A stretch of 32,208 nucleotides of DNA from Thermoplasmata archaeon (GCA_019594305.1 JAFDTZ010000003.1:1-32208); one strand, 5' to 3'; numbered from the stretch's first letter, positions 1 through 32,208 are shown. Numbers and translations: made by a program. Notes: generated by a model from the letters alone, not told the origin.

Positions 1-54
1 GTGATAGAACAAGTGACGAGAGACCTTTATGGAATTACGGTCAAGGAAGTATAA
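1..54 (+). CDS. possible 3' end of a gene truncated by the window edge (…VIEQVTRDLYGITVKEV*)
   Basis: Frame +1 is open from base 1 to TAA at 52-54; too short to identify. Confidence 0.3.
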   Translation: MIEQVTRDLYGITVKEV

Positions 55-124
55 GACTATCTAATGGGATGTAGCGATGAGATATAATGAACTGGAACTC
101 TGAAAGGTAACGGAATACCCGAGA

Positions 125-937
125 TTGTCTAGGAAAGAAGTAGACCGATGGCGGAAGGCGAGGTTAAAAGAAGATCTTAGGAATGTACCCTTTTTCATCC
201 TTTTTATTGGAAGTATAAGCGGTTTACTAGCAGGCCTGTGGTTCGGACAAGATATTTTTTCCATGTACGGCTTAGGATCCCTCGGCAAATTACTCTACTT
301 CCACCTCATAGCCACAGGCATATACATATTGTTCATCCACAATGCCGTGTGTGAGTGGAATAACCTAAGGGTGATAAGCGGCATAATTCTACCTCTTGCC
401 CTATTTTCTGAAATAACTTTGTCCACATTGGGTATCTTGGAGTTCCCTTTTTTTATCTACGTAGCTTTTATCTTGGTTTACATATCATTTTTTGATATAT
501 TAAGAGGTCGTGTCAAGTTAAAAGCTACATCATACACTCACGAAAACCCGGATGTTTATCACGACGACGGTTCCGTGAGGTGCTACAAGCGAAGATTGAT
601 CCTGGAACGTTGGAACAACACCAAGTACATAATCGTTTTTTTTCTAAGCTTTGTATTATTGGGTGCAGGGGCTTTGGGTTTTGAAGATATAATGGTATAT
701 CTCGGGCATGATGCCGTACAAATCTTTGTGGTACTTAATATGATCTCTTTGGGATTCATACTGATGACAGCAGAAATGGCATTTACCGAGTTCAAAGAAA
801 GAATGTACATAAGCTCTATCGTAGCGTTACTATTTTGCGAGGCATTTTTCGCTCTGTATGCATTGGGGAGCCTGGTGATCGTGCTCGAAGGAAGCATATT
901 CCTCGGTTCAATTTTTGTGCTTCTAGTCTTTGTATAA
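125..937 (+). CDS. hypothetical multi-pass membrane protein (two hydrophobic halves of about 4 TM each)
   Basis: 270-aa ORF with about 8 hydrophobic segments split by a polar linker; TTG start uncertain. Confidence 0.7.
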   Translation: MSRKEVDRWRKARLKEDLRNVPFFILFIGSISGLLAGLWFGQDIFSMYGLGSLGKLLYFHLIATGIYILFIHNAVCEWNNLRVISGIILPLALFSEITLSTLGILEFPFFIYVAFILVYISFFDILRGRVKLKATSYTHENPDVYHDDGSVRCYKRRLILERWNNTKYIIVFFLSFVLLGAGALGFEDIMVYLGHDAVQIFVVLNMISLGFILMTAEMAFTEFKERMYISSIVALLFCEAFFALYALGSLVIVLEGSIFLGSIFVLLVFV

Positions 938-1177
938 CCTCTCGACATGCTGATAGAAAAAATTAAAGGAATTTATCGAGAGAACAGGTAACATAGTATG
1001 TGCATAAAGATGAATTTACGGACCGAAAAAGCGAAATTGAGGTTACCTATACAAAAATTATTTATCTTCAGAGTGGTAAGACGGAGTGTATTACTATGAA
1101 AAAAGCCGAGCAACCTGAACTGGTTCCGCTTTTTTTTCATCTCATAGAAAATATGAACCATCCAGACGAGATATGAA

Positions 1178-1516
1178 ATGAAAAAAGATAAGGATCAGAT
1201 CGGAGAACTGACGGGCAGTGTGTTTAGGCTGGAAGAGCTGATAGAGTACCAGAAGGGCGCCATCGTCAGCAGAACATTGGTGGACAAGGATTCGGGTACG
1301 CTTACCGTATTCGCCTTCGACGAAGGCCAGAGCCTCAGCGAGCACACCGCGCCTTTCCATGCTTTCATACAGGTGCTCGACGGTTCATCGAGGGTTACCA
1401 TCGACGGCAAGCCCTACGAGTTAAAAAAGGGTGAAAGCATCATAATGCCCGCGGATATACCACACGCGGTGGAGGCCCTGGCCAGATTCAAGATGCTGCT
1501 CACCATGATCCGATAG
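1178..1516 (+). CDS. cupin domain protein
   Basis: FAFDEGQSLSEHTAP and MPADIPHAV cupin motifs; ends FKMLLTMIR, typical of this small cupin family. Confidence 0.9.
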   Translation: MKKDKDQIGELTGSVFRLEELIEYQKGAIVSRTLVDKDSGTLTVFAFDEGQSLSEHTAPFHAFIQVLDGSSRVTIDGKPYELKKGESIIMPADIPHAVEALARFKMLLTMIR

Positions 1517-1565
1517 GCATCTGTAAAAATATATTATACAACCGGGGTATACAGGGGGGATAACC

Positions 1566-2846
1566 ATGGTCGATACCACAGAGGAATACTCACGGGCACT
1601 GGATAGCGATGCCGAGCTGGCCGTTTACCGAAAGGAATTTTACATACCCGACGGAGTCATATATCTATTGGGCAATTCCCTCGGATTGATGTGCAAATCC
1701 TCGGAAAAGCACGTGGAACGGGTGACGAAGGAATGGGGCGAGCTGGGGATCAAGGGATGGTTAAAGGGTGAACCTCCGTGGTTCTATTACGCCGAAAGGT
1801 TGGGCGAGAAGGCGTCCAAGCTGGTGGGTGCCCGCAAGGGCGAGGTCATATGCACGGGTACCACCACGGTGAACATACATCAGCTGGTTAGCACTTTTTA
1901 TTCGCCCTCCGGAAGTAAAAAGAAGATACTGGCGGACGAGCTTAATTTTCCCACGGATATCTACGCCCTGAGCAGTCAGCTGAAATTGAAGGGATACGAA
2001 CCCGAAGAGGATCTCGTACTGGTGAAAAGCGACGACGGTAGGTTCCTAGACGAGGACAGGATAGTGGAAGAGATGACCCCCAAGGTAGCCCTGGTGTTGC
2101 TGCCTTCGGTTCTCTACCGAAGCGGTCAGCTCCTGGACATGGAGTACCTTACCAAGGAAGCCCACAAGAGGGATATACCGATAGGGTTCGACTGCTCGCA
2201 TTCGGTGGGTGTGATCCCACATCATTTTGATGAATGGGGTGTCGATTTTGCCGTGTGGTGCAGCTACAAGTACATGAACGGCGGTCCCGGCAGTCCCGCT
2301 TTCCTGTACATCAACAAAAAACATTTTTGTAAGGAACCCGGGCTCACCGGCTGGTTCGGATATGTGAAGGAAAAACAGTTCGATCTTCTCTTGGATTTCC
2401 GATCCGAAAGTAACGCCGGCGGATTGCAGATATCGTCCCCCGGCATAACCGGGTTCGCGGCGGTACACGGCGCTCTGGACATACTCCTGGAAGCCGGGAT
2501 AGAGAACGTACGAAAAAAATCGGAGAAGATGACATCCTACATGATATCCCTGGTTGACGAACTTCTGGTGGAAGAGCCTTACGATTTCAACATAGGCACT
2601 CCCCGGGACGTATGCAAGAGGGGCGGGCATGTAGCCCTGGAAAGGGAGGATTCTTACCGCATAAACCAGGCACTCCGGGCAAGGGGTGTGATCACGGATT
2701 TCAGACCGCCCGATGTTATCAGGATGGCATTTTCGCCCCTGTACAATACATATCACGATATATGGCGAACGGTGATGCACCTGAAGGAGATAGTTGACGG
2801 AGACGAACACCTGGAATATTCCAGGGAAAGGGCCGCTGTGACGTGA
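1566..2846 (+). CDS. kynU: kynureninase (PLP-dependent)
   Basis: YLLGNSLGL, NFPTDIY, GFDCSHSVG, WCSYKYMNGGPG (PLP lysine), GWFG, RGGHV and DFRPPDVIR match kynureninase motifs. Confidence 0.92.
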   Translation: MVDTTEEYSRALDSDAELAVYRKEFYIPDGVIYLLGNSLGLMCKSSEKHVERVTKEWGELGIKGWLKGEPPWFYYAERLGEKASKLVGARKGEVICTGTTTVNIHQLVSTFYSPSGSKKKILADELNFPTDIYALSSQLKLKGYEPEEDLVLVKSDDGRFLDEDRIVEEMTPKVALVLLPSVLYRSGQLLDMEYLTKEAHKRDIPIGFDCSHSVGVIPHHFDEWGVDFAVWCSYKYMNGGPGSPAFLYINKKHFCKEPGLTGWFGYVKEKQFDLLLDFRSESNAGGLQISSPGITGFAAVHGALDILLEAGIENVRKKSEKMTSYMISLVDELLVEEPYDFNIGTPRDVCKRGGHVALEREDSYRINQALRARGVITDFRPPDVIRMAFSPLYNTYHDIWRTVMHLKEIVDGDEHLEYSRERAAVT

Positions 2847-3074
2847 ACCACTGTGCTGGTGTAAAGGGGCGGTCCCTAATGTTTCGGGTCTACTAATGCT
2901 TACGAGTATATTGGAAAAAGAAGGAAAACACTCTCGTATCATGTGATTTCAAAACAAATAATTCAAATATTCACCTAAACACTTTTCCACAGATCATCAT
3001 GTTTCTCGGATCTCCCTGACAACCCAACTATCGCAAGGGAAAGATTGATGTTCTCCAAATAAATCCCTCATTAC

Positions 3075-4175
3075 ATGGATGATGCCCCACCCATGAGATA
3101 CAACCTTCAGGAATTGGCAGGAGCGGTGGGAGATTACGGTACTCTATTTCCCCTGGTCTTCGTTATCGCAGTGGTAACAGATCTCAACCTGGGCCACATG
3201 CTCCTGTTCTTCGCTCTATGGTATATTATCACCGGCTTTTACTACCGAAGGCCGGTTCCCGTGGAGCCCATGAAGGCGGTGGGTGCGTTGGTGATCGTCG
3301 GCAGCTTCACAACGGGCGAAATAGTTGCATCGGGAATAGTCCTGGGCCTATTCTTCCTGGCACTTGGTTTCGCAGGGGGTATGAAGTGGCTGAGGGACAA
3401 GGTGCCCCAAAGCGTTATACGGGGTATACAGCTCGGTCTGGCCCTGATACTTCTGCGAACCTCCTGGAATTTCGTTGCCGAAGACCTCTTGCTCGCTCTT
3501 CTTGGTGTCGGAATAATCCTACTCTTCTTCTACCTGAGCACCACCAAAGGGTTCACGGACCCGTCATCTTTGGTTGTTCTTGCAATGGGTCTGGTAATAG
3601 GTATAGCCATCAAGGGTTTTCCGGTGGTAACCCTGATATCAGTTCCCTCGATCACATTGCCCAACAGTTCCGACTTCGTCAACGGTACCCTGTATCTGGT
3701 GATACCACAGATACCCTTGACCATCACCAATTCCATACTTGCAACCTCATTGCTGATGAAGGATCTCCTAAACACGAGAATCGACCCTGACAAACTGTCC
3801 AAGACGGTGGGTATGATGAACTTGACCGCATCGCCTTTAGGCGGTATGCCCATGTGCCACGGTGCCGGGGGTCTTGCGGCCCAATATCGATTCGGTGCAC
3901 GAACCGGGGGCTCCAACGTTATGAGCGGGCTTATACTGATACCGATAGCCCTGTTCTTCTCCGGCCCTACGGTGGTCGGGCTCGTTCCCTTGGCGGTATT
4001 CGGTGCACTTTTGATCTTCGTGGCCCTGGAGCTGGGCAAGCACGGGTTGAAGACCGATTCCTTGGTGGTAACCCTGCCCATGGCGGTGATAGCACTCCTG
4101 ACCAACCTCACCGTCGCCTTCGCGGTAGGTATGGTAATAGCCTATGCCCTGAGATACAAAAAGGATAAGCCGTAG
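3075..4175 (+). CDS. putative molybdate/sulfate transporter (MOT1-like)
   Basis: ELAGAVGDYGTLFPL, PVPVEPMKA, RGIQLGL, PQIPLT and PMCHGAGGLAAQYRFGARTGG are MOT1 family motifs; hydrophobic. Confidence 0.85.
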   Translation: MDDAPPMRYNLQELAGAVGDYGTLFPLVFVIAVVTDLNLGHMLLFFALWYIITGFYYRRPVPVEPMKAVGALVIVGSFTTGEIVASGIVLGLFFLALGFAGGMKWLRDKVPQSVIRGIQLGLALILLRTSWNFVAEDLLLALLGVGIILLFFYLSTTKGFTDPSSLVVLAMGLVIGIAIKGFPVVTLISVPSITLPNSSDFVNGTLYLVIPQIPLTITNSILATSLLMKDLLNTRIDPDKLSKTVGMMNLTASPLGGMPMCHGAGGLAAQYRFGARTGGSNVMSGLILIPIALFFSGPTVVGLVPLAVFGALLIFVALELGKHGLKTDSLVVTLPMAVIALLTNLTVAFAVGMVIAYALRYKKDKP

Positions 4176-4203
4176 TTTTTTTAACCACCTAGCCGATGGC
4201 AGC

Positions 4204-4899
4204 GTGATGCGCATCACCTACATATCCCACAGCTCCTTCGCCTTAAAACTTCGAGAAGATGTACTGCTGTTCGACTATCCGTCCCAAGGTTCACTTGAAC
4301 CCGGAGGTGAAAAGGTGGCCAGGGAAGCCGTCAGGGGTTCCAACCTGTACGTTTTCGTCAGTCATTCCCACGGGGACCACTACGGCAGGGGCGTTTTCGA
4401 CATATCAAAAGAAGCGAAAAGTACGACATTCATCGTTAGCGAGGATGTACCCCTGAAGAACGCTCACCGTTTGGCCGGCGGCCATAGATTGCATCTGGAT
4501 TCACTGGATATCGAAACCTTCGCCAGCAACGACGCCGGTGTGGCCTATCTGATACGCACAGGTTCCTCCCTTATATACTACGGTGGCGACCTCGCAAAAT
4601 GGGACTGGGACGACTTCGACGAGGCCACCCGAAGATACATGGTGGACGTATTCGAGAAGATGATCCGCCACCTATCGAAACTGGACGTGGACATCGCCTT
4701 CTCCAACACCGACCAGCGTCTGGAAAGCTGGGGCGGTCCTTTGGAATTCCTGGAAGTTGTAAAACCCTCCTACTTCGTGCCCATGCACACCTTCGGGCAT
4801 CATGAGTGGATAGATGATCTTGTGGAGAAAACCGATCATCCCGAAGAACGTATCTTCCGGTACGTACGGCCCGGGGATTTCGTAGAGTTGAAGATATAG
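4204..4899 (+). CDS. metallo-beta-lactamase fold hydrolase
   Basis: ITYISHSSF start, SHSHGDH metal motif, GGDL and FVPMH. Confidence 0.85.
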   Translation: MMRITYISHSSFALKLREDVLLFDYPSQGSLEPGGEKVAREAVRGSNLYVFVSHSHGDHYGRGVFDISKEAKSTTFIVSEDVPLKNAHRLAGGHRLHLDSLDIETFASNDAGVAYLIRTGSSLIYYGGDLAKWDWDDFDEATRRYMVDVFEKMIRHLSKLDVDIAFSNTDQRLESWGGPLEFLEVVKPSYFVPMHTFGHHEWIDDLVEKTDHPEERIFRYVRPGDFVELKI

Positions 4900-4904
4900 A
4901 AGAA

Positions 4905-5135
4905 CTACGGGCCCGTATCCGCCTCGATACGCAGTATCTCGTCCCAGGCATCGAGACTCTTTTTCGCCTCTTCCTCGTCGAGTATCTGAATGGCGTATCC
5001 GGCGTGTACTATCACGTAATCGTCCACCCCTGCCTCCACCAGAGATATATTGGCCTTACGGGTTACACCGCCGAAGTCTATGATCGCGTTGTCGCCGTTG
5101 ATACTGACCACGCGTCCGGGTACTGCTAGGCACAT
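4905..5135 (-). CDS. hypC: [NiFe]-hydrogenase maturation chaperone HypC/HupF
   Basis: MCLAVPGRVV N-terminus; DYVIVHAGYAI…DEEEA. Confidence 0.95.
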   Translation of the reverse strand: MCLAVPGRVVSINGDNAIIDFGGVTRKANISLVEAGVDDYVIVHAGYAIQILDEEEAKKSLDAWDEILRIEADTGP

Positions 5136-5183
5136 GATCGTGATTACCTACGAGTGGGATATAAAACTTGTGGAATATACCGC

Positions 5184-5237
5184 TTGTGATAGTTAGTTGT
5201 CACAAATAACGTTTTTTGTGATAATGTATTGTCACTA
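5184..5237. promoter_or_regulatory. two tandem 22-bp imperfect palindromes (TTGTGATA-N5-TTGTCAC-WA) upstream of hypC; candidate operators
   Basis: ttgtgatagttagttgtcacaa (5184-5205) and ttgtgataatgtattgtcacta (5216-5237), 32 bp apart, just upstream of a minus-strand TATA-like TTTTATAT (5159-5166). Confidence 0.55.
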
Positions 5238-5255
5238 TTTTCTCATTAAAGTATC

Positions 5256-5400
5256 CTACAACACTTTTAGTGGCGTTACATCGAATGTTACTCGTGGCGG
5301 GAAGAAATACTTTTCATATACGTCCGAAACGGGAGAAAGGCCCTCAACGAACTTATCCGGATGTTTCTCTACACACTCGCATGTAAGAAGGATGTAACTG
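5256..5400 (-). pseudogene. possible remnant of a SAM synthetase (MetK) N-terminus
   Basis: YILLTCECVEKHPDKFVEGLS…PRV resembles MetK YLFTSESVxEGHPDK…ARV; lies just downstream of metY on the same strand. Confidence 0.3.
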
Positions 5401-5551
5401 GATGACGACGTTTTATCAATGCCTTTGTTCAGCGTACCCCGGAAACACGTGTTCAATGGAAGGTGCAAAAAAGGAGGGAGGGTGATTATCGTGAGTTATG
5501 ATATTCGAGTATGTGCATATTATGTTATAAACCTTACGACAATATTGCAGG

Positions 5552-7021
<1,470 letters not shown>

Positions 7022-7051
7022 TTAAGTAGCTTCGAACCGTTAAAGCGATCG

Positions 7052-7402
7052 ATGCCGATAAAACCACCCTGTGAAATAATCGTGCAGGCTATCATCCCTG
7101 CTATACGTTCGGAGCTAGTTCGTATATTGTTCAACGTGCATGGAATAAAGCAGACCGAGATAGCTGAAAAACTGGGGATAACACAACCCGCGGTGAGCCA
7201 ATACATTACGGGATCCAGAGGAAACTATCCGGGTTTATTTGAGGAACACCCGGATATCCGGGAATACATCGAGGAAATGGCCAAGGACATCGCTTCCGGT
7301 AAGATCGATGGGAAGAACATATCCATGTGTGGTCCGTGCCAATTCCTGAAAAAGGGACAGGGAGTTGAAGGTTCACCTCAATTTTGCGATGGAACAGAAT
7401 GA
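7052..7402 (+). CDS. archaeal HTH transcriptional regulator (COG2522-like, related to the ThiR DNA-binding domain) with C-terminal CxxC
   Basis: KPPCE…IPAIRSEL…GIKQTEIAEKLGITQPAVSQY HTH; SMCGPCQ. Confidence 0.85.
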   Translation: MPIKPPCEIIVQAIIPAIRSELVRILFNVHGIKQTEIAEKLGITQPAVSQYITGSRGNYPGLFEEHPDIREYIEEMAKDIASGKIDGKNISMCGPCQFLKKGQGVEGSPQFCDGTE

Positions 7403-8548
7403 ATTGAAAGCCCTTTCCATATCTTCGATTATATCCTTGATGTTCTCTATACCCACCGATACTCGGATCAGGGTTTCCGGAATATCTTTCATATCTTTCG
7501 CAGGGACAGATGAATGTGTCATCAGTGAAGGTATTTCAATCAATCCTTCAACACCCCCCAAACTTTCGGCTAGGGCAAAGACCTCCAGGGATTCCACAAA
7601 TTTTCTTGCTTCATCCAATGTGCCTTCCATTTCGAAGGATAACATACCTCCGAACCCATCCATTTGTCGAACCGCCAAACTGTGCTGAGGGTGTGATTTC
7701 AATCCAGGGTAAAGCACCCTTCTAACTTTTGGATGATTCTCTAACCATCGGGCTACTTCCAGTGCGTTTTTATCATGCCTTTCCATTCTTAAACCCAAGG
7801 TCTTTAATCCTCTCATTACCAACCAGGAGTCAAATGGAGAGAGTACGGCACCAATGGCGTTCTGATAGAATGCAAGTTTTTTGTATATCTTTTCATCATT
7901 TGTCATCAGTGCGCCTCCGAGACTGTCGGAATGACCACACATGTATTTCGTAGTACTATATAGTACTACATCGGCCCCTAATTCTATAGGACGCTGATAA
8001 AATGGGCTCATAAAGGTATTGTCGACCAACAATTTCACACATTTTTTTTTACAAATTTTCGCGATTGTAGATATATCCGCCATCTTCATTAGTGGATTGG
8101 TTGGGCTCTCTATCCATACCAACGTTGTATTTTCTCTAAGAGCAGATTCGATTTCATTTACCTTGGTTGCATCGACATATGAAACCTCGATTCCAAAATT
8201 ACCCAAAACCTCATGGAAAATTCTTTTAGTCCCTCCATAAAGGTCATCAAAGGCCACGATATGATCTCCTTTTTTTAGCATTGCTAGGAGAAAGGTAGTT
8301 TGGGCTGACGATCCGGAGCTAAAGGCGAGTGAATATCCGGCACCTTCCAAAGACGCCAGTTTCCTTTCAAGATTATCTCTGGTGGGATTTGAGGTGCGTG
8401 TATAAACATACCCTTTTTCTATATCATCTATACCTATTTTTGCAAATGTTGTTGAAAGATGTATAGGTGACACAACGTCTCCGTGTAGTGTTCTTTCAGG
8501 CTCATCTCCGATATGTATTGCATTTGTTTCAAATTCCATTTTTTTCAC
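7373..8548 (-). CDS. cystathionine gamma-lyase/synthase family (Cys/Met metabolism PLP enzyme)
   Basis: SPIHLSTTF, YTRTSNPTR, DLYGGT, ESPTNP, VDNTF, STTKYMCGHSD, LAESLGGVE, LIRVSVGIE. Confidence 0.92.
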   Translation of the reverse strand: MKKMEFETNAIHIGDEPERTLHGDVVSPIHLSTTFAKIGIDDIEKGYVYTRTSNPTRDNLERKLASLEGAGYSLAFSSGSSAQTTFLLAMLKKGDHIVAFDDLYGGTKRIFHEVLGNFGIEVSYVDATKVNEIESALRENTTLVWIESPTNPLMKMADISTIAKICKKKCVKLLVDNTFMSPFYQRPIELGADVVLYSTTKYMCGHSDSLGGALMTNDEKIYKKLAFYQNAIGAVLSPFDSWLVMRGLKTLGLRMERHDKNALEVARWLENHPKVRRVLYPGLKSHPQHSLAVRQMDGFGGMLSFEMEGTLDEARKFVESLEVFALAESLGGVEGLIEIPSLMTHSSVPAKDMKDIPETLIRVSVGIENIKDIIEDMERAFNSFCSIAKLR

Positions 8549-9336
8549 ATCCTACTGGCTATCACTATGTAACCAGATTCCGTTGTAACAAGTTTTTTTG
8601 TATTTTTCATGAGTTCTACCATGAGGCTATCTACAGCTTCTTTTTTTAGCTTCTTGGATAAGTCTGAAAAATATTGGCGGTCACTTTTAGCATTTACCCT
8701 CTGAAGGCAGGTTTCGATCGAAGTGTTTTCCTTAAATGAAAATTTGTTGATGGATTGTATCGAAAATCCTTCTTTTTCAAAGTAATTTTCAATGTCGTCA
8801 AGTTGATAAATACGTCGACCCACGATCTCTCTGGTCTTTAGATTATATTTATCCATCACAACTCGGTAAGCTTCCTGTACTTCCCAATACCATTCCGGTG
8901 AAGGGGATATCAAACCGATTTTGCCATTTTCTTTAAGCGAATTTCTCACCCATTTAAGGAATATTATTGGGTCATCGAGCCAGTGGAATAGATAAGAGCT
9001 CACACATACATCAAATATATCTGTATAATTCATTTCAGAGTAGTCTGCATTGATGTATGATACATTTCTTAACCCCTCTGTTTCAGTTCTTTTTTTGGCT
9101 AATTCAATCATGTTGTTTGAAATGTCTAGGCCAAATACATATCCCCGATCCAATCTCTTTCCAAGAGTACGAGTTAGTTCACCGGGTCCGCACCCAACAT
9201 CGATTCCGGCTTCGTTTCCTCGAAGATCAAGGGCCTCGATCAACATGATATACTGACATTTTTTGCAAGGAATCACCCATCGATCATAATCCTCGGCAGT
9301 TTTTTCGTATATTTCTTTAACTTCATTCGATGTCAA
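8545..9336 (-). CDS. class I SAM-dependent methyltransferase
   Basis: IDVGCGPG motif I, GLDISNNMI, NAD, FDVCVS, HWLDD, LKENG; start and stop overlap both neighbours. Confidence 0.9.
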   Translation of the reverse strand: MTSNEVKEIYEKTAEDYDRWVIPCKKCQYIMLIEALDLRGNEAGIDVGCGPGELTRTLGKRLDRGYVFGLDISNNMIELAKKRTETEGLRNVSYINADYSEMNYTDIFDVCVSSYLFHWLDDPIIFLKWVRNSLKENGKIGLISPSPEWYWEVQEAYRVVMDKYNLKTREIVGRRIYQLDDIENYFEKEGFSIQSINKFSFKENTSIETCLQRVNAKSDRQYFSDLSKKLKKEAVDSLMVELMKNTKKLVTTESGYIVIASRM

Positions 9337-10310
9337 GGTAGACCACCGTTGAAACCTTTATCTCGGAGCCAATCGTTGTTCAAAAGGGTGCTGTAGTAGT
9401 TTCTTGCAGTATCGGGGATCAAAATGACTACTAGGTCTTCAGGGACTAGTTCTATTAATTTCAATGCACCGGCAACAGCCGCCCCTGAGGAAGATCCACA
9501 TAAAATACCTTCTTCTCTGATAAGCCTTCGTGCCATATGAAAAGCCTCTTTATCAGTAACCTTTACGATATCATCAATCAAGTTCAAATCTATGGTTTCA
9601 GGGATGAAATCTTCACCTATACCTTCTATGAAATAAGAATAGACTTCACCTTCGTTGTTGTTGTACTTGTGATGATATAAAGATCCTTCAGGATCCACAC
9701 CAATTATTTTTATATTCTTATTTCTTTCCTTTAAATACCTTGCCACGCCGGTTATAGTCCCTCCTGTACCCATCCCTGCAACGAAGTGAGTGATCTTATT
9801 ATCCGTATCTCTCCAGATTTCGGGACCTGTTGTCTCATAGTGAGTTCGTGGGTTAATCTCATTGAAGTACTGATTCGGTGAAAAGGAATTAGTTTTTTCT
9901 TTGAGAATACGTTTGGCCACACTGTAGTAACTTCTTGAATCCTCGGGAGGAACATCCGTGGGCGTAATAATCACATCTGCCCCCAAAGCTCGAAGAATCT
10001 TCACCTTCTCTCGACTCATTTTATCAGGCATGGTAAATATCAAATTATAACCTTTATTTTGGGCCGCTAAAGCCAGCCCGACACCTGTGTTTCCCGAAGT
10101 GGGTTCTACGATAGTGCCACCAGGCTTTATAAGTCCTTTTTCTTCAGCATCTTCGATCATAGCCACCCCTATTCGGTCCTTTACACTTCCACCGGGATTA
10201 AGATATTCCAGTTTGACTGCGATTGTGGCATCGATACCTTCTGTCACTCGATTCAATTTTACCAGAGGTGTATTCCCGATGGTTTCTATTATGCTTGAGC
10301 GAATACCCAT
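9333..10310 (-). CDS. cystathionine beta-synthase / cysteine synthase family (no CBS regulatory domains)
   Basis: IGNTPLV, EYLNPGGSVKDRI, EPTSGNTG, NQYFN, GMGTGGT, IEGIGEDF. Start placed at ATG 10310 (MGIRSSII), about 30 nt from a TATA box. Confidence 0.92.
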   Translation of the reverse strand: MGIRSSIIETIGNTPLVKLNRVTEGIDATIAVKLEYLNPGGSVKDRIGVAMIEDAEEKGLIKPGGTIVEPTSGNTGVGLALAAQNKGYNLIFTMPDKMSREKVKILRALGADVIITPTDVPPEDSRSYYSVAKRILKEKTNSFSPNQYFNEINPRTHYETTGPEIWRDTDNKITHFVAGMGTGGTITGVARYLKERNKNIKIIGVDPEGSLYHHKYNNNEGEVYSYFIEGIGEDFIPETIDLNLIDDIVKVTDKEAFHMARRLIREEGILCGSSSGAAVAGALKLIELVPEDLVVILIPDTARNYYSTLLNNDWLRDKGFNGGLP

Positions 10311-10311
10311 A

Positions 10312-10432
10312 ATATCACGCCGTGATATCGCACCGTTATATTTAAACATTTCCACTATGCTGTGTTATATTCCGAGAACACACCATATGCAATATCTCGG
10401 TCTTTCAAAAAAGTTATATATCGCCGTTATAT
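10312..10432. promoter_or_regulatory. divergent cbs/thi4 promoter with four palindromic operator sites
   Basis: atatcacgccgtgatat (10312-10328, perfect), atatcgcaccgttatat (10325-10341), actatgctgtgttatat (10354-10370) and atatatcgccgttatat (10416-10432); TATA boxes TTTAAATA (-) at about 10339-10346 and TTATATAT (+) at 10414-10421. Confidence 0.7.
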
Positions 10433-10442
10433 TCCGGGGTAC

Positions 10443-11213
10443 ATGTTTGAAAGAGCCACGGAAAAGGATGTTACGAGAGCTATAGTGAAGGAATTCGGAA
10501 ATCTCATGGAGGAGCATGCGGATTCCGAAGTGGTGGTCATCGGTGGAGGGCCCAGCGGACTCATGGCCGCCCGTGATCTCGCCATCAAAGGCCGGAACGT
10601 ACTGGTGATCGAAAGGAACAATTATCTTGGCGGCGGATTCTGGCTGGGTGGTTTTCTGATGAACACCGTTACTGTAAGACATCCCGGCGAGGAGATATTG
10701 GACGAACTGGGGATACCGTACAAAAAACAGGGTAATCTTTACACGGCACTGGGCCCTCACGCCTGTTCGAAGTTGATAGCCTCGGCATGCGACGAGGGTG
10801 TGCACATACTGAACATGACGGAATTCGACGATGTGGTGTTTCGCGGAAAAGATAGGATAGGTGGTGTGGTAGTTAACTGGACCCCCGTATCCAGTCTGCC
10901 GAGACAGCTTACCTGTGTCGACCCCATCGCGTTGGAGTGCAAGGTGGTCATCGACGCTACCGGTCACGATGCCTGCGTGGTAAGGAAGATGGAGGAACGC
11001 GGTCTACTGAAGACGAGAGGTTTCGGCGGTATGTGGGTGGAGGAATCCGAGGACCTGGTGGTAGAGCATACAGGCAGGGTCCACGATGGTCTTGTGGTAA
11101 CCGGGATGGCGGTTTCCACCACCTTCGGTCTGCCCAGGATGGGCCCTACCTTCGGATCAATGCTCATGTCCGGGCGTAGGGGGGCGAAGATAACTGATGA
11201 GATGCTCGGCTGA
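10443..11213 (+). CDS. thi4: Thi4 thiazole synthase, Cys-type
   Basis: IGGGPSGL, LGGGFWLGG, NWTPV…LTCVDP, DATGHD, PRMGPTFGSMLMSG; start placed at ATG 10443 (MFERATEKDVT). Confidence 0.93.
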   Translation: MFERATEKDVTRAIVKEFGNLMEEHADSEVVVIGGGPSGLMAARDLAIKGRNVLVIERNNYLGGGFWLGGFLMNTVTVRHPGEEILDELGIPYKKQGNLYTALGPHACSKLIASACDEGVHILNMTEFDDVVFRGKDRIGGVVVNWTPVSSLPRQLTCVDPIALECKVVIDATGHDACVVRKMEERGLLKTRGFGGMWVEESEDLVVEHTGRVHDGLVVTGMAVSTTFGLPRMGPTFGSMLMSGRRGAKITDEMLG

Positions 11214-11214
11214 G

Positions 11215-11934
11215 ATGCCCTATGGGCGTATAATACTACACATCGACGAAACCATCGAAAACCTGGACCACGATTACATAGCCAACGAATTGGAGAAATA
11301 TACGGGAAAGGATGTGAAGGTAAAGGGAGGTATATTCAGAGAATACGGAAGAGAAAGTACGCCTGAAAAGATCGCACGCACAAGGATAGCCAGTCTGGAA
11401 TCAAGGATTTTCCGCTCCCCCCTACCTGTGGAAATAGACGTAGAAAAAAGGATGCTCGCCGGTAAACATGTTAGAGGTATAATCTACGACGGCTGGAAGC
11501 TTCTACATGTGATGTTGGATCATCTACCTGTGGAAAGTATCCCTGATCACAATATTGTCGTCACTTCACGTTTGATCGGGACACTGGAGAAAGGTGATAA
11601 TCGGTATCATATACGAACGGTTCTTCATTCGGTGCCGTCGGTTATATCCACAGGCGGTATTGTACAGGGTCCCGCCAGGCCGAGGGCGTATTACATGGAA
11701 GACAATGAAGCTTGTAACGTACCCTACATGGGGTACGGCGACGATAGAATGAGTAAGGCTGTAACCTCCTATGCACTTCAAACGATAATGTGGAGGCATA
11801 CGGGTAAACCGTTTTGTTCGAAAAGGGGTTGTCCCCTGTACAACTCACACTGGCAGGAAGAGCTTATCGACAGCCAGGTGGATGGTCGGTTGTGCGAGGA
11901 GCATCGGCCAAAATTATATTTATCTTCGGGGTGA
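11215..11934 (+). CDS. archaemetzincin-like protein (DUF6775-type putative metallopeptidase) lacking HEXXH
   Basis: GIVQGPARPRAYY and FCSKRGCPLYNSHWQEEL…LCEEH; ATG 1 nt after the thi4 stop. Confidence 0.7.
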   Translation: MPYGRIILHIDETIENLDHDYIANELEKYTGKDVKVKGGIFREYGRESTPEKIARTRIASLESRIFRSPLPVEIDVEKRMLAGKHVRGIIYDGWKLLHVMLDHLPVESIPDHNIVVTSRLIGTLEKGDNRYHIRTVLHSVPSVISTGGIVQGPARPRAYYMEDNEACNVPYMGYGDDRMSKAVTSYALQTIMWRHTGKPFCSKRGCPLYNSHWQEELIDSQVDGRLCEEHRPKLYLSSG

Positions 11935-11943
11935 TTACCGTAC

Positions 11944-12936
11944 ATGGATAGATACTCCCGGCAGACGGTGCTCAAGGAAGTGGGTGAGGAAGGTCAGAAA
12001 CGTATAGGCCAGGGACATGTCGTTATTATCGGACTCGGTGGACTGGGTTCCGTAACGGCAGATGCCTTGGTGAGATGTGGTGTAGGTAATGTAACCCTTA
12101 TCGATAGGGACTTCGTGGAAATGTCCAACCTTCAAAGACAGACGGTATATAGCGAAGATGATATCGGTAAGCCAAAGGCCGAGGTCATGTTTAAACGGTT
12201 GAAGAAAGTGAATTCCGATGTAAAACTGAAAACGCTGGTTACCGACATCAACAGGAACAACATAGAAGATACGATCAACGAGGCGGACATAGTAATGGAC
12301 TGTACCGACAACATGAAAGCCCGCTACATTATCAACGACGCGTGTGTAAAACATGGCATACCATGGATATACACCGCTATCCTGGGCACATACGGTATGA
12401 CCATGAACGTCACACCGGGCGAGGGTCCGTGTTTGAGATGTTTACTTCCGAAGAAACCGAAAGCGGGTAGCCTAGAAACATGTGCCACGGCGGGAGTACT
12501 TTTCAGCATACCCCGGGTCATGGCGAACATTGCGGCAACCGAAGCTGTAAAGATACTGTTGAAAGCTGAAATAAGAAGGGAGATGCTCACCGTGGACCTC
12601 TGGAAGAACGAATACGAACTTACATTTGTGTCCAGGAACAGCGACTGCCCATGCTGTGGAAAACACGATTTTACATACCTTGACGAGGAAGAAGATCTGG
12701 TGGTGGAACTGTGTGGAAGAAATTCCGTGCAGGTGTCTCCCGGAGAAGAAATTATACTTGACCTCGGAGCTATCGCGGATAGATACCCCCGATCAAGGTT
12801 GATGGGAGATTCGATGCTGAAGATACCTTTGGAAGAACACGAATTGAACCTTTTTAAGGACGGCCGATTGATAGTTAAGGGTACAGACGATATAAATAAA
12901 GCTAAAGCACTTTACTCGGAGTACGTGGGTAGATGA
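11944..12936 (+). CDS. moeB: MoeB/ThiF/UbaA family E1-like adenylyltransferase with C-terminal TBP-like Cys domain
   Basis: DRYSRQ, GLGGLG, DRDFVEMSNLQRQ, DCTDN, PCLRC, ETCATAG, CPCC, then ELCGRNSVQ…LFKDGRLIVKGT. Confidence 0.92.
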   Translation: MDRYSRQTVLKEVGEEGQKRIGQGHVVIIGLGGLGSVTADALVRCGVGNVTLIDRDFVEMSNLQRQTVYSEDDIGKPKAEVMFKRLKKVNSDVKLKTLVTDINRNNIEDTINEADIVMDCTDNMKARYIINDACVKHGIPWIYTAILGTYGMTMNVTPGEGPCLRCLLPKKPKAGSLETCATAGVLFSIPRVMANIAATEAVKILLKAEIRREMLTVDLWKNEYELTFVSRNSDCPCCGKHDFTYLDEEEDLVVELCGRNSVQVSPGEEIILDLGAIADRYPRSRLMGDSMLKIPLEEHELNLFKDGRLIVKGTDDINKAKALYSEYVGR

Positions 12937-12937
12937 A

Positions 12938-14113
12938 ATGAATGTATCTAAAATAAGAAAGGATTTTCCCATTGTAAACGACTGGATATACCTCGATAAC
13001 GCCTGCACCGGCCTAAAACCACGTCAGGTAACCGATGCGGTAAGTGAATATTACGAAAAATACTCGGTATGCAGTGGAAGGAGCACCCATTCACTTTCCA
13101 CGGAACTGCAGCGTAGGATAGAAGCAGGTAGAGATTCCCTCCGGGAATTGCTAAACGCCGAATCAGCAGATGAAATAATTTACACCAAGAACTGCACGGA
13201 AGGCATCAACCTGGTGTCCCGGGGTTTAGGATTCAAAAAAGAAGATGTCGTTCTGACTACGGACAAGGAGCACAACAGTAATCTGGTTCCATGGATAAAA
13301 CTACATGAGACTACAGGAACAATCTATCGACAAGTCCCAACCGACAAGGGCGACTTCGATATCGAGGCCTTTAAAGAAAACATGAGCCCGAAGGTTAAAT
13401 TGGTCTCCATGGTTCACACGTCCAATCTCGACGGCTCCACTATACCCGCAAGAGAAATAGCCGAAGTGGTTCATGACCACGGCGGACTCTTCATGCTGGA
13501 CGCTGCACAGAGCGTCCCTCACCGCCCGGTGGACGTAAAAAAAATTGATGTGGATTTGATGGCATTTTCGGTGCACAAGATGATAGGCCCCACCGGCGTC
13601 GGCGTTCTCTACGGTAAAAAAGATCTACTGGAAGATATGGAGCCATTACTTTACGGAGGAGGCGGGGTAAAGAACACCACGTCCCGGGGAGTGGTTCTTC
13701 AAGACCGTCCGCAAAAATTCGAAAGCGGTCAGCAAAATTACGCGAGCCTCTTCGCCGTCAAGACCGCCGTTGATTATCTAACGGATATAGGCACGGAAAA
13801 CATACAAAATCACGAAACCGAGCTAAACGAATACGTTACCAAGGAGTTAATGGGATACGTAAAAATAATCGGTCCTGAAGAAGCGTCCGAAAGAAGCGGC
13901 ATATTCAATTTTTACATCGATGAACTCGGCCCGCACGAAGTAGCCCTTTTGCTGGAAGAACAAGGTATACTCACAAGAGGCGGCATGCAGTGCGTTCATT
14001 CTTGGTACAACGAAAATAGGATACAAGGGGGAACCCGGGCATCTTTCTATCTCTACAATACCCTGAATGAAGCAAAAAAGTTCTTAGAGGTAGTGAAAGA
14101 GTACATTGGATAG
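12938..14113 (+). CDS. cysteine desulfurase (SufS-like, class V aminotransferase)
   Basis: IYLDNACT, EHNSNLVPW, LDAAQSVPH, FSVHKMIGPTGVG, RGGMQCVH (catalytic Cys), RASFYLYNT. Confidence 0.9.
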   Translation: MNVSKIRKDFPIVNDWIYLDNACTGLKPRQVTDAVSEYYEKYSVCSGRSTHSLSTELQRRIEAGRDSLRELLNAESADEIIYTKNCTEGINLVSRGLGFKKEDVVLTTDKEHNSNLVPWIKLHETTGTIYRQVPTDKGDFDIEAFKENMSPKVKLVSMVHTSNLDGSTIPAREIAEVVHDHGGLFMLDAAQSVPHRPVDVKKIDVDLMAFSVHKMIGPTGVGVLYGKKDLLEDMEPLLYGGGGVKNTTSRGVVLQDRPQKFESGQQNYASLFAVKTAVDYLTDIGTENIQNHETELNEYVTKELMGYVKIIGPEEASERSGIFNFYIDELGPHEVALLLEEQGILTRGGMQCVHSWYNENRIQGGTRASFYLYNTLNEAKKFLEVVKEYIG

Positions 14114-14164
14114 CTTTCGGATATAGAACCAAATAGATCATAAGTAGTTCTTTTCGTTCAAATA

Positions 14165-14524
14165 CTATATAACCTCTGTCACAAACTTTTCAGCACTTAT
14201 ATGCAGTTCCTCTGCCTCACTATTAGAAATTACGAAAGTGTATTCGTAATCTCCCAATTGTCTTTTCTCAAAACCACGATTTAACTCCCTACCCATCCAT
14301 CTCGGGAATATATTTGTTTTCACGAAATACTTACCAAAGCTGGAGATAATACCTTTGTGCGAAGAGTAAGTTTTATCTATTGTAAGAAGAACGGCTTCCG
14401 ATGCGTAGAACATGGCGTAATAATCCCGGGATACCGATGATTCGTAATCACCGGATTCGTACAATAACTTGCTGCTATCGAGATATTTCTTCGCCCTTTT
14501 TATGAGATTTTTGATCTCTTTCAT
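14165..14524 (-). CDS. HEPN domain protein (COG1895-type), probably clipped by a late TAG
   Basis: SRDYYAMF, SHKGIIS.FG, R-x4-Y (RQLGDY). The frame continues YLNEKNYL to TGA at 14138. Confidence 0.85.
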   Translation of the reverse strand: MKEIKNLIKRAKKYLDSSKLLYESGDYESSVSRDYYAMFYASEAVLLTIDKTYSSHKGIISSFGKYFVKTNIFPRWMGRELNRGFEKRQLGDYEYTFVISNSEAEELHISAEKFVTEVI

Positions 14525-14705
14525 GCGGGCATTCCCTCTCCCTTTTTAACATCCCCTGACAGAATTACTGCTATATCTATGTCCGAGTGTTCTATCGCTT
14601 CTCCTCTTGCATAAGAACCATAAAGTAGAATATCTTCAACCCATTTCCGTACAAATCTTTTACCCTCGTTTTGAATCCATCTATTCTCTCTTCGATTAAA
14701 GGCAT
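14521..14705 (-). pseudogene. MNT nucleotidyltransferase (HEPN-MNT antitoxin) pseudogene
   Basis: MPLIEERIDGFKTRVKDLYG, then a frameshift into VEDILLYGSYARGEAIEHSDIDIAVILSGDVKKGEGMPA*; the middle of the domain is missing; TGA overlaps the HEPN ATG. Confidence 0.85.
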
Positions 14706-14800
14706 ATTTTCATTGTAACAAGGGGAGTTATTATAGATATATGTTTTTACGAAAAAGGTTTTGATCTTGTTCCGAAGACGTTCTTTTTCCACCCAGACCT

Positions 14801-15082
14801 TCAAATACATTTTTCCATAACGGGTCTAATGGATTCAAACAGTTTGTTGACAACTTCTTGTTCCGTGCTCTTGAACAGCAACTTTCCTGAGGGGTATACC
14901 CCCACTTCTATATGTTCCGTCGTATCCTCTATCAACAGGATGACTTTTGAAGAGAATTTGACGGTATAGCCTTTTTCACGAAATTTCTTTTCACACAAGG
15001 TCATATCCAGCCTAACCTTACCTTTAGGTTCGGCAACGAAGGCACCGGAATCCGAACAGGGCTTTACCATACGATACATCAA
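14801..15082 (-). CDS. small stand-alone TBP-like (CCTBP-type) domain protein
   Basis: KPCSD…P…LD…EVGVYPSGKLLFKST resembles the C-terminal domain of the E1 at 11944-12936; overlaps the thiI-like stop. Confidence 0.7.
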   Translation of the reverse strand: MMYRMVKPCSDSGAFVAEPKGKVRLDMTLCEKKFREKGYTVKFSSKVILLIEDTTEHIEVGVYPSGKLLFKSTEQEVVNKLFESIRPVMEKCI

Positions 15083-15708
15083 ACTTCACCTATGGTTTTG
15101 AACACCAGTGCGTCAATAAGTTTCTCCCAGTCCAATTTCTCTTCTTCACTTAGCACATCATCCTTTTTACATGATAACTTTGGCCCGTCCGGTGTGAGCA
15201 TGCAGCATACCGCAGGTTGTATCGATATCTCATACGTGCCTATCTCTCTTCCGATCTCAACTACTTCGTTCTTGTCCAGACCTATGAGCGGTCGGTGCAC
15301 CGTCATATGGACAGCGTCATCCTCGCCCACAAGGTTGGAAAGTGTCTGGGACGCCACCTGCCCCAAGCTTTCACCGGTAGCGACGGCATCCGCTTCTATA
15401 TCACGGGCCAGTTTAGCGGCTGCACGGTACATCATGCGTTTGCACAGTATGCACTGGTACCTCGGATTCGCCTTACCGGCGATCTCCTTCTCCACTTCGC
15501 CGAATTCGGCTGTATAAGCCGCAATACCCGGATGATGCGCCCTCAACCTATCCACAAGCGAGCGGACGTTTTCCATGGTTCGGTCATCTGTGAACGGTCT
15601 CGTATCCATATGCAGAAGTATCACATCCGCTCCGCTCTCAGCAAGCATGTGGGCCGCTACCGGCGAGTCTATGCCAGCGGACATCAGTACCACCAACGAG
15701 TATCTCAT
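15079..15708 (-). CDS. thiI: ThiI-family PP-loop sulfurtransferase, catalytic domain only (no THUMP), CxxC+C type
   Basis: SAGIDSPVAA PP-loop, CILCKRMMYR, TGESLGQVASQTLSNL, RPLIGLDKNE, GTYEIS…VCC. Confidence 0.85.
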   Translation of the reverse strand: MRYSLVVLMSAGIDSPVAAHMLAESGADVILLHMDTRPFTDDRTMENVRSLVDRLRAHHPGIAAYTAEFGEVEKEIAGKANPRYQCILCKRMMYRAAAKLARDIEADAVATGESLGQVASQTLSNLVGEDDAVHMTVHRPLIGLDKNEVVEIGREIGTYEISIQPAVCCMLTPDGPKLSCKKDDVLSEEEKLDWEKLIDALVFKTIGEV

Positions 15709-15875
15709 TGCCTTACTGAAAAGGTGGATGAGTATTAATCTTGTGATGTTCTCCCTTACGATATTTTCGTTATCTGCGATTACCGTTCGCAGTTCACATC
15801 GAAATAGACCGATATTACCGAAAAATCTTCTCGACCGTCAACAATCTTAAATTACCTCTATCGGTATACGCATCC

Positions 15876-19602
<3,727 letters not shown>

Positions 19603-19651
19603 AACAACAATAGATACTACTACTTTTTAAGTTCATCAAAGGTAGTATAAA

Positions 19652-19903
19652 ATGTAAAAGAATTTCAATATAAGAGGATCATTAAGATGCCCAAGTTGTA
19701 CCGTATCATTGGATGACGCTCTGGGATGTCCTGATTGTAACTATTATTATGCTACTACAGAAGAAGGCATATATGATTTCGTACCCAAAGATATCGATAA
19801 TGAAATTGAAGATATATCCTCCAAATTAGTTGGATGGATCAAGGAAGATGGTTTGGAAAATGTTCAAAGAAAATACATGGTGACAATGAACGATGAAAAG
19901 TGA
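19652..19903 (+). pseudogene. remnant of a Trm112-like Zn-ribbon protein / methyltransferase N-terminus
   Basis: ATG at 19652 is followed immediately by TAA; the same frame then reads KNFNIRGSLRCPSC…LGCPDC…EGIYDF. Confidence 0.55.
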
Positions 19904-20408
19904 GAATACCAAGAGGCTATTCTGCCTTTTAATAGCAGTATTAGTTTTAACCTTATCGTCAACGGTATGCTCCGCTAGAACCATTTACACCGGATCAACC
20001 CTTGGGAATCTTCATTCGGAAGGCCTGTTTAACATAAACGATGAAGAAAACGATTCACAACCACAGATTCCAAGTATTTTTAACGATATCAAAAATGCAG
20101 CGTTAATTACGTTATTGGTCTTCCTGTTTTGCATGGCAATTATCGGTTTTATTTTTATTATGCGGTGGAAAAAGAAAGAGGGCACGGAATCCTGGACCAT
20201 GATTCTGAAAAAGAGATCTTACCGATTGGATAAGACAACGTACAATTATATTCTTTACATAGGGTCCGTTGTTATGGTAGTCGGTGTGATTTTGCTCATT
20301 GCAGGGTATGTTCTATCTTTGGGCGAACCTTTAAAGATAATCGGAATTGTGGCTACCTTCATAGGTGCATATTCTGCGTTCATGCCTTTTCTGGGGTATA
20401 AAGGATAA
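19893..20408 (+). CDS. hypothetical membrane protein with signal peptide and about 3 TM; probably shortened by a nonsense mutation
   Basis: Hydrophobic N-terminus. A paralogous 3' fragment at 21389-21473 has GAA where this copy has TAA and reads on to …KEKERKL*. Confidence 0.7.
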   Translation: MKSENTKRLFCLLIAVLVLTLSSTVCSARTIYTGSTLGNLHSEGLFNINDEENDSQPQIPSIFNDIKNAALITLLVFLFCMAIIGFIFIMRWKKKEGTESWTMILKKRSYRLDKTTYNYILYIGSVVMVVGVILLIAGYVLSLGEPLKIIGIVATFIGAYSAFMPFLGYKG

Positions 20409-20620
20409 AAATGTCTCAAGGAAAAGGAGAGAAAACTGTAGGATGAAAAATTGAATTAGTTATTCGTTTACAATGGAAATATTGAAATATTGATCAAAAT
20501 TTGGGTGTCCTGGAGATAACCGTACTCGACGAGAACGGATTCAGGCGATTGCTGGACGAAAGCTAACCGAACTGTCTCTTTATCATCCTGTCGGCCAGGG
20601 CCAAGCTTCCCTTGGGTATG
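20357..20620 (+). repeat. copy A of a composite direct repeat (membrane-gene tail + ligA tail + recJ tail)
   Basis: Shares the exact 30-mer aaggaaaaggagagaaaactgtaggatgaa (20418-20447 = 21450-21479) and gctaaccgaactgtctctttatcatc with 21389-21653. Confidence 0.9.
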
Positions 20621-20809
20621 GATTTGAGATGTAGGTGTTTGCCATTTTCATAGGTCCGCACTTATCCATTGTAAGAGATCAGGGACAACTGCGCTAATGA
20701 TGATATAACTAAGAGGGTGACCTTCACTGACTTCTCCAAATGCTACGCATTTCTCATATCCCTGAACGTTATACGGAATTTAACTCTAGCACTTTGTCGA
20801 AAGCTATAA

Positions 20810-20831
20810 ATACTTTGGTATACCATAGTAT
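20810..20831. promoter_or_regulatory. near-perfect 22-bp palindrome just downstream of the TA-operon TATA box (autoregulatory operator)
   Basis: atactttggtataccatagtat after CTATAAAT (20804-20811) and before the antitoxin start. Confidence 0.65.
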
Positions 20832-20834
20832 AAC

Positions 20835-21083
20835 GTGATAAACGTGGATGCTACGACCATAAAGGTTCACAGGGACACCAAACATGAATTGGATCAGTTC
20901 AGGGAATATAAGAATGAGAGTTACGACGAAGTGATCCGGAAGATGGTTTACATTGTAAAAAATCTCAAAGAACACCCTGAATTAAGCAACGAAGCTATTT
21001 TTGCCATAGAGAAGGCGAGGGAAAGAATTAAAAGGGGAGATTTTGTAACCGAGGAAGAGGCGAGAAAAAGGCTCGGTTTCTAA
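20835..21083 (+). CDS. antitoxin (RHH-like, archaeal RelB-type)
   Basis: TTIKVHRDTKHEL…ESYDEVI N-terminus and RGDFVTEEEARKRLG C-terminus; directly upstream of relE. Confidence 0.85.
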   Translation: MINVDATTIKVHRDTKHELDQFREYKNESYDEVIRKMVYIVKNLKEHPELSNEAIFAIEKARERIKRGDFVTEEEARKRLGF

Positions 21084-21332
21084 ATGTATGGTGTGGTTTT
21101 CGATCCCAAGGCGGTCGATTTTTTAGAAAAAGCGGAGAAAGCGATCGCTAAAAGGATATGGGATAAGATAATGTCAACAAAATCAAACCCACATCGTTAT
21201 TTTGAAAGATTGACAGGAAGAACCGATTATAGATTAAGGATTGGAGATTACAGGGTAATAGCCGATATACTTGAACAGGAAAAAAGAATACAAATAACAC
21301 TGATCGACCATCGAAAAAAAATCTATAGGTAA
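21084..21332 (+). CDS. relE: RelE/ParE family toxin
   Basis: YGVVFDPKA, LTGRTDYRLRIGDYRVI, IDHRKKIY. Confidence 0.92.
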   Translation: MYGVVFDPKAVDFLEKAEKAIAKRIWDKIMSTKSNPHRYFERLTGRTDYRLRIGDYRVIADILEQEKRIQITLIDHRKKIYR

Positions 21333-21388
21333 TTATAGCCCAAGTTTTGTGCACTGACAGGATGAGTTTTTAACCGTGGTTGTTTTGA

Positions 21389-21653
21389 CTTCATAGGTGC
21401 ATACTCTGCGTTAACGTCTATACTGGTATATAAAGAAGAAAAACGCCTTAAGGAAAAGGAGAGAAAACTGTAGGATGAATACACGGAAAGGAGGTCATTT
21501 ACAATGAAGGTTTTGAGGAGGTTATCACGAGTTATTCGGCGGTATAAGGCCAAAAAACCAAGGATCACCATATTCGACGAAGGCTAACCGAACTGTCTCT
21601 TTATCATCTTGTCCGCAAGAGCCAAAAATTCATCCTCGCTTCCCTCGGGTATG
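21389..21653 (+). repeat. copy B of the composite direct repeat, running into the functional recJ 3' end
   Basis: cttcataggtgcata…, the shared 30-mer, the ligA-like taaggc…ggatcaccatattcgacgaa, then the recJ stop region. Confidence 0.9.
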
Positions 21654-23002
21654 AACGCACCGGCGGCGATGTTGTGCCCGCCACCTTCGCCCCCAAGCTT
21701 TTTGGAGCATTCCGACATCACCACAGACAGGTCCAGCCCTTTATCGATCATCTCCTTCGTTCCCCTGGAGGATACCTTAAGTCCTTCCTTTTCCACCGAC
21801 TCCACGAATCCGAGCATGGGTAGGCTGTTATCTACCTCGCCGGAGCCCAGCATCATCCCCACCACGGTCCCTATAACAGTATCGGGGATGCGATCTTCAC
21901 CGTGGAAATATTGGAGATTCTCCATCTTCTCGATGCCCGTGTCCTTGACCACCTTCATACAGTCCACAAGGACCTGTCGATGCCCCCTGAGCAGGTTCAT
22001 GGCCTTCTTGTAGTACTCGTCCCTGTCACCGAGGCATATCTCCAACCCGATATCCCCCTTGCGGTAACGGCCGCACGAATTGAGCAGGGTGGAAAATTCC
22101 TTCGCCTCGTGGACCATACCTCCCCATTCCTCGTCCGGGAAGGTATATACCTCGCCAACCAACGATTCCACATAGGACGGAGGGTAACCGTACCGCAGCA
22201 TCCTTTTGCCTACGGCCGACAGGATATTCCTCTTCTCTTCCTTGCTAAGTTGATACCACATCCTCCACCTATCATTTTCCTTCAGCGGTATGTTCAACTC
22301 GGTAAGAAAATCCATGCACGCCGTTCCGTCACCGGATAATCCAGGAAGCGGCGGGTCACTGGCGTACTGAAGTAGCTTCTGCAAGGGCCGGCTCTCGAGC
22401 CCGTAGAAGGATGCGTCCTTCCTCGCATCGATGTACCCGCTGTCGGTTGCCTCCGCTAATATCTCCCTGTTCTTACCCACCAGCCTTCCCTCTCTGGACG
22501 CCTGAAGATCGCCGACGGCCCCTATTATGGCCAGTTTCGAAAGGTCCTTATTATCCCCGAGCTCCCTGGCAACCAGGTACGTGGCGCCGGCGCCGGAAAG
22601 TTCGGTGGAACCGTCAAGCCCGTAGCGATGGGGGTTGAGCTCCAGGATGGTGTTATTGCAGTAACTGAGTATGTTTCCCCTGTGCATCCCCGAAGGTATC
22701 CCCGCATTACCCCTGGGTTCATGATGGTCCGTTATCACACAGTCGATACCGGTAAGGGAATCAAGCTGGCCGCTTCCGAGGTCAGTGAACCATATCATCT
22801 CATGGTTCTCTTCCCTGAACCTTTCGATCTCATCCCCCTCCAGCTGTTTGATGAACTGGTAGCTCACCTCCTTGCCCGCCCTCTTCAATGCCCGATAAGC
22901 AATACTGGCGGATGTGATACCGTCCGCATCGATGTGTGACACGATGTGTACCTTTTTGCATTTCAAAAGCTTTTTTGCGATCTCTTTTGCTCTTTCTTCC
23001 AA
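21584..23002 (-). CDS. recJ: archaeal RecJ-like DHH/DHHA1 phosphoesterase (RecJ/GAN/Cdc45 family)
   Basis: SHIDADG, TDLGSG, TDHH, LNPH, GAVGD, LNSCGR, GGGHNIAAGA. Confidence 0.9.
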   Translation of the reverse strand: MEERAKEIAKKLLKCKKVHIVSHIDADGITSASIAYRALKRAGKEVSYQFIKQLEGDEIERFREENHEMIWFTDLGSGQLDSLTGIDCVITDHHEPRGNAGIPSGMHRGNILSYCNNTILELNPHRYGLDGSTELSGAGATYLVARELGDNKDLSKLAIIGAVGDLQASREGRLVGKNREILAEATDSGYIDARKDASFYGLESRPLQKLLQYASDPPLPGLSGDGTACMDFLTELNIPLKENDRWRMWYQLSKEEKRNILSAVGKRMLRYGYPPSYVESLVGEVYTFPDEEWGGMVHEAKEFSTLLNSCGRYRKGDIGLEICLGDRDEYYKKAMNLLRGHRQVLVDCMKVVKDTGIEKMENLQYFHGEDRIPDTVIGTVVGMMLGSGEVDNSLPMLGFVESVEKEGLKVSSRGTKEMIDKGLDLSVVMSECSKKLGGEGGGHNIAAGAFIPEGSEDEFLALADKMIKRQFG

Positions 23003-23108
23003 GTTATCTCCGGGGCATATAATAGGTTAGAAATAAAGCTTGCCTTCAAGTACTTGTTATTAAACACTTTCTTGATATATCAATATTTACTTATACCTCC
23101 TACGTATT

Positions 23109-25628
23109 ATGTCCCTGTATATGAGCAAGGAATTCACAACTAAAGAAAAGGTTCTTGTTAATCTCCTTGAGTTCTTTTCCGTCAAAGATAGGTATCCGAG
23201 ACCTATTGAAATGACACAAGAGGGTATGGCCGAGAGGACAGGCTCCAAACAAAATACCATATCCTATGCCGTAAGGAATCTGGTGGATGAAGGGTTAATT
23301 TATGAAAAAACAACCAGGGTAAAAGGCAAAAAACAACGTCTAAAGGCATATTTTCTTACAGAGAAAGGTATCGAGGAGGCCAGAAATATTAGGAGTAAGA
23401 TGGCCCACCTTCCGGTTAAAATAGAAATAGACGGTGCGAAAAAAGAAGTACAGGCAAAGGATATAAACATGTACTTCCACACAAGGTACAGATTACTCGA
23501 TATAATACTACACATGGAGCAGGGCATCTTCAAGATGATTAAGTCTAAAAGCGATATTCCCAAGGTGGCCTATCTTCACCATATCGCCGAAAATACTAAT
23601 GTAGATCCAGAAGGATATGACGACTTGATCGGGTGGTGGTCAGGGGAAAAAAAGGTTTATATGGTTCTAGGTGAGGAAGGCTCAGGAAAAACGACTCTTC
23701 TAACCAAATTTGTACACTCTATTATTGAAAAACAAAACATCTTTTATTTTAAAATTAGAGATTGGTACACTCAGAGACACCTCTGGGATCACCTGGCTAA
23801 CTTTTTATCATCAACAGGTGAGCATAAACTATACGCATATTTGGATGCATCCAAAAACATCACCTTTAAAGAGGCTTTGAGGGCATTGATATCTGATCTA
23901 AACCATCTTTCCGATGCGGTTATCATCATTGAGGATCTAGACAGGAATGAAAGTATATCCGACTTGGTATACATGATATGCGATAATATCAAAGAAATAA
24001 AAAAAACTAAGATATTATTGTCAGGAAAACCAGGCATGGGTTCACAAGAAATTGTGGAAAAAATCGGTATGGATACATTGAGCCTGGATTACGATGAATG
24101 TACCAAGCCTATGTTCGTAGAATTAGGTAAAGCATACGATCTGGACGAAGGTTGTGACATCGTTCTCGACGTAGTGTTAGAAAGCAAACTCACCCCCGAA
24201 GAGTTCATCGCTACTGCTTATATGTCAATACACCGTCTTCCGGTTGAAAGGTCGGAGATAATTAAGGTGGGCGAGGTTAACAAATACCTATTTAATGAAT
24301 TATTACAAACTCCATTACTTTCACGCACCGTTGAAGACAAAGTGCTTCTGCACGATTTTGTAGTGGATCGGGTAGGAAGCCGGCTATGGATAGAGGAAAA
24401 GGAGATACTGCATTCCTTTGCTGAAGAGTATTATTATGTTATACCCGGTAAGACGGTAGAAGATGAAATTGAGTTTCTATATCACTCAGTGAGGGCCGGA
24501 GATGTCGAAGGCTTCTTAAAAGGCTTGCACGAATACGCAGAGGACATAATATCGTCCGGGTATAGCAGGCAATTGATTAACGAGATAGAAAGTATAGATG
24601 TTCCAACAGATAAAAAAGATGAAGAAGGTATTATGAGATTTTGGAAGGCTGAAGCATACCGTACAATTAACGAACTTGAAGAGGCCATAGTCTCTTACAA
24701 TGATATATTGGAACTATGTACCGATGAGGAGATAAAAACAAGAGCACATATGGGTATAGCGGCGGTGATGGAGGAACAGAAAAAATACGAATTGGCTATT
24801 GAGCAATACGAGTCGGCTGTTGAATGCACTCATAATGTGGGAAGAAACCGAGAGGCCCTTCTGGGAAATATATATCAAAAATTATCCAATATATACAGCA
24901 GGCAGGGCAGCTTTGAAAAAGCTAGAAAGTCTCTTAAAAAGGCTATTACTTTACTTGAGGAGCAGAATGATTATTCACTATTAACAACATTATATCTTTT
25001 ATCCGCTAAACTAGAAAAAGAAAGCGGTGATCTGAGAACAGCATTGAAATATCTGGAGAAAGGTATGAAGTCGTGGAGACTTATAGAAGAAACCTATAAG
25101 AGAGCAGGAGGGCTGCACGATATCGGCTCCTTCTACAAAGTATTGAGAGAACTGGAAGGTGCCGAAGAGTTCCTAAAGGAAGCCGTCGATACATGCGAGC
25201 AATTTGGATACAATCACCTCAAGGGATTAGCTCTTTTAACCTTGACTGAATGCTACATAGAGAAAGGAGAGGCAAATAAAGCTATAACAAATGCAGAAGA
25301 AGCGCAGGAGATTTTTAATTTCCTCGATATCGATGAAGAAGAGGCATACAGCTATGCATTGTTGGGTCAAGCATATGCTAAAATGGATAAAAACGAAGAA
25401 GCAGAACGAAATTTCAACAGGTCTATCACTATCTATCATAAGATCAATTCTTCATACGCCCTAGGTCTTGTTTACTTTTCAATGGCAAAGCTGCAGGAAA
25501 GATCCGGTAATAAAACGGGTGTAGCTGAGAACTATAGAAAGTCGGTGATCTCATTAATATCAAGTGGTGCCGACGATATGGCCGAGCAGGTTGAAAGGGT
25601 AATGAAGACTGTCCCGCTCAATATGTGA
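23109..25628 (+). CDS. wHTH + P-loop NTPase + TPR repeat protein (STAND-like architecture)
   Basis: N-terminal MarR-like wHTH (TQEGMAE…ISYAVRNLVDEGLI…YFLTEKG), Walker A GEEGSGKTT, Walker B IIIED, LHDFV, C-terminal TPR helices. Confidence 0.85.
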   Translation: MSLYMSKEFTTKEKVLVNLLEFFSVKDRYPRPIEMTQEGMAERTGSKQNTISYAVRNLVDEGLIYEKTTRVKGKKQRLKAYFLTEKGIEEARNIRSKMAHLPVKIEIDGAKKEVQAKDINMYFHTRYRLLDIILHMEQGIFKMIKSKSDIPKVAYLHHIAENTNVDPEGYDDLIGWWSGEKKVYMVLGEEGSGKTTLLTKFVHSIIEKQNIFYFKIRDWYTQRHLWDHLANFLSSTGEHKLYAYLDASKNITFKEALRALISDLNHLSDAVIIIEDLDRNESISDLVYMICDNIKEIKKTKILLSGKPGMGSQEIVEKIGMDTLSLDYDECTKPMFVELGKAYDLDEGCDIVLDVVLESKLTPEEFIATAYMSIHRLPVERSEIIKVGEVNKYLFNELLQTPLLSRTVEDKVLLHDFVVDRVGSRLWIEEKEILHSFAEEYYYVIPGKTVEDEIEFLYHSVRAGDVEGFLKGLHEYAEDIISSGYSRQLINEIESIDVPTDKKDEEGIMRFWKAEAYRTINELEEAIVSYNDILELCTDEEIKTRAHMGIAAVMEEQKKYELAIEQYESAVECTHNVGRNREALLGNIYQKLSNIYSRQGSFEKARKSLKKAITLLEEQNDYSLLTTLYLLSAKLEKESGDLRTALKYLEKGMKSWRLIEETYKRAGGLHDIGSFYKVLRELEGAEEFLKEAVDTCEQFGYNHLKGLALLTLTECYIEKGEANKAITNAEEAQEIFNFLDIDEEEAYSYALLGQAYAKMDKNEEAERNFNRSITIYHKINSSYALGLVYFSMAKLQERSGNKTGVAENYRKSVISLISSGADDMAEQVERVMKTVPLNM

Positions 25629-25632
25629 GAAC

Positions 25633-26574
25633 ATGCCTAAACTACCGAGAGAGTTCCTTGAAAGGTTTTTTTCCGACGAAGTAAAAGATTCACAAATTAT
25701 CAAAGGACCCGAATATGGTGAGGATGCAGCTGTGATTAGCATAGGTGATGAGTTTCTTATTGTACATCCTGACCCTATATCCGGTGCGGCAAAGAACATA
25801 GGATGGTTGGCGTTACATATCCCTTCTAATGATGTAGCAGTAAGTGGTGCGAGACCTAGGTGGGCGCTTCCAACAATACAGTTTCCCGAAGATTATTCAC
25901 AGGATCAAATATCAACTATTATGGGTGAATTAAGAGAAGCTGCTAAACTACTTGAAATAGGTATAATCGGAGGACACACAGAGTTTGTTGACGATATAAC
26001 AAAACCGCTTATCACCACTACTGTTATGGGTTTGACGGACAGACCGATTTTCACATCAGGTTCAAATCCCGGCGACATCATCGTCCAGATAGGTGATGCA
26101 GGTATAGAAGGTACCTGGATATTGGCCAGTGATTATGGTGATGAATTGGTAAGCAGGGGTGTGTCCCCTGATACCATCGAAACGGCTTCGAAATGGCGTG
26201 ATCAAATAAGTGTGGTGGACTATGCTTTACAAATTGCTGATATAGCAACTTCTATGCACGATGCCACAGAAGGCGGTATTCTTCAATGCCTTTACGAAAT
26301 GGCGGTGTGCTCGGGTAACCGATTTTTGGTAGATGGGAATTTTAAGTGTAAAAAAGAAACCGGTATTATATGTGATGTTTTAGAGCTCGATATCAATCGG
26401 TTGATATCCTCGGGATGTTTAATAGCAACATTCCCGGAAGATATAAAACCTCCACTTGGAAAGGTAATAGGTCGCGTTGAAGAGGGGGTCGGAGAACTAA
26501 TTTATAACGATAATACCGTAGTTGAGGAAACGGAGGACGAGCTCTTTAGGGCCATAAGGAATTTTATGTGTTAG
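25633..26574 (+). CDS. AIR synthase-related (PurM/HypE-like) protein
   Basis: GPEYGEDAAV, HPDPISGA, NDVAVSGARP, GGHTE, MHDATEGG, LISSG. Confidence 0.85.
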   Translation: MPKLPREFLERFFSDEVKDSQIIKGPEYGEDAAVISIGDEFLIVHPDPISGAAKNIGWLALHIPSNDVAVSGARPRWALPTIQFPEDYSQDQISTIMGELREAAKLLEIGIIGGHTEFVDDITKPLITTTVMGLTDRPIFTSGSNPGDIIVQIGDAGIEGTWILASDYGDELVSRGVSPDTIETASKWRDQISVVDYALQIADIATSMHDATEGGILQCLYEMAVCSGNRFLVDGNFKCKKETGIICDVLELDINRLISSGCLIATFPEDIKPPLGKVIGRVEEGVGELIYNDNTVVEETEDELFRAIRNFMC

Positions 26575-26575
26575 A

Positions 26576-27013
26576 TTATTTATAGGAATGACACTCCTGG
26601 CAGTACCAACTTTGGTATTCTTCTCTCCAAACCAGTTCGTTCTTACAATCGCTGCAAATATTTTTTTTGCCTAATACGGAGAAAAATGTATCCTTGCTAT
26701 CTTTGACCTTTCTATCAATATTGTCCATATACGTACTCTTAGACCTATCGCTTTTTTCGTAATATTGGTCTTGGGTATAATCCGGAGGTTTATTTATGTA
26801 GCTTTCATCTATTTTGTGTCCGCACCATTGGCATTCACGCCTTGATTTTAATACCGGGCCATTACATATAGGGCATCTTCTTATATCGGTTTCCTTTTCC
26901 TTTTTTGAATAGTAGTATAGTACCCCTATCACGATTATAATGATAAATATTATTCCGCAACAAGCGAAAAATGTAAGTTGAGTTTCTGGAGTTTGATCAA
27001 GAGCGATGTTCAT
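26576..27013 (-). CDS. membrane-anchored double zinc-ribbon protein
   Basis: N-terminal TM, CPIC…CQWC and CSDC…WYCQEC. Confidence 0.75.
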   Translation of the reverse strand: MNIALDQTPETQLTFFACCGIIFIIIIVIGVLYYYSKKEKETDIRRCPICNGPVLKSRRECQWCGHKIDESYINKPPDYTQDQYYEKSDRSKSTYMDNIDRKVKDSKDTFFSVLGKKNICSDCKNELVWREEYQSWYCQECHSYK

Positions 27014-27103
27014 TGTATATCAAATACGTATAGCTATAAATAAAAGTATTGGAAGTAAAGATGAGCACAATATTTATACAATCTAAATCAGATGACCTAA
27101 AAC

Positions 27104-27745
27104 ATGGTATGTCATGTTAACTTAAAAGAAGTGAATTACTATTTCATTACCAACGAAGTTATGGATTTACCGGCACCTGAACAGGCCGTTATCGCTATAG
27201 ACTGCGGTGTAAAGATGATACAATACCGTAGAAAGGAGGGAAATACGAAGGATATCTACATGGAGGCCTGTGAGTTAAAAGAAATATGTGATAAAAAAGC
27301 TATCTTCATCGTTAATGATAGAGTGGATATAGCTCTCGCAGTAGGTGCGGACGGTGTCCACTTAGGGCAGAACGATTTACCGGCTGATATAGCCAGGGAA
27401 TTGATAGGCGATGGAATACTCGGTGTGTCAACACATGATATGAAACAAGCTTTATCGGCTGAAAAGATTGCTGATTACATAGGTATAGGCCCTGTTCACA
27501 GAACAAGAACTAAGAAAGGAGCCGATAAGGAACTCGGTATCAAAGGCGTTCTTGATATAGCCAAGGAGGTAGCAGTACCGACGGCCGCCATAGGCGGGAT
27601 AGATGAGAATGACCTGGACCCCCTCGCAGAAGGTACTGACATGGTGTGTGCAATATCAAGTGTGTGCCAACACGGAACTCTCCGAGAGCGAATAAAGATG
27701 TTCGAAAAAAAATATTGTGAAGAGAAGAGTAGGTGGCGGAGATGA
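27104..27745 (+). CDS. thiE: thiamine-phosphate synthase
   Basis: IQYRRK, IVNDRVDIA, GVHLGQND, GVSTH, GPVHRTRTK, AIGGI. Confidence 0.93.
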   Translation: MVCHVNLKEVNYYFITNEVMDLPAPEQAVIAIDCGVKMIQYRRKEGNTKDIYMEACELKEICDKKAIFIVNDRVDIALAVGADGVHLGQNDLPADIARELIGDGILGVSTHDMKQALSAEKIADYIGIGPVHRTRTKKGADKELGIKGVLDIAKEVAVPTAAIGGIDENDLDPLAEGTDMVCAISSVCQHGTLRERIKMFEKKYCEEKSRWRR

Positions 27746-28689
27746 CGGATATAAAGGAGTTAGGCGAGTTCGGATTGTTGGAGCGTTTGACCGGTGACAT
27801 AAAACCGGGACATGGTGTCGTAAAAGGTATAGGCGACGACTGTGCGGTTATCGAGGGAGAAGATTTTTACAAACTCGTTACAACTGATATGTTGGTATCT
27901 GGTGACCATTTCAGATGCGACTGGCACAGTCCCTGGCAGATAGGTTGGAAGTCCATTGTGGTGAACGTATCCGATATAGCCTCCATGGGCGGTCTGCCGG
28001 ACTACGCCCTTGTATCCATGGCCTTACCCGACGGGACGGAGGTGGAGTTCATGGAAGAGGTGTTCAAAGGTATGAAGGATGCCTGCGATTCACATGGAGT
28101 CGATATAATAGGTGGTGACACAACCCACGGGAACGAGCTTGTTATCAATGTTGCAATGCTGGGGCATGTGGAGCGTGAATTACTGTGCCTGAGGAGTGAT
28201 GCCCGTCTAGGCGATATGATTTGTATCACGGGCGATCTGGGTAAAAGCTGGGCCGGCCTTGAGCTCCTGAGGGCTAGCAAAACGGGTTACACCGAATTTT
28301 ACCTTCAACCCCAATGCCAACTCGATACCGGAAGAATGCTGGCACCCTACGTTAACGCAATGATAGACGTAAGTGACGGCCTGGCCTCTGAGGTTAAGCA
28401 CATATGTCGTGAGAGTGGTGTCGGTGCCGAAATAAAAATGAAGGATATTCCGATATCAGAAAAAACCATTGAAGCCGGCTCAAGTCTAGGTAAGGATCCT
28501 TTAGAATGGGCCCTTTCGGGTGGGGAAGATTTTGAGCTACTGTACACGGTATCCCGTGAGCAATACAAAAACGTCAAAAGCACGGGTCCGATAGTCATCG
28601 GCTCGATTTTAGACGACGGCGTGTATCTTTTTGACGGTCATAGGAAACCATTGAAAGGCGGATACGATCACTTCAAGAGGGATGGTTAG
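27733..28689 (+). CDS. thiL: thiamine-monophosphate kinase
   Basis: GEFGLL, GIGDDCA, TTDMLV.G.HF, NVSDIASMGG, GGDT, IDVSDGL, GGEDFEL, GYDHF. Confidence 0.95.
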   Translation: MAEMTDIKELGEFGLLERLTGDIKPGHGVVKGIGDDCAVIEGEDFYKLVTTDMLVSGDHFRCDWHSPWQIGWKSIVVNVSDIASMGGLPDYALVSMALPDGTEVEFMEEVFKGMKDACDSHGVDIIGGDTTHGNELVINVAMLGHVERELLCLRSDARLGDMICITGDLGKSWAGLELLRASKTGYTEFYLQPQCQLDTGRMLAPYVNAMIDVSDGLASEVKHICRESGVGAEIKMKDIPISEKTIEAGSSLGKDPLEWALSGGEDFELLYTVSREQYKNVKSTGPIVIGSILDDGVYLFDGHRKPLKGGYDHFKRDG

Positions 28690-29165
28690 AGTTCTTTCCT
28701 CTTTCGTAGGAGGTAGGTCTCATAGCCGCACTCACTCCAGAATTCGTTAGCTATATCGTTTTCAGGCGCAACGGTAACAACAGCTAGTCTGACACCTTTT
28801 CTTCGAATCCAGTCTTCCGCTGCCTGCACCAAAAGACTACCTATGCCCTCCTCCCTCCTGTTTTCCTTTATATATATATCCATTATGACTCCCATGTATC
28901 TAACACTGAAAAAAGATGCTCGCTTCCTCAATGTAGCACTGGCAAAGCCGAGGATCTCGTTATTATCTTTTGCGACGAACGTTGTATAGTTTTCCTCCTC
29001 TATATTCTCCTCCATCATGCCTAGCCACTGTTTTTTTGGATCTTTCGAAAGATTGTATCCCTTCATTATCTTTTCATGCATTCTAGCTAATTCGTACCAC
29101 AAATTCGCTAATTCGTAGAGGTCTTCCTTTCTAGCTTTCCTTACTCTTATGTTCATGGGCAACAC
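28686..29165 (-). CDS. GNAT family N-acetyltransferase
   Basis: IRVRKA, DIYIKENRREEGIGSLL (motif A), N..A.EFW…GY. Confidence 0.88.
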   Translation of the reverse strand: MLPMNIRVRKARKEDLYELANLWYELARMHEKIMKGYNLSKDPKKQWLGMMEENIEEENYTTFVAKDNNEILGFASATLRKRASFFSVRYMGVIMDIYIKENRREEGIGSLLVQAAEDWIRRKGVRLAVVTVAPENDIANEFWSECGYETYLLRKRKEL

Positions 29166-29314
29166 TAGATGTTATCCTATTCAAAGGTATTTTGTATTAA
29201 TATATATCTGTAATATCGTCGAAATTATTCTTTGATAGCATCGAAAAGGGATAAAACTATAAATATGCAAAGGCATTAGGGAGGGTAAAATAGAGAATAT
29301 TGGAGGCATAAAAC

Positions 29315-30592
29315 ATGGCAGAAAAACCACATTTGAACCTCGTGTTCATCGGCCACGTAGACCACGGGAAGTCAACCCTTGTGGGTCGTACCCTGTTCGA
29401 GACAGGGGCAGTCGAAGCTCACAAGATCGCGGAATACAAGAAAAAGGCAGAAGAAATGGGTAAGGGTACCTTTGAGTTTGCCTGGGTAATGGATCGTTTA
29501 AAGGAAGAAAGAGAACGAGGTCTTACGATAGACGTAATGCACCAGCGGTTCGACACCGATAAGTATTATTTCACAATCATAGACGCCCCAGGACACCGAG
29601 ATTTTGTAAAAAACATGATCACAGGTACTAGCCAAGCAGACGCTGCAGTTATGGTTGTAGCCGCACCCGAAGGTATCATGGCTCAAACAAGGGAACACGC
29701 ATTCCTTGCAAGAACATTAGGCGTAGGTCAGTTAATAGTTGCAGTTAACAAGATGGACGCGACAAAACCGGAGTACAGCGAAGAAAGATTCAATGCTGTG
29801 AAAGATGATATGACCAAGTTGCTTAAGCAAATTGGTTACAAGGATGAACAATATCAAATACTTCCATTAAGTGGACTCCAGGGTGATAATGTTAAAGAAA
29901 AGAGTGATAATTTGCCTTGGTGGGACGGAACACAGTTCCTTAAAGCAATCGATAATTTGAATGTTCCGGAGAAACCCATCAACAAACCACTTAGGTTACC
30001 CGTGCAGGACGTATACACTATTACCGGAATCGGTACTGTCCCTGTAGGAAGAGTTGAAACAGGCGTGATGAAACCCGGGGACAAGATAATGTTCAATCCT
30101 GCGAATGTTACAGGAGAGGTAAAATCTATAGAACAGCATCACGAACAGATCCCAAAAGCTGAACCCGGCGATAACTGCGGATTCAACGTTAGAGGTGTAG
30201 GTAAGAACGACATTAGAAGAGGCGATGTTGCAGGACCTGTCGACAACCCACCAACTGTTGCAGAAACATTCGATGCCCGCATCATCATCCTAGACCATCC
30301 AAGTGTAGTCACCGTAGGATATACACCGGTGTTCCATGCCCATACGGCCCAGGTAGCTTGCACTTTCATAGAGTTAAAGCAAAAACTGAATCCTAGGACC
30401 GGAGAGGTAGTTGAAGAGAATCCAACCATCCTCAAAAATGGCGATGCCGCAATAGTGACCGTGAAGCCCACAAGGTTGTTCTCACTTGAGACTGCAAAGG
30501 ACTTCCCGGAGATGGCAAGATTCGCTATTAGGGACATGGGGAAAACAGTTGCTGCGGGACAGTGCATCAGCATTGTGCCGAAGAAAATGTAA
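29315..30592 (+). CDS. tuf: translation elongation factor 1-alpha (aEF-1A)
   Basis: [37 protein letters not shown]; GGAGG RBS and TATAAATA upstream. Confidence 0.98.
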
Positions 30593-30642
30593 AACCCCTT
30601 TCCAAACCTTTTTATTATACCCATTTTTCTGAGGAATCGAAG

Positions 30643-30954
30643 ATGGCACAAAGAGCTAGAATTTCACTGAGCGGGACGAGCCCACAACGCGTGGACGACA
30701 TATGCAATCAAATCAAGAGAATTTCCGAAAGAACAGGTGTAGCTATCAAAGGACCTATCCCACTACCCACCAAAAAATTGGTAGTACCCTGCAGAAAGTC
30801 ACCGGACGGAGAGGGTTCTGAGACCTGGGAACGATGGGAGATGAGAATTCATAAAAGACTTATCGACATCGATGCAGACGAAAGAGCACTTAGACAGCTC
30901 ATGCGGATACAGGTTCCCGATGAAGTTCAGATTGAGATAGTATTGAAGGGTTAG
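30643..30954 (+). CDS. rpsJ: 30S ribosomal protein uS10
   Basis: [37 protein letters not shown]; start placed at ATG 30643 after a GAGG RBS. Confidence 0.97.
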
Positions 30955-31062
30955 TATTGGACTCATACTTTCGTTCACGTATCTTATAATAGATTATGTA
31001 ATGAAGGTTAGACCTATCTACTTTCCAAAACCCTTATAGATATGTACATTATAATCTGGTTG

Positions 31063-31274
31063 TTCGCAAACAGCTCATTTCGGGCCCATAGATATTGGCT
31101 CAATCAAAGATTCGCAGGGAACTTGTTCCTGCTCTCGTCAATTTAAAAAAATTGACGATTCAGCTCATCTATGCACCCACTTATTCACTCACGTTCATTC
31201 GTGGGCCCATAGACATTGGCTCAACAAAAAGTGTTCAGCCTATCGATGGCCCCTCATTCGCAACAGCTCATTTC
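31063..31274 (+). repeat. two hairpin elements carrying duplicated tRNA-Ala 5' ends
   Basis: gggcccataga at 31082 and 31203 (also the tRNA start at 31275), each followed by attggctcaa; the leader aacagctcatttc is duplicated; internal stem-loops present. Confidence 0.85.
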
Positions 31275-31348
31275 GGGCCCATAGATCAGACCGGAAGATC
31301 GCGACCTTTGCAAGGTTGAGGCCGCGGGTTCAAATCCCGCTGGGTCCA
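31275..31348 (+). tRNA. tRNA-Ala(UGC)
   Basis: Full cloverleaf: GGGCCCA/TGGGTCC acceptor with G3:U70, GATC D-stem, CGACC-TTTGCAA-GGTTG anticodon arm, GCGGG-TTCAAAT-CCCGC T-arm, A73; CCA not encoded. Confidence 0.97.
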
Positions 31349-31852
31349 CTCAACTTCGTTTCGTGTCCCATTCGGGATTTGAAAACACGTGGGAACAAGT
31401 TTCCACTACTCACAAATTTTCGCTGAAAATTTGTTCGTCCCGCTGGGTGAGTTTAATTTGATAAACGAGCTATTAGAAAGCGCCAGCTTTGTTATTGGTC
31501 CATTAAAACTTTTTTTAGTGGACATCGAAAAGTTCGTTAGATCTTTTGGAGGGGTCCATTTATTTTCGAAGAAAATCAATGGGCACAGAGAATGCGATAG
31601 CTTTCTTTGGGGTCCACTCCACTATGTTTCGTGTCCTCATCGGGATTTTTCAACTCGTTGGAATTATAAATTCCACTTGCTCACAAAACATAGTTTTGTT
31701 CAACAATGGGGGACACGTTTCCCACGGTCACAAATTTTCGGTGAAAATTTGTTGTAAACTGGAATCGCTGATTCCAGTAATTCACAAATCGAGAACGATT
31801 TGTTCGTCCCGCTGGGCGAGTTTCCACATGTAAACGAGCTATTTGAGAGAGC
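31342..31852 (+). repeat. two modular hairpin elements carrying duplicated and antisense tRNA-Ala 3' ends
   Basis: Units 31342-31482 and 31610-31852 share gggtccactc…tttcgtgtcc…cgggattt, tcacaaa…tttgtt hairpins and ttgttcgtcccgctggg(t/c)gagttt…taaacgagctatt. Confidence 0.85.
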
Positions 31853-31901
31853 ATCTGATTTTGATAGACCAAATACCCAGTTCATGAAAAAAGAAAGGGC
31901 G

Positions 31902-32117
31902 TTAGCTTCTTCTATGTCCAAGGAAAAAGATAACCCAGATGTAGTACCCTGCAATCACAGCAATCACTCCGAAAAGATGCAAAAAGAAGTATCCTATGAC
32001 CAGTGAAATCAACCATACCCAACGATATTTACTTTCTACTCTCCTTCTGGTCATGTCCCAAGACAGCCAAAACAGTACAATTAACGCCAAGATGAGGTCT
32101 AATATTTGATAAAGCAT
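31902..32117 (-). CDS. small 2-TM membrane protein (PLDc N-terminal-like)
   Basis: W.SWDMTRR…WVW…FG…YY pattern; hydrophobic. Confidence 0.6.
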   Translation of the reverse strand: MLYQILDLILALIVLFWLSWDMTRRRVESKYRWVWLISLVIGYFFLHLFGVIAVIAGYYIWVIFFLGHRRS

Positions 32118-32208
32118 ATTCTTAACTCACTTTTTTCTATGTATTAAACGATGTGCAACATATTCGAGAAAATCTCTGCCTTCAGAATGTAATTCTACGG
32201 CATTTAAC

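What the first reader, a model, noticed from the sequence alone, without database searches (positions are those of the whole stretch)
31329..31852. Modular palindromic elements at the tRNA-Ala 3' end with antisense-tRNA arms and att-like duplications: candidate undescribed tRNA-targeting mini-element family
Seen: (i) cccattcgggatttgaa (31367-31383) is nearly the reverse complement of the tRNA T-arm/acceptor ttcaaatcccgctggg, so the trailer can pair with the tRNA 3' end. (ii) tcccgctggg recurs at 31438 and 31807, each followed by gagttt…taaacgagctatt. (iii) A second unit restarts with gggtccactc at 31610, with weaker ggtcca at 31497 and 31553. (iv) The interiors are built from a two-hairpin module, [gg(a/g)…tcc] plus [tcacaaa…tttgtt], present once in unit 1 and three times in unit 2, with different stem sequences that still pair (acaaattttc/gaaaatttgt, acaaaac/gttttgt, acaaatcg/cgatttgt). 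Stems are often flanked by CTC…TTC, also seen upstream and at 30961-30982. Inference: structure is conserved over sequence, as in REP/BIME or attC-like ssDNA substrates. These may be non-autonomous elements moved in trans by a tyrosine recombinase or HUH enzyme, decoy att sites, or RNA elements modulating tRNA maturation.
Basis: partly seen in the sequence, partly recalled or inferred. Interest (0 to 1): 0.78.

Follow-up and report, generated by a model that had tools for sequence, protein, structure and literature searches.

The report
Hairpin modules copying tRNA ends
Around this alanine tRNA gene, and many other tRNA genes of one family of salt-lake archaea, lie rows of small conserved hairpin units that each carry a copy of the neighbouring tRNA's own end. 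They are probably transcribed and cut out together with the tRNA, but their purpose is unknown.

Summary
Window 31349-31871 is a row of six modules behind tRNA-Ala(UGC), each ending in a copy of the tRNA's 3' end. Two further modules upstream (31082-31253) each begin with a copy of its 5' end.

The same architecture, always with the cognate tRNA's ends, flanks about a third of the tRNA genes of this genome. It also flanks tRNA-Ala genes in every sampled genus of one halophilic Thermoplasmata family: 16 of 17 family genomes, against 0 of 133 genomes from 28 other families. Stems are kept through compensatory changes.

No Rfam family, phage, plasmid or Pfam match was found. Cas1 and Y1 transposases do not track the modules.

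My best reading (about 0.45) is co-transcribed leader and trailer RNA modules that RNase P and RNase Z cut at the tRNA-end copies. They would evolve by duplication, deletion and concerted evolution with the tRNA. A DNA-level origin is not excluded, because the stems show no general G-U excess.

The closest known things are the E. coli tRNA-linked repeats and Haloferax t-elements. This scan has noted the phenomenon before, on other Thermoplasmata genomes.

The parts
31027..31039 (+). BRE/TATA-like box (AAAACCCTTATAG) upstream of the whole array; the only such motif before the tRNA
   Evidence: It lies 55 nt before the first 5'-end copy. No TATA-like motif lies between it and the tRNA. tRNAs of this genome without upstream modules have the motif 36-55 nt before the tRNA.
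31069..31178 (+). U-module 1. Leader copy (31069-31081), copy of tRNA nucleotides 1-12 GGGCCCATAGAT (31082-31093), two inner hairpins (31117-31129; 31135-31158) and antisense strand ATCTATGCACCC (31167-31178).
   Evidence: D6, D7, I10, I11; fold.
31190..31253 (+). U-module 2. Leader-like CACGTTCATTCGT, copy of tRNA nucleotides 1-12 (GGGCCCATAGAC, 31203-31214), an inner hairpin and antisense strand ATCGATGGCCCC (31242-31253).
   Evidence: D6; 9 of 12 positions complementary.
31254..31274 (+). Leader of the true tRNA. Its last 13 nt are identical to the leader of U-module 1.
   Evidence: D7.
31275..31348 (+). tRNA-Ala(UGC) with G3:U70 and discriminator A at 31348; no encoded CCA.
   Evidence: ARAGORN; Rfam tRNA model, 63 bits.
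31349..31448 (+). A-module 1. Leader-like start, antisense arm (31367-31383), hairpin 1 (31392-31404), hairpin 2 (31412-31434), and a copy of the tRNA 3' end TCCCGCTGGGT (31438-31448). Here the copy continues GAG instead of CCA.
   Evidence: I3, I7, I12, D8. Orthologues in 17 further loci; covariation.
31449..31502 (+). B-type module, variant form. Hairpin GAGTTTA..TAAACGAGC, hairpin AGAAAGC..GCTTTGT, ending in GGTCCA (31497-31502).
   Evidence: (D10). Its paralogue C173:120-173 was found by model R1.
31500..31558 (+). B-module 2. The X hairpin starts at the CCA of the previous unit, followed by the Y hairpin and GGTCCA (31553-31558). Its X arm holds a T7 run (31510-31516).
   Evidence: Model R1 hit at 31506-31558, E 3.5e-5.
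31556..31616 (+). B-module 3. X hairpin CCATTTATTTTC..GAAAATCAATGG, Y hairpin, then GGGGTCCA. Closely similar modules occur in two congeners (L003, L004).
   Evidence: Model R1 hit, E 2.5e-11.
31617..31817 (+). A-module 2, long form. Leader-like start and antisense arm (80% identical to A-module 1 over 54 nt), three two-hairpin sub-modules (hairpin 2 at 31683-31699, 31730-31752 and 31784-31803), and the 3'-end copy TCCCGCTGGGC (31807-31817).
   Evidence: D1, D2, D5, I13, I5.
31818..31871 (+). Last B-type module, degenerate. GAGTTTCCACATGTAAACGAGCTATT..., ending in AGACCA.
   Evidence: (D10).

Best explanation
The region is one instance of a lineage-specific system of tRNA-linked repeat modules.

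Proposed working:
- One promoter upstream of the first module drives a long precursor: leader modules, then the tRNA, then trailer modules.
- Every module is a stable hairpin unit that carries a short copy of the neighbouring tRNA's own terminus. U-modules begin with nucleotides 1-12. A- and B-modules end with the last 6-14 nt including the discriminator.
- Each copy is paired to an adjacent antisense copy, which rebuilds an acceptor-like helix.
- I infer that the tRNA end-processing enzymes this genome encodes (RNase P RNA and RNase Z) cut at each copy as they do at the tRNA. That would dice the precursor into the tRNA plus 50-100-nt hairpin RNAs.
- The arrays change by duplication, deletion and unequal recombination between the repeated end copies. 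The end copies stay matched to the tRNA by selection or gene conversion.

Shown: the anatomy, cognate specificity, conservation with compensatory changes, restriction to tRNA flanks and to one family, and the promoter position in part of the loci.

Inferred: transcription through the arrays, cleavage by RNase P and RNase Z, and any role of the released RNAs.
For: Cognate specificity in G000 (38 tRNAs, 600-nt flanks):
- The tRNA's own 3' 7-mer recurs downstream at 11 tRNAs (16 copies in about 17.7 kb). The same 7-mers occur 27 times in about 646 kb of other tRNAs' flanks.
- The 5' 10-mer recurs upstream at 7 tRNAs (10 copies).
- Flank sequences show Val, Glu, Arg, Gln and Leu modules, each with its own ends. 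The X-hairpin arm changes to pair with each tRNA's last 3-4 nt.
- The tRNA-Val A-module at C141 has a perfect 16-nt antisense arm.

Structure:
- A-module, 18 loci: 86.9% of cells paired against 35-51% for slid controls; 14 of 30 pairs with changes on both sides against 1-7; 0 of 500 shuffles reach this.
- B-module, 21 copies: 85.3% paired against 39-48%; 13 of 19 pairs with changes on both sides. One position is almost always a wobble pair (U-G 14, G-U 5, C-G 1, unpaired 1, of 21).
- A-module pair 22-97 is C-G in 10 rows and U-A in 7. Loci whose tRNA T-stem reads CCCAC carry the U-A form.
- U-modules: 24 of 26 have at least 9 of 12 positions complementary. Shuffles reach that in 1.5% of cases.

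Strand:
- The sense fold is -173.1 kcal/mol and the antisense fold -146.2.
- All model hits beside a called tRNA lie on its strand.

Location:
- Model R1 gave 13 hits in G000. Nine abut a called tRNA, two follow an end copy at a contig start, one follows an uncalled tRNA-like end, and one has no recognised tRNA.
- 10 of 12 fetched loci in relatives abut a tRNA.
- Distribution: 16 of 17 family genomes against 0 of 133 others.

Promoter: a TATA-like box lies 47-64 nt before the first U copy in 8 of 17 loci with U copies. None lies inside the arrays in 16 of 17.

Enzymes present in G000: RNase P RNA, RNase Z and EndA.

Precedent: archaeal RNase P and tRNase Z cut tRNA-like t-elements (PMC4326828, passages read).
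Against: - No RNA data exist for this organism, so nothing shows transcription or cleavage.
- Stems show no general excess of G-U over A-C: 14 against 13 cells in the A-module. In the B-module it is 9 against 7 once the single conserved wobble column is set aside. Loops are mostly 3 nt and many changes are strand flips. This is what DNA-level palindrome maintenance or module replacement would also give.
- T runs of 5 or more lie inside arrays: T7 at 31510-31516, and T7 directly after tRNA-Val on C28. They may stop transcription before the distal modules.
- In B-modules only 3-5 nt of the end copy are paired, and the pairing includes the discriminator. That is a poor acceptor-stem mimic.
- In 9 of 17 loci my motif found no promoter at all.
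- The end copy of A-module 1 in this window is imperfect (TGGGTGA).
Confidence: 0.45

Rival explanations
1. DNA-level footprints of a small tRNA-end-targeting insertion or recombination process. Each module would be an insert and the repeated tRNA end its target-site duplication, in the manner of att scars, casposon/Cas1-type integration or HUH-moved hairpin elements.
For: - Each unit is bounded by the same short direct repeat of the tRNA end.
- Whole modules are gained, lost and reordered between congeners (window against L003 and L004).
- Sub-modules are amplified: three in unit 2 here and two in L016.
- Stems are near-perfect palindromes with 3-nt loops and no G-U excess.
- Y1 transposases are present in G000.
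- An earlier scan note on a DPANN genome (e1-971077, not checked by me) read a similar case this way.
Against: - The X-hairpin arm and the antisense arms change with the tRNA, so the 'insert' is not a fixed sequence.
- The 5' side has the mirror arrangement.
- Orthologous A-modules are kept across every sampled genus of the family.
- Cas1 is in 13 of 41 family genomes and absent from G000.
- Y1_Tnp gave no match in 3 family genomes that hold 5-8 modules each.
- G000 has a single tyrosine recombinase.
- There is no similarity in 50,697 phage or 72,556 plasmid records.
- Orientation is fixed relative to the tRNA.
Confidence: 0.2
2. Neutral by-products. Tandem duplication of tRNA genes with their flanks, followed by internal deletions, hairpin-templated strand switching and gene conversion with the tRNA, leaves decaying pseudo-tRNA pieces with no function.
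For: - Copies of tRNA-Ala carry the two-hairpin module in place of part of the T-loop. In L003 and L014 they are whole, degenerate copies. At C37:18170-18250 only the 3' half is present. They look like tRNA plus A-module with the T-loop-to-antisense hairpin deleted.
- A-modules start with a leader-like sequence and end with the tRNA 3' end, like a gutted tRNA copy.
- Strand-switch correction of palindromes would give paired changes without G-U intermediates.
Against: - The trailer stretches align across the family at 72-88% identity. Most of these hits also span the 74-nt tRNA. The adjacent S10 coding sequence is 75-84% identical in the same family genomes.
- One wobble pair is conserved and flips orientation.
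- The 2-nt mismatch opposite tRNA nucleotides 4-5 is kept in U-modules: only 4 and 6 of 26 are complementary there.
- The same X-Y architecture occurs at unrelated tRNAs.
Confidence: 0.2
3. Independent mini-genes. The AT-rich X elements would act as promoters and the T runs as terminators, so that each module or module pair is its own small RNA gene rather than part of the tRNA precursor.
For: - On C28 a T7 run directly follows tRNA-Val, and each pair of modules is followed by a T6 run and preceded by an AATAAAAA stretch.
- Some X hairpins contain TTATAAAA.
- An earlier scan note (e1-2474464, not checked by me) reported TATA-like boxes before similar units.
Against: - Many X hairpins have neither a TATA-like stretch nor a T run (for example CCACTAATC..GATTAGTGG), yet they keep pairing with compensatory changes.
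- No TATA-like motif was found inside the upstream arrays in 16 of 17 loci.
Confidence: 0.1

Closest known systems
E. coli tRNA-linked repeats (TLRs; the tyrT distal 178-bp repeats / rtT, and RrA/B/F behind 5S rRNA)
   Same: Both are repeat units lying directly behind a tRNA (or rRNA) gene in the same operon. Each ends in a copy of the 3' end of the upstream gene. They come in rows of one to five, and most have no known function. (PMC8144298, passages read. That paper cites Egan and Landy 1978 and Rudd 1999, which I did not read.)
   Different: - The end copy here is 6-14 nt, not 18-19 bp.
- Units here are 50-100 nt two-hairpin modules with a cognate antisense arm.
- A mirror set upstream copies the 5' end.
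- The host is an archaeon, and the system covers many isoacceptors and a whole family.
- No match to any Rfam family, RtT included, at E up to 10.
t-elements (tRNA-like elements) of Haloferax volcanii and plant mitochondria
   Same: Both are non-tRNA structures that borrow tRNA features. RNase P and tRNase Z cut t-elements and so define the ends of neighbouring RNAs; this is shown in an archaeon. (PMC4326828, passages read.)
   Different: t-elements are tRNA-like structures. The modules here copy only the termini plus generic hairpins, are not found by the tRNA model, and stand in rows beside true tRNAs.
Partial tRNA copies (attL/attR) left by archaeal integrative elements
   Same: Both are direct repeats of a tRNA gene's 3' part downstream of the gene.
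   Different: - No integrase or element body lies between the repeats, which are 50-370 nt apart.
- Antisense copies and 5'-end copies are also present.
- Orthologues are conserved across genera.
- No phage or plasmid similarity was found.
Non-canonical archaeal tRNA introns and their proposed transposition (Thermoproteales; recalled, not read)
   Same: The two-hairpin sub-module can sit inside the T-loop of tRNA-Ala copies (C37, L003, L014). This genome has T-loop introns according to an earlier scan note (e1-4430857).
   Different: Most modules lie outside tRNAs. I saw no bulge-helix-bulge motif at their borders. The copies that carry the insert have damaged acceptor ends.

Membership tests
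E. coli TLR / RtT RNA (Rfam RF00391) | Lies directly downstream of a tRNA or rRNA gene, on the same strand | tested here: met
E. coli TLR / RtT RNA (Rfam RF00391) | The 3' end of the unit is identical to the last 18-19 nt of the upstream gene | tested here: not met
   Identity is 11 nt at 31438 and 31807, and 6-7 nt at 31497, 31553 and 31610. It reaches 14 nt in relatives.
E. coli TLR / RtT RNA (Rfam RF00391) | Sequence and structure match to the Rfam model | tested here: not met
   cmscan of 30500-32208 at E up to 10 returned only the tRNA and chance-level rows.
t-elements | tRNA-like fold recognised as such | tested here: not met
   The Rfam tRNA model hits only 31275-31348. ARAGORN finds one gene in the window.
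t-elements | Cleaved by RNase P and tRNase Z | not testable with these tools
   The enzymes are encoded. No RNA run was listed.
Integrative-element att scars | Integrase gene or element body between or beside the repeats | tested here: not met
   There is no Pfam family on the ORFs across the array. The only Phage_integrase hit is on contig C194.
Integrative-element att scars | Similar sequence (attP) in viruses or plasmids | tested here: not met
   No blastn match in the phage or plasmid collections. IMG/VR was not scanned.
REP/BIME-RAYT or IS200/IS605-derived hairpin repeats | Dispersed through intergenic regions genome-wide | tested here: not met
   12 of the 13 B-module hits lie at tRNA or tRNA-like ends; the 13th (C139) has no recognised tRNA beside it.
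REP/BIME-RAYT or IS200/IS605-derived hairpin repeats | Co-occurrence with a Y1 (HUH) transposase | tested here: inconclusive
   Y1_Tnp is in 14 of 17 sampled family genomes and in G000. It gave no match in three genomes that hold 5-8 modules each, and it is present in 41 of 133 genomes without modules.
Casposon / CRISPR-type (Cas1) integration arrays | Cas1 encoded in genomes that carry the arrays | tested here: not met
   Cas1 is in 13 of 41 family genomes and not in G000, which is 95.65% complete.
Archaeal tRNA introns | Lies inside a functional tRNA and is bounded by a bulge-helix-bulge motif | tested here: inconclusive
   The sub-module lies in the T-loop only of degenerate tRNA-Ala copies or fragments. 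I did not see a BHB by eye and ran no dedicated search.

The most novel reading that the evidence does not exclude
The modules are a new class of tRNA-templated elements. New units would be built by copying the sense and antisense of the neighbouring tRNA's termini around generic hairpins, so that the host's own RNase P and RNase Z release them. The released end-mimic minihelices would act in trans as decoys or sponges. Their targets could be the tRNA-end-recognising machinery (processing, CCA addition, charging) or agents that attack or integrate at tRNA ends. This would give a salt-lake archaeal family a previously unknown layer of tRNA biology.
Probability: 0.15. Interest if true: 0.85.

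Novelty: new variant of a known kind. Interest (0 to 1): 0.66.

Why it matters
tRNA-linked repeats have been known behind E. coli tRNA genes since 1978, and most still have no known function. Here an archaeal family has a much more elaborate version. It sits on both sides of the gene, at many isoacceptors, with cognate sense and antisense arms, and it is conserved with compensatory changes.

That makes the old question directly testable: why should a cell copy tRNA ends beside tRNA genes? The modules give defined substrates for RNase P and RNase Z assays, a covariance model to trace them, and natural variation in module number.

If the modules are processed RNAs, they add a class of small RNAs and a punctuation principle to archaeal RNA maturation. 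If they are DNA-level products, they point to an unknown process that targets tRNA gene ends.

Tried and rejected
- RNA evidence: no RNA holder was listed for 30640-31900.
- Rfam at E up to 10: only the tRNA.
- Phage and plasmid blastn: no match.
- Pfam on the three longest ORFs over the array: nothing, so coding was rejected.
- 5S rRNA was not found in this MAG, so I could not ask whether rRNA ends carry modules. The RNase P RNA gene flanks show none by eye.
- A generic hairpin count gave 7.7- to 13.6-fold enrichment of perfect 8-9-bp stems within 700 nt of tRNAs. With looser settings the G-U (24) and A-C (25) counts were noise.
- A second covariance model, for the two-hairpin sub-module, was not built. 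MAFFT put hairpin 1 in two registers (A3).
- RNAalifold on A1 gave only a partial structure, so I supplied the structure by hand.
- The primer-binding-site idea was rejected because the antisense arms lack the complement of CCA.
- C/D and H/ACA guide RNA were rejected by eye: there are no C boxes and the hairpins are too small.
- The idea of a 'UCCA overhang mimicking a mature 3' end' did not hold across loci.
- One literature search failed on a term format and was re-sent with other terms.
- Not used: complex prediction, structure prediction and the large protein searches.

Full report
**Context.** The window is a whole 32,208-bp contig (C38) of a 197-contig, 2.08-Mb, 45% G+C archaeal MAG. 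EF-1alpha (29315-30592) and ribosomal protein S10 (30646-30954) are followed by tRNA-Ala(UGC) at 31275-31348. Record titles of the closest S10 loci name Thermoplasmata MAGs, including 'Candidatus Saliniplasma' and 'Candidatus Natronoplasma'.

**Observation.** The region is far more structured than shuffled sequence: 31349-31860 on the sense strand folds at -173.1 kcal/mol, z -7.61.

Re-reading it against 15 homologous loci of relatives resolves the whole stretch into discrete modules.
- **A-modules** (31349-31448 and 31617-31817). Each has a leader-like start and an arm antisense to the tRNA's T-loop, T-stem 3' strand and acceptor 3' strand. Then come one to three two-hairpin sub-modules and a direct copy of the tRNA 3' end (TCCCGCTGGG...).
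- **B-modules** (31449-31502, 31500-31558, 31556-31616 and 31818-31871). Each has an X hairpin whose 5' arm begins with the last three bases of the preceding unit. Then come a Y hairpin and a copy of the acceptor 3' strand plus discriminator (GGTCCA).
Each has a copy of the tRNA's leader, its first 12 nt, an inner hairpin and the antisense of those 12 nt.

**It is a system, not a local oddity.** I examined the 38 tRNAs that the Rfam model finds in this genome, using 600-nt flanks.
- The tRNA's own 3' 7-mer recurs downstream at 11 tRNAs: 16 copies in about 17.7 kb. The same 7-mers occur 27 times in about 646 kb of other tRNAs' flanks.
- The 5' 10-mer recurs upstream at 7 tRNAs (10 copies).

The flank sequences show the same X-Y and antisense-arm architecture at tRNA-Val, -Glu, -Arg, -Gln and -Leu, each with its own end sequence. 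The X arm changes (TGG, TGGG, TGC, CGG) to pair with each tRNA's last bases. The A-module of tRNA-Val at C141 has a perfect 16-nt antisense arm.

A covariance model of the B-module (R1) finds 13 places in the genome at E up to 1.
- Nine abut a called tRNA on its strand.
- Two follow an end copy at the start of contig C173.
- One follows a tRNA-like 3' end that the tRNA model missed (C128).
- One has no recognised tRNA beside it (C139).

In a sample of 151 genomes of the class, R1 hits 16 of 17 other genomes of this family, in all 7 sampled genera. It hits 0 of 133 genomes from 28 other families. Of 12 loci fetched from that search, 10 have an ARAGORN tRNA abutting the hit. The RNase P RNA gene has no such flanks by eye.

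**Conservation.** The A-module behind tRNA-Ala is alignable in 18 loci (A1). With a hand-set structure (closing stem between antisense arm and end copy, hairpin 1, hairpin 2), the counts are as follows.
- 86.9% of cells pair, against 35-51% when partners are slid.
- 14 of 30 pairs show changes on both sides, against 1-7 for slid controls.
- No shuffle of 500 reaches these values.

Pair 22-97 is C-G in 10 rows and U-A in 7. The loci whose tRNA T-stem reads CCCAC carry the U-A form. So the tRNA, the end copy and the antisense arm changed together.

For 21 B-modules (A2), 85.3% of cells pair against 39-48%, and 13 of 19 pairs have double changes. One Y-stem position is a wobble in 19 of 21 copies, in either orientation.

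In 24 of 26 U-modules the antisense strand matches at least 9 of 12 positions. The two positions opposite tRNA nucleotides 4-5 are almost never complementary.

In one search the trailer stretches align across the family at 72-88% identity, although most of those hits also span the 74-nt tRNA. The neighbouring S10 coding sequence is 75-84% identical in the same family genomes.

**RNA or DNA?**

In favour of RNA on the tRNA strand:
- The orientation is fixed relative to the tRNA.
- The sense fold is 27 kcal/mol more stable than the antisense fold.
- One wobble pair is conserved.
- A BRE/TATA-like box lies 47-64 nt before the first U copy in 8 of 17 loci with U copies. None lies inside the arrays in 16 of 17. 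tRNAs without upstream modules have the box 36-55 nt before the gene.
- The genome encodes RNase P RNA, RNase Z and the splicing endonuclease.
- Archaeal RNase P and tRNase Z are known to cut non-tRNA t-elements (PMC4326828, passages).

Against RNA:
- Outside the one wobble column there is no excess of G-U over A-C: 14 against 13, and 9 against 7.
- Loops are mostly 3 nt, and many paired changes are strand flips.
- T runs of at least 5 lie inside arrays.
- No RNA data could be found.

These points fit maintenance of DNA palindromes or wholesale module replacement as well as they fit RNA selection.

**How the arrays evolve.** Congeners differ by whole modules, while individual modules stay closely similar (window, L003 and L004).

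Unit 2 repeats the tRNA end plus the start of the A-module at 80% identity (D1). This is what unequal recombination between end copies would produce.

Degenerate tRNA-Ala copies in L003 and L014, and a 3'-half fragment at C37:18170-18250, carry the two-hairpin sub-module in place of part of the T-loop. They look like a tRNA plus A-module from which the hairpin between the T-loop and the antisense arm was deleted.

**Mobile-element readings.**
- G000 has one tyrosine recombinase, on another contig beside a tRNA, and three Y1 transposase hits.
- Y1_Tnp gave no match in three family genomes that hold 5-8 modules each. It is found in 41 of 133 genomes without modules.
- Cas1 is in 13 of 41 family genomes and not in G000.
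- No phage or plasmid record resembles the array.
- A fixed insert with a target-site duplication does not explain arms that are complementary to each different tRNA.

**Comparison with known systems.** The nearest described things are the E. coli tRNA-linked repeats. Twenty-two units at ten loci each end in the last 18-19 bp of the upstream tRNA or rRNA, and their function is unknown apart from RrA/B/F (PMC8144298, passages read).

The archaeal modules share that principle. They fail the length criterion and the Rfam match. They add cognate antisense arms, a 5'-side counterpart and family-wide conservation.

**Literature searches.**
- 'tRNA-linked repeats' returned 2 papers, both on bacteria.
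- The lineage names returned 9 papers; none is about tRNA flanks, judging by title or the start of the abstract.
- Combinations on tRNA-like elements, minihelices and intron transposition returned no description of this system.
- Supplements were not consulted.

**Earlier scan notes.** Notes on other genomes describe the same kind of modules in other Thermoplasmata. I treated them as leads. My own calls confirm the clade-wide tRNA-Ala arrays, and one note led me to the t-element paper.

**Verdict.** This is a real, lineage-specific, apparently undescribed elaboration of tRNA-linked repeats. The most likely working is co-transcription with the tRNA and cleavage at the end copies by RNase P and RNase Z (about 0.45). 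The rivals are insertion footprints (0.2), neutral duplication debris (0.2) and independent mini-genes (0.1). The function of any released RNAs is unknown.

Noticed in passing
G000 contig C89:1-191 (not in the window): Behind a 127-nt intron-bearing tRNA at the contig start, a 60-nt unit is repeated exactly at least three times, running into the contig end. It could be an assembly artefact or a young tandem repeat.
   Followed up: no
G000 contig C194:8959-9441 (-) and 9571-9669 (+): The genome's only Phage_integrase-family hit lies about 130 nt from a tRNA gene. That tRNA's 3' 7-mer recurs once downstream. This may be an ordinary integrated element or XerA.
   Followed up: no
G000 contig C37:18170-18250 and 18360-18455: A 3'-half fragment of tRNA-Ala, with two hairpins in place of part of the T-loop, lies behind its own TATA-like box. 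It is followed by an intron-containing tRNA-Ala(GGC).
   Followed up: partly
whole genome G000: The Rfam tRNA model finds 38 tRNAs and ARAGORN only 25. At least one tRNA-like 3' end (C128, about 130-166) is missed by both. Many tRNA genes here are disrupted by introns, as an earlier scan note also said.
   Followed up: partly
window 31902-32117 (-): A 71-aa hydrophobic ORF converges on the array. A closely similar sequence follows the arrays in two congeners (L003, L004), so the array is bounded by a conserved gene.
   Followed up: no
window 30961-30982: Directly after the S10 stop codon lies a leader-like CTCATACTTTCGTTCACG motif. It resembles the leaders that precede the tRNA and the U- and A-modules. 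Its role is unknown.
   Followed up: no
G000:C107:2153-2518 and relatives: A full-length Y1 transposase-like gene recurs in several family genomes with very similar scores (about 125-139 bits). This could mean a conserved, possibly domesticated copy.
   Followed up: no
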